Source: Mobula hypostoma
Taxonomy: Eukaryota
NCBI RefSeq assembly: GCF_963921235.1
Contig: NC_086097.1
Span: 71,984,001 to 72,048,000 of the forward strand
DNA: 64,000 nt
Reading direction: 5' to 3'
Every line of letters starts with the position of its first letter. The stretch's first letter is position 1. This document shows, one piece after another, positions 1-64,000 of this stretch. Under the pieces are notes generated by a model. That model worked only from the letters and a program-made list of their open reading frames with translations, was not told where the DNA came from and made no database searches. The position numbers were made by a program, and so were the translations under genes.

Positions 1-141
1 GACCAGGCAGATCATGGAGCTTCCTATGGATGTGGCATTGACATTTTCTCTAATCTTGGGGAAATTCACAGAGTGGTTTCAGTGCAGCTTTGTCTGAGAG
101 CTGCTGCAGGTGGCTGATTGTAGTGCTGATGTGGTGGGGCC

Positions 142-217
142 TGACTAAGTGCAGCTGTCAATGATTGGCTGGAAATTTCCCAGCAGCAATTGATTGCTCT
201 TCAGTTTCCATAGAAAC
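142..217. promoter_or_regulatory. Candidate cis-regulatory motif cluster (AP-1-like, E-box/MEIS, reverse CCAAT, NF-kB, RFX X-box)
   Basis: TGACTAA 142-148, CAGCTGTCA 152-160, TGATTGGCT 162-170, GGAAATTTCCC 171-181, palindromic GTTTCCATAGAAAC 204-217, in sequence with no recognisable repeat; motif matches only. Confidence 0.3.
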
Positions 218-507
218 ACTAGCCGCCTAATTTATTGTGGTTCTCACTACAGCCAGGTGCTTCATGGAGAAGTACGTTGTATTGATGAGAACTGAGATCA
301 GAATATTAGAAGAAAGCTGCAATTTGTCTAGTTACTTTTTTTAATTTATAGAAATGGTAAATGTAGCTTTGTCAGATTTGACAATTGACTGAGAAAATTT
401 AAAAATCACAGTTATGATCTACAGCATCACATCCCATCCCCAATTTCTCTTCCATTAACACAAATTATTCTTCCCTAAAGAAAGGAATTTTTAAACTTGG
501 ATGATTA

Positions 508-1212
508 ACTCCCAGTGTGGCCTTCTATATATTGGCGAGACCCGACGCAGACAGGGAGATCGTTTTGCTGAACTTCTATGCTCTGTCCACCAGAGAAAGC
601 AGGATCTCACAGTGGCCACACATTTTCATTCCACGTCCCATTCCCATTCTGATATGTCCATCCATGGCCTCCTCTACTGTCAAGATGAAGCAAACTCAGG
701 TTGGAGGAACAACACCTTATATTCCGCTTGGGTAGCCTCCAACCTGATGGCATGAACATTAGCTTCTGTAATTTCTACTGCCCCTCCTCCCCTTCTTACC
801 CCATCATTTATTTATTTACTTATTTATTTCCCTTTCTTTCTCTTTCTTTTTTCTCCCTCTGTCCCTCTCATTAAATCTTCCTCTGATGCTCCCTCCCCCT
901 TTCTTTCTTCCCAGGCCTCCCATCCTATGATCCTCTCCCTTCTCCAGCCTCATATCCCTTTTGCCAATCAGCTTTCCAGCTCTTAGCACCATCCCTCCCC
1001 CTCCTGTCTTCTCCTATCATTTCAGATCTCCCCCTCCCCCTCTTACTTTCAAATCTCTTACTATCTCTTTTTTCAGTAGGTCCTATCGAAGGGTCTCGGC
1101 CCAAAATGTCGACTGTACTGCTTCCTATAGATGCTGCCTGGCCTGCTGCGTTCCACCAGCATTTTGTGTGTGTTGCTTGAATTTCCAGCATCTGCAGATT
1201 TCCTCGTGTTTG
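508..1212 (+). mobile_element. Penelope-like element, 3' fragment (GIY-YIG endonuclease relic plus terminal repeat with decayed hammerhead)
   Basis: ORF 501-755 SQCGLLYIGETRRRQGDRFAE...VATHF is a PLE GIY-YIG motif; pyrimidine-rich 3' region; family tail ...ccagcatctgcagatttcctcgtgtttg. Confidence 0.9.
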
Positions 1213-1787
1213 TGTTTATACATTTCTCTTCAGTTTCTTGATTTGGAGAATAATAACTGAATAGATGTCTCATTTTCTTGTCCTGATGATTGAAACCGTA
1301 TCCTGCAAAGTTGAAGTCACTCTTTAAAGCGATGGTCAATGCATTCTGAGTTTGGAAAAAATTGAAAGTACCAAAGAGATACATTTTTAAACATACCACT
1401 GGAGCAGTTGATCTTTGGCTAAGAGAACAGCTTAATGTAGTATTGTGTAAAGTAGTGGTCATCAACCTTTTTAAGCCCAAGATCCCCTACCCCTACCTCA
1501 GTGAAAGGCAAGATCTACCTATTAAATCGTTTAGAGAAAAAAACTGCTCAGATTGTACTTCCAATTTGAGGCCTTTTATTTGAGCAAATTGTATTTGAAT
1601 TACACAAAATACTTTTGTCAAACTTTTAGATTAATACAAACAAGAAAACACTGTAACTAGCATATCAAACAGGCCATAGCAGTCTTTCTTTAAGAATATT
1701 ACAATACTTCACACCTTTAATTCTAAGTTTCATTATTTAATTTTATTTCAACACGAAAAATAAGTGATTAAAAATTGACTGTTGCAC

Positions 1788-3190
1788 TCAGTGTGATGAC
1801 TGGGGCTGAATACCTCCTGCTAGTTCTCTGAAATTTGGCTCATAACTACAGACAGCCAGTCTGAGACAGTCTGTGAGGTGTAGGGTTGCCAACTGTCCTG
1901 TATTTCCCCCGTTAAGGTAGAGTGTCCTATGAAACCTTTTGTGCTGAAATGCTTCATGCCGAAGAAGCAATTACCATTAATTTATATGGAAAAAAAAATT
2001 TGAGCATTCCCAGACCCAGAAAAATAGCCTACCAAATCATACCAAATAACACATAAAACCTAAAATAACAATAACATATAGTAAAAGCAGGAATGATATG
2101 ATAAATACACAGACTATATAAAGTAGAAATAATGAAAATTAAGCCAAAACCGATTCGTGGGGTTAAAATATCGACATGTACATACATGCGCACACAGGTG
2201 CCCGTGCAAAGCTTCATGATCATGGTAGTCTTTCAATGGGTAAATGCAAATGTCCCGGGATTTGATGGCTACTTTTGTCCCTTATTTGGGAGTGAGAAAG
2301 TTGGCAACCCTAGTGAGGTGTCTGTCAGTAAGTCAGCTCCTGTACTTAGATTTAATAATTTTCATCTGTGAAAATGCAAATTCACATAGATCAGTTGACC
2401 CGAAATAGGCACTGACTTTTAGTGCTATGAAACCAACGCGCACACCACGCATTGCTCAGCCCCATCAGTAGTAATTGCCACCAGTTTATGAATGGGGATG
2501 TCATTTTCACGGACATATTTTTTTAAACTCATTGTAAGTATCCTCACCTCTCGTTCTTTCCTTTAATTGTAAAAGAGTGAGGAAGTCCTCCTTTGTTGTA
2601 AAATCCTAGAAAGCCATTCTGACAAATACAACAAGCTGAACTGTTTGCATTACATCCAGGGATTCATCAAACTGTAGTGAGAAATATCCATGTCCTCTGA
2701 CAGTGACTCTACCCTCCTTGTCACTGTTGCAGGGCCAAGCGGTATATTATATATTGCGGTTGTGATGCCGTTTTTGTTTTTAAAGTCATTAAAACAGTCT
2801 CTGCAGTAATGACCTTTGCTTCCTTGAATAAATCGCCATCTGTAAAAGGCTTCTTGTGTTTAGCCAAAAGGTGACTTACAAGAAATGATGCTTCAATAGC
2901 AGACCTATTTTGAGCAGCATGTTTTGTGGAAAATGATTGCTGGGCCTTCAACCCCGATTTCAGTCCCTCAACTTTCCAGGCACAAATTGCGCTATTTGGG
3001 GGGTAGGTGTCTTTAAATTCCTGGTGGTTGGTGTTGAGGTGCCACTCCAGATTCCCTCTTTTAGTCAGTGCTTGTGTTTGGTGGCACAACATAATACACA
3101 CTTGTCTTTCACCAAGGTAAATAGAAATTCCTCTTCCCATTCTGGATGGAATCTATACGTTTTCGCCTTCTTTCGTGGAGCCTCCGCCAT
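1788..3190 (-). pseudogene. Disrupted hAT transposase
   Basis: Starts MAEAPRKKAKTYRFHPEWEEEF at 3190; frameshifted zinc-finger region; YFSLQFDESLD and TTDG catalytic-domain motifs; deletion to C-terminal FGSTDLCEFAFSQMKIIKSKYRS...HLTDCLRLAV; interrupted by a MITE. Confidence 0.88.
1881..2312. mobile_element. Non-autonomous hAT MITE (432 bp) nested in the transposase
   Basis: Perfect 14 bp TIR tagggttgccaact / agttggcaacccta; exact 8 bp TSD gtgaggtg (1873-1880, 2313-2320). Confidence 0.93.
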
Positions 3191-3750
3191 GCTATCAGGA
3201 TATCACGAGCGATTGCCGATTGCGTCACATCTGATCTGGGCCGACATTTACGTGCTGGGTGGCACCTAATTAATTAGCTGGTTTATTTCGGCTTTTTTTT
3301 CTTAAAAACGTGCTGGGTGCATCCTGACTACTGCTGCACCCCTGCATGCTTCGCGGCCCGGAGGTTGGGGACCACTGCCGTATATGGATGTTTGTGACAG
3401 TCTGTACTCTTATCTAATCTGATTGGTCACTTTGATGCAGCACAGGCTACGCTGAATATGCGGTGCATGGTGGGGGAACTACACACATGCGCACTGGGCA
3501 GAAAGAACGGAATTAAACCCCTGCAACCCGGAAACAATCTCTCTTTACAAACAGCTTTTTAGCGAAAATATTGCTATATTACCATTATCCTAATTAGTAT
3601 TACTTTTATAATGCTCACATTACAACAGTATTTGTGTATTTATTTTTGATTTTTCTTCGGGATCTACTGGGAAAGTCTCAAAGATCAACCAGTCGATCGC
3701 GATTGACGGGTTGGCGACCCCTAGTGTAAAGTGAGTTATCCTTTTATACA

Positions 3751-3974
3751 TAAACAACAGGAATTCTGCAGATGCTGGAAATTCAAGCAACACACATCAA
3801 AGTTGCTGGTGAATGCAGCAGGCCAAGCAGCATCTATAGGAAGAGGCGCAGTCGACGTTTCAGGCCGAGACCCTTCGTCCTGACGAAGGGTCTCGGCCTG
3901 AAACGTCGACTGCGCCTCTTCCTATAGATGCTGCTTGGCCTGCTGCATTCACCAGCAACTTTGATGTGTGTTGC
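3751..3974. mobile_element. Penelope-derived fold-back mini-insertion (perfect palindrome)
   Basis: Arms 3786-3879 and 3882-3975 are exact reverse complements (94 bp, 2 nt spacer); 14 bp TSD tatccttttataca (3737-3750, 3975-3988); sequence matches the Penelope terminal repeat seen at about 1080-1212. Confidence 0.93.
3877..3910 (+). ncRNA. Minimal type I hammerhead ribozyme motif (intact core)
   Basis: gtc CTGACGA a ggg tctcgg cct GAAA cGTC gac: CUGANGA and GAAA boxes, short stem II, palindromic ACGU stem III, GUC cleavage triplet, stem I gtc/gac; architecture known for PLE hammerheads; activity not shown. Confidence 0.75.
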
Positions 3975-4269
3975 TATCCTTTTATACACCTTTTCATCTG
4001 CATATGTTGATATGATTCATTTTAAGAGCGATATTGAAAGTAGAAAAATCACTGTAGGCTTGCAGAAAGTAAGAAGAGGTGGAGTAGGGCCGATGGGATT
4101 GTTCAGTCCGTTGGTTTGAATGGTCCTGCTGGGATGAATGTCCACCTATTTTGCAATGCAGAAATAATATCCCTTTCTAAAGGTTTCCCACCCTCTGAAT
4201 GTCTCCCAGAAGCAGTATCTGCAACCACATTAATTTTGCTCTTCCTCTTCAAGCATACAGTTTTACTAG

Positions 4270-4830
4270 TACATTCAGTGGCCTATGTATTCAGAGCATT
4301 TGTACACCTGCTCATTAGTTCAAATATCTAATCTGCCAATCATGTGGCGGCAATCCAAAAAAAAAAACATGCAGACATGATCAAGAGAATCAGTTGTTGT
4401 TCAGACATCAGAATGGGGAAGAAATGTGATCAAAGTGACAAATGATTTTTGGTGCCAGATAGGGTGGTTTGCATATCTCAGACACTACTAACCTGTTGGG
4501 ATTTTGACGCATAGCAGCCTCTGGAGCCATGGACCCCTACGACTAACTGAGGAGTCTGTGGACTCCAGGTTAAAACCCCTGCCCCAGAGCTTACAAAGAA
4601 TGGTGTGCAAAAACAAAAAGAAACATCCAGTGAGTGGAATATGCCTTGTTAAGGATAGAGGTCAGAGGTGAATGGCCAGACTGGTTCAAGCTGACAGGAA
4701 GGTGACAGTAACTCAAATAACCACGCACTACAACAGTGGAACACAGAACATGTCAGACCTTGTAGTGAATGGGCCACTGCAGCAGAAGACAACACTGGAT
4801 TTTACTCAGGTCCTAAGAAAGTGGTATTAA
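4270..4830 (+). mobile_element. Tc1-like non-autonomous/deleted DNA transposon
   Basis: Decayed Tc1 N-terminal HTH coding region (atggggaagaaatgtgat... MGKKCD; MARLVQADRKVTVTQITTHYNSG); termini tacattcagtggcc and cctaagaaagtggt. Confidence 0.75.
4528..4581. mobile_element. Short hAT-Charlie (MER5/MER20-like) MITE remnant inside the Tc1 element
   Basis: ccatggaccccta...gtggactccaggttaaaacccctg end; degenerate 8 bp flanks ctctggag/ccccagag. Confidence 0.5.
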
Positions 4831-5480
4831 GTGTATATTGTTTTGTAGATTCAGCACAAACCTCATGTCAGTGTAATCAAAATTTAATCAAAGAAGTGTC
4901 TTGGATTCTGATGGTAATAGCAGTGTGGAAGCAGAGCGTGATTAGTGGTATTAGATATAGGAAGATAAACCTATCAATTAAAGTCTTTGTTCTTAAAGTT
5001 AATTCTGGAGAAAGTTATTGAATACATGGCCTTCTGGCAATCGTTTAATCATGTCAAAAGTTATTAGGCGTTGTCAGCACCATGAAATGCAATTGACATT
5101 CTCTATAAGCAGGGCTTTCTAATGATGTGTAAAGGATAAAAATCCTTATCTGCTCTGTACAGTAAGTTTTCTTATCATATATAAGATAAATGTAACAGCT
5201 CTCCTTTTTAGGAACAGCAGATTAAATTGAATGCCTTCATTTGAAGGTCCTTTTTGAACTACATAGAGATATTCATTTTGTTGTGAACAGATTTAATGGA
5301 GAAAACCCAGGATCATTGGGAACTCGAGATAAAAAGAGACCAAAAAAAACCTTGCATCTATGCAGTATGTCCATCAATATTTTTTAAAATAAATTCTTCC
5401 AGTAACATGGTGTGATTCTGAACAAATATCTCCTTTTTTTTATAAATTGTTAACAAAATCAGAATATACTGGATGAACCA

Positions 5481-6910
5481 CATAAGAACATAAGAAATAG
5501 GAGCAGGAGTAGGCCATCTGGCCCATCAAGTCTGCTCCATCATTCAATAAGATCATGGCTGATCTGACTATGGATTCCTCTCCACCTACCTGCCTTTTCC
5601 CTATAACCTGTAATTCCCCCTACTATGCAAACATCTATCCAACCTTGCCTTAAATATATTTACTGAAGTAGCCTCCACTGTTTCATTGGGCAGAGAATTC
5701 CACAGGTTCATCACTCTATGGGAAAAGCAGTTCCTCCTAATCTCTGTCCTATACTTATGCCCCCGAATCTTGAGGCTATGTCCCCTAGTTCTAGTCTCAC
5801 CCACCAGTGGAAATAACTTTCCTGCCTCTCTCTTATCTATTCCTTTCATAATTTTATATGTTTCTATAAGGTCTCCTCTTATCCTTCTGAATTCCAGCAA
5901 ATACAGTCCCAGGTAACTCAATCTCTCCTCATAGTCTAACCCCCTCATCTCTGGAATCAACCTGGTGAACCTCCTCTGCATCACTCCAAAGTTCCTCAAG
6001 TAACTGCACGCAGTACTCCAGATGTGGCTGCACCAGTAGCTATACAGTTGCAGCATAACCTCCCTGCTCTTAAATTCAATCCCTCTAGCAACCAAAGGCC
6101 AACATTCCATTGCCTTCTTGATAGCCTGCTACACCTGCAAACCAACCTTTTGTGATTCATGCACAAGCACTCTCAAGTCCTTCTGCACAGCAGCATGCTG
6201 CAGTCTTTTATCATTTAAATACTATTTAAATAATAATCTGATCTTCCATTTCTCCTTCCAAAGTTGATGGCCTCACATTTACCAACACTGTACTCCATCT
6301 GCCAGACCCTTGCCCACTCACTTAACCTATCTATATCTCTCTATAGACTCACTGTATCCTTCTGTACTATTTTCTTTTCCACTCTATTTAGTGTCATCAG
6401 CAAAGTTAGATACACTACACTCAGTCCCCTTTTCCAGATTGTTATTCTATGTCATGAACAGTTGAGACCCTTGTGGCACACCACTCACCACTGATTGCCA
6501 ACCAGAGAAACACCCATGTATCCCAATTCTCCGCTTTCTATTGGTTAACCAATTCTCTATCCTTGCTAACACATCAGCCCCAACTCTATGCATTCTTATC
6601 TTATGGATAAGTCTTGTATTTGGCATCATATCGAATGCCTTCTGGAAATCCAATTAAATAACATCCATCTGTTCCCCTCCATGTACTGTGCTTGTTATAT
6701 CCTCAAAGAACTCCAGTAAGGTTGTCAAACAGGACCTGCCTTTGCTGAACCCATGCTGCATCTGCCTGATGGATCTATTTCCTTTCAGATGCCTCACCAT
6801 TTCTTCTTTAATGATAGCTTCAAGTATTTTCCCAGCTACAGATGTTAAACTAACTGGCCTATAGTTACCTGCCTTTTGCCTACATCCTTTTTTGAATAGT
6901 GGCGTGACTT
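5481..6910 (-). mobile_element. CR1 LINE, 5'-truncated (RT and ORF2 C-terminus)
   Basis: ORFs DFQKAFD (6447-6653) and RRIRGDLIETYKIMKG...RTRGHSLK...LWNSLP (5601-6110); 3' microsatellite tail cataagaacataagaa. Confidence 0.93.
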
Positions 6911-6980
6911 CACGGGTAATACAACATATTAGGGAACAGGAGCAGAGTCAAAATTTCAGAACAAGAAAAGTGGGAAAACA

Positions 6981-7189
6981 TAAATTCAAGAGATACTGCA
7001 GATGCTGGAAACACATGCAAAATGCTGAAGGAACTCAGCAAGTCAAGCAGCATCTATGAAAAGGAATAATCAGTCGACATTTTGGGTTAAGATGAACTGA
7101 TGAAGAATCTCAGCCCCAAACGTTGACTTTTAATTCTTTTCCAGAGACGCTGTCTGACCAGCCGAGTTCCTCAAGCATTATGTGTATGG
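6981..7189. mobile_element. Older Penelope-derived fold-back mini-insertion
   Basis: Degenerate inverted arms around ctgatgaagaatctcagccccaaacgttgac (decayed hammerhead); exact 14 bp TSD aaagtgggaaaaca (6967-6980, 7190-7203). Confidence 0.85.
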
Positions 7190-10100
7190 AAAGTGGGAAA
7201 ACAAGTGTGCTTTAAGTTTCAGAGATGGAGAAAGTGATGAAATTTCTGCTGCAGGCAAAGCTGTCAAAGTAACCAATACTTACAGTACCAGTATTAAAAT
7301 ACAAAATAGAAAAGCAAAAAATTGAAACTGGAACATTCAGCAACATGTTGAAAAAAAATAACAGGTTACTTGAAATAGTGGAATTCTGTTTTCTGAGTAC
7401 AGACGGAATTTGAGCCTTGTTTCTTGAGCTGATGTTGATCATTGTTTTAACAATGTAGAAGGTCAGACACAGAGAGGTCAGAGTGAGTAGTGAATGGAAA
7501 CTAAAGTGACGGGCAGGTGGAAGTTCAAATAGGGCCTTGTGGATTTTGGAATGGAGTGTCAGTGAAGAGAGCTACAGTCTCCTGGTTGATGTTGGGTATT
7601 AATTGAGTATGATGGAAAATATAGAGGGGGTGACTTTGAATTGCTCTTGCACACTGAGAGTGGACTTGATTAACATTCTTCATTACTTCAACAATTCCAT
7701 GAAGTGTCTGTGTGGAAGGAGGATAGTCTATTTGATTTAATTGTATTGCTTTTATCTGGTGTTGTCACAGAATATTGGTTAAGCCATTTCAGCTAGGGTG
7801 GCAACCACACATTGAGGCTATGTGAGTTCTTCCATAAATCATTCTAATTCATTAAACATCAGTAAGATTGATTTACTGTTCCATCAATTTAACTAATTTA
7901 TTGATTTGTGTATGTTAGGTATTTAGTGTCTATGTTCCCATTAACTCTTATTTCTTTGAGATTCTCTTCTTTTTGCCTGTGCCTGCCACTATCCTTTTGA
8001 ACCATTTTATGAGTAACACTCACCTTTTGATTCCCTCCACTTTCTTTTCAGAATCAGGCTTACGATCACCAAAAAATGTCATGAAATTTGTTCAATGCAA
8101 GGCATAGAAATTACTATCAGATGCAAAATAAATGAAGGTGCAAAAGATTATTGCCCACAGGTCCCAGGGATTCAGAGACTAAATTAGGTGCTGCACTTTC
8201 TGGTTTTGTAAATTAAGTTTGCTTTCAGTCCTTGATTAAGTCCACTTCCCTCCTTTGCCCTTTTGTCCTAATTCTCTTGAATGCATGTGTACCACCAGAA
8301 TTAGGTTGCCAAAGAACATCAGTGATGCTTTCATCTTGTTCAGTAATCAATAGAGACTGGTACCCCTGTAACACTAAAGTATTGTGCAGATGTCCATCCA
8401 AACGTACTTGAACACCAATAAAAGCCGTACTTTGATTGCAGTAATTAACCTAGTGGTTAGAAATACACCTCTATCAAAGACCTTCTAAGCTCTTCTCTGA
8501 ACACTGTGGAAACAGTGTCAGAATTACAAATAATAGTTATGAGTTACAGAACAGAGCATACTTTATCATTCCATGAGCAAGTTCTAAGTATATGATTTAT
8601 ATTGTGAGAAATTTTGGCCAGTTCATTGTTAATAGCATAATTAGAGATACTACCACTACACTCAATTGTGCAGTTAGTCATTTTTAGTTTTGCTATGAAA
8701 TGAAATGTTCAGACTCCAGCTAACCATGGCACAGTACTTAAGACAAGTCTCAACCATTAATTATTATATGTATAAATTAATATATTCATATAGATTGATC
8801 TCACTGAGCTGTTGATTTTTCCCTTCTTGATTTTTCTAGAACATTAATCTTAACTGTCCAGTTCATATGGATGTTACTGTTGCAAGAAAAGCAGAATTTT
8901 GACTTCTGTGTCTCCTGGTAAAGACTAATAAATTCCAATTTTCCCTTCTCTACCTGCAACACTAATGGACATTATAATAGAATTGCACATAGATATTGCT
9001 ACCAGCCAAGGAAGCCAACAAGCATCACAAAGGCTGGTAACAGACCAAATTCAATCATATTTATATGTTTCAGTGCTGATCCCTGGGTGAGATGATGCTG
9101 AGGTAGCAGCATTGGGCTCTAAAATACAGTATCCTGGAGGAGATGGGATTCAAGTTTAATCCTCCACTTCACTGGGTTTTCAATCTTAGTTGTGGTACAA
9201 AGGGGAGGTTGTTAACTAAAGGCCAAGTACTTCTTTGTAGGTGTTTGAGCAAAGACATTTGAAATGGAATCTCCAGCAGGCTACTCCCACTTCAATATCC
9301 AAGTGCTGTCAATGTTAGTGTAATGCCTGGTCTCACAAGGTTGTCAGAAAAAGAGAATTGATCAATTTTGCTACTTGAAGAAATAGTGCATAAACATTAA
9401 TACGTATTTACTTTCTTCCTTCTGCATTCAAGGTTTACTTCTTGGCTTGATAGAATCCTTTGTCATTAATTTTGAAGATTAATAAATTGTAATAAAAATT
9501 CAGATTCACGTCAATGTCAAACGGAGAGTATAATTCTATATTCTGCAGTTATTGCTTACAGAGTGGGATTGCTTGTTGGCAAGGAAATAAATCCTGAGGA
9601 TGTTATGCCTTTAATTCTATACATGCAATTCTGAGAATGCAATGCATAAATTGTTCAAGTGTAATGTAACCGATTGTATAATTATTATGTTCAACCATAT
9701 CAAAACAGATATCCGAGCAGCCTACACCAAAAATTGATCTGTATCCAATTTGCTGCTTGAGTACAGATAATTTTCCATAAAACATTGAAATCATTATTAA
9801 TGCATCAACTGACACTTTAGAACGGATCCTCTGAAACATCCTTAAGCCAGAGTGATTTGTAACTGCTGTATTTTATGCAAAATATATAGCACTCAGCATA
9901 ATGAGCATTTACCATGTACAGGAGGTTCAAAGTAATGCTGTCCTTTTTTGATCAAATCTGGACTGAATAAACTGTAAAATTGAAGTTGGACTAGACTAGT
10001 TGGACAACTTGCTGTTTTTCTTATGAAATTTAATTAAACTACAGTAAATGATGTCTGTCCATTTTACAGTTCGAAACTTATTAGAAAAACCATGCAAAAG

Positions 10101-10859
10101 AACAGACTGAAACCAGCAGCATTTCATTACAGGCTTTAAAAATAGATAATGTAACTTAAATTGATATTAAAACTCTACGTTTCTAGCACAGCAGATCCAT
10201 TACTTATGCAATTTTATATTGCTGAAATACATCCCTTTATCACTTAATGTGTTTCTATTATTCAAAACTCAGGGGTACAAATTTTTATTACTTAGGCTCC
10301 CAGTCATGAAACCCTTTCTTGAAAACAATTTGCTTTAATAGTCTGAACGGTCAAACAATGAGCAATAGTATAAATAGTTCATGAAGTGAATTTTTCAGCC
10401 ATTCTATTTTGTGGTAACAAATCAGGTTATATTTTATTAGTTCAGTATATACTGTAATAACACCGGTATATTAAAAAAATTGAAAAGGGCATGCACACAA
10501 GTATTGCTGTTTGAAAATATTTGCGCTATTTACTAATTGGAAAGTATGAAAGCATAGATTATGTTAACATTTGTTACGTACAATTATTTGTAAAATCTTT
10601 CAATATGAGTGTTGCATGTAATATTAGATCAGTTATGAATGTTATTCTTATGTGCATTGCAATTGGCTGTCATGTTTGAATAATCAACTGGTCAGAAAGT
10701 GTCAAGGGACGAAGAACTCCACTGCATAGATGGTCAGGTGTTCCTGCTATGGATTCTGAACTTTTCAGCTGATGTCCCTTTAAATGTGTTTTCAGAAGGT
10801 GCTTTATACTTTCAAGGCAATCAGAAGGACATGGTTTGAACTGTTTCTACAACCTATGC

Positions 10860-11170
10860 ACTCACTTTCAAGGACTTTCTATCTCATGTTCTTGGTATTT
10901 ATTGCTTATTTATTATTATTATGGGTATTATTATCATTTCTAATTTTTCTCTTTGTTTTCGTATTTGTAAAGTTTTTTTTTGCACATTGGTTGTTGTCCA
11001 TCCTGCTGGGTGTGATCTTTCATTGATTCTGTTGTATTTCATTTATATTCATTTGTTATTCACTGTTGTATATTCAATTATTCACTGTGTTGCCTGCAAA
11101 ATAAAAAAGAATCCTAGTGTTGTACATGGTGACATATATGTACGTTGATAACAAATTTACTTAGAACTTT
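10860..11170 (+). mobile_element. Rex1/Babar-like LINE 3' UTR fragment
   Basis: Tail tgataacaaatttacttagaacttt matches the tail of the coding-linked copy at 24090-24542. Confidence 0.65.
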
Positions 11171-11196
11171 CAAATTTGGTGCAAACATAGGTTTAG

Positions 11197-11198
<2 letters not shown>

Positions 11199-11236
<38 letters not shown>
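11199..11236. repeat. (AC)n microsatellite
   Basis: About 19 AC units. Confidence 0.95.
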
Positions 11237-11243
<7 letters not shown>

Positions 11244-11814
11244 CATGAATCCTAGACTTGATTCTCTGTTCAAGCCACAATCATTATTCATTATATTTGG
11301 GCTTATCACAGACATCTTCATTGAGCTTTTGTAGACGTCAAAGTTGGCCTTCACCAATTATGGTCCTCACTGGCTGTTGTCGTGATCCCTCATTGCTGAT
11401 CTCCGAGCATTCACCCCATCTTGTACATATCTTTATTTTGTACAACTGCATAAAGTCATCCTTCAATCTCATACATTCTAAGGACTAAAATCCTAGACTG
11501 CCCAACTCAATCCTTTGCGTCTTGGTAACATCCTCATAAATCTCGTCTGCAATTTTGAGTTTAATGATGTATTTCCAATAACAGGGTGACCAAAACTGTA
11601 CAGTATGTTCCAAGTACAATCTCACCAACATCTTGTACAAATGCCATAACACCCCAAATCAATACCCTGATCAATGATGGCCAGCATCCTAAATGCCCTC
11701 TTCACTCACTCTCTACCTTTGACACTGTCTTCAGTGAACAACGTACAATACTTGTACTCTGTTCCACAACACTCTTTAGAGCCCAAACATTCAGGTTTGA
11801 AAGCCATTTGCCTT

Positions 11815-12133
11815 TGTTACGACATGCACCCATCCAAGCCAGCTTCCGAGGTTCAGACACTCTAACTCCCTGGAGTATGGATAGCTGGCACAGTTCGTTT
11901 AAGGATTCAGGACAGTCCCACTAATTGCCAATCATCTTTTGGGCACCAAGGATTGAGCACTTAAGGTGCACCTGAACTGAGGTTTGGTGCTTAAGCATAT
12001 GCCTACTCGTGATTTTGTCTAGTGTTTGCTTGGCGCTACAATTCTCAATCCAGTTTAAAGCCATGTTGCAATCCTAGCCTCAGATATTCCCACATTTTGG
12101 TCCAAGCCATTCATGTCAAGGACTCTTGTCATG
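11815..12133 (+). repeat. 5' LTR of the Gypsy chromovirus
   Basis: Starts tgttacgaca; direct repeat of 14960-15278. Confidence 0.9.
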
Positions 12134-13977
12134 GTATGATTGAGCCAACATGGACCCAGCAGGGTACTGGAGCCTTTTGTCAGCTGTGGCCAGCCACAGT
12201 GAGAAAACTTCAGGATGGAGCCTGGAGATATCTGGCCTCCAGTCGCCTTGTGCCAACTTCAGCTGGGAGGAAGCCAGAGTCACTCGGCTAAGGCTGTCAG
12301 TCACTCTGCAGAGCCAGTCCATCTTCCGACCATGGAAAGATTTGACGGTGACCCTGGTTTTGCCGCGGTTATCTCATCCAATGCTCAGTAGTATTTGAAA
12401 TCCAGCCATCCCGGTTCCCTTCGGAGCATGGAAAGGTGGCCTTTATTATCTCACTTCTGACTGGAAAAGCCCTGGCCTGGGCCACCACACATTGGGAATG
12501 GAGGTTAGAGATTTGCTCAGATTCACAGGAATTCATGGCCACCATGAGGAAGGAGTTCCATCACTCTGCTGGATCCAGCCAAGTCTCAGATGGTCTGATG
12601 AAGATTCATCAGGGTGGAAAGTCAGCAGCCAACTACACGATCAAATTTCAGACCTGGGCCCAAGAGAGTGGCTGGAGCAGGGAGGTCTTGACCACGCTAT
12701 ACCGTCACAGACTCTGAGATGGACTGAAGGAGCTTTTGCTTTTGGAGGACCCAGCCAAGGACTTAGAGGTTCTGATCGACCAATCCATTGGACTTGATAA
12801 CTGTCTGGCAGAGCATAAGTGGGGCTACGTCAAGAGGTGGAAGAGAGCTAGCCCGAGCCCAGCCTCAACTCATCGTTCTTCCACCGCACCCCCCTCCCCA
12901 CCCCATTCTTGACCAGCCCAACTCCTGCTCAGGATCTTGTCAAGCCCATGGAAGCCAAAGAGAGGCTCTGGCGTTGGAGTCAGAGTTGCTGCCATTACTG
13001 CGGGGAAGCAGGTCACATGCGGGTCAAATACTAAAAGGTGCAGCTGTTGGGAGAACTCTTCAGACCATCTGGTGTCAGGAGAATCTGCTGGTAGCAGCCA
13101 TAACCTCATAGATTCTGGTGTCACGCTGAGGGTAGAGATCTCCTGGGGTATGAACCCATGTGAGGTGAATGCTTTTTTGGACTCTGGGGCAGCTGAAAAT
13201 CTCCTGGACTTGGGGACTGCCTGTCAGCTCAACATACAGCCACAGGTGTTGAGTCAGCCAATGCCCACAACTGTCTTGGACATTGATCATGCAGAGGAAA
13301 TCAGTTTCTACATCACTGAGTCTCCGCACATACCCCTGATCCTCAGGCACCCTTGGCTGTCCCAGCATAAACCTTCTGTGAACTGGAAGGAAGGGACCAT
13401 TGCATAGATTGTCATCTGTGGCAGAGACGGCCAAAATTGTCTTGCACCAGGTCTTCAGGATCCATGGTGTTCTGGTGGACATTGTGTTGGATCGTGGTCC
13501 ATAATTCACATCACGTATCTGGAGGGTGATTTACAAATTGATTGGGGCAACAGCAATTCTTTCCTCTGGATTTCACGAATGGCTGGATGAAGCAGGTGAA
13601 CCAAGATCTGGAACAAACTCTAAGAGGCTGGGCCTCTAAAAGACCAGACGAATGGAGCAGCCACTTGATGTGGGCAAAATCGCCCACAACACTTTCCACC
13701 ATTCAGTACATGTGATATCTCTTTTGAAATGCCAGTTTGGGTATTCTCTGCCACTCTTTCAAGAACAAGAGGCCAAGGTTGGGGTCCCTATATCTGAAGA
13801 TCTCATCCAACACTGCAAGCAAAAATCGTTTTGGGCAAGAGAGGTTTTGCTGGACTCTGCCTGGAAAATGGAGACAAAGGCAAATGGAAAGAGAAGACAG
13901 GGGCCTGCTTTACAGCCTGGCCTGGCTGTCCACTCATGATTTTCCTCTCCAAATGGAGGCCAGGAAGTTGGCACCAA

Positions 13978-14570
13978 TGTTATGATGAGTTTGTATAAGG
14001 CATTGGTGAGGCCGAATCTGGAGTATTGTGTTCAGTTTTGGTCACCAAATTACAGGAAGGATATAAATAAGGTTGAAAGAGTGCAGAGAAGGTTTACAAG
14101 GATGTTGCCGGGACTTGAGAAACTCAGTTACAGAGAAAGGTTGAATAGGTTAGGACTTTATTCCCTGGAGCGTAGAAGAATGAGGGGAGATTTGATCGAG
14201 GTATATAAAATTATGCTGGGTATAGATACAGTGAATGCAAGCAGGCTTTTTCCACTGAGGCAAGGGGAGAAAAAAACCAGAGGACATGGGTTAAGGGTGA
14301 GGGGGGAAAAGTTTAAAGGGAACATTAAGGCAGGGCTTCTTCACACAGAGAGTGGTGGGAGTATGGAATGAGCTGCCAGATGAGGTGGTAAATACGGGTT
14401 CTTTATTAACATTTAAGAAAAAATTGGACAGATACATGGATGGGAGGTGTATGGAGGGATATGGTCCGTGTGCAGGTCAGTGGGACTAGGCAGAAAATGG
14501 TTCGGCACAGCCAAGAAGGGCCAAAAGGCCTGTTTCAGTGCTGTAGTTTCTATCGTTTCTATGGTTTTCT
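13978..14570 (+). mobile_element. Young 5'-truncated CR1 LINE nested in the Gypsy integrase
   Basis: ORF LYKALVRPNLEYCVQFWSP...RGDLIEVYKIM; (tttctatgg)-type tail; host reading RKLAP|KFIGPF is split by it. Confidence 0.92.
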
Positions 14571-14959
14571 AAGTTCATTGGACCTTTCAGGGTTCTCAGG
14601 AAAGTAAACCCGGAGGCCTGCATCTTACGGCTCCCCAAGGTCCTCAAGATCAATCCCACTTTCCACGTTTCCAAGTTAAAACCTGTGAACACCAGACTGT
14701 TAGCTCCACCACCACCAGCCCCGCTGCCAACCAGATTTGTTGCTGGGGAACAGGTTTTCACTGTGAGGGGATTTTTGGACTTGCGTACTATTCAATGTGT
14801 TTGGCAATACTTTGTGGACTAGGAAGGATCCGGATCAGAGAAGCGGTGCTGGGTGCCTGAAAGAGATATTTTGGATCCAGCTCTCATCCATGACTATTTT
14901 AACCACCTTCTCTCTGAACAGCCAGAGTTATCAGGAGTCAGCCATAGGGGAGGAGGTCC

Positions 14960-15278
14960 TGTTATGACATGCACCCATTCAAGCCAGCTTCCAAGGTTCA
15001 GACACTCTAACTCCCCAGAGTATGGATAGCTGATGCAGCCCCTTTAAAGATTCAGGACAGTCCTACTAATTGCCAATCATGTTTTGGGTGCCAAGGTTTG
15101 AGCACTTCAGGAGCACCTGAACTGAGGTTCAGTGTTCAATCATAAGCCTACTTATGATTTTGTCTAGTGTTTATTTGGTGCTCTGATTCTCAATCCAGTT
15201 TCAAATGGTGTCTCAATCCTTGCCTCGGATATTCCAGCATTTGGTTCCAAGCCATCCTCGTCAAGAACTCTCGTCACA
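14960..15278 (+). repeat. 3' LTR of the Gypsy chromovirus
   Basis: tgttatgaca...cgtcaca preceded by a polypurine tract. Confidence 0.9.
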
Positions 15279-15632
15279 GCTTTGGCCTGCTTACCTCATA
15301 AGTTCTGATAATATTCTTCACCATCTATGATACCATCTATTTTCCTATCAGAATTGGGTTTAATATCACTGGCATATGTTGTGAAAATATCATCCACAAA
15401 CTGAAGAAGCACATCCAAATCCTTTATAGTATATTAGTTGCAAATTACTAATGTCCCAGTACTGAGCCCTGGGTAGTCACTGGCCTCTAATCTGAGAAAC
15501 CTTATTCTCTGCTTCTTACCAACAAGCCAATTACAAATCCAATTAACTATTGCTCCCTGGATCTCATGCAAACAAAACTTCTGAACTGGCCTGCCATGCA
15601 GGACCTTGTCAAATGCCTTCCTGAAATCCATA

Positions 15633-16245
15633 TTAGATTAGATTATATTAGATTAGATTCAACTTTATTGTCATTGTGCTGAGTACAGATACAAAGCCAA
15701 TGAAATGCAATTAGCATCTGACCAGAAATGCAAAAGAATAGTATTATTTACAAAATAACTGCGAATAAAAAGTAAGTGCTACAGCACACAAATATAAAAG
15801 TACTGAGACAGTCCAATATGGGTGCAATGCTGCCTAGCGCTGTGATGTGAGGTTCAGCAGGGTCACAGCCTCAGGGAAGAAGCTCTTCCTGAGCCTGCTG
15901 GTGCAGGAGCGGAGGCTCCTGTAGCACCTACCGGATGGGAGGAGAGTAAAAAGTCCGTGGTTAGGGTGAGATGCATCCTTGATAATGCTTTATGCCCTGC
16001 CCAGGCAGCATTTATGGTAGATGTTCTCAATGGTGGGCAATTGGGGGCCAATAATCCACTGGGCAGTTTTCACCACCTACTGGAGTGCCTTGCAGTCCGA
16101 TATGGGACAATTGCCATACCACACTGATGCTCTCAGTGGTGCAGTGGTAAAAGTTCGTCAGTATCCTGGGACAGAGTTGAGCTTTCTCGATGCTCTGCAG
16201 GAAATAAAGGCGTTGTTGTGCCTTTTTGGTCAGGATGGAGGAGAA
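15633..16245 (-). mobile_element. Rex1/Babar-like LINE 3' fragment
   Basis: KKAQQRLYFL...LTNFYHCTTES coding relic; (attag)n tail; same family tail at 44200-44315. Confidence 0.8.
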
Positions 16246-16399
16246 TGGAGGATAGACAACTTCCATTGCTCTACCCTTATCCATCTTCTTGTTCACTTCA
16301 AACAACTTTTGAGATTTGTAAGACAGCATTTCCCACTTTCAAAGCCTTGCTCACTATCCCTAATTAGATTCTGCCTGTCGAAATTTGACTCTCTGAACA

Positions 16400-16588
16400 G
16401 AATCTTGCTCCTCTTTTTTCCTTCACTTCTTTACGCTGACTATTTCCCCTCTATTGTTTGGTCTAAATGAAGAGTCTCAACCCAAAATGTCTACCGTCCA
16501 TCTCCCTCCACAGATGTTACCTGACCTTCAGAGTACTCAAAGAGTTTGATTCCTGGTCAAGATTCCAGCAGCTATGATCTCTTGTGTC
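16400..16588 (+). mobile_element. Decayed Penelope terminal fragment
   Basis: aatgaagagtctcaacccaaaatgtc...cagatgttacctgacc...gattccagcagct resembles the family tail. Confidence 0.55.
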
Positions 16589-16685
16589 CTCAGTTCAGCC
16601 TGAATGTTTGGCCCAGCTGGTTTTACGGATTTGGATCTTCCCCAAGTCTATCTGCTTGTTCAATCTTCCCTTGACTCCCAGCTCC

Positions 16686-16880
16686 ATAGACCATAAGATT
16701 ATTGGAGCAGAATTAGGCCATTTGGCCCATCGAGTCTGCTCTGCCATTTCATCATGGCTCATCCATTTTCCTTCTCAGCCCCAACCTCCCATCTTCTTCT
16801 TGTATCCCTTCATGCCCTGACTATAATCAAGAATCTATCCACCTCAACCTTAAACATACTGAATGATTTGGCCTCCACAT
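16686..16880 (-). mobile_element. CR1 3' end
   Basis: catagaccataagattattggagcagaattaggccatttggcccatcgag tail, similar to 5481-5560. Confidence 0.8.
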
Positions 16881-16919
16881 CACTTTAATATTGTCATCAA
16901 CTCAGCTTCTACTACTATT

Positions 16920-17212
16920 TCTGGCAATACATTCCAGGTACTCATTACACCGGATGACAAATCTCCTCAGAACCTCTCTAAGCTTCTAACCCATTACCCT
17001 AAATCTATGGTCACTAATGTTATCTACCTCCGATAATAGGAAAAGATTTCTATGGGAAACAAAATCTCTCATAATTTTATATACTTCAATCATGAAGCCT
17101 CCTAACCTCCTCTGTTCCAGTATCAAAAGACCTAGCCTCTTCAATCTTTCCCGATAACTAAAACACTTCATTCCAGATAACTTTGTGGTGAATCTTCTCT
17201 GCACCCTCTCAT
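16920..17212 (-). mobile_element. Old CR1 ORF2 C-terminal fragment
   Basis: QRRFTTKLSGMKCFSYRERLKRLGL...IEVYKIM. Confidence 0.8.
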
Positions 17213-18329
17213 GTGTTATCTATTCTTTCTTTCCTTGTTTCCTTGTGCTGGGAAACTGCACATTCGCACAGGTTTAAATAGGGAGAGAAACAGTTCACTG
17301 TTACTGGATAGGAGAAAGAAATCAAAGTTCTGGCATTGTTCATGGCAATGATTATTATAAAGTCTGTAGATCTTAATCTTACATATCTGTTTCATCAAAA
17401 GTAAATGCCTTCTGTGTTTATTGACCCCCGTGCATGTTTATTTTCACACTCAAAGAATTTGCAGTACTTGTTCTCATTTATGATGAACAGTGAACCAGTT
17501 GACTACTGTTTACATTACAAGAAGAAAGGTTTAAGGTATAGATGCAAATTTATATGTGATCATAACCAAAAGGCTTTAATTGTTCAAGTTCTGATTATCG
17601 AATCGCCTACCATAAGACCCGATTGGATCAGATCTGGGGTTAATTTTATCTCATTAGTATTTAGCATTTCCTGTAGCATATTACAAAGTTCTTCTGTGTT
17701 CAAGATTGAAGTTCAGCTCTTGATATTAACACTTTTGATATTCTTTTCAAATTTGGTCACACAATACATGTTTGATAGTCAGGTCTTCTCTGATCACCAC
17801 TGTGAAAAGCATCAATTGAAATTGCTTCGATCTCCTGCAATTAACTTTGAGGAAAAGAAACATCTGAAAGTAACGGAAGTTTCAAAAATGCTGTGTTTCA
17901 AATGAGCTGATAGTTAGTTGTCCAGGTGATTCATGAACATTATGTGCCAGTGATTGAACACTTCATAAAAGATGCTGAAAATCATTGATAGAAGAAAAAA
18001 AAGTCTAAAGTTTTGGTTGGGCAGTGGGAGGAATTTTTAAAAGTTCTGATTTACATCAGGGAAAAATTCGATTTCTAGGACCTTAATATGCTGAGGATTA
18101 ATGACCATTGCATTAATTTCCTAATCTCTAAATATTTCCCTGGGAGGAATGTAATGCACCGAACAAAATATGTGTGTGTGGGTGGAGGTGAGGGATTGGA
18201 AAGTTGGTGAGCTGAAGTTTTTATTCTTCATAACAAGCAGATGGCTAATGAAGTTCACAGAAATCTTATGCTTTTTTTACCCTGGCCTATCAGCGACTTG
18301 GCAGAGGTGAATCTATAAGTGTCTTTGAA

Positions 18330-18640
18330 GTACAGCGGTGCTTCACTGATCAAGTAATCTAGGTTCATTCTTGATCTTTGGTGCTGTCTGTATGTTCTCC
18401 CTGCACAGCTTGAGTTTTTCTTCAGTTTCCTCCCACATTCCAAAGACTTCTTGGCAAGTTAATTGCTACAGTAAATTACCCTTAAACTGTGTGATGGCAG
18501 GAGAATCAGGGTGAGCTGATGGGCTTGTATGTAAGAGAGAGAGGGAGTAGATTATAGAGAAATGAAAGGGGAATGAGCCTGATAAGATAGCTCCGAGAAT
18601 CAGCATAGAATCAAAGAACTAAATGGTCTCCTATATTGAA
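18330..18640 (+). mobile_element. Decayed V-SINE/HE1-like SINE
   Basis: gttctccc...cagtttcctcccacattccaaagac V-domain-like motif; CR1-like tail. Confidence 0.6.
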
Positions 18641-18881
18641 AAAATATGAAAAAAACTCATTGGAGATCTGTATATCCAACTCTACAACCAAACAAAGATT
18701 GGTGACATAAATAATGTAGGCAGGACCAAAATATTGACATAAAGTTATGAGAATTCAAATGGTGGCCACTCAGCCCAAGAGATCTGAACAGGCTCCTGGA
18801 TATGAAACTGTTTGAGTCCCATTTTCCCTCTCTCTCTAAATCCCTGCAACAACCTCTCAGGTTATCAACTTCTCTTTCAGC

Positions 18882-19045
18882 AACAAACAATCTGCTGCAG
18901 CAATTTAGCAGGTTGAAGAGCATCAGTTTGACGCAAGGTTTTGATTCAAAACCCTACATCAAGCCCTTCCTCCCACTGCTCAGCCCCTGAGATCCCCAGC
19001 ATATCTTACGTAGCCCCAGTTTCCAGCATCTGTTGTCTCATGTCT
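18882..19045. mobile_element. Highly decayed Penelope-tail fold-back remnant
   Basis: aacaaacaatctgctgcagcaatttagcagg ... ttccagcatctgttgtctc in opposite orientations. Confidence 0.45.
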
Positions 19046-19084
19046 TTATTGTACAACTCCCCTTTGCCAGTGTTTGCCACTAAT

Positions 19085-19260
19085 TTAACTGGTGTTAAGA
19101 TATAATTTACAGTGGCTATTTAACTTGCTAGGATGTCTTGGTCATTTTGGAGGAAAATAGAGAACTGGACCAAACCCACGTAGTTTCAGGAAGAACATGC
19201 AAACTGCAAACAGATTGCATCAGAAGGCAGGATCAAACCTGGCTGGTGCTGATGCCTCAC
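19085..19260 (-). mobile_element. Decayed V-SINE/HE1-like SINE fragment
   Basis: ggaggaaaatagagaac...aaacccacg...gaagaacatgcaaactgcaaacag is the reverse complement of the V-domain. Confidence 0.55.
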
Positions 19261-19929
19261 AGATCCAGGGATCTGGGTTAAAAGAGATGGATGTGTTTCA
19301 AGAGTGTGGAGCCAAGGCAGGATCATAGAATCAAGTTGTTGTTCAGCAATGATCTTATTGAAGGAATGAATTGCCATGTCCATTCTGATTTCTCAGCATA
19401 TTTTCTCTCTACTTTCTTACCCCACCTGTATTGTTATATAATTGTAAAATGTTCAACTTTTAAACAAAAAAAAATCACCCTCAACAAACCAAATTTTCTA
19501 GTCTTCCAAACAATTACATTGAACATTATTGGCAGTTGTAAAATACAGATGTTCTGCTAATAAAGCTGTTAATTAATTGTCAAAGTAGGACTATTATAAT
19601 TTTTGCTTTCAATTTAATGCTAACTCAGTCAGAAGTACTTCTCTTTCCGCCAAGTGAATACAAACAGAATCAAATAACTTGGATCAGCTCTACACACCAG
19701 ATATGTGTTGCTTGATGTTTTCAGGTAAATCCAATCTGGCTTCCAATGTTGATGAAAGCCAGAAAATAATTTAGGAAATGCACAGAGCAGACAACATGTC
19801 AAGGAGAAGTAGTGCAGCTTTTCATAAAAGAAACTCTTAAAGGAGGGTTGAAGCTGTAAGGTACATGTTCCGTGCTGTATCTTTGTGAAATATCTAATTG
19901 CTAGTAAAATTTTTCTGGAAAAAAAAACA

Positions 19930-20100
19930 ACAGAGTGCAGGAAATAATCAGAAGGTCAGGTAGCAGGAATGTAAAGAGAAATAGATTTAACATTTCAGGC
20001 TGAAGACTGTAAGACAAAAGCTCTTCATCGTAAACCCTTAACTCTGTTTTGCTTTCCGCTGATTCTGCAAGACCTGTTGAGGATTTCCTGCACATTTTCT
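19930..20100. mobile_element. Decayed Penelope-type fold-back remnant
   Basis: gtgcaggaaataatcagaaggtc ... gacctgttgaggatttcctgcac imperfect inverted arms. Confidence 0.55.
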
Positions 20101-20264
20101 GACTATTTCGGATTCCAGTTTAGTCCATTAATATTGAATATGTATTTAGTGAACTTATCATTTGAGATTATATGAGGGAAATCTTCAAAATATTCAGTAG
20201 AGACAGGGAAGAATAAGTGTTTCAATTTTCGATGGTTTACCTGATGGAATATCATAAATATTGC

Positions 20265-20352
20265 GTTTCCACGGATGCTGCCCGACCTGCTGAATTCCTC
20301 CAGCATGTTGTGAGTGTTGCTTTGACCCCAGCATCTGCAGAGTATTTTGTGT
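20265..20352 (+). mobile_element. 88 bp Penelope tail insertion
   Basis: Family tail gatgctgcccgacctgctg...ccagcatctgcag; exact 13 bp TSD tcataaatattgc (20252-20264, 20353-20365). Confidence 0.85.
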
Positions 20353-20904
20353 TCATAAATATTGCAATATTGATAGCATCATCTGTGATTCAGATATTTT
20401 ACATCAAAACCAGACTTACTCTAACAAATAGTTTTGTGAAATTTTGTTCTATTGGGGGAAAATACTCACCAAAAATTACTTATTCTATGGTATGTTGTGG
20501 TGATGATAAATCTATTATAAAGATTTTGCTTGGTTTCAAGGCCGAAGTCAACTGTTACATCAATGTAATAACAGGCAAATTCAATAGCATGAATGAGGAC
20601 TTCTGTACTAATGAGATGGAAAAACCATTCATTGTTTTCTTTGGAGTACAAGATGTAAGCCTGATTCATAAGGGAGATATTGAATATTATGTAGGGCTTG
20701 AGAGTAAACCAGACACTATTGGCAGGAGGAATGAAAAACGTAAACTTTGGTTGAAGATAACTGGTAGAGGAGCCAGGTGGAAGATCATGAAATATTTCTA
20801 CATGACACTGATGTCTTCAAAAGAGTGATGCAAATAGATTCTGTGATAAATTTCAAAAAAGGAATTAATTGAATATAAAAAAGAAGTGGGTGTAGAATTT
20901 CAGG

Positions 20905-21090
20905 CTGTGATGCCTGTCTGCTCTTCAATAAGATCATGGACCAACTATTACATTGATTCATTTCCCTGTACTAATTTCACCTTTCAGTTGCCTTAACATT
21001 AAAAAAAAATCTATTGATCTCTGCTTTGAATATACTCAAGGAATGAGCATCCACGGCCTCCTATGTAGATAATTCCATCAATTCAGCAGC
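20905..21090 (-). mobile_element. Old CR1 3' fragment
   Basis: ttcaataagatcatgg...ttgaatatactcaa...catccacggcctc resembles other CR1 3' ends in the window. Confidence 0.55.
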
Positions 21091-21144
21091 CCGTGGCTCT
21101 ATATAATCAATATGACATCACTCTTCTACTCAATTTCTCTTACA

Positions 21145-22680
21145 GTCATAGATTTATACAGCATAGAACTAGCCTTTTGGCCCAACTTGCCCTTGCCAGC
21201 CAAGGTGCCCATCTCAACTAGCCCCTTTTGCCTGCATTTGGACCACATTTCTTGAAATCTTCCCTATTTATGTACCTGTTTAACTGTCATTTAAACATAG
21301 CAATTGTATCTACTTCTGCCTCTTCCACTGTCACCTTGATCCACATACTTAGCAGTCTCTGTATGAAACAGTTGTCCCAAAGGTCCTCTTTGAATCTCCC
21401 CCCTCTCATTTTAAACCCAGTATACCTTACACTTAAAAAAAACACGGTAACCATTCTAGTGAACGCAGCAGGCCATGCAGCATCTCTAGGAAGAGGTAGA
21501 GTCGACGTTTCGGGCCGAGACCCTTTGTCAGGACTAACTGAAAGAAGAGCTAGTAAGAGATTTGAAAGTGGGAGGGGGGAGGGCGAAGATCCGAAATGAT
21601 AGGAGAAGACAGGAGGGGGAGGGATGGAGCCAAGAGCTGGACAGGTGATTGGCAAAGGGGATATGAGAGGATCGTGGGACAGGAGACCCAGAGAGAAAGA
21701 AAGGGGGAGGGGGGGAGCCCACAGGATGGGCAAGGGGTATGGTGAGAGGAGCAGAGAGAGAAAAAGGAGAGAGAGAAAAAGAATGTGTGTATATAAATAA
21801 ATAATGGATGGGGTACGAGGGGGAGGTGGGGCATTAACGGAAATTAGAGAAGTCAATGTTTATGCCATCAGGTTGGAGGCTACCCAGTCGGAATATAAGG
21901 TGTTGTTCCTCCAACCGGAGTGTGGCTTCATCTTTACAGTAGGGGAGGCCATGGATAGACATATCAGAAAGGGAATGGGACGTAGAATTAAAATGTGTGG
22001 TCACTGGGAGATCCTGCTTTCTCTAGCAGACAGAGCGTAGGTATTCAGCGAAATGATCTCCCACTCTGCATTGGGAATGCGGCCCCTGATGTGGCCTTCT
22101 ATATATCGCCAATATATTCTATACATTCTTTTTCTCTCTCTCCTTTTTTTCCCTCTGTCCCTCTCACTATACCCCTTGCTCATCCTCTGGGCTTCACCCC
22201 TCCCCCTTTTCTTTCTCCCTGGGCCTCCTGTCCCATGATCCTCTCATATCCCTTTTGCCAATCAACTGTCCAGCTCTTGGCTCCATCCCTCCCCCTCCTG
22301 TCTTCTCCTATCGTTTTGGATCCCCCCCTCCCCCTCCCACTTTCAAATCTCTTACTAGCTCTTCTTTCAGCTGGTCCTGACAAAGGGTCTTGGCCCGAAA
22401 CGTCGACTGCACCTCTTCCTAGAGATACTGCCTGGCCTGCTGCATTCACCAGCAACTTTTATGTGTGTTGCTTGAAATTCTAGCATCTGCAGATTTCTTC
22501 GTGTTTACGGTAACCATCCTCCTTATTTATGCCTCTCACGAATTTATATCCCCCTATAAGATCACCCTTCAGACTCCAATGCTCCAGGAAAAAATGGAGC
22601 TTTTTCAGCTGAATGATACCCTTTGTATAGCTGGGTGACCAGAACCGCAAACAATACTGCATGTGCAGTCTCACCAATAT
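21145..22680 (-). mobile_element. CR1 3' fragment split by an inverted Penelope insertion
   Basis: CR1 tail at 21145; FKMRGGRFKEDL and QYCLRFWSP...LKGDLIGGYK relics on either side. Confidence 0.8.
21458..22506. mobile_element. Penelope-like element with large inverted duplication (minus arm about 21458-22075, plus arm about 22105-22506)
   Basis: Two opposed copies of the Penelope 3' region; 14 bp TSD acggtaaccattct / acggtaaccatcct (21444-21457, 22507-22520). Confidence 0.9.
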
Positions 22681-22699
22681 CTTAAAATAAAGCCTGACT

Positions 22700-24060
22700 T
22701 ACATTGAATTCCTAACTGGTCTCTGAGCCAGCATGTTGAGTTTCAGTAGTTTGTTACAAGGTCGCTCATATCAGCATCTTTTAATCTCTTACCATTGAAA
22801 AGATGCTCTACCTTTCAGTTCCTCTTGCGCAATTGGATTGTCTCATATGCTTTCAGATTATTTTCCATCTGCTAAGATCTTCCACATTCAGTTATCTTGT
22901 CTCTAATTCTGCATCATCCTCATAGCCCAGGCTGTCATTCAGCTTTGTATATTATCTGCAAATCTGGACACGTTCAAGTCATTGATACAGACTGTGAAGA
23001 GTATCAGCACCCCACTGGTTACAGTACCCCAAGCCAAAAATGACCCCTTTGTTCTTTCTTCTTATTTCTGTTACTTAACCTTTTCTTGATCCATACATCA
23101 GTGTATTACCTCCAATTTCATGAGGTCAAATTTTGTTTAAAATTTCTTCTAAACCACCTTATCAACGATCTACTGAAATTGTAAATATACCATTTCTGAT
23201 GGTTTGTCTTTACCTATTATGCTAATTACAACTTCAGAAACTTAAACAATTTGTCAAACAAAATTTCCCCTTTCAGAAATCCATGTTTGCTCTATATGTT
23301 GTAAGCGCCCTGTTACTTCTTCTTTAATAATAGAGATTCCAGCATACTCTCTATTATTGATGGATCTATAAGTCCCAGTTTAATTCTTCCTCCTTTCTGA
23401 TACAGAGAGGTTGCATTTGCTTCCTTTGAATGTATGCAGATCTTTTACTATTTACAGAATTTTGGAGAATGAAAACTATTGTGTACACTTTTTTCATGGT
23501 CACTTCTTTCAAAACTAAAGTTGTGGTTAATTGGGTTTTGGGGGGTAAGGGGTTTATCAACTTTCAAGACCATATAATTTTCACATAATAACTTCCACTA
23601 ATGCTAATTTCTTTAAGCTCCTAGACCTGTAATCGTTCACAATTATTTGTTAAGTTTTTGCATCCATTTCTATAAAGGAAAATGTGAAATATATGTTTAA
23701 TTCCTTACTCTTGAGTATTTCCCCCCATGTCAGTCTTTAATTGATCCATCATAACTTCTACTTATTTTCTCCTCATTTTTCTATAGAGTTCTGCAATCTG
23801 TTTCTATGATTCTGCCGAGCCTACTTTCATACTCTACTTTCTCTTTCCTTATGAATGCCTTGTTCCTCCTTTGCTAAATTCTGCATTAAGTCCGTTGTTA
23901 AGTTCTCTTGGTAACCAAGGCTGGACAACTTTTCCTGTATTCTTTCCTTAAAGGCATATACTGTAAATTACCTGTAACCTAAATATCAATTCTTTAAAAG
24001 ATTACCACTGTTATACACTTAAATGCTGTTTTCCAATTTAACCATATTCAGACTTAAGAC
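22700..24060 (-). mobile_element. Highly decayed CR1 RT/tether fragments
   Basis: Patchy similarity to other CR1 copies (cagcaccccactggttaca, gaaatccatgtttgctc, tctttaataatagagattccagcat). Confidence 0.55.
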
Positions 24061-24089
24061 CCCAATCTTAGTTTGAATTAACTTTCAAC

Positions 24090-24542
24090 TTGTATACAGA
24101 GCCATCACAAGAATGCAGCATCCATCATCAAGGGCCCCTACTGTCCAGGCCATGCTCTCTTCCCTTGCTGCCATCAGGAAGAAGGTACTGGAGCCTGAGT
24201 TTCCATACCACCAAGTTCAAGAGTAGTTCTTACCCTTCAACCATCAGGCTCCTGAACCAGCGTGGGCATCTTCTCTCACCACAACACTGAACTGATCATT
24301 GAACGCAACCTTTGGACTTACTTTGAAGTGCTCTACAACTCATGTTCTAAGGTTTGCTTGTTTGTCTGTTTATTGTTATTACTTGTTTCGTTTTGTATTT
24401 GCAAAATTTGCCTCTTTGTAGTTTTTAATTAATTCTATTGTACTTCTTTGTTGTATTGTGAATGCCCACAAAGAAATGAATTTCTAGGTTGTATTCAGTA
24501 ACATATACGTACTTTGATAATAAATTTACTTTGAACTCTGAA
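24090..24542 (+). mobile_element. Rex1/Babar-like LINE 3' end
   Basis: LLPSGRRYWSL...FKSSSYPSTIRLLN; tail tttgataataaatttactttgaac. Confidence 0.85.
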
Positions 24543-26039
24543 TTCTAACATGCAATGCTCCTTGGAAGTCCCTATGCTATTTTACAATTTATTAGTACTT
24601 TCTCTAAAAAATCTAAAACATCTTGTTCCTTCAAGAAACTGATATGCAAAAGCATCCCTTTTACTCTCCTACTCTCCACCTACTCACTGTTAATGTGTTT
24701 TGCCAGATCTGTATGAAGATAAACTCTTCTTTGGTTAATGAAATACCATTGTGACATGCTTATGCTCTACCCTAGATTAGCATTTCTGCTTGGAGATCCA
24801 TATGCAATTCCAATCAAAATTCTCTGCCATTTGCCGTTCCTTAACTCAAAAAAAATATAAATTCTTTTACATTAAGGTGCTTCTCCTCTTTTATCCCATT
24901 TTATATTATCAAGACTATTTAGCCGAGGTGCCTCGATTAAAAGCACAAGTACTGCAGAATATTTAACCTCAAATCGTGCCCATGAGAGGCCAAATGAAAT
25001 GTGTTTTCCACAGAGATGGCTAATGACATGGACATTTTGGCCTCCCACTAGTTTTACTTTTTTTAATCCTACAATTACTGTGTTGATGAAAAAGCAATTG
25101 TCATCAAAAATATATTCAGCCAAGAACTGATGAAGCATCACAGAGCTCACACTGATAGACAAATTTACCACTTATAGTCTTAACTATTGAACTTGCAGAT
25201 ATTTAAACAAAAGGCTGTAATACACATTTCAATGGGAGATTAACATGCTGAGGCACTCAGAAATAGTTTTTGAATGTGTAAGAATGTACGTAAATTCTCT
25301 TTGACAAGATAAGGACAAAATTGATGAGAAGGACAAAATGCTGTGACTAAACTGTCAGTTCATTAGAGACTCGATAAACAACTTCCTGAGAACAACCTGC
25401 AACGGGAAAACTGACTGAAACTGGAGTGTGATAATGAAAAGTTAGGCGAAGAGTTCTTAATGGAATAAAGAACTGAATGAGATTTCAAGTCTATGAATAA
25501 TTTAGTTGGAATAGAAAAGCTAATATGTAAGAACGATAAATTCATTTCTTCAGCATCAAATATTTAGATGTTGTGCTCTAAGGAGACTTCACTTATTATG
25601 TGCTCTTTTACACTGCAAATAAAATTCTTCCTTTTCTAATAACTTTTGGCAACCTTTTAAATCAGATTGTTAATTATCAAAGATACACTGTCAAATATCA
25701 GCATAAAGAGTACTGAGAATAGATTGTATTTTAGACACCTGTACCAAATTTAGGAGAACTAAAAAATATACTTCTAGAATTATAAAGCTTTCATCTTGGT
25801 TTCTTGACTTTTAGGTAAGACTGAATATAACATTGCCCCAGATAATGGGAATTTGATTTTAAGGCATTATCTGTTTCCAAACATTTTAATTTGCAATATC
25901 AGAGTGTATTGTGATAAAGTAAAATGGAAATTTGCTGTCTCACGAAACCTTTTTGGACTGACCTATGTAATTTACAGTTTAAGTTAACATAACAGCTTCA
26001 AGTTTAAAAATGATAACAATTTGCACATTAAGAAAGAAG

Positions 26040-27160
26040 TTCAAAGTACAAAGTTCAATGTAAATTTATTATCAACGAATGTATATGTTATCATATACTA
26101 CCTTGAGATTTATTCTCTTACAGGCAATTACAGGAAAAAAGAAACATAATGTTGTACAGGAACGGGTGAACCCAAATGCAGGACACTGACATGGAGGTAG
26201 AGTAATCTAAAGAGTGTTTATTAACGGTTGCAGAGAAGGCCGGGGAGCGAGCGAGGCTGAGTAGAACGACAAACAGGAGAATGAACAGAAAGGCAGGCGG
26301 CAGGCAATCCCTATCTTGATGTGGAGTGTTGCTGGAGCTGAACGGCAAACAGGAGAATGAACGGAAAGGCAGGCAGCAGGCGATGCTTCTCTTGACACAG
26401 AGAGACAGAGTTAACACAGGCAAACCACAGTACTGAAACAAAAATTAGAATACACAATCCTAAGCGGCCGGGAAAGTGAATTACCACACTGGCTGAATCA
26501 ACACTCTGGCCCTGAGTGGATGCAAAGCCGGGGTATTTATGCTGCAGGTTTAGATGAGACTCAGGTGCCGCAATCAAGGAGCCCGGGAGAACATGGGAAA
26601 AGGGAAATTAGGAGAATATGAGGAATTAACGGTCGGGACCATGACACATAATAGAATTTATGGAAAAACTATACATGAGCAGACAAAGATTGACAAGCTA
26701 CCAATGTTCAAAAGAAGACAAGCTCTGTAAATACAAAAAATAATATTGAGAACTTTGCATGTGATGGACTGATGAAAGTGTATCCATCACTTTCTGTAGT
26801 CTTTTCCGTTCCTGGGCATTGGTGTTTCCATACCAGGTCATGATGCAACCAGTTAGGATATCCTCCATTGTGCATCTATAGAAGTTTGTCAATGTTTCTG
26901 GTGACCTGCCAAATCTATGCCAACTTCTTAGGAGATAGAGGTGCTCTCATGCCTTCTTTGTGATGTCACTTATGTGTCATATCCTCTGATATGTTAATAC
27001 CAAGGAATTTAAAGCTACTGACCCTCTCCAGCTCTGATACCTTAATAGGGCTGGCTCATGGACCTCCAGTTTCTTCTGCCTGTACACGATACTCAGCTTT
27101 TTGGTCTTACTGGCGTTAAGTGAGATTGTTGTTGCGATGTCACTCAGCCAGGTTTTCAAA
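26040..27160 (-). mobile_element. Rex1/Babar-like LINE 3' fragment
   Basis: LNASKTKKL and TNFYRCTMEDILTGCIMTWYGN...ERKRLQKV relics; tail ttcaaagtacaaagttcaatgtaaatttattatcaa. Confidence 0.82.
26150..26646 (-). mobile_element. Solo LTR (497 bp)
   Basis: TG...CA termini; exact 5 bp TSD cataa (26145-26149, 26647-26651); TATA-like cataaata and AATAAA on the minus strand. Confidence 0.88.
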
Positions 27161-27539
27161 GAACGCATTCCAGTGAACATTCTAGCGCAAACTTCCTTGG
27201 TATACAGCAATGACTTGCATAACATTCCTTTAAAAAATGACATTGAGCAATATCTTGGCCATTCCCTCCTAAATTTTCACTCTTTTGAATTTAATATTGC
27301 AGGTAGCTGTTGTAAAATGCCCAGAAGCCCATTCAACATTTTGTTCTATTCTAAATGTTATCTAAAATTTCATGCTCAATTTGCACCAGTAAAAGCAAGA
27401 ACAAGATGGAACTTCCCATTTAACATTCTGGTGTGTAATTTCCTTAATAGGCAATACTCCTATTACCCTTTTAAAGGGACAATCAAGCATCTCATACTGT
27501 AATTAAGTCAGAGGGAGGTTTCCTGGATCCACTCATTTA

Positions 27540-28220
27540 TGATTCCATTGGTATATCCAATCAGCCAGCTCCCCCTGGATTCCATGGGATCTAACCTTCC
27601 AGAGCAGCCTACCATGTAGAACCTTAGCAAAGGCCTTACCGAAACTCATATAAACTATGCCTATCACCCTGTGTCACTTCATCAAAAAAATCAATCAAGT
27701 TCATAAAACACGAACTCCATGCACAAAGCCACGCTGACAACCTCAAATCAAACCTTGTATTTCCAGATGTACGTATATCTTAGCCTTCCAGTAAGTTATC
27801 AATCACAGATATTGGACTTGGTAGCCTCTGGTTCCTAGATTTCTGTTTTCTGTACTTCTTAAATAAAGACATAACATTTGCTACCCTTCAATCTACATGG
27901 CTAACAATAGTGAAAATACCTCAGCCAAAGTTCCTGCAGTTCCTTCTCTAGCCTCCTGCAGTTTTCTGGGATATACATGGTCAAGCCCTGGAGATTTATC
28001 CACCTTACACCTTTTAAGACATCCTGTACCTCTTTTACTGTAATGTGGACTATCCCCAAGACTACTCCATTTATTTTTCCTTGTTCCAAAGTCTTCATAT
28101 CTCTTTTCACTGTAAAATCAGAGGTAAAATATTCATCAAGAACATTGCCCATCTCCTGCAGCCCCATACAAATATGTCCCCTTTGGTCTTTTAGAGGACA
28201 TATTCTCTCTCTTGTTATTT
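27540..28220 (-). mobile_element. CR1 ORF2 internal fragment
   Basis: RERICPLKDQRG...EMGNVLDEYFTSDFT...ITVKEVQDVLK (27901-28326). Confidence 0.8.
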
Positions 28221-28224
28221 CATA

Positions 28225-28760
28225 CAAGGGGTATATAGAGGATGTGGTTAGGGTTGTATGGGGTGACCAAGGAGGGGTAGCATCTCTGGTGAAGGGGCTT
28301 GGTATGACCATTCTGGGGCAGTTCACTCAACTTCGGTCCTCACCAGACACTCTGCTCTCACTTGTGGCTCCAAATAGCTGTTTGCATGTGATAGCGGCCA
28401 CACCCTAGTACACTGCTTCAACAGGCATGCTAAACCAAGTGAGGGTAGCTGGTAATATCATACCCTGGTGAGATAGAGACACACCTGTCGCAGCGTGGAA
28501 AATCAGCTACGGCAGACTGGGTGTATGAGGTCTACAGTGAGATCCAATGGCCAAGATGGCAGTACTGCAATGCTCAAAGAAGAGCAAAGGGCATGCCAAG
28601 GTACGGAAGACATCAAGGTCATCCACTGAAGTCAAGACCCCAGTTTGTTACACTTGTGAGGCTGGACCCAGTCTTCCTGTACAACAGCTTTTCCACTTTA
28701 AAAACTCTCCTGACCAGGTTTCCTGTGGTCGTCAAACATGATGGACAACCGCCATACATG
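28225..28760 (+). mobile_element. Unclassified interspersed repeat, possibly an RTE-related non-autonomous retroposon
   Basis: Abrupt GC-richer non-coding block truncating the CR1; family assignment from recalled resemblance only. Confidence 0.35.
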
Positions 28761-29317
28761 TGGATTGATACTCTGAGAAGCTTTAAACAATAGAGCAAAA
28801 TTTTTGTAAAGTAGCTTACTATTTGCAATCACAAGCCAGTTATGCTCCAAACCTATTCTTCTTTATGTCCCCAGCAAAAAGAAGGTCCAACTTGATCAGA
28901 AATGTCATCCTGATCATAAATTCCACTAAAATGCTGTCAGGACCATTTAACCCACATCCCATGCAGAAGCATTTATCAAAGCAGAAGTTCCAAAACTATT
29001 TAATGGTGCTTTTAATTTTTAATTCTTATTAAATTATTTAAAAAGTTAAAAAATTTTAAAGATACAGCACTAGAATAAACAATTAGGCACATTTAAATTA
29101 AAAGGTGTAACTGACTTGAAATTGCCTTTCATCTATTCTGTTGTCCCTTTCCATTGAAATGTGTGGAGTGATTGAACCTGCAGAAGGGGTAACCTTGTGT
29201 GGCTTCAGTAAAAACATTTCCTGGTCAAATTCTTGTAAAATAGTGGAAGTTGAAGTTCCATTGTTGATCTCATGAGAAGGCATGTCAGGCAGATTTTGCC
29301 TTGTTTGCAGTAGTCAG

Positions 29318-29905
29318 ATAGAAATGTCGAAAACCTACAGCACAATACGGGCCCTTACAGCAAAATACAAAGCTGTGCCGAACATGTCCCTACCTTAGAA
29401 CTACGTAGGCTTTAGCCCTCTATTTTTCTAAGCGCCACGTACCTATCCAGGTGTCTCTTAAAAGACCCTATCATTTCCGCCTCCACCGCCGCCCCCGGCA
29501 GCCCATTCCACGCACTCACCACTCTCTGCATAAAAAACTTACCCCTGACATCTCCTCTGTACCTACTCTCAAGCACCTTAAAACTATGCCCTCTCATGTT
29601 AGCAATTTCAGCCCTGGGAAAAAGCCTTTGACTAGCCACACGATCAATGCCTCTTATTATCTTATACACCTCTATCAGGTCACCTCTCATCCTTCGTTGG
29701 CCAAGGAGAAAAGGGCAAGTTCACTCAACCTATTCTCATGAGCCATGCTCCCCAATCCAGGCAACATGCTTGTCAATCTCCTCTGCACCCTTTCTATGGT
29801 TTCCACATCCTTCCTGTAGTGAGGCAACCAGAACTGAGCACAGTACTCCAAGTGGGGTCTGACCAGGGTCCTATATAGCTGCAACATTACCTCTCCGCTC
29901 TTAAA
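29318..29905 (-). mobile_element. Young 5'-truncated CR1 LINE
   Basis: LYRTLVRPHLEYCAQFW and RGDLIEVYKIIRG...WNGLP; tail tagaaatgtcgaaaacctacagcac; short flanking repeat cagat. Confidence 0.92.
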
Positions 29906-30680
29906 CAGATTCTAGACTTGTGAACATTGTTTTTTGGAATTGTGGATTAAAGTTTGTCAGCTGTAAAAAGCTGGGATATGGCTGTCAGTTCCTTCTGCTC
30001 TGTCTGCTGCACTGAGTATAGGGTCAGGCCAGACCCAGGAAAATGGCAGCTTTGAGCCGCCAGCTATTGCTTTGACTATATGCAAATGGCTCCTGTGTAG
30101 TGAGGAAAGGTGGATTGCAAAAAAAGTCACAGAAAATGACAGGGAAATACAAAGGAAATATTTTACAGCTATAGAAATTGGGAGAAGTCTTTCTTGATTA
30201 AAACAAAAATATTTAAAGTTTTCCCTGTTGCTGCATATTAAGTAATTAGAAAAAAGCAAGGATATGCATCCCCTTCACAATAACTCAGGAAAGTTCCATG
30301 AAAAATCACTTCCACATAGAGTTATCACATCTATTTAGTAAGTACTGTTAGACTCAGTGGTTTATAATCCTACTCTTCCAACCTAAATATATCAAACAAA
30401 GTTAAACTCTCACAACATTCGTTCTTGAATTATTTAACTATTTTAATACACCACAAAGACCCACCTAAATTACAATTTTGCAGAAACATTGAAATGCAAT
30501 GTTATGCCACCTCTACAACAGATTGGTGCAGGCCATCAGTGCTGAGTATTACACGACACACTCTCTCACACAGTCAATGTCTACCTTACCTTCACATGGA
30601 TTCATTCTCTCCCACAAGCACTGACTCTCCTTTACACACACTAATTCTTCTTCCTTAACACCTACCCTCTCTCTCATACA

Positions 30681-30722
30681 TGTGTCTCTCTGTCTCTCTC
30701 TGTCTCTCTGTCTCTCTCTCTC
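30681..30722. repeat. Imperfect (TC)n microsatellite
   Basis: tgtctctctgtctctctc... run. Confidence 0.85.
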
Positions 30723-30724
30723 TT

Positions 30725-31577
30725 ACCTCCTCATACTTAGCCCTTGAAGAGGACCCCACTCCGAACCATCAGGCCTCTGTCTCCTGCACCATCACTAATC
30801 TCATCAAATCTAGAAATCTCCCATCCACAGCCACAAACTTCATAGTTCCCTTACCCTACTCGGCTCACTTCTATGTATAACCCAAGATCCACAAACCTGA
30901 CTGTCCATTGTCTCTGCCTGCTCATGCCCCACTGAACTTGTGTCCATATTTGACTCCATTCTATCTACCTTGGTTCAGTGCCTTCCCACGGGCATCTGTG
31001 ACACTTCACATGCTCTCAATGTCCTTAGCAGCTATCAATTCCCTGGCCCTAACCACCTCATTTTCACCATGGATAGCCAGTCCCTATATACTTCTATTCT
31101 CTATCAAGAAGGCCTGAAAGGTCTCTGCTTCCTTCTCAACAAAAGACCCAACGAGCTCCCCTCCGCCCACCACCCTCCTCTGTCTCGCAGAACTGGTCCT
31201 TGCCCTCAACAATTTCTCCTTTGGTTCCTCCCACTTTCTCCAGACTTGGGGTAGCCATGGGCACCTGCATGGGCCCCAGCTATGCCTGCCTTTTTCTTGG
31301 CTATGTGAAACAGTCCATGTTCCAAGCCTTCCCTGGTAATGCTTCTCAACTCTTCACCCACCTGGCTTCACCAATCACCTAGCCTGAACTCTTTCTCCTT
31401 TCCCCTCCTTTTTATTAGAGTGACTTCCTTCTACTTTCCAGTACTGATGAAGGGGCCCAGCCCAAAACATCATCTGCTTATTCATTTTTGGTAGCTGTTT
31501 CCTGACCTGCTGTGTTCCTCCAGCTTTTTGTGCATGTTTCTCTGGATTTCCAACATCTGCAGAATCTCTTGTGTTTG
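30725..31577 (+). mobile_element. Penelope-like element, RT fragment joined to the terminal repeat (internal deletion)
   Basis: PKIHKP, FTMDSQSLYTSI and GVAMGTCMGPSYACLF PLE RT motifs; decayed hammerhead ctgatga...caaaac near 31445; family tail. Confidence 0.88.
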
Positions 31578-31581
31578 CTAA

Positions 31582-34500
31582 TCTTGTGGGTTTAATATTT
31601 CAGTAGAATTTGAGTAATATTGTAAATATATTGTTTGATTAAGCATTCTTTGTTGGTTTAAATAATTCATTAAGGTTATATGTACAAAATACGTGAATGG
31701 CATATGTCATCACTCTGCTGTGTCATAAGTGGATGCCTCACTGAAAGTAAAAATGAAGCACATAAGTTTTCCCAGTCTCCCATTGTTTTCTTCCATTTAG
31801 TTTTATGTTTTGAAGTTACAAAACATAACCGTGGTGATAAGGAAGTTTTAAACAAACCTGAGACGACTACTACATGTTGAAGCGCAGTAAAACATTCGAG
31901 TTAAAAATAAAGCGCAGCACATGGTTTCTTCAGTAAATTACTTAGTCGAATTTTAAAAAGCTAAAAAACAGACAAATACACATGTTCATAAACAGCAAAA
32001 ACTGGTAGCGAATCATAATTTTAAAAAAGTAAAAATGGCTGACTGCATTGAAATGAGAGACGCATTCAATTGTTGAAGAGGTAACTGCATATTGTTTACT
32101 GAGAGGATTGAGCAGTATTTTAAAGCAAATGGAATAGTCAGTGAGCAGCCAGTGCCAATTTTGCTAAGTGCATACAGTTTTCTTCGAAGTTTCATTGCTC
32201 CAACCAAACCAGCCGAAATGAACTTTGCTGATATCATGAAAATGCTGGAGCAGTTAGAACCAAAACCATTGTTGATTGCAGATCATGTTTGGCTTCATAA
32301 TCAAAAGGAGGGGTAGGCCATTTCAGCGTATTTGGCTGAATTGAAGAGGTCTGAGCGTTGGCAGTTCAATGACAGGCTTAATGATGCACTGAGAGATCAT
32401 TTAGTTGGTGGAATCTTACAGGAAAGCATTCAAAAACTGCTCCTAACTGAAGCACAACTTGTATTTAAAAGAACAGTTGAAATACTGTAGCTGTATCAAT
32501 GGAAACAGCAGATAGAGGCACAGTTGAGTTGCGTCAGGAATGAAGGTGAGGTTGAACAAAATTGCAATGACTGAACAGAAATCGGTCTGGCCAAAGAAAT
32601 TATGTTACTGTTGTGGCAGGGGCTCACATACACCAGACCAATGCAGATTTAAAAGTGCAACTTGCAGAAAATGCAACAAAGTAGAACACATACAAAGAGT
32701 GTGTCGGGCAGACAAAAATCAACAGACTGCTCAGGGAAGAGAAAAAGATAAAAAGTTAAGTTATAGTTTCAAAAGAACACTAATCTGCATGCTGTTGATG
32801 AAAAATCTGACAATGAAGACAATGTTACGAGATTTAACATGTGAAAACTAACAAGAGACAAGCAATATGGTCTGCACCAGAAGTGAACAGCAAACTAATT
32901 GAAATGGAATTGGACACTGGCTTGGCTGTTTCAGTCATTCCACAAAATGTGTTTCAACAACATTTCAAAGATACTGAAATAAAGCCTGCAGATATCCAAC
33001 TAAGAACTTATATACTGGAGAAAAGGTAAATCCTGTGGGAATGACAATCAAATAACAACAAGCCACATTGGGCTTGTATGTGGTTAAAAACAGGAGGTCC
33101 AGAATTTTGAGTCCATGACTGGCTGTGACAACGACCGCTTGATTGGCAATCCATCCACCATTTGCATGCCACATCCCTTGCAATAAAGTTATCTGAAAGC
33201 AAATTAAGAAAGGAACTGAATGATGCCACAGCAGTGATCAAGGATGACATTGGAAAACACAAACATATTGAAGATAAAATAGTGTTAAATGAAAATGCCC
33301 CACTGAAGTATTGCAATGCCCATCCAGTTCCTTTTACCAAACATGATAAAGTAGCCAGTGACCTAGATTATATGGAGGCTGAAAGAACTCTTTCCAAGTT
33401 TGAGTGGAGCCCATAGGCATTGCCAGTGGTCTCGGTAGACAAGTAGAATGGGTCTGTCAGACTCTGTTGTGATTTTAAAGGGAACATAAAATAAGTGCTG
33501 AAAATAGATCAATACCCTCTGCCCAAGTTAGGAGATACCTTTGCAAAACCTTTCAGAAGGAAAACACTACAGCAAAGTAGACTAAGCTGAGGCCTACCTA
33601 CAGATGGAGATGGAAGAAAAGTCCAAGGTGTTTCTTACCATGAACACCCACAAAGGACTTTATCACTATAATAGGCTTAGGTTTGGGGTAGCATCTGCAC
33701 CTGCACGCTGGCAGAAAGCGATGGACCAGGTGCTATAAAGCTGTCCAGCCACTCAGTGTTACCTGGATGATATAATTGTTACGAATAAGGATAACAAGGA
33801 ACTTCTCCAAAATCTCAAGACAGTGTTAAAAAGATTAGAAGATTATGCACTCAGAGGACAACATGTGATAAGTGTGAATTCTTTAAACCAAGCATCAATT
33901 ACTGTGGCCAAACCATTGACGCTCAAGTATTACACAAGTGCGCTGAGAAAATTCAAACAGTGGTGAATGATCCAATGCCAAAGGATGTGTCACAGTTGCA
34001 GTCCTTTTAGGGTTTGTCAATTACTGTAACGATTTCTGCCAAACCTGGCTACTCTGCTCCAGCCCTTGAACTCATTACTACAGATCGTGAAGAAATGGTA
34101 ATGTACAGAGCAGTGTGAAGTGGCTTTCCAAAAGGCAACGTAAATAGTGACATCAGACACTGCACTTACACATTATGATCCACATCATCTAGTGAAGCTT
34201 GACTGTGATGCCTCACCTTATGGTATAGGTATTGTCATGTCACATGTGATAAGTGATAGGTACTGTCATGTCACATGTGATAAGTGATAGGTACTGTCAT
34301 GTCACATGTGATAAGTGATAGGTACTGTCATGTCACATGTGATAAGTGATAGGAGTGAACACCCCATAGCTTTTGCATCACATTCTCTTACCGTTGCAGC
34401 GAAAAAGTACGCACAGATTGACAGAGGAGCCTTGAGTCTGGTTCGGGGTATAAAATAGTTCAACCAGAACTTGCATGGGAGAGAAGTTACGCTCATTACT

Positions 34501-36109
34501 GATCATCAACCATTAGTATCAATTTTCCATCCACAGAATGGTGATCCACCAACAGCACCAGCACAAATATGGAGATGAGCTCTGTTTCTTGGAGGACATA
34601 ATTACAAAGTTGAATTCAATGGGACAACTAATCATGGAAATGCTGATAAGTTGTCACATTTACCCTTGGAAAAGGAAATACTTGAATAATTTACAAAATA
34701 CTCCTCTTGACATATTCTCCCTAATGCAATTCGAAAGTCTCCCTATTACGATAGAGATGATCCAAAGGGAAGCTAGAAAGGACCCTACACTGTATGACAT
34801 CTACATGACAACTCAAAATGGCGGGAATGTGCAGTAGAAGCAGGACTTCAGCTATTTTTACCAGTGCCGGAATGGACTTGCCCTTGCCCTTGTTGGAGGT
34901 TGCCTTATGTTGGGATTGAGAGTTTTTGTACCATCCAAGCTAATAGCTAAATTGTTGGAGGAATTACTTGTTGGTTATCTTGGCGTGGTCAAAATGAAAG
35001 CATTGGTTTAAAGTTTTTTTTCTGGTGGCTTAAGATAGATCAGCAGATCAGGCAGCTTACCATGCACTGTTTGGGATGCTAACACACCCAGAAGATACCA
35101 GGGAGCATCGACTCTCCATCCCTGGAGTGGCCTGCATTGCCCTGGCAGAGGATTCATGTAGATTTTGCTGGACCATTCATGGACATAACTCTCTTGGTAG
35201 TTTTGGATGCAGCTACAAAGTGGCCAGAAAGGTTTCCAATAGCCCCCACTACAGCCTCACACACTGCTGATATGAGGAGAAGCCTCTTCTCAAGGACTAG
35301 CGTTCCAGAACACTTAGTCAGTGACAATGTGCCACAGTGTGTTGAAGAGCAGTTTCAGTCATTCCTGAAAATGAATAGAGTAAGACATGTTATGTTATAT
35401 CTGTATTGTACCACTCAGCTATAAATGGCTTGGCAGAAAGGTTGATCCAGAGTATAAAGACTGCACTGCATACAAGGTCATCAGACGCACTACATTAACA
35501 CTGAATCAGAAGCTCATCAATTTTCTCCTTGTATATTGCAATGCAGCACACTCCACAACCAACAATTCACCAGCTAAGCCGTTGCTCGGTTGTCCTTTGT
35601 GTTCATGCTTGGCATTTACATGGATCAGTATGTGGTTATCCATTGCAGCTGCAACCACAGAAAGTAATATTTAAATGGTGTAGTAAGTCAAGCAGCATCT
35701 GTGGCGAGCAGAACAGTATGGTCTTTGAGGTGAATGACATTTCTCTTACAGTAAAAGATTGTTGGGATGAAATGTTAGCTTCCTGCTTTTGTTAAAGCCA
35801 TTTCCTCTCTTGCCTAATTTTTGGGTGTGGCTTCAAGTATGGTGTGGATCTGCTGAACCAAATTAGGCATTTAATATTTCAGTAATATTTAAGTAATATT
35901 GCAAATATATTATTTGATTAAGCATTCTTTGTTTGTTTAAATATTTCATTATGGTTATATATACAAAGCACATGAAAGGCATACAGCATCACACAGCCAC
36001 ATCATAAATGCATGCTTTGCTTAAAGTAAAACGAAAGCACACAGTTCTCCTGGTCTCCCCTTGTTTTTCTTCCAATTATTTTTATGTTTTAGACTTAGAA
36101 AACATAATA
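31582..36109 (+). mobile_element. Gypsy Mag-clade LTR retrotransposon, near full length, decayed
   Basis: About 250 bp LTRs (31582-31830, about 35869-36109); PBS-like tggtgataagg; double CCHC CYCCG..H...C..CRKC...H...C; protease MELDTG; RT YLDDIIV near 33760; RNase H CDASPYGIG; integrase PWQRIHVDFAGPF. Confidence 0.92.
34225..34353. repeat. Minisatellite, 4 x 31 bp, in the Gypsy RNase H
   Basis: Unit ataggtactgtcatgtcacatgtgataagtg; three identical copies plus one with a single mismatch, then atagg. Confidence 0.95.
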
Positions 36110-36463
36110 ATTATTATCCTTGCTTTCAGTGCCTGGTGTAGAAGAACACCAAAGACGTTTTGTCCTTGCCTCTCCTAGTATAATACCACTCAAATAATAA
36201 AAGCTTGGCATTTGCATGGATCAGTATGTGGTTATCCATTGCAGCTGCAACCACAGAAAGTAATATTTAAATGGTGTAGTAAGTCAAGCAGCATCTGTGG
36301 CGAGCAGAACAGTATGGTCTTTGAGGTCAATGGCATTTCTCTTACAGTAAAAGTTTGTTGGGGTGAAACGTTAGCTTCCTGCGTTTGTTAAAGCCATTTC
36401 CTCTCCTTGCCTAATTCTCAGGTGTGGCTTCAAGTATGGTGTGGATCTGCTGAACCAAATTAG
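35607..36463. repeat. Dispersed direct repeat of about 260 bp (35607-35866 and 36203-36463)
   Basis: gcttggcattt...gaaccaaattag occurs twice with few differences. Confidence 0.95.
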
Positions 36464-36569
36464 ATATTTTACAGCTTTAGTTTGTTGTTTACCTCAAGTG
36501 TCCTTTTTGGACCATTATTGTTCAGCAAAATTTTGTGTGAGTCTGCCCCGATCTCCTCACAGCCTCTGC

Positions 36570-36750
36570 TGCTTGAGAGAAACAACTGGAGTATGGCCAT
36601 CCTCTCATCCTGACAGCTTCCTGTAAACCTCTTCTGCACACTTTCCAAAGTTTTGACATTCTTCTTTCATTGGGGTGACCAGAATTGAATGCAGTACTCT
36701 AGCTGTGGCCAAACTGGAGTTTTATAAGGCAGCAACATAACTTTCTCTTG
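36570..36750 (-). mobile_element. Old CR1 fragment
   Basis: YKTPVWPQLEYCIQFWSP. Confidence 0.75.
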
Positions 36751-37169
36751 AACTCCGTTCTTTGACGAATGAAGGCAAGTGTAGTATATATGATCTGTAA
36801 ACAATATATGAATGTCTATCTGGTCGAATGGCAATTTAACTCTTTCTGATCTCATAGCATGTGGGGTCTGTTGAGTAAGTAATGTAAATCTGTCAGTGAG
36901 TAAGCACTGAGAATGTCTGTCAAGTAGTTTGATAGATCCTGTCGGAACTCGTATTATACATTAAAGAATTTTGTAAGCCCAAGGAATGTTTTGTGTCCAG
37001 ACATTGGGGGACTAATGAATGAGGAGTGATCATTAAAATGTCTAATTTATCTATTGTCTGCTGAATGCTGTGTTAATGGACACATGTTGTAAGTTTGAAT
37101 GAAGAAAAACAGACTGGTACTGTGTTAATGTAAGATCAAAGAGCCTTTCTGTCTCATGGTTACTCTGCA

Positions 37170-39855
37170 TAAAAGCAGATTGCAGAATGGCAAGTATGAT
37201 GTTGTTGACATCACTGAAGCATGGCTAAAAGAAGATTATAGCTTGGAGTTTAATGTCCAAGGATATACGTTGTATCTAAAAGACAAGCAGGAAGACAGAG
37301 GAGGCACATTGCTCTATTGGTAAAAAAAAATATCAAATCATTAGAAAAAGGTGACATAGGTTTAGAAGGTGTTGAATCGTAGTGGATAGAGCTAAAGAAC
37401 TACAAGGGTAAAAAGAACCTGATGGGAGTTGGCTACAGATCCCCAAACAGTAGTATGGGTATGGCCCACAAATTACAACAGAAGATAGAAAATGTATGCC
37501 AAAAGGCAATGTTACAAAAGACATGGGGGATTTAAATATGCAGGAAGATTGGGGAAAATCAGGTTGGTGCTGGATTCCAAGAGGGGGAGTTTCTAAAATG
37601 CCTATGGGTTGGCTTTTTAAAGCAGCTCATGGTTGAGACCACGAGGGGATCTGCTGTTTTGGATTGGGTGTTGTGTAATGAACTGGAATTGATTAAAGAC
37701 CTTAGGGAGTGGAACCTTTAGGGGCGATGAGCATAGTATGATCGAATTCATCCTGAATTTTGAGAAGGAGAAACTAAGGTCAGATGTATCAGTATTACAC
37801 TGGAGTAAAGGGCATTACAGAGGTATGAGAGAGAAGATGCAAGAATTGATTGAAAAAGAATACTGGCAGGGATGACAGCAGAGCAGCAATGGCTGGCATT
37901 TCTGGATCAATTCAGAAGGCAAAGGATATAAAGAGGAAGATGTATTCTAAAGGAAAGATGATACAAGGGTGGCTAATAAGAGAAGTCAAAGCCAACATAA
38001 AAGCCAAATACAGGGCATATGATAGAACAAAAATTAGTGGGAATTTAGAGGATTGGGAAGCTTTCGAAAATCAACAGAATGCAACTAAAAATGTCATTAA
38101 GAAGGTAAAGATGAAATACGAAAGTAAACTAACCAATCATATTAAAGAAGATACCAAAAGTTTCTTCAGATGCAAAAAGTGTTAAAAAGAGCTGAGAGTG
38201 AATATTACACTGCTGAAAAATGATACTGGGGAGGTAGTAATGGGGGACAATGAAATGGCAGATGACTGAATAAGTATTTTGCATTGGTCTTCATGGTGGA
38301 AGACACCAGCAGTATAGTGGAAGTTCCAGGTGTGATGGGTTATGAAGTGTGTGAAGGTACCATAACTAGAGAGAAGATTCTTTGAAAACTAAGAAGTCGG
38401 AAGGACCAGACAGTGTACACCTCAGGTTTCTGAAAGGGGTGGCTGAAGAGATTGTGGAGGCATCAGTAATGACCTTTCAAGAATCACTAGATTTGGGAAT
38501 GGTTCCAGAAGACTGCAGATGTCACTCCACTCTTCAAAAAGGGCGAGAAGCAGAAGAAAGGAAACTATAGGCCAATTAGTCTGACAGTGCTTGTGAAGGT
38601 GTTAGAGTCGATTATCAAGGATGAGATCTCAGGGTACTTGGAGACACGTGATAAAATAGGCTGTAAGAATGGTTTCCTCAAGGGAAAATCTTGCTTAGCA
38701 AATCTGTTGGAATTTTTTGAAAATATAACAAGCAGGATAGACAAAGGACAATTAGTTGATGTTGTGTACTTGGATTTTCAGAAGGCCTTTGACAAGGTTC
38801 CACATATGAGGCTGCGAAACAAGATTGTAATACAATCTTTCCATTGTACTACAGGAGAGAGTATCACATAGATAAAGCGGTTTCAGATTGACAGGAGGCA
38901 GATTGTGAATAAAGGAAGCCTTTTCTGGTTGACTGCCAGTGACTAGTAGTGTTCCACAGGGGTCTGTGTTGGGATTGATTCTTTTTGTGTTATATGTCAA
39001 TGATTTGGATGATGGAATTGATGGTTTTGTTGCAACGTTTGCAGACAATATGAAAATAGGTGGAGGGGCAAGTAATTTTGAGGAAGTAGAGAGGCTACAG
39101 AAGGACTTGGACAGATTAGAAGAATGGGCAAGGAAATGACAGATGGAATACTGTGTTGGGAAGTGTATGATCAAGAAAGAAATGAATGGATTGATTAGTT
39201 TATAAATGGATATAAAATACAGAAAACTGAGGTACAAAGGAACTTGGGAGTCCTTGTGCAGGATTCCCAAAAGGTTAATTAGCAGATTTGTAGGTTGAGT
39301 CTGTGGTGAAGAAGGTAAATGTGATGTGAGCATTCATTTCAAGAGGACTAGAAAAATAAAAGCAAGGATGTAATGTTGAGACTTTATAAAGCAATGGTGA
39401 AGCCTCACTTGGAGTATTGTGAGCAGTTTTGAACAGCTTGTCATATGAGGAGCGTTTGATGGCTCTGGGCCTATCTTCACTAGAATTCAGCAGAATGAGG
39501 GCTGAACTTATTGAAACTTATTGAATGGTGAAAGGCCTTGATAGAGTGTATCTGTTGAGGATGTTTCCTATGGTGGGATGGTCTAACACCAGAGGACGCT
39601 GCCTCAGAATAGAGGGGCATCCTTTTGGAATGGAGATGAGGAGGAGTTTCTTTATCCAGAGAGTGGTTAATCGGTGGAATTCTTTGCCAGCTGTGGAGGT
39701 CAAGCCTTTATGTACTTTTAAGGCAGAGGTTGGGCTATTGTTAATCGGTCAGGGCATGAAGGTATATATGGAGAAGGCAGGAGATTGGACCTGAGAGGAA
39801 AATTAGATCAGCCAAGATGAACTGGCCTAATTCTGCTCCTTTCTCTTATGGTCTA
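37170..39855 (+). mobile_element. CR1 LINE ORF2 relic (APE endonuclease plus RT), decayed
   Basis: YDVVDITEAWL endonuclease motif near 37195; GKSCLANLLEFFE, DFQKAFDKVPH, VPQGSVLG, FADNMKIGG; tail ctgctcctttctcttatggtcta. Confidence 0.93.
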
Positions 39856-39999
39856 AATCTATGTGACTTGCTATGTAGAATTTTCTGTAGTTTATTTGCT
39901 CTTTCTATTTTATGATAATAAATCAGACTTAATTTATGTTATTATGCTTGTACGCTTATTAGCACGTCTTCTGGACACTTGAATCAACCCAGTCCATTA

Positions 40000-40780
40000 C
40001 AGCAAGCATGCCTTATGCCATCTACCTATTTATCCATTTTCCTGGAGCTACAAACTTGGACCCCAAGATCTCAACACTATTAAGGGTCTTGTCATTAACA
40101 GTGTGCTGCTCCTTTACATTTACATTTGCTTCCCCATATCTGCAACTGATCTATATCCCCCTCTACAATTTGCCAGTCTTCAACATTGTCCTCAACACCG
40201 CCAATCTTCATATCACCTGTAAACATACTAACCACCCATCTACATTTTCATTGTCTTTTTTAGGCATCCGTTAAGATGCATGAGACCATGGATTTGCGCC
40301 TTGGAAGGTTTCCAGGGTGCAGGCCTGGGCAAGGTTGTATGGAAGACCGGCAGTTGCCCATGCTGCAAGTCTCCCCTCTCCACGCCACCGATATTGTCCA
40401 AGGGAAGGACATTAGGACCCATACAGCTTGGCACCAGTGTCGTCGCAAAGCAATGTGTGGTTAAGTGCCTTGCTCAAGGATACAACACACTGCCTCAGCC
40501 AAGGCTCGAACTAGCGACCTTCAGATCACTAGATGAACACCTTAACCACTTGGCCACGTGCCAACACACTTAGATTTTCATCTAAGTCCTTTATATATAT
40601 ATTACAAGTAGTTGATATCTCAGTGTGGATCCCTACAGAACACCACTAGTCACAGACCTTCAGCCAGAATAAGTCCCATCAACTATTACCCTCTGTCTTC
40701 TTTTGGACAAACCAATTCTGAAACAAAACAGTCAATTCAGCAGAGATCTCATGATCTTAATTTTCAGGATGAGCCCAAGT
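40000..40780 (-). mobile_element. Old CR1 RT fragment split by a SINE
   Basis: gatccctacagaacaccactagtcacagaccttcagccagaa and similar CR1 RT relics. Confidence 0.6.
40252..40570 (-). mobile_element. tRNA-derived SINE with CORE-like domain, full length
   Basis: Minus strand: A box TGGCCAAGTGG, B box GTTCGAGCC, then tgtatccttgagcaaggcacttaacc; TSD tacattttcat/tagattttcat. Confidence 0.85.
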
Positions 40781-43341
40781 TAGAAGTGTTTATGCTTGAT
40801 GAGCTAAGATCAGGAAAACATGATGTGAAAGGATTGATTTATTGCATCGATAGATTAAATACTCTTTGTCTTTAATCCTGGGCCCATGTACATTTGCCAT
40901 CTTATTTAAATTATTCAAAGTAGTTAAATCTAAATGGGAAATTTAGACTCATACAAACATTCAAATGTGTTCATAGTTCATTCTTCCCAGCTCCAACAAA
41001 ATAACCGTTTTCTTGATTTCTTCCCCAGTGTAACTGATTTTAAGCAGAATATATTTGCTTACTGATGAAGAAATCAATTAAAATCACAGACTTAAAAGAA
41101 AGCTGCTTGAATAACTGTACTGTCTTAAGTGAAACATTATAACTCAAGAGCATAATGGTGGCAGGTAATGAGAAATTCAGTTGTGAAAAGTTACATTTCT
41201 TTTCAGTTCTGTTCTACTCAAAATTGATTTTTGTTTTCCAGTGTGAAATGCAATATCCACTGCTTCACATCTCCCAGAAAATTCAATTGGGTGCTCTTAG
41301 AGTGAGTCATGAATGTGACACTGCTTCAGGGACACGCAACATAACATCATTCCCTAACACAGCTGTGAGACATTAGAGGGAAATTTATTCCATGATGTCC
41401 TAGTGGTACCTGTTGATGAGAATGCTGGGACAATATGATCTTTAGCTCAATGCCTGATTGAGAGTACTGTTGGTGAAGTAAAGTATTTATCTACCTACTT
41501 ACCCTCTCAGATTTGAACAACCCACCCACTTCAGCTCTAATCTCGAGCCCATTCACTCAACTCTGTGATCCCCAAAGGGAAGACCGTTCTCCTGGACAAT
41601 CTCCCGTAAATAGTGCCAACTCCCTTCTGCCAAAGTACAAGTTCCTAATTAAAGGAGCAACCTTTGCCCATTCTGGCTGGCCTTTTGATCACTGAGCCCC
41701 ATACATGTGTCACTGCAGCTCACCATAAAAGACACACGAGAAATTCTTGTCATTAAGCTTCAACATCCAGAGCTGGTGCAGCAGTAACAAGGTAAGGATA
41801 GCAACATATGCTCAGGGCTCCAAATGCACTGGTGTGATCTTTTCCGAGATCATGTTTGATCTCTTCAAACCTTTTGATTATCACTTCCTTTATTCTAATT
41901 TGCTTCTCTCCTGTTACATCCTAGTTCTGCTTTTTAATCTAACAGAGACTCTTACTTTGTTCAGACCATTACCCTATGCACTTAGGTCCAATACAGCTTA
42001 CTAATCAGGGAAAAAAAATTTTGCACTCCTATTTTCTACTTCCAATCTCAATTGATTACTGACAAGTGAAATTCCACACACCCTCAAAGTTGAAAATAAT
42101 TAATTTCCTTTTGGAACTACAGTTACAAACATCTGTAGACAATCTCTTGTCTGCATCAGTAGTGACCTCCACAAAAGTTTATACCAGAACTGTCCAAAGC
42201 AACCAATGTGTCGAGAATTCACTCTGTGATCCGATCGATTGATATTTGACCAGGCATTCAATGACCACTGTCTTTGTACACTAATGACTTCCCCGGAAAT
42301 TATGTTAATTGTCGGAGCCATTCCCTCTCTTCAAGAATGGAATTGCTTTTGCAAACTTTCTTTCTAATAGCATCATTGTTTATACCTCACTAATTTTTAT
42401 TTTACTTATTTAAGCTTTTGGGGGACAGAAGTTATTAAGGATCTGGAAATTCGTTTGTCAAAACAATTATTTTCTCTTCTACCTTTTCTTTATGTATTAA
42501 ATCCATTATAATCTTAACCTTAGTTTAATTTTAGATTTCCTTGTTATTTTGTTCTTTTCCTCCATTATGAAAACTGATTAAAAGTATTTATTTTGCAAAT
42601 CTGCCATTTTCCTTTTTATTTTACAAAACAATGATCATCTTCAAAATAATATACTGATATTAAAGGGCTTCCTCAGATTAAAGGGCTTCCTCAGATTAAA
42701 AGAAAGTTTTGTGAAAGTTCATTCTTTCCATATTTCCTGTTCACCATTTACTTTTACATCATTTGCCTTGCAAACTTCTTTTTCATATGTCCTTCTAGAT
42801 CCGTTACTGTTGTACAAAGCTAAGTCGTTTTCTGTTGCTGTCCTAAAAGAGGGCGTTCTGATAGCTACAGGGAATAAAATAAATGTAGGGAGGAATATTT
42901 GTAGAGAATTACTATTCGGTTCCAGAAATGTTATCCAGTAGCAGTTAACAGGGAGCAGCAACTGGAATATTTTATTAACTTTAATACTAATTTCTATACT
43001 TTCTTTGCCTTCCCCAATCTTTCTCTCAGCAGATGAGCTGATGAAAATAGACACCATAAGATCAGTCATTTTGCTTACATTTTGTCCTACCTACTTTAAC
43101 TTGCTTCTGCCCTTGTTCACCCCACCACTTATATTTACAATTTTCTTTTCTTCCTTTATCATTTATAGAGTTCTTCCACATGGGGATATCATTTTCTTCC
43201 CTTATGCTCTTCCCCCAGCCCTTTCTCCTGAAATCTATTAGGATTCCCTTGTGCACTCCTTCCATTCAACAGCCTCTGCCTTAATCAATATCCCATAGAA
43301 AGCATCCTATTTGGATACATCACAGATTGGTATTGCAACTG

Positions 43342-44010
43342 ATGGGAGGAGGAGAAGATGGCGGCGCGACGCAGCGCACGCAGCCGCTCAGGAATGATAT
43401 CTGTATTTGTTAAGTAGGGTACTGTGCACAATTCTGATTTGATGGAGACAGATGTGAGAGCACGGAGGAGCATCTGAAGAAATTTCTGAAATGCCCACTT
43501 CGCTGCCGCTGGTACTGTCCAGAGGAATAGGCCTTTGAGTCCTCGGCTTTGCTTGTTTTGGTGGACCGGACGAGGTCGAAGGCGCTCGGCAGAGGATGGC
43601 ATTTGGGAGACTCCATCGGAGGGTCTGGTCAGAGGCTGGAAGTTTTCGGACAGACTCAGTCGTCTGTGGTCGGGTGCTTCCAATGCATCAGCAGTTGTCA
43701 GTTGTCGGTACCTGGAGGTTTATGGCAGGGGAGTTTCTCCCTTTTTGCTGCCTGCTATCAGCGACTATAGGAGTTGGTCAGGACTTGAGACTATTTTTTT
43801 AACCATGCCCATGGTCTGTTCTTTATCAAATTATGGTATTGTTTCGCACTGCTGTAACTATATGTTATAATTATGTGGTTTTGCCAATGTTAGTCTTTGG
43901 TTTGTACTGTTTTTGTGTGATATCACTCTGGAGGAACATTGTATAATTTCTTAATGCATGCATTTCTAAATGACAGTAAACAGGGACTGAGTGTCCTCAT
44001 AATCTAAAAA
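43342..44010 (+). mobile_element. Non-autonomous, non-coding retroposon with YY1-motif head
   Basis: Starts atgggaggaggagAAGATGGCGGCG, CpG-rich head, ends cataatctaaaaa; TSD aactg (43337-43341, 44011-44015). Confidence 0.75.
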
Positions 44011-44199
44011 AACTGCTCTGCCCGTGACCAGAAGAAACAGCAGAGGGTTGTGGACACAGCTCAGCACATCAAAGAAACCAACCTCCCTTCCATGGACTTC
44101 TCACTGCATCTGTAAAGCAGCCAGTATAATCAAAGACCCCATGCACCTTGACATTCTCTCTTCTCTCCTCTTCCATCAGGCAGAAGATACAAATGACTG

Positions 44200-44315
44200 A
44201 TTAGATTAGATTAGACTCAACTTTATTGTCATTGTGCTGAGTATAGATACAAAGCCAATGAAATGCATTTAGCATCTGACCAGAAATGCAAAGAATAGTG
44301 TTATTTACAAAATAC
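44200..44315 (-). mobile_element. Rex-like LINE 3' tail (same family as 15633)
   Basis: attagattagattagactcaactttattgtcattgtgctgag... nearly identical to about 15650-15760. Confidence 0.85.
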
Positions 44316-45654
44316 CTGAAAGCAGGTACCAACAGGCTCAAAGACATTTTCTACTCCACTTCCCTCGTACAATGGTTTGGATTTGCAACCTCACGATCTC
44401 CTTCATTATTATTTTGCAACTCATTTATCTGCACTACACATTCTCTGTAGCTGCTACACTTTATTCTTCATTGTTACTATTTTACCTTGTTCTACCTCAA
44501 TTCACTGCATAATTATCTGATCTGTATGAACAGTATGCAAGAAAGATTTTTCATGGCACCATCATACATGTGTCAATAATAAACCAGTTTCAGTTCTAAA
44601 CTAATTCCAGCTCCATTTCAATAGATTATGCCCTTTCATTTTTGTTTCCTTTGCATGCTGCCAACACCAAGCTCATTTTCCCCCTTACTTTGACCATTCA
44701 GAAGTTTCCTTTCTATCTGTGGCACTCTTCCCTTTCTTTCAAATCTCTTCCAAAGACACCAATGTGCTCAAATGCCAGAAATGTCTTTGTAACATGGACA
44801 TAATGGACCAAATGGCCTCTTTCTCTTCTGTAACTTACTATGGTTCTCTCATTCTGCTCTGACTCCTTTTCCATTGTTCAGGGCCCAAGGCATTCTGCAC
44901 AAGAGAAGTTTTATCTGTGCTTTTTCAATTAAGTCCACTGAATTTATGCAACCCTTCTCTCAAATTGCAGGATCAAATACAGACTAGATGAGCACTTTGT
45001 GGATGTCCTCTGGCCCACAGCTGACAATCATATTCCTTAACTTCCCTTCAGCTGTTACTGCAATCCTTTATCTCACTGTCTTCACCTTCTACAATCTTAT
45101 CATGCAATTCTGCATCGGCCTGAAGAGCAGATCCTCCTTCTGACTTGGGGCATGGCAGCATTTACAAATCAACTTTGTATTCAACAGTAGGATTGGATAA
45201 TAAATAGTTTGTTTGCCTTTGTTCCTGTCCCAGATCCATCATTTGTTTTTCTACTTGTCCCATAACTCAGCCCATTACATTGCATTCCACCCTTTCCTTT
45301 ATATTCCTTCCTTTCATCCCACCATCACCTACTTTGCCTTAAAACTTATTTATGTCCAACTCCATTCTCGTTTTAATGAAAAGTCACCTTCTGAAACATT
45401 AACTCAGCTTCTCTCTCAACCAATTCTGATGACAAACAATATTGGTTATCAGTTGGAAGTGGGTGGATGACTGGTGGATGATTAGGAAATGTGTGAGTTA
45501 AAAATCCTTTTAAAAAGTCCATCATATATTTGATAAACAGGATCCTAATACCTTGCATCTTTCTACGTTACATTTGTATCAACATGTCATCTTAATTTAA
45601 TTAAACATAACAAAACCTACTATTAAAGAGTTTATGATTGGTGTAACAGTGGTA

Positions 45655-46963
45655 AATTCACTTCATCCATTTCTGACACCTCCCTCTCCTTTTTCGAACT
45701 GTCTTTCTCCATCTCTGGAAACAAATTGTCTTAAAAACCTACCTAACATCTTTTAGGAACATACCAATTCCCACGGTTATCTTAACTATTTTTTTTCCAC
45801 CCTATATCCTGTAAAATGTTATTCCCTTTTCTCATTTCCTTCGCCTCCACCCCATCTGTTCTAGGATCTGGATTTCATTTCCAGAACATCAGATATGTCC
45901 TCCTTCTTCGAAGAGTGGAGTTTCCCTTCCTCCACAATTGATATAGCCCTCATCCGCATCCCCTCCATTTCCCGTCCACCCACGTTCACCCCACCTTCCT
46001 GATGCCTTACAGTGATAGTTCCTTTTGCCCTTACCTACTACCTCAACAGTCTCCACATCAAGCCCTTCATCCTTCACAATTTCAGCCACCTCCAAAAGGA
46101 TCCTACCACTACACAGATCTTTACTCCCCCGCTCTGTTTTCCACAGGGATTGCTCCCTCCATGATTCTTTTGTCCATTCGACCCTCCCCACTAATCTCCT
46201 TCCAGCACTTATCCCTGCAAGTGGCCTACACCTGTGCATTCACCTCTTCCCTCACCTCCATTCAGGGACCCAAGCAGTCCTTCCAGGTGAGGCAACACCT
46301 CACCTGTGAATCTGCTGGGGTCGTTTCTTGTCTCCAATCCTCCTGCTGCAGCCTCCTCTACATTGGTGAGATCCATTGTAAACTGGGGAGACCACTTCAC
46401 TGCGCACTCTGCACCATCTGCCCCAAGTGGAACTTCCCAATGACCAAACATTTTGGCTCTGATTCTCATTCCTATTCTGACGTGTCTGTCTATAGCCACC
46501 TCTTGTGCCAAGATGATGCTACCCTCAGCGTGGCGGAGCAGCACCTTATATTCTGTCTGGGTAATCTCCAACCTGATGGCATGAATATCGATTTCTCCTT
46601 CCATTTAAAAAAAACTGTTTCTCTCCCCCCTCGTCTCTTCTTCTATTTCCCACTCTGGCCTTTCACCTTTTTTTACCTGCCCATCACTCCCCCAGGGTCC
46701 CCACTTTCTTGCCCTTCTCCTATGTTCCACACTTCTCTCCTATCAGATTTCTTCTACCCCAGCCCTTTACATTTCCCACGCAACTTGATTTACCTATCAC
46801 CTTCTAGCTACCCTCCTTCCCGTCGCCCCACCTTTTTATTCTGTCATCTTCCCCCTTTCTTTTCAGTCCTGAAGAAGGATTTTGGTTCAAAATGTCAACT
46901 GCTTATTCATTTCCAAAGATGCTGCCTGATCTGTTGAGTTCCTCTGGTATTAGTGTGTGTTGC
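45655..46963 (+). mobile_element. Penelope-like element, RT C-terminus plus GIY-YIG plus tail
   Basis: IQGPKQSFQVRQHLTCESAGVV...CSLLYIGE...EQHLIFCLGNLQPDGMNI; decayed hammerhead at about 46864-46900. Confidence 0.9.
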
Positions 46964-48154
46964 AGTGGCATTTATTACCTGATTAGTTGCCACACAAATT
47001 AATGAATGTGTTGCCATATCACAACTAACCTTGTCAATGGGAAGTAACTGAAAAGACTATTATTAAAGCAAAGTGAAATTAAAATGCAGGATTCTTTTGT
47101 TTCCTTAAGATCCTACTGAACTGTCTAATTGAAATCTTCATCTTATCATCTATGATTTCAGTAGTGCATCTTGGTGTTTTTGGGCATTACAGGGATCCCA
47201 TAGATACTAACAAAGAGAAGAATTTACTTTGATGACAAAAAGAATCCATTATTCTTGCAGTTGCATTAACCTCAGGAGAAGCTATAAAAGCTTTGATTGT
47301 TGGAAGACCCACCTCAGGGAGCCAAACAAAATCAAAAATTTCTGCGTCATGTAGCAATTTTATTTTGTGTTGAAACTGAGATGCTGCAGTCCCTGGAGGT
47401 TTCTGGGACATGAAGAGCCTTTTAATAAGGCCAGATTTGCACTTGACGGTCTCTGATGTCTGCAAACTCGCTTCTCAAATCCTTTCTTTTCCAAATTTAA
47501 AACCCACTTGCAAACAAGACTTCTAGCACAAAAATCTAGCACTCCATTTTGGCAGGCTTACTTTCAGCTAAATTATTAGACTTTGTGACAACTCTTCTCA
47601 TAATTTGGCATTGACTTAAACCATTGACAAATGATGAGAAGTATTGACAGAAAAATTAAAATTAGTTGTTTGTAATTATTTGAAATGTTTTAATGAGGAT
47701 ATTAATTATGACCTTTTTAGAACCCTATCTCTCTTGCTCTATGAATGGCTGAGTAACAAATACCTTACAATATTTGTTTCACATTTGGTCATATTTTCAA
47801 AGCAAAGAATATTCTACATTTAAATTCATCATCTGTGAAGTAATGAGTTTTTTCTTGTTTCCTCCACTGCTCTTGTTTGAAATTTTGTTGTTTAAAAAGG
47901 TTTTTAATTACTCCCTTCAAATAAGGGAGAATTTTAACACTGGGTATTAGATCATGAAGTCAATCTGTGGGCATGCTGAGGCCATTTAAAGGGAAGAACA
48001 AATATTTTCCCTCAGTGCCACAATTTCAAGATGATGTTGAGTGCTTCTGAAACCTGACACACTGCAGGAGAGAGATTTTGTTGGCTGTTTGTACGAACAA
48101 ATGTAGTGTGGGACCCTGAAAGGAAGAACACATCTTTTCTACCTTGTCAAATGA

Positions 48155-49475
48155 CATAGTCATAGTCATACTTTATTGATCCCGGGGGAAATTGGTTTTT
48201 GTTACAGTTGCACCATAAATGAATAGTAATAGAACCATAAATAGTTAAATAGTAATATGTAAATTATGCCAGTAAATTATGAAATAAGTCCAGGACCAGC
48301 CTATCGACTCAGGGTGTCTGACCCTCCAAGGGAGGAGTTGTAAAGTTTGATGGCCACAGGCAGGAATAACTTCCTATGGCACTCTGTGCTGCATCTCGGA
48401 GGAATGAGTCTCTGGCTGAATGTACTCCTGTGCCCATCCAGTACATTATGTAGTGGATGGGAGACATTGACCAAGATGGCCTGCAGCTTAGACAGCATCC
48501 TCTTTTCAGACACCACCGTGAGAGAGTCCAGTTCCATCCCCACAACACCACTGGCCTTACGAATGAGTTTGTTGATTCTGTTGGTGTCTGCTACCCTCAA
48601 CCTGCTGCCCCAGAACACAACAGCAAACATGATAGCACTGACCACCACAGACTCGTAGAACATGCTCAGCATCGTCCGGCAGATGTTAAAGGACCTCAGT
48701 CTCCTCAGGAAATAGAGACGGCTCTGACTCTTCTTGTAGACAGCCTCAGTGTTCTTTGACCAGTCCAGTTTATTGTCAATTCGTATCCCCAGGTATTTGT
48801 AATCCTCCACCATGTCCACACTGACCCCCTGGATGGAAACAGGGGTCACGGGTACTTAGCTCTCCTCAGGTCTACCACCAGCTCCTTAGTCTTTTTCACA
48901 TTAAGCTGCAGATAATTCTACTCAGACCATGTGACAAAGTTTCCTACCGTGGCCCTGTACTCAACCTCATCTCCCTTGCTGATGCATCCAACTATGGCAG
49001 AGTCATCAGAAAACTTCTGAAGATGGCACGTCTCTGTGCAGTAGTTGAAGTCCGAGGTGTAAATGGTGAAGAGAATGGGAGACAAGACAGTCCCCTGTGG
49101 AGCCCCAGTGCTGCTGACACACTCTGTCGGACACACAGTGTTGCAAGCACACGTACTGTGGGTCTGCCGGTCAGGTAATCAAGAGTCATGACACCAGGAA
49201 AGCATCTACCTGCATCGCTGTCAGCTTCTCCCCCAGCAGAGCAGGGCGGATGGTGTTGAGCGCACTGGAGAAGTCAAAAAACATGACCCTCACAGTGCTC
49301 GCTGGCTTGTCCAGGTGGGCGTAGACACAGTTCAGCAGGTAGACGATGGCATCCTCAACTCCTAGTCGGGGCTGGTAGGTGAATTGGAGGGGATGTAAGT
49401 GTGGCCTGACCATAGGCCAGAGCAGCTCCAGAACAAGTCTCTCCAGGGTCTTCATGATGTGGGATGATGTGACCA
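48155..49475 (-). mobile_element. Rex1/Babar LINE, 5'-truncated RT
   Basis: SHIMKTLERLVL, FFDFSSALNTI, GAPQGTVLSP, QKFSDDSAIVG, YKYLG, KSQSRLYFLRRLRSF; (catagt) tail. Confidence 0.93.
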
Positions 49476-49589
49476 TGAATTATTTGGAGTTCTGAAGTCC
49501 TGGGAATCTTGCACATTTTTAAACAGCTCATCGAAAGTGATCCAGATATGTGATGTGAACAGAGAAGATGTCAATGAAATGAAGCTGTA

Positions 49590-49805
49590 TAAATGCTAGA
49601 AATACTCAGCAGGTCAGCCAGTGTATGTGGAGAAAGAAGATGTTAATGCTCCTGATTAATGAACTTTCAACAGCATTCCGAAGATTCTCCCTTCTGCCTC
49701 CTTCCTTTCCAGTCCTGATGAAGTGCCTCAGCCTGAAGCATTGCCTGCTTATTTCTCTCCGTAAACGCTGCCTGAACCCGTTGAGTTTCTCAGCATTTCA
49801 TTTGT
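49590..49805. mobile_element. Decayed Penelope fold-back insertion with hammerhead remnant
   Basis: aaatgctagaaatactcagcagg ... gttgagtttctcagcattt inverted arms; cagtcctgatga...tgaagc at about 49710-49740. Confidence 0.6.
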
Positions 49806-50882
49806 AGTTTTCCACGATGTTGCCCTCTTAAGGTTTTTGTCCTGACTTCTTGACTCCGATTTGCTTTCTCTGCTTTGCTTCTCAAAGGTACAGGCTAACT
49901 CATTGAGTATATTTCCAGTATTTTCTTTTCAGGATTTCTGGTCTATCCAGTATTTAGATCTTGGTAGTGAAAGTGAAGGTTATATGGAAGTATTTATGAA
50001 TTATCACTCTACAATCTCACATTGTTTTGTCCCCTTACGTCTGATGACATCACACTACTCTGGGAGAGGATTATTTGATGGAAACTACTGTATATTCTCC
50101 ATACTTTTTTTAATCTTTGAAGTGCTATGCAGAGTGAGACTTAAGAGGTTGTCAAGACCAGGTGATTCTGCTTCTGATTTGTTTAAGAAAAGCTGATCAA
50201 ATGCAAGTCAATGAAAATGAAATCTGGATTTATTAGAAAGCAAGTGTGAATTTTACCCAGCGGCAAGCATATCTTGTGTCAATGCAGTTAAAGCTCCGTT
50301 AGCTTTGAAGTCTCAGAGAATGTGACAGCTCACCTACTCTCTGTTTAAAAAAGGCTACTTGGTGTCAAAACCCTGAGGGAAAAATCATGAGCACAAAAAG
50401 TACACGAGAAATATCTAAACCCACGGAGATCTTATTTGGCATTATTTTTCACAACAGGAGCTGAGACCTAAGAAAAGACATTCTACCAATTTCCAAGCTA
50501 AAGCTTATAAATAATGAACAATCTCAACTGCGACAATTGGCTTAATAACATTTCATGAGATTCTGATATGTGGTTATTCTGCCTCCTAGTTTAAAAAAAA
50601 ATCACTCCAATCTCCAATCACGTATTCATTTTAAATATAACATTAATAAGCTTAACTCAATTGTTTATTTTCATTCCAATATATTACATGGAAATTTGCT
50701 TTGGTTCAGAGTAAACTTCTGCAAACTCATTTCTGTTGTAATCAAATCTAAGAAGATCTAACCTTTTAATGAGAATAGCGCCGAAACAAAAATACAGCCC
50801 TGCCTAACAATTTTAGTTAAAGTTGGGAAATTATTTTGTATAACAGAGATTACGTCAGAAATTAATACAGAAATACCATGTT

Positions 50883-52367
50883 CAACATGGTTGGCAATGG
50901 AGTTGAACTCTCATAAGGATTTCTCCATTTCCGCACTTTTTGGATCCACACTTCCTTATCATTTGCCTAAACTAATTGTTAATTCTCTCATTAGACATAC
51001 TCTAAGAATATGGGCTCAGTTCAGAAAACATTATAGTCTTCATGGTTTCTCCCCCTCTAGTCCTATCTTTCATAATCATCTTTTCCGACCTTCTACGCAA
51101 GACTTAACTTTTCCTGATTGGTACAGAAACGGCATCAGGTGTTTTAAAGATCTTTTCATAGACAATTGTTTTGCAACTTTTGAACAACTGTCTGCAAAGT
51201 TTAATCTACCTAATACTCATTTCTCTAGATATCTTCAAATCAGACATTTTATTATCCCTTTAATACCAAATTTTCCTGAGGTGCCCGAAAAAAATGTTGC
51301 GGACTTGTTTCTTTGTATAAACCCACTGGGTAAAAGTTTAATATCTACTATTCATGATGAGTTAGTGACCTTGAGGAGTGCCCCCTTTGATAAAATCAGA
51401 ACTGCTTGGGAGCATGACTTAAATATTTCTCTGTCCAACAAGGTTTGGGATTCAATTCTTAAGTTAGTTAACTCAACCTCTTTATGTGCTCGCCACTGCC
51501 TTCTGCAGTTCAAGGTTGTACGTAGGGCTCATATATCTAAAACCAAATTATTGCGCTTCTATTTTGATATTAGTCCCTTTTGTGACAAGTGTGAAGTGGG
51601 CAAGGCTTCTCTTATCCATATGTATTGGGCTTGTCCTAGTTTGGAGAAATTTTGGAGAGATGTCTTTTTAACTTTATCTCATATCCTTAATTGCCACTTA
51701 GAACCCAACTCTTTGATTGCTCTTTTTGGCATTTTGGGTGAAGTTGACACGCGTTTGAGTCCGACTAAATGTCGAACATTCTCTTTTACCTCTCTTTTGG
51801 CTAGACGCTTAGTTCTTCTTAGGTGGAGAGATGTTGCCCCACCCACTCATGCTCAATGGCTTATAGACGTTATGTCCTGCTTAGCCCTTAAAAAGATTCA
51901 TTATTTACTTCTTAATTCGGACATAAAGTTCCACAAGGTGTGGCGACCTTTTCTTGAATATTTTCATAACTCCTCCTTAGATTAAGGGTTTATCTTCCTT
52001 TTTCATTCAGTACTTTAATCCCTTACATCCAGCTTTCTTTTCTGGTTAACTTCTACGGTTTTTTTTATGATGTGAAATGCATTATAGTTTAGGTAGTAGG
52101 CAATACACTTTTTAAAAAAATCTTCACAGCTCTGTGGTGACAAAAGCTCTGATTAACTTTTCTTTATATCATAATTGTTGGCTTGGAGTCACATAGTGGG
52201 TGGGTGGGGAGCAAACTAACTTTATATGATTTAACTGCGGGTGCTTTTTCTTTACTGTTATGAATTGTACACCAGGCACGTTGGTTTTGCACTGTATAAG
52301 TCTCCTTTTTGTTGGTGGGTTTCTTTTGTTGCAATGTAGAAACTCATAAAAAAATTAATTTAAAAAA
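50883..52367 (+). mobile_element. L1/Tx1-clade LINE, 5'-truncated, ORF2 C-terminus
   Basis: Open 364 aa frame with zf-RVT-type CDKC...HMYWACPSLEKFW; A-rich tail; TSD agaaataccatgtt/agcaataccatgtt (50869-50882, 52368-52381). Confidence 0.92.
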
Positions 52368-53479
52368 AGCAATACCATGTTTTCTTTTTATTTTGAATCC
52401 ACTAGCAATGGAAAATACCATGCTTTCCTAAGACATTAGTGCTTTTTAATAAGAAAGCATATGAATTTATGACCCTGATTTGCCGTTCAAAATTTGGCTG
52501 ATTGGAGTTGTTACCATTAAATGGGCAAAGACTGAAGTCCAACCTCTGATTCAGCTGTTCAGCAATCCCTAGGTACCATGCTATGTCGTTGGATTTCTCA
52601 TAGTGTCCAATCAAGAAACAGGGATGTTCACAGATACCCCAGGATGTTAACTGAGTGTGTACCAGGTTAGTCTGGAGATGTCCAATATGCTCATGATTTC
52701 AGTGGAAACAATTAAGTGTGAAGAGTGGAGAGATTAATTTTATTTTCTTCATGTCGACTCTTTTGATATAAATCTTTCTGATTTGTTTATAACTGAGCAT
52801 CTTTGCAGTTTTAAATTATAAAACACAATCTTATGTTTTTTTAAGAAGTACTTTTTATTTTTCAATATGACCTTTTGTGTTTTTGAATTTTTATGTATTC
52901 AGAAACATTCACGAGCTTTGCAATGAAGAAGTTTTGACTGACCAAAAAGCAGAATTTAACCGTTGGTCAAGATGGTATCTGGCTCCACTTCCTGCTACAG
53001 ATAGAGAAGCTGGCTGATCAAGTAGTATTGTGGAAGGCCCACCCACGGGTACACTGATATGCCTCCAGAGTAGGTGATGGCATGTATTCGGGCAGGAGAG
53101 AGCTCTTCTTCCCAACATCTTGGTGCACCTCCAACTCCCAATATTTCAGATTGAGTGTCTTTGATCAGTGCTGAACCTGAACTGGTTCCCCAGGTGTTTC
53201 CAGCATTTTCTGCTTTTCTTTCAGATTTTAAGTATCTGCAGTATTTTGGGTTTTCTCAACTCTAATTTGGTTATTTGTATGATAAAATCCAGACTTATGT
53301 AACAGAAACATCCCTTCAGACATGGAAAACAGTAACTGAAAATGTAAAGGGGTCTCAATTCATGAATGAATCCATTATGTTCATGCTGAACATTCTCTAA
53401 TTCTATTTGCCAGCTCTTTGTCCATAGCCTTCTGTATCTTGGCTCATCTAGATACTTCTTACATGTTGTAAGAATGTCT

Positions 53480-54214
53480 GTTTTCGGAATGGGAATGGGA
53501 AGTGGAATTGAAATAGATGCCCACTGGGAGATCCCGCTTTTCTAGTGGACGCAGCATAAGTGTTCGGTGAACCATCTCCCAATCTACATTGGGTTCTTAT
53601 TGATATAGAGGAGGCCACACCATGAGCATTGAATCTCCCAATGGCCACCCATTTTAATTCTCAGTCTCATTCCAATATGTCTATCTATGACCTTCTCCAC
53701 TGTCGTAATGAGGCCGCACTTAGGCTGGAAGAAAAACACTTTATATTCCGTTTGGGTAGCCTCTAACTTGATAGCATGAAAGCAATCTCTTGAACTTCCA
53801 GTAATGCCACCCCCCTCACCTTTCCCATTCCCTTTTTCCTCTCGCATTTTATCTCCTTGCCTGCTCATCGCCTTCCTCTGGTGCTCCTCCCCTTTCTCGT
53901 TCTTCCATAGTCTTTTGTCCTCTCCTATCAGACTGCCCCTTCTCCAGCCCTGTATCTCTTTCACCAATCAAATTCCCAGCTCTTTACTTCACCCTTCTCC
54001 TTCTGGTTTCACCTATCACATTGTGTTTCTCCCTCCCCCCAACCCCCACCTTTTAACTCTACCCCTCATCTTTTTCTCTCCAGTCCTGCTGAAGGGTCTC
54101 GGCCTGAAAAGTCGACTGTATTCTTTTCCATAGATGCTGCCTGGCCTGCTGAGTTCCTCCAGCATTTCGTGCTTGCTGCTTGGATTTCCAGCATCTGCAG
54201 ATTTTCTCATGTTT
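53480..54214 (+). mobile_element. Penelope-like 3' fragment with inverted 5' segment
   Basis: 53480-53630 is minus-strand GIY-YIG (CSWCGLLYIN); 53631-54214 is the plus-strand continuation with mutated hammerhead (54081-54118) and tail. Confidence 0.85.
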
Positions 54215-54690
54215 TTGAACTCCAGCTTGTTTGATAACTTTTATACCATAACTTTCCTGCTCTTATATTTTATGACTCATTAGTGACACTCAGGAGAGAA
54301 ATTGTTACATTTCATATCTGATCAAAGATCATTAACCTTGAATAATGAGAGTTGGTATTGAGGTAGCATGGTGACAAAGGGCTCCACTGACCAATAAATC
54401 AACCAAGCTTGTCATCACGTGTCCATAGATGATGACATATCTATCTGTGATGGCAACAATGCTATGTGCCTTCTTCAGCATTTGATCTACCTGTGTTGCC
54501 ATTTTCAGGGATCTTTGGACCTGCCCTCTCTTCCTCAATACTTCCTATGGTCATACTGTCAACATGTACTGTACGTTCTATCTTTATTAATTCACCTAAA
54601 GTGATCACCTCATTCTTACCATCTACCATTGCACTGCCCATCTTATAAACTGACCAATATCCATTAGCCTAAGATTAACTTCCATGCTAT

Positions 54691-55116
54691 TGTTAGAGCG
54701 AGTTCTGGGTTTAGGACATATACATTTATCAATTAATTTGGCTACCAGTCTTCACATCTGAGAATGTATTGTGGATTTAATTTGAAGTGACACTCTGAAC
54801 TCTGGGTTCCTAAAAGCCGCCAATCCCAGATCAGACAATGCTGATTAAAATTCATTTGGATGTCTGTGGTGTGGATGTGAATGGGGAGGTATGAAGGTTG
54901 TGTGCAGTTTCAAAGAAAGCATTGTCCATACATTGTAAATATGGAGTTGTCCTTTGATGTTTAACACATAAAATATGGAGCTCCTCGTTGGGCCAGCCAG
55001 ACCTTTCAACCAGAAGGGTCTCTATATGATGCCTGCTGTACCTAGTTTTGTCAAATAAAGAAGCTGCGTTATATCTATCCGTACTTTTCTCCAGTGACTT
55101 AATTCATGCAACAACA
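54691..55116 (+). mobile_element. Probable solo LTR (426 bp)
   Basis: tgtt...aaca termini, ctatatga TATA-like and aataaa signals, interrupts CR1; TSD not convincing. Confidence 0.55.
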
Positions 55117-55543
55117 CTTGTGGCAACACTCTAATTCTCTTGTCATTTGTGAATTGACTAACCATTTCCTACACTTGTATACACATCATTAATATACCCA
55201 ACAATGCTCAGGGTTCCAGTTCGAAGCTGGGACACCACGGATCACAAGCTTCCAATGACACAAACAGCTTCCCAACATCAGCCTTTAATCTTATTAACAA
55301 GACACCTTTGGATCCAATTTATCTTATTGTCTTGGATCACACACAGTAGGTATTACTCTTTTAGACCAGTTTCTTACCTAGCACTTTACATGGGAAACAT
55401 ATCAACGGCACTATTCCCATCAATAAACTTGTTAATTCTTCAAAAGATTCAATCAAATTGATCAGACACATCTCTCCTAATAAAATCATGCTGACTAAGT
55501 TTGATGAATCTCTGCCTTTACAAGTGCACATTTATCTTCAGGA

Positions 55544-58420
55544 CTGGTGAAGGCCAGATCGATGACACCACTATCGCCAACACTGGTTCCAATAATCCCT
55601 GGCAGATTCCAGAACCTGAATTCCACCGCCGTCAATGCCGGTTCCAAAGACCTCGGACAACTTCAGCCTGTTAATTTCATGGCCTCTAACTCTGGCTCCA
55701 GCCTGGACCTTGACCACCAGCACCTCCAGTCTGAGACTTTACACATTGCCGTCAGACCCCCAGTCTCTCTTTACACCAGCACCACTCTCCAGCCCTGTGT
55801 CTCTCAGGTGCCATTGTCAGCTCTTGGGTCCTTGGAGCCTCCATCTTCCTCCCATCTCACCTTCCCTGAACACCCCGATCCTCCACTCCCCTCTGGCACC
55901 ACTAACTCCCTTCCCCCTTCTGATCCCAGCTCTACTCTTTTCTGTGTCTTCTCAATTCCCTCCAATCTTCACCTCTCTGAGGCAAATCGTTCTGTCCTCA
56001 GTAAAGCCTCACCTTTGCCTCCCTTTGCCCACACCGCAGCGTGTTCTGCACCCACAACGAGGTTGAGCTCTTCTTTCATCAACTCCTTCTCTAAGCCCAT
56101 TCCTTTGGCAAGGATTCCATACCCTGAGCTCATAATCCCTTTTCCCATCTTCAACCCTTCTCTTCTTCTTGGACACCCCATTTTGGTTCTCTGCCTGTTG
56201 TAGATCTTTTCATTTCGAATTGCTTCAGCACTCCTTGCTCCTTCTTGAACCATCCCCCTCTGAACACACTGCCCTCCACTCTCTCCACACCAATCCCAAC
56301 CTTACCATCAAACCCACAGACAAAGGTGGTGCTGTTGTAATGTGGCGCACTGATCTCTACCTTGCTGAAGCCAGGCAGCAAACTCATACCTACCCCTTGA
56401 AGAGCATCAGGAAACTATCTCAGACACCATCAGTGATGCCAGCCACTCTGGAGAACTCCCATCCAATGCCACCAGACGCATAGTTCCCTTACGTCACACT
56501 GCTTGCTTCTACTTCCTACTTAAGATCTACAAACCTGCCCGGTCCTGCCCCACTGAACTCCTTGCCAGATCTCAATTCCATTCATTCCTCCTTGGTTCAG
56601 TCCCCTTCCCACCTACATCCGTGACACTTCTCATGCCCTCAATCTCCTCAGTAACTTTAAGTTCCCTGGTCCTGACCACTTCATCTTTACCATGGATAGT
56701 CAGTCCTTATACACTTCTATCCCACAGCAAGAATTCTTCAAGGTTCTCTGCTTCTCTCTTGATAAAAGAACCAACCAATCCCCCTCCACCACCATCCTCC
56801 ATCATCTGGTACTCACCCTGAACAATTATTCCCTCAGCTCCAACCACTTTCTCCAAACTCAAGGGGTAGCCATGGGCACTGGCACGGGCCCCAGCTGTGC
56901 CTGACTCTTCGTTGGCTGTGCAGAAAAGTCCATGTTTGAAGCTTTCCCAGTGCTGGCTCGAAGGGCTGAATGGCTACTCCTGCACCTATTGTCTATTGTC
57001 TTTAAAACTTCACTGAACACTGTATTGGTGCTGCTTCATGCGCCCATTCTGAGCTTGTCAATTTTACCTGCTTTGCCTCTAACTTCTACCCTGCCTCTAA
57101 GTTCACTTGGTCCATCTTTGACACCTCCCTCCCCTTTCTTGATCTCTTTGCCTCCACCTCTGGAGACAAACTGTCAGCCAACATCTGTTATAAACCACCT
57201 GATTCCCACAGTTATTTCAACTATACCTCTTCACACCTTATCTCCTATAAAACTGCTATTCCTTTTTCTCTGTTTCTTTCACTCCCCTGTATCTGTTCCC
57301 AGGATGTGGCTTTCCCTTCCAGAACATCAGAGATGTCCTCCTTCTTCAAAGGACAGGTTTTCCCTCCCTACACTATTAATGCAGCCCTCACCTGCAGCTC
57401 CTCCATTTCCTGTACATCTGCACTCACCCCATCTTCCTGCCACCTTAATAGCAATAGAGTTCCTCGAGTCCTAACCTACAACCCCAGCAGCCTCCATGTC
57501 CAACACATTTTACTCCGCAACTTCCAACATCTCCAAAGGGATCTTACCACTAAAAATATCTTTACCTCCCCCCCTCCATTTTCAGTAGGGATCACTCCCT
57601 CCATGTTTCCCTTGTCCATTTGTTCCTCCCCATTAATCTCCCTCCTAGCATTTATCCTTACAAGCAGCCTGAGTGCTTCACCTGCCCCTACACCTCCATT
57701 CAGGACCCCAAGCAGTCCTTCCAGGTGAGACATCACGTGAATTTGCTGAGGTCCTTTATTGTGTCTGGTGCTCCTGATGTGGTCTCCTGTACATTGGTGA
57801 GACCCATCGTAAATTGGGAGAACACTTCATCGAGCACCCCCGCAGCATCCACCACAAGTGGGTCTTCTCAGTGGCCAAACAATTTAATTTTGATTCCCAT
57901 TCCCGTCCTGATGTGTCGATCCTTGGCCTCTTGTATCAAGATGAGGCCACCCTCAGGGCAGAAGAGCAACATCTTGTATTTTGTCTGGGTATCCTCCAAC
58001 CTGATGGCATGAATATCAATTGCACCTTCTGGTAAAAAAAAATTACTCCACCCCCTCCTCTATTCCCCACTCTTACCTTTTACTTTTTCTCACCTGCATA
58101 TCACTACCCTCAGGCCCCCTCCTCCTTCCCTTTCTCCTATGGTCCACTCTCCTCTCCCGTCAGATTCCTTCTTCTCCAGACCTTGACCTTTTGCATCCAC
58201 CTGGCTTCACTTATCACCTTCCAGCTTGCCTCTTTACCCTCCCCCCCCCGCGATTTGATTATTCATCTTCCCACTCTTCTCAGTCCTGAAGAAGGGTCTC
58301 AGCCCGAAATGTCGAATGTTTATTCCTGTCCATAGATGCTGCCTGACCTGCTCAGATCCTCCAGCATTTTGTATGTGTTGCTTTGGATTTCCAGCATCTG
58401 CAGACTTTCTGGTGTTTATG
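55544..58420 (+). mobile_element. Penelope-like element, 2.9 kb (RT plus GIY-YIG plus terminal repeat), decayed
   Basis: TIKPTDKGGAVV, FTMDSQSLYTSIP, GVAMGTG, CGLLYIGET, EEQHLVFCLGILQPDGMNI; 14 bp TSD atttatcttcagga/atatatcgtcagga (55530-55543, 58421-58434). Confidence 0.92.
58281..58318 (+). ncRNA. Minimal hammerhead ribozyme motif, near intact
   Basis: cagtc CTGAAGA a ggg tctcag ccc GAAA tGTC gaatg; one stem I mismatch and stem III C>T. Confidence 0.6.
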
Positions 58421-60179
58421 ATATATCGTCAGGATTTTTTAAAATAACTTCCCTCCACCTACATTAGACACACAGGCCTGTAATTATCTGGCTTATCACA
58501 ACAGCCCCTATGGGGTAAAGATACCATAATTGTTGTCCTCCCTTTATCCTTACCTTTTCTATACTCACGATGGGCCACCTTGTTTTCAATTCTCTTTACA
58601 TATCTTTTCCTTCCCCCATCTCTTCTGCCAACCCTCAGTATTTCTTGACATCCAGGATTTCTTAGATCTACTGTCTTTATAGGAGCCTTTACAGGAACAT
58701 ATCAACCATGATTTATTTCACTTTTAAACTTCTCCCACCTGTTAACTATCAATTTACCTGCAAGTAGCTGCTGCCAGCCTACATTTGTCAGGTCCTATCT
58801 TATGATATTGAAATTGTCTTTCCCTCAATTCAATACCATACTTGTCACTTTTCATAACTACCCAGAAACATATAGACTCATGCCACTACCTCCCACTGAT
58901 ACTCCAACAGTCCTCAAGCTTAGGCCTGTACTGCCCCTTTTCTTGCAGAACTATCTGGTTACTCAGGCAAAATGGCTCTCCTGGATGCACGTGAAAACTT
59001 CAAGCCCAAGTTAAAATTAAGAAATTTGAGATCTGTTGTTGTCTTTAGCTGAGGTTTATATTCACACAGTGAACATTGATAGTCCATTGAAAGTTGATGT
59101 ACCTGCTGTGGGAAAGCTCTATTCTCTAGATAGGATCACAGCACCAGTGTAGTCTCTGAAATTCCATTGCCATTTTGTGGCAGGCTCTGTTGACACATAT
59201 CACTGAACATTAACATGTCAGATTGCCTGAGGTCTACTGGAGCAGATAAAGATGACCTCAAACGGCGCTGGCAAGTTGAACAATTAATCCTCCCAGTGTC
59301 TGATATTACCCTGGCAGTGAAGGGATCATGTGTGCCTGGCATCAATTTACCAGCCATCCTTGGCTTGATCCAATACTGATGCAAGCATGCCGGATTCTTT
59401 CCGAGTATTAAATACTTTCTCTGTTAATCTATGATGGAAAACTTAGCTGGATTTGACAAGCCTACATATCATCCTTCAAATACAAATACCTTTTGCAAGA
59501 GCTGTGACCTTCAATATTAGTGAATGCTTTGGAGTAGTATTTGCTTTATTTAAAGACATTACATGTTAAGATTGTAAAAGAACAAGATAGACTCTAAACT
59601 AAGTAACTAAAACTGGTGTATTTGCATGTTTTAAATAAAATAATCTGAACATTTGTAAGTAAGCAGTATGTGGGATGAAAGTTCCTTGCTGTTGCAGCTG
59701 GAATAAACAGCCTTGTTGGAAGCTGTTCCACCCTATAACTGTTATTGGAAATGGGACTTATCTAAAGCCCAACTCTAACAAAAGCCTACCTATTACATTA
59801 TACAATTGGTGACAATGATTAGTACCATTTTAAAAGATTTGGGGGAAAAATTAGGGTGGCACCCCCAAATCATGACCTTGTGTAAAGTACAGGTCAACAC
59901 ACAGGTAAACAAAAATAGCAGAAAACATGCCCTGGAGATTCACCTCCCAGCTGAATAACTGCATTAAGCATGAGTCCAGTGGTTTAGATCAAAGGGATCC
60001 AGGGAGAATTGTGTGCAGTTCTGTAGGCTTGCTGGACTGCAGTATTCATTTTATTACAGTTAAAAGAAACAATAAGATGAAACAATAAGACTGTGTAGCG
60101 ACTGCAAGATGATATTAAGCCAGACAGCTGATAATGAGCAAAAGCCTTTACCAACTTCTGAATTAACAAAGCCAAATTT

Positions 60180-61120
60180 TTCACTAAACTTAATTTGCTG
60201 ATGATTTACATGCAGCTGGATCTGGATGAGGATGGTCAGACATATTTCACAATAAATTAATTCAATTTTATTGGTAGACTTATTTGCCAAATTGAATCAA
60301 ATCCTCACCAAAGATGTACATTCCACCATGGACAAGATTCTGGAAAGGACTGACAATTGTTTGAGCAATAAAGATCATCTGTTTGTTGCTGAAGTACATG
60401 CAGAGGGAAATCATGTGCTGAAATACTGAAGTGAATTCACCCACAAGATATGTGCTTCAAATGGTGTATCCATGCCATTTCACACCAAGAGTTGGTGCAA
60501 CCTCAGTCTGAACGTAGATACTAATGGACTGAAAAATGTTGAAGACAATGTTGATGCTAAATTGATAACAAGGCATCCATAAAATGTTACAGAAAATTGT
60601 TCTTATATGGGAATAATTCAGCATATTTCAGATTCTTGCCTGATTTAGCCATTGTGTTCATATAAAATACTGAGAAATGAATCAGGGAGCATTTGATCTT
60701 GTAACGGCAGTTTGAAGAGCAAATCTCTCCTGGTTCACTGATGTGACAGGGGTCCTAAAGCCAACCAGCAATATTTCCATTTATGATAAAGTATAATCAT
60801 CAGCTATGCTATGCACAATGGGGAGGAACAATTTATAGCATTTGCTTCACATACTCTCCAAAATAGCAGAAGAAGCAGAAATTCAGAAACAAGAACTAGT
60901 AATTATTTTCACTGTGAAGAAACTTCATCACTTCCCACTGGGACAATCTGATGCCATTACCGATCACAAAATGATATTGGTAACCCTGGGTCCTGAACAA
61001 TAGTTCCATCAATGGTGGTTCAGGATGCAAAGTGAGCAGTTTTATTGTCGTACTATATTTTAAGTGATTGAATATTGCTTTGAAAATCAAAATGTAATAG
61101 CCAATGCACTACTCAAATTA
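60180..61120 (+). mobile_element. Ancient Gypsy (Mag-like) RT-RNase H remnant
   Basis: Collinear decayed motifs FH..MDKILE, PDLAIV, IAFASHTL, VKKLHH, ITDHK, RMQ, NVIANALLKL. Confidence 0.65.
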
Positions 61121-61194
61121 TCAATAAATCACCTAGTATTAATTTTCACATTGCTGTTTGTGTATGATTTGAAACACATATCAGACAAACTTAT

Positions 61195-62550
61195 AATATT
61201 TATTTATTGAAGTACAGCACCGAACCGGCCCATCTGGCCATTTGAGCAGTGCTGCCCAACAGCCCCTGATTTAACACTAGCCTAATGACAGGACAATTTA
61301 CAATGACCAATTAACGTAGCAACCAGTACGTCTTTGGTCTGTGGGAGGAGACCTATCACAGTGTGCATTGGCAATAATGGAATGCAAGTCTGGAGAAAAG
61401 ACAGACTCCCATGTAGAGATGGTAAACATAGGAATTCCAACAGGACATCAATGGCTCAACTGAGCGACACCGCAAGACAAAACATTCTCAAAACTAGGAC
61501 CCCACCATGAGCACTAAGGAGAGTCCACCAAAATAGTGCAGGTGACCCAGATTACCCAAGCCTATCAAAATAAACTTATCAAAGTTAAGCAATTACTGAT
61601 ACTAATTAAACAACAATTAACCAATTAAGGTGTTCCAGAAACCTCAGAGGCAGAAGCTCTCTGGCTCCCCGCACAGGCCTGGAGGGCTAATTACAGTACC
61701 TTTCTCCCTATGGCCTTCACTTGACCTGGGGATCTTGAGACAGGGTTGGAGAACTTCAGACAGACCTGATAAATCCGAGACAGGCATAGGTAACTCGAGA
61801 CATAAACCAAGGAAACATTGAATGAAACTTGGGGACATTGACTAAAACTTAGGAGCATTAAATATAACTCGTAAACATGGAATAAACCTTAGAAACATGG
61901 AAGTTCATGAGAGACCTTGTCAGCGTTGAGAACCATGGAAAAAGCCTTGAATGTAGACTAGAGAAGCTCAGAATGTAGATAAGAGAAACTCAAGCAAGAT
62001 TAGAAACAGTCAGAACAAAGACTCAAAATGTGGACTGATGTGCAAACTGCTGTTCAACTTCTGCTGGGTCCATTATATTACGGGATCCTTCTGTCAGTGT
62101 GCGTTAGCAATGATGGACTCCAAGTGCGGAGAAAAGACAGACTCCAACGTATAGACAGCAAACAGAGTTTATACATAGAATTTCCAACAGAAAAGCGATA
62201 CTGTACCGAGTAACACTGCAAGACAAAATATTCTCAAAACTAGGACCCCACAATAAGCACTAAGGAATGTCCTGAGTCTATTGAAATCAACTTAGCAAAG
62301 TTAAGCAGTTATGATAGTAGTTTAACAACAATTAAACATTTAAGGTGCTCTAGAAACCTTGGAGCCAGACACTCTCTAGCTCCCCATACAGGCCTGGAGA
62401 GCTCATTACAAGAATGGAGCACCCAGATAAAAGCCATACATTCCGGGGGAGACGTACGGACTCCATACAGATGACACTGGAATTAATCTCTGAACTACAA
62501 TGCCCTGAGCTATTCAAGTGTCGTGTTAACCACTACACTACCATGGTGCC
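61195..62550 (-). mobile_element. V-SINE/HE1-like SINE split by the mini LTR element
   Basis: gtctttggtctgtgggaggagacc | ggagcaccc...ggagacgtacggactccatacag, the reverse-complement V-domain, is continuous across the insert. Confidence 0.75.
61354..62410 (-). mobile_element. Non-autonomous mini LTR retrotransposon (TRIM-like, 1057 bp)
   Basis: Diverged direct repeats 61354-61695 and 62092-62410; 396 bp interior with gag-start relic ATGGACCCAGCAGAAG and PPT tagggagaaaggtac on the minus strand. Confidence 0.85.
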
Positions 62551-62611
62551 CAATATTGTACATAATAACTATAGACACTGGAATAATCTGTGATGCTAAT
62601 GTTTCAGTCCT

Positions 62612-62745
62612 GGGCACCACAGTGGCACAGTTGGTGACTCACAGTTTGAGCACAAGGAGTCTGATCCCACTTTATGTTTGGAGTTTGCAAGTTCTCTCTC
62701 TGACCACATAGACTTCCGCCAGGTGCTCCTGTTTCCTCCAAAGGT
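62612..62745 (+). mobile_element. Decayed V-SINE/HE1-like SINE 5' part
   Basis: cagtggcacagttggt A-box-like; tggagtttgcaagttctc...caggtgctcctgtttcctcc. Confidence 0.65.
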
Positions 62746-62774
62746 TAGAGTCATGGATTCTTACAGTGATAGAG

Positions 62775-64000
62775 AAGTACAGAACAGAAACTAACCTTCG
62801 ACCCATCTAGTCCATGCCATACTCATTTAGACTGCCTACCCCCATCAACTTGCCTATCTCTCCGTACCCCGACTATCCATCTACCTACCCAAGCTTCTCA
62901 TAAACTTTGGAATTGAGCTTGCATGCACAACTTGTGCTGACAGCTCATTCCACACTCTAATGACCCTCTGAGTGAAGAAGTTTCCCCTTATGTTTCCTTT
63001 ATACGTCTCACCTTTCATCCTTAACCCATGACCTCTAGTTGTAGTCCCATCCAACCTCAGTAGTAAAAGCCCGCTTATACTTACCTCTCATGACTGGGTA
63101 TATTTCTATCAAATCTCCTCTCAATCTTTTACATATATACGGTCCTAACTTATTCAATCTTTCCTTATAACTCGGGTCTCCAGACCCAGCAACATCCTTG
63201 TAAATGTTCTCTGTACTCTTTCAACCTTGTTTACATCTTTCCTTGTAGATACGTGACCAAAACTGCATACAGTACTCCTAATTAGGCCTCAGCAATATCT
63301 TATAGAACTCCAACATAACATCCCATCTCATGTACTCATTTGATTTATGAAGGCCAATGTGCCAAAAGTTTTATTTAGGACCCTATCAACCTGTGATGCC
63401 CCTTTCAATGAATTATGAACCTGTATTCCCAGATCCTTAGTTCTGCCCTACCGTTCACTGTGTAAGTCCTACCCTGGTTGATCTTACCAAAGTGCAAATC
63501 CTTGCACTTGTCTGCATTAAATTCCATCTGCCATTTTTTCAGCTGATGGAAATTTGTCTGCAAGCCATGATAGCATTTCTCACTGTCAACTACACCCCCA
63601 ATCTTGGTGTCATCCGCAAATTTGTTGATCCAGTTAACCACGTTATCATTCAGATCATTGATGTGGATGACAAACAACAAAAGATCCAGCTCTGATCCCT
63701 GTGCCACACCACTAGTCGCAGGCCTCCAGTCAGAAAGGCAATCCTCTACTACCACTCTCTGGCTTCTCCCACAAAGCCAACGTCTAACTCCATTCACAAC
63801 CTCATCCTGAATGCCAGGTGAATGAACCTTCTTGATCAGCATTCCATTCAGGATCTTGTCAAATATCTTACTAAAGTCCATGTAAACAACATCCACTGCC
63901 TTGTCTTCATCCACTTTCCTTGTAACTTCCTCTAAAAACTCTGTAAGATTAGTTAGACTTGATCTACCTCAGACAAAGCTATGCTGACTATCATTAATCA
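62775..64000 (-). mobile_element. CR1 LINE RT and 3' end, running off the window
   Basis: VDVVYMDFSKIFDKI, SGVAQGSEL, KFADDTKIGGVV, WQMEFNADKC (63405-63914). Confidence 0.93.

What the first reader, a model, noticed from the sequence alone, without database searches (positions are those of the whole stretch)
3737..3988. Perfect 190 bp palindrome folded exactly at a hammerhead ribozyme, with a 14 bp TSD
Seen: two mismatch-free 94 bp arms (3786-3879, 3882-3975) with a 2 nt spacer. The symmetry axis (gtc-ct-gac) lies at the start of the CUGACGA catalytic box, so only the plus strand keeps a complete core. The 224 bp insert has no coding sequence and an exact 14 bp TSD. Known: Penelope-like elements carry minimal hammerheads in their terminal repeats and often insert with inverted ends. 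Inference: a very recent (or gene-converted) fold-back product of reverse transcription that stopped at the ribozyme. If transcribed it gives a 94 bp perfect dsRNA (Dicer/ADAR substrate) that would also sequester the ribozyme, so it is a possible self-made silencing trigger or a mobile non-autonomous hairpin unit.
Basis: partly seen in the sequence, partly recalled or inferred. Interest (0 to 1): 0.75.

Follow-up and report, generated by a model that had tools for sequence, protein, structure and literature searches.

The report
Young mirror-image Penelope retroelement stub
This perfect 190-base DNA palindrome is real, but it is a very short mirror-image insertion of an abundant Penelope-type jumping gene, a layout already described for that class; it was likely built once, on landing, from two short DNA copies of the element's RNA, and its ribozyme motif is damaged and predicted to be locked in the hairpin.

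Summary
Observation confirmed: 94-bp mismatch-free arms, CT spacer, exact 14-bp TSD. The insert is the last ~134 nt of an abundant Penelope-like element (PLE) laid head-to-head: the left arm carries a 35-nt 'tail' that the right arm lacks. Inverted copy + one-sided tail + TSD is the published PLE signature (PMC3846280, PMC8557442). Two more such pairs with their own TSDs lie in this window (6967-7203, 21444-22517). The right arm is missing at this site in contigs of a relative with flanks 1.4% apart, so it is likely young. The axis lies 27 nt 5' of the predicted ribozyme cut, at a natural GTC/GAC microhomology: copying went through an uncut ribozyme, it did not stop at it. Centre-crossing contigs show varied junctions, which points to independent events, not one replicating hairpin. 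Best model: both ends of a staggered cut primed short cDNAs that ran off near the RNA 5' end and annealed by GTC/GAC (inferred). The ribozyme is predicted inactive. Transcription and small RNAs were not testable. The scan has reported this layout before on other DNA, in this genome too. New member of a known kind; interest 0.3.

The parts
3737..3750 (.). Left copy of the 14-bp target site duplication (79% AT)
3751..3785 (-). 35-nt PLE 'tail', present on the left arm only
   Evidence: aligns with the 3' ends of tailed family copies such as 22473-22507
3786..3879 (-). Left arm: element 3' end in reverse, ending in GTC; its hammerhead core is broken at C3-U4
3877..3884 (+). Junction GTC-CT-GAC: natural element sequence, 3-bp microhomology, 2-nt spacer, no added bases
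3882..3975 (+). Right arm: forward copy (from 3877) that ends at the tail-less 3' site
   Evidence: the copy at 45653-46963 ends at the same site
3877..3912 (+). Minimal type I hammerhead: helix I 5' strand 3877-3879, core 3880-3886, extra A 3887, helix II 3888-3899, GAAAC 3900-3904, GUC 3905-3907, predicted cut 3907/3908
   Evidence: manual mapping against PMC4209133; no Rfam match
3975..3988 (.). Right copy of the target site duplication
   Evidence: contigs of organism B align from exactly 3975
6967..7203 (.). Older sister: 14-bp TSD, tailed reverse arm, tail-less forward arm starting at the CTGATGA box; arms 72% alike (60 of 83)
21444..22517 (.). Long head-to-head pair of the same family: 11-bp TSD, reverse arm ~620 nt lacking the last 54 nt, tailed forward arm ~395 nt; arms 90% alike (308 of 342); junction far from the ribozyme
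56405..58420 (+). Decayed long family copy: RT-like piece (56557-56901), GIY-YIG-like piece (57778-58032), then hammerhead and tail

Best explanation
The insert is a 224-bp head-to-head stub of a Penelope-like retroelement's terminal repeat, likely a dead end, and likely made in one integration event in which both ends of a 14-nt staggered cut primed reverse transcription. Shown: TSD, two arms of the element's 3' end, a 35-nt tail on one arm only, a junction at the natural GTC-CT-GAC with no added bases, and two sister pairs in the window. Inferred steps: (1) the element's GIY-YIG endonuclease nicked both strands 14 nt apart; (2) the left 3'-OH primed cDNA at the outer (tailed) start site and the right 3'-OH at the inner (tail-less) site; (3) both cDNAs copied through the uncut hammerhead and ended near its 5' edge, probably because the RNA begins there (uninverted copies read TCAGT just upstream, an initiator-like or splice-acceptor-like word); (4) the two cDNA ends annealed by GTC/GAC, the tailed one lost its last few bases, and repair filled both gaps. 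The arms are identical because the event is young and both were copied from the same source. The ribozyme is predicted inactive; the hairpin has no shown function.
For: Layout equals the published PLE insertion: inverted 5'-truncated copy, 30-40-bp tail at one end, TSD (PMC3846280 passages; PMC8557442 passages). A purified PLE protein cleaves and extends both target strands, starts RT at two sites that bound the tail, is predicted to be a dimer, and uses uncut RNA as its main substrate (PMC11167929 main text). Parent identity: family copies carry RT-like and downstream GIY-YIG-like pieces (atlas 0.93 each). Of 9 copy ends tested, 4 gave an exact TSD of 11-14 bp; 3 of these 4 are head-to-head pairs with one tailed and one shorter arm. 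Strand logic: the antisense strand that runs through the axis (GTC-AG-GAC) is the tail-less one, so its self-copy could not hold the tail. Independent origins: 8 of the 8 longest X1 pieces cross the axis, all with 1-4 gaps, depths 7-49 against 7.65 for the unique flank; 2 of 8 in X6 (organism B) cross it without gaps, one on a 449-nt contig at about single-copy depth. Youth: organism B contigs start at 3975 with 62 letters that do not fit the arm, flank 5 differences in 355; arm divergence under 3.1%. 5' ends: 12 of 15 joints shown land at 3877-3885, and 2 tandem joints restart at A-GTCC.
Against: Twin priming is inferred from end structure only. In vitro, RT start sites did not differ between strands (PMC11167929), so nothing there forces one long and one short arm. 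The pile-up of ends at the ribozyme's 5' edge is not measured without bias: joint tables show 15 of 461 rows and favour conserved stretches, and the query has no sequence upstream of 3877. One of the 3 TSD-bounded pairs (21444-22517) has its junction hundreds of bases away, and a very old probable pair at 49590-49800 starts at least 30 nt upstream. GTC/GAC is 1 of 12 microhomologies of 3 nt or more in about 60 nt, so it does not itself pick the site. Pfam found nothing in 10 of 10 stop-free pieces. No centre-crossing contig clearly meets the tool's 31-letter rule, none of the 8 X1 pieces is the exact junction, and fold-back chimeras of a library could add to them. The empty site in B was not read letter by letter.
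Confidence: 0.62

Rival explanations
1. Self-primed fold-back: one antisense strand (cDNA or antisense RNA) ended at GTC-AG-GAC, folded on itself and was copied back; one end was then trimmed by 35 nt during resolution. This is the published reading of PLE junction palindromes.
For: PMC3846280 Discussion reads head-to-head palindromes as self-priming on an antisense template; PMC8557442 ascribes the tail to endonuclease resolution. It gives identical arms and a tiny loop directly. The 21.4-kb pair has a small local fold-back at its junction.
Against: The strand that runs through the axis is the tail-less one, so the copy is longer than its template unless a cut is added; a 3-bp stem with a 2-nt loop is weak (pair 3879-3882 has probability 0.0 in the RNA fold); the tail matches two RT start sites in vitro; a free hairpin must still be joined to both target ends with a 14-bp TSD.
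Confidence: 0.17
2. A mobile non-autonomous hairpin unit (MITE-like or retrozyme-like) with fixed ends that copies itself.
For: Sister at 6967-7203 has nearly the same size and layout; some centre variants reach depth 21-49, several times the unique flank; the same register occurs in organism B.
Against: Junctions differ by 1-4 nt among 8 of 8 listed X1 pieces; the sister belongs to another subfamily and has another junction; TSDs vary (11, 13, 14, 14 bp); arms are unequal at the ends; no head-to-tail repeats; in a transcript the arms would be fully paired.
Confidence: 0.07
3. RT stalled at the folded ribozyme or ran off at its cut.
For: The axis does fall at the motif; one X1 contig (depth 47.8) has both arms starting at 3908, the first base after the predicted cut, so cut templates may exist.
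Against: For this insert the arms pass 26-31 nt beyond the cut and over the whole motif; a structural stall would be expected at the 3' edge near 3912 (inference).
Confidence: 0.05
4. A longer, imperfect inverted insertion was later shortened at its centre and made perfect by template switching or gene conversion.
For: Long inverted pairs exist (21444-22517); conversion between arms is general knowledge (recalled).
Against: The site lacks the arm in a relative 1.4% apart, leaving little time; older pairs in the window have diverged arms (72%, 90%), so conversion is not keeping them perfect.
Confidence: 0.05
5. Assembly or library artefact (fold-back chimera).
For: Exact centre not seen among the 8 longest X1 pieces; no listed piece spans the whole insert.
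Against: Exact 14-bp TSD on both sides, a 35-nt one-sided tail as the biology predicts, right junction in contigs of 2 runs with 0 differences, and aged sisters with diverged arms.
Confidence: 0.04

Closest known systems
Insertions of endonuclease-bearing Penelope-like elements with inverted pLTR, tail and TSD (Pen2a_Av and relatives, PMC3846280; PMC8557442 Fig. 2)
   Same: Head-to-head inverted 5'-truncated copy, 30-40-bp tail on one end (35 here), TSD, palindrome at the inverted junction, hammerhead in the terminal repeat.
   Different: Both copies are cut to about 100-134 nt, so the whole insert is a near-perfect palindrome with no ORF; TSD 14 bp against 8-10 bp in the rotifer examples.
Minimal hammerheads of metazoan PLEs (Cervera and de la Pena 2014, PMC4209133)
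   Same: Full core, extra base between 9 and 10.1, palindromic 15.2-16.2, no helix III.
   Different: Helix I is 3 bp (4-5 typical), 10.1-11.1 is G-U, no same-strand partner for the dimer, and the motif is paired to its own antisense copy.
Poseidon of Anolis (PAc) in vitro (PMC11167929)
   Same: Two 3' end points that bound a tail, about 90-125 nt downstream of the hammerhead core; AT-rich target; uncut RNA copied.
   Different: The paper stops before second-strand joining and does not describe palindromic stubs in the main text read; clade of this family was not determined.
Non-LTR retrozymes (bioRxiv 10.64898/2026.07.22.740005)
   Same: Non-coding, type I hammerhead, derived from PLE pLTRs.
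   Different: Retrozymes are head-to-tail repeats with at least two hammerheads on one strand; this is head-to-head with one core.
Twin priming of LINE-1 (recalled, no call)
   Same: Both target ends prime cDNA, and the two are joined by microhomology inside a TSD.
   Different: In LINE-1 the two primers copy different parts of one RNA; here both arms copy the same stretch.

Membership tests
EN+ Penelope-like element insertion | Parent encodes RT followed by a C-terminal GIY-YIG endonuclease | tested here: inconclusive
   Atlas: RT-like piece scores 0.93 (one cluster 19% RVT_1), downstream piece 0.93 with GIY-YIG clusters (15-26% of members), in the right order; Pfam 0 hits in 10 of 10 pieces. 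A strong lead, not a profile match.
EN+ Penelope-like element insertion | Inverted 5'-truncated copy adjacent at the 5' end (head-to-head) | tested here: met
   definition in PMC8557442
EN+ Penelope-like element insertion | 30-40-bp tail on one end only | tested here: met
   35 nt, 3751-3785
EN+ Penelope-like element insertion | Short variable TSD at an AT-rich target | tested here: met
   14 bp, 79% AT; family TSDs 11-14 bp
EN+ Penelope-like element insertion | Hammerhead motif in the terminal repeat, sense to the ORF | tested here: met
EN+ Penelope-like element insertion | RT groups with a named PLE clade (Penelope/Poseidon, Neptune, Nematis) | not tested
   No reference RTs were fetched and no tree was built.
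Functional minimal hammerhead | Conserved core, extra base after A9, palindromic 15.2-16.2 | tested here: met
   against PMC4209133
Functional minimal hammerhead | Helix I of 4-5 bp and G10.1-C11.1 | tested here: not met
   3 bp and G-U
Functional minimal hammerhead | Second copy on the same strand for the dimeric fold | tested here: not met
   Only 1 intact motif found by the pattern scan of both strands of the window; the partner here is antisense.
Functional minimal hammerhead | Self-cleavage | not testable with these tools
   needs an in vitro assay
Non-LTR retrozyme | Head-to-tail repeats with at least two complete hammerheads | tested here: not met
   definition
MITE (criteria recalled) | Inverted repeats at the very ends, fixed TSD length, uniform copies | tested here: not met
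   35-nt one-sided tail, TSD 11-14 bp, varied junctions

The most novel reading that the evidence does not exclude
These stubs are a genomic record of how Penelope elements make their unexplained inverted ends: a dimeric enzyme primes from both cut strands, one at each of the two RT start sites, and when it loads on the start sites near the RNA's 5' end both cDNAs run off at the transcript start, just before hammerhead helix I, and join by whatever microhomology lies there. The fold points would then map the transcription start, rarer junctions at 3908 would record ribozyme cutting in vivo, and the family would keep seeding the genome with perfect hairpins against itself.
Probability: 0.45. 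Interest if true: 0.58.

Novelty: new member of a known kind. Interest (0 to 1): 0.3.

Why it matters
The single insert is ordinary and likely inert. Its value is as a clean, young example for an open question: how PLEs form tandem and inverted ends is called undefined in PMC8557442, and PMC3846280 explains it by antisense self-priming. The spacer strand and the one-sided tail here fit twin priming with fewer steps, which a genome-wide count and an existing in vitro system could test. Practical point: such stubs look like MITEs or microRNA hairpins (Rfam gives sub-threshold miRNA matches) and can be mis-annotated.

Tried and rejected
No whole genome is held, so no genome-wide count was possible. 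Rfam: 0 matches at gathering scores; 8 sub-threshold matches, microRNA and other hairpin models, rejected as generic. Pfam on stop-free pieces: 0 of 5 and 0 of 5. Metagenome scans for the exact junction and for a family motif: 0 and 0; that collection is not expected to hold this host, so no evidence. No RNA holder listed; in the two runs guessed to be RNA, 0 of 8 and 0 of 8 longest pieces cross the axis: no evidence on expression either way. Earlier findings by sequence and near this place: none. The bacterial promoter and terminator scan does not apply to this host and was set aside. Summed contig depth was not used as a copy number. Literature searches: Penelope+hammerhead+inverted+palindrom, 3 papers; Penelope+stingray+transposable element, 0; Penelope+twin priming+inverted, 2; Penelope+palindrom+shark+retroelement, 3; Penelope-like/head-to-head/self-priming, 15 of 37 listed. 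By title and abstract start none describes such stubs or twin priming in PLEs; the library lacks most subscription papers (Arkhipova 2006, Evgen'ev and Arkhipova 2005 were not seen), so this is not proof of absence. Rejected readings: MITE, retrozyme, microRNA gene, stop at the cut site.

Full report
Observation. The structure is as described. Arms 3786-3879 and 3882-3975 are exact reverse complements (94 nt), the spacer is CT, and 3737-3750 equals 3975-3988 with unlike bases on both sides. The insert is 224 bp. The 14-mer has a chance of 1.8e-8 at a fixed place; the fold beats 200 of 200 shuffles, z -26.9. The left arm continues for 35 nt (3751-3785) that have no partner on the right.

What the sequence is. 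The arms are the 3' end of a repeat with pieces at 11 places in this 64-kb window, 75-89% alike for the main copies. Longer copies continue upstream into decayed coding sequence: at 56557-56901 a piece that the ESM Atlas places among RT-like clusters (0.93; one cluster 19% RVT_1) and, downstream of it at 57778-58032, a piece placed with GIY-YIG clusters (0.93), followed by the hammerhead and the 3' end. Pfam found nothing in 10 of 10 stop-free pieces, so the protein identity is a strong lead and not a profile match. RT followed by GIY-YIG with a hammerhead in the terminal repeat describes endonuclease-bearing Penelope-like elements (PMC8557442, abstract and passages; PMC4209133, parts 1-2 of 4). 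The 35 extra bases align with the ends of other copies and match the 30-40-bp one-sided tail. An inverted 5'-truncated copy, a tail and a TSD together are called the typical Penelope structure, and palindromes at the inverted junction are noted as abundant (PMC3846280, passages and Discussion). The host is not given; earlier notes call it a cartilaginous fish (unchecked), and I recall this repeat from rays.

Recurrence in the window. I tested 9 copy ends for an exact TSD: 4 had one of 11-14 bp, 1 gave a 9-bp match that is probably chance, 4 had none. Of the 4, three are head-to-head pairs: this one; 6967-7203 (14-bp TSD, arms 60 of 83 alike, forward arm starting at the CTGATGA box); and 21444-22517 (11-bp TSD, arms 308 of 342 alike, junction hundreds of bases upstream of the ribozyme). 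The fourth, 20252-20365, is a single tailed stub. In all 3 pairs one arm has the tail and the other stops short (35, about 38, and 54 nt), and the shorter-ended arm is the one that reaches further toward the RNA 5' end; with 3 cases this is only a hint. A very old probable pair at 49590-49800 was seen by eye; its forward arm starts at least 30 nt upstream of the ribozyme.

Reads. Only assembled contigs of public runs were available. In organism A, contigs of two runs of one sample, possibly the window's own source, run from 23-24 letters inside the right arm through the TSD into unique flank without a difference. In organism B, contigs of two runs of one sample align from exactly 3975, the first TSD base, with 5 differences in 355, and their remaining 62 letters do not fit the arm. 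So B lacks the arm at this site; whether those letters are the left flank was not shown. With 0 of 94 arm differences (95% bound 3.1%) this makes the insert young. On the 90 bases around the axis, 8 of the 8 longest pieces listed for X1 cross the centre, each with 1-4 gaps and 0-3 other letters, at depths 7-49 (unique flank 7.65); none is the exact junction. In X6, 2 of 8 cross it without gaps, one on a 449-nt contig at depth 52 (unique flank 44.6). In X9 and X13, 0 of 8 each. Limits: 25,450 further pieces were not shown, none clearly has 31 letters on both sides, depth is no copy number, and library chimeras could contribute. Read with care, fold-backs near this point recur at many loci and in two species, with varied junctions.

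The ribozyme. On the plus strand: helix I 5' strand 3877-3879, C3-A9 3880-3886, extra A 3887, helix II 3888-3899, G12-C15.2 3900-3904, G16.2-C17 3905-3907, cut predicted after 3907. Uninverted copies have an A before GTC and so a longer helix I; here it is 3 bp, and 10.1-11.1 is G-U where PMC4209133 reports a highly conserved G-C. Such minimal motifs did not cleave as monomers and only weakly as dimers, and the partner here is antisense. In a transcript of 3700-4030 the helix I and II pairs have probability 0.0 and forcing the fold costs 61 kcal/mol. The motif is predicted inactive.

Mechanism. RT copies RNA 3' to 5', so it meets the ribozyme at 3912 and a cut template would end at 3908. The arms reach 3882 and 3877: the template was uncut and was copied through the motif. 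This agrees with PMC11167929 (parts 1-2 of 4), where unprocessed RNA is the main substrate, the protein cleaves and extends both target strands, two RT start sites bound the tail, and a dimer is predicted. Each arm, read from its flank inward, is antisense to the element, as a first-strand cDNA primed from that flank would be. The junction GTC-CT-GAC is natural element sequence. The antisense strand that runs through it belongs to the tail-less arm; had it folded back and copied itself, the copy could not carry 35 more bases without a further step. Two cDNAs annealed by GTC/GAC give the observed sequence with no added base. I put this at 0.62 and antisense self-priming with later trimming (PMC3846280) at 0.17. 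Against it: in vitro the start sites did not differ between strands, and no joining step has been shown.

Why the axis lies here. GTC/GAC is 1 of 12 microhomologies of 3 nt or more in about 60 nt, so it does not select the site; it is the first within the motif. Just upstream, uninverted copies read a pyrimidine run then CAGT, which resembles both an initiator and a splice acceptor (consensus words recalled). In Drosophila virilis Penelope an intron ends at the 5' edge of helix I, and the start site lies 46 bp before that intron (PMC2377424 passages). 12 of the 15 joints shown land at 3877-3885 (446 not shown), and two tandem joints restart at A-GTCC, but these tables favour conserved stretches and the query had nothing upstream of 3877. 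Run-off at the RNA 5' end is therefore likely but unproven.

Function. Nothing shows that the site is transcribed. A read-through transcript of either strand would form a 94-bp duplex, a possible Dicer or ADAR substrate by general knowledge; untested. A self-copying unit is unlikely (varied junctions, varied TSDs, unequal ends); it is no retrozyme by the definition in bioRxiv 10.64898/2026.07.22.740005 (part 1 of 5 and passages). No supplementary files of any paper were read; Fig. S2 of PMC11167929 may bear on end positions.

Earlier findings. 16 notes in at least 10 genomes hold all my search words (8 shown), and 8 notes shown for this genome describe the same layout, several with the same twin-priming and RNA-start reading. 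My note of that model was sent in the same turn, before I saw them. They are unchecked AI notes, not independent support; their counts of thousands of stubs could not be tested here.

Verdict. Real, young, and a new member of a known kind. The layout is published; the way it forms is open, and this copy fits twin priming best. Interest 0.3.

Noticed in passing
run X1 contigs laid on window 3836-3925 (table 5c): One contig (depth 47.8) joins 3853 to 3908 through 22 letters of the element's tail end. 3853 mirrors 3908, the first base after the predicted ribozyme cut, so both arms start at the cut. Another joins 3907 (C17) to A-GTCC. These may record ribozyme-cut templates in vivo; single contigs, weak.
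   Followed up: no
window 6967-7203: Older mini-palindrome of another subfamily with the same layout: 14-bp TSD, tailed left arm, forward arm starting at the CTGATGA box, about 4 filler bases.
   Followed up: yes
window 21444-22517: Long head-to-head pair with an 11-bp TSD; its junction (about 22076-22112) holds a short local fold-back of GIY-YIG-region sequence.
   Followed up: partly
window 20252-20365: Single tailed stub of 88 bp with an exact 13-bp TSD and no inverted arm.
   Followed up: partly
window 53484-54217: Family copy with an internal inverted piece (53484-53620) before the forward part; no convincing TSD found.
   Followed up: partly
window 49590-49800: Very old probable head-to-head pair, seen by eye; forward arm includes at least 30 nt upstream of the ribozyme.
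   Followed up: no
window 3914 (table 3): The insert's G at this place makes up about 30% of summed depth in organism A but 2-3% in organism B, which suggests a subfamily that expanded in A after the split.
   Followed up: no
window 2724-3730: The insert lies 12 bp beyond two adjoining repeats that look like hAT (Charlie-type) DNA transposon remnants (recalled likeness; transposase-like frame at 2724-3152 on the minus strand).
   Followed up: no
window 34194-34379: Tandem array of a 31-bp unit, about 4-5 copies, the inner ones 98-100% alike.
   Followed up: no
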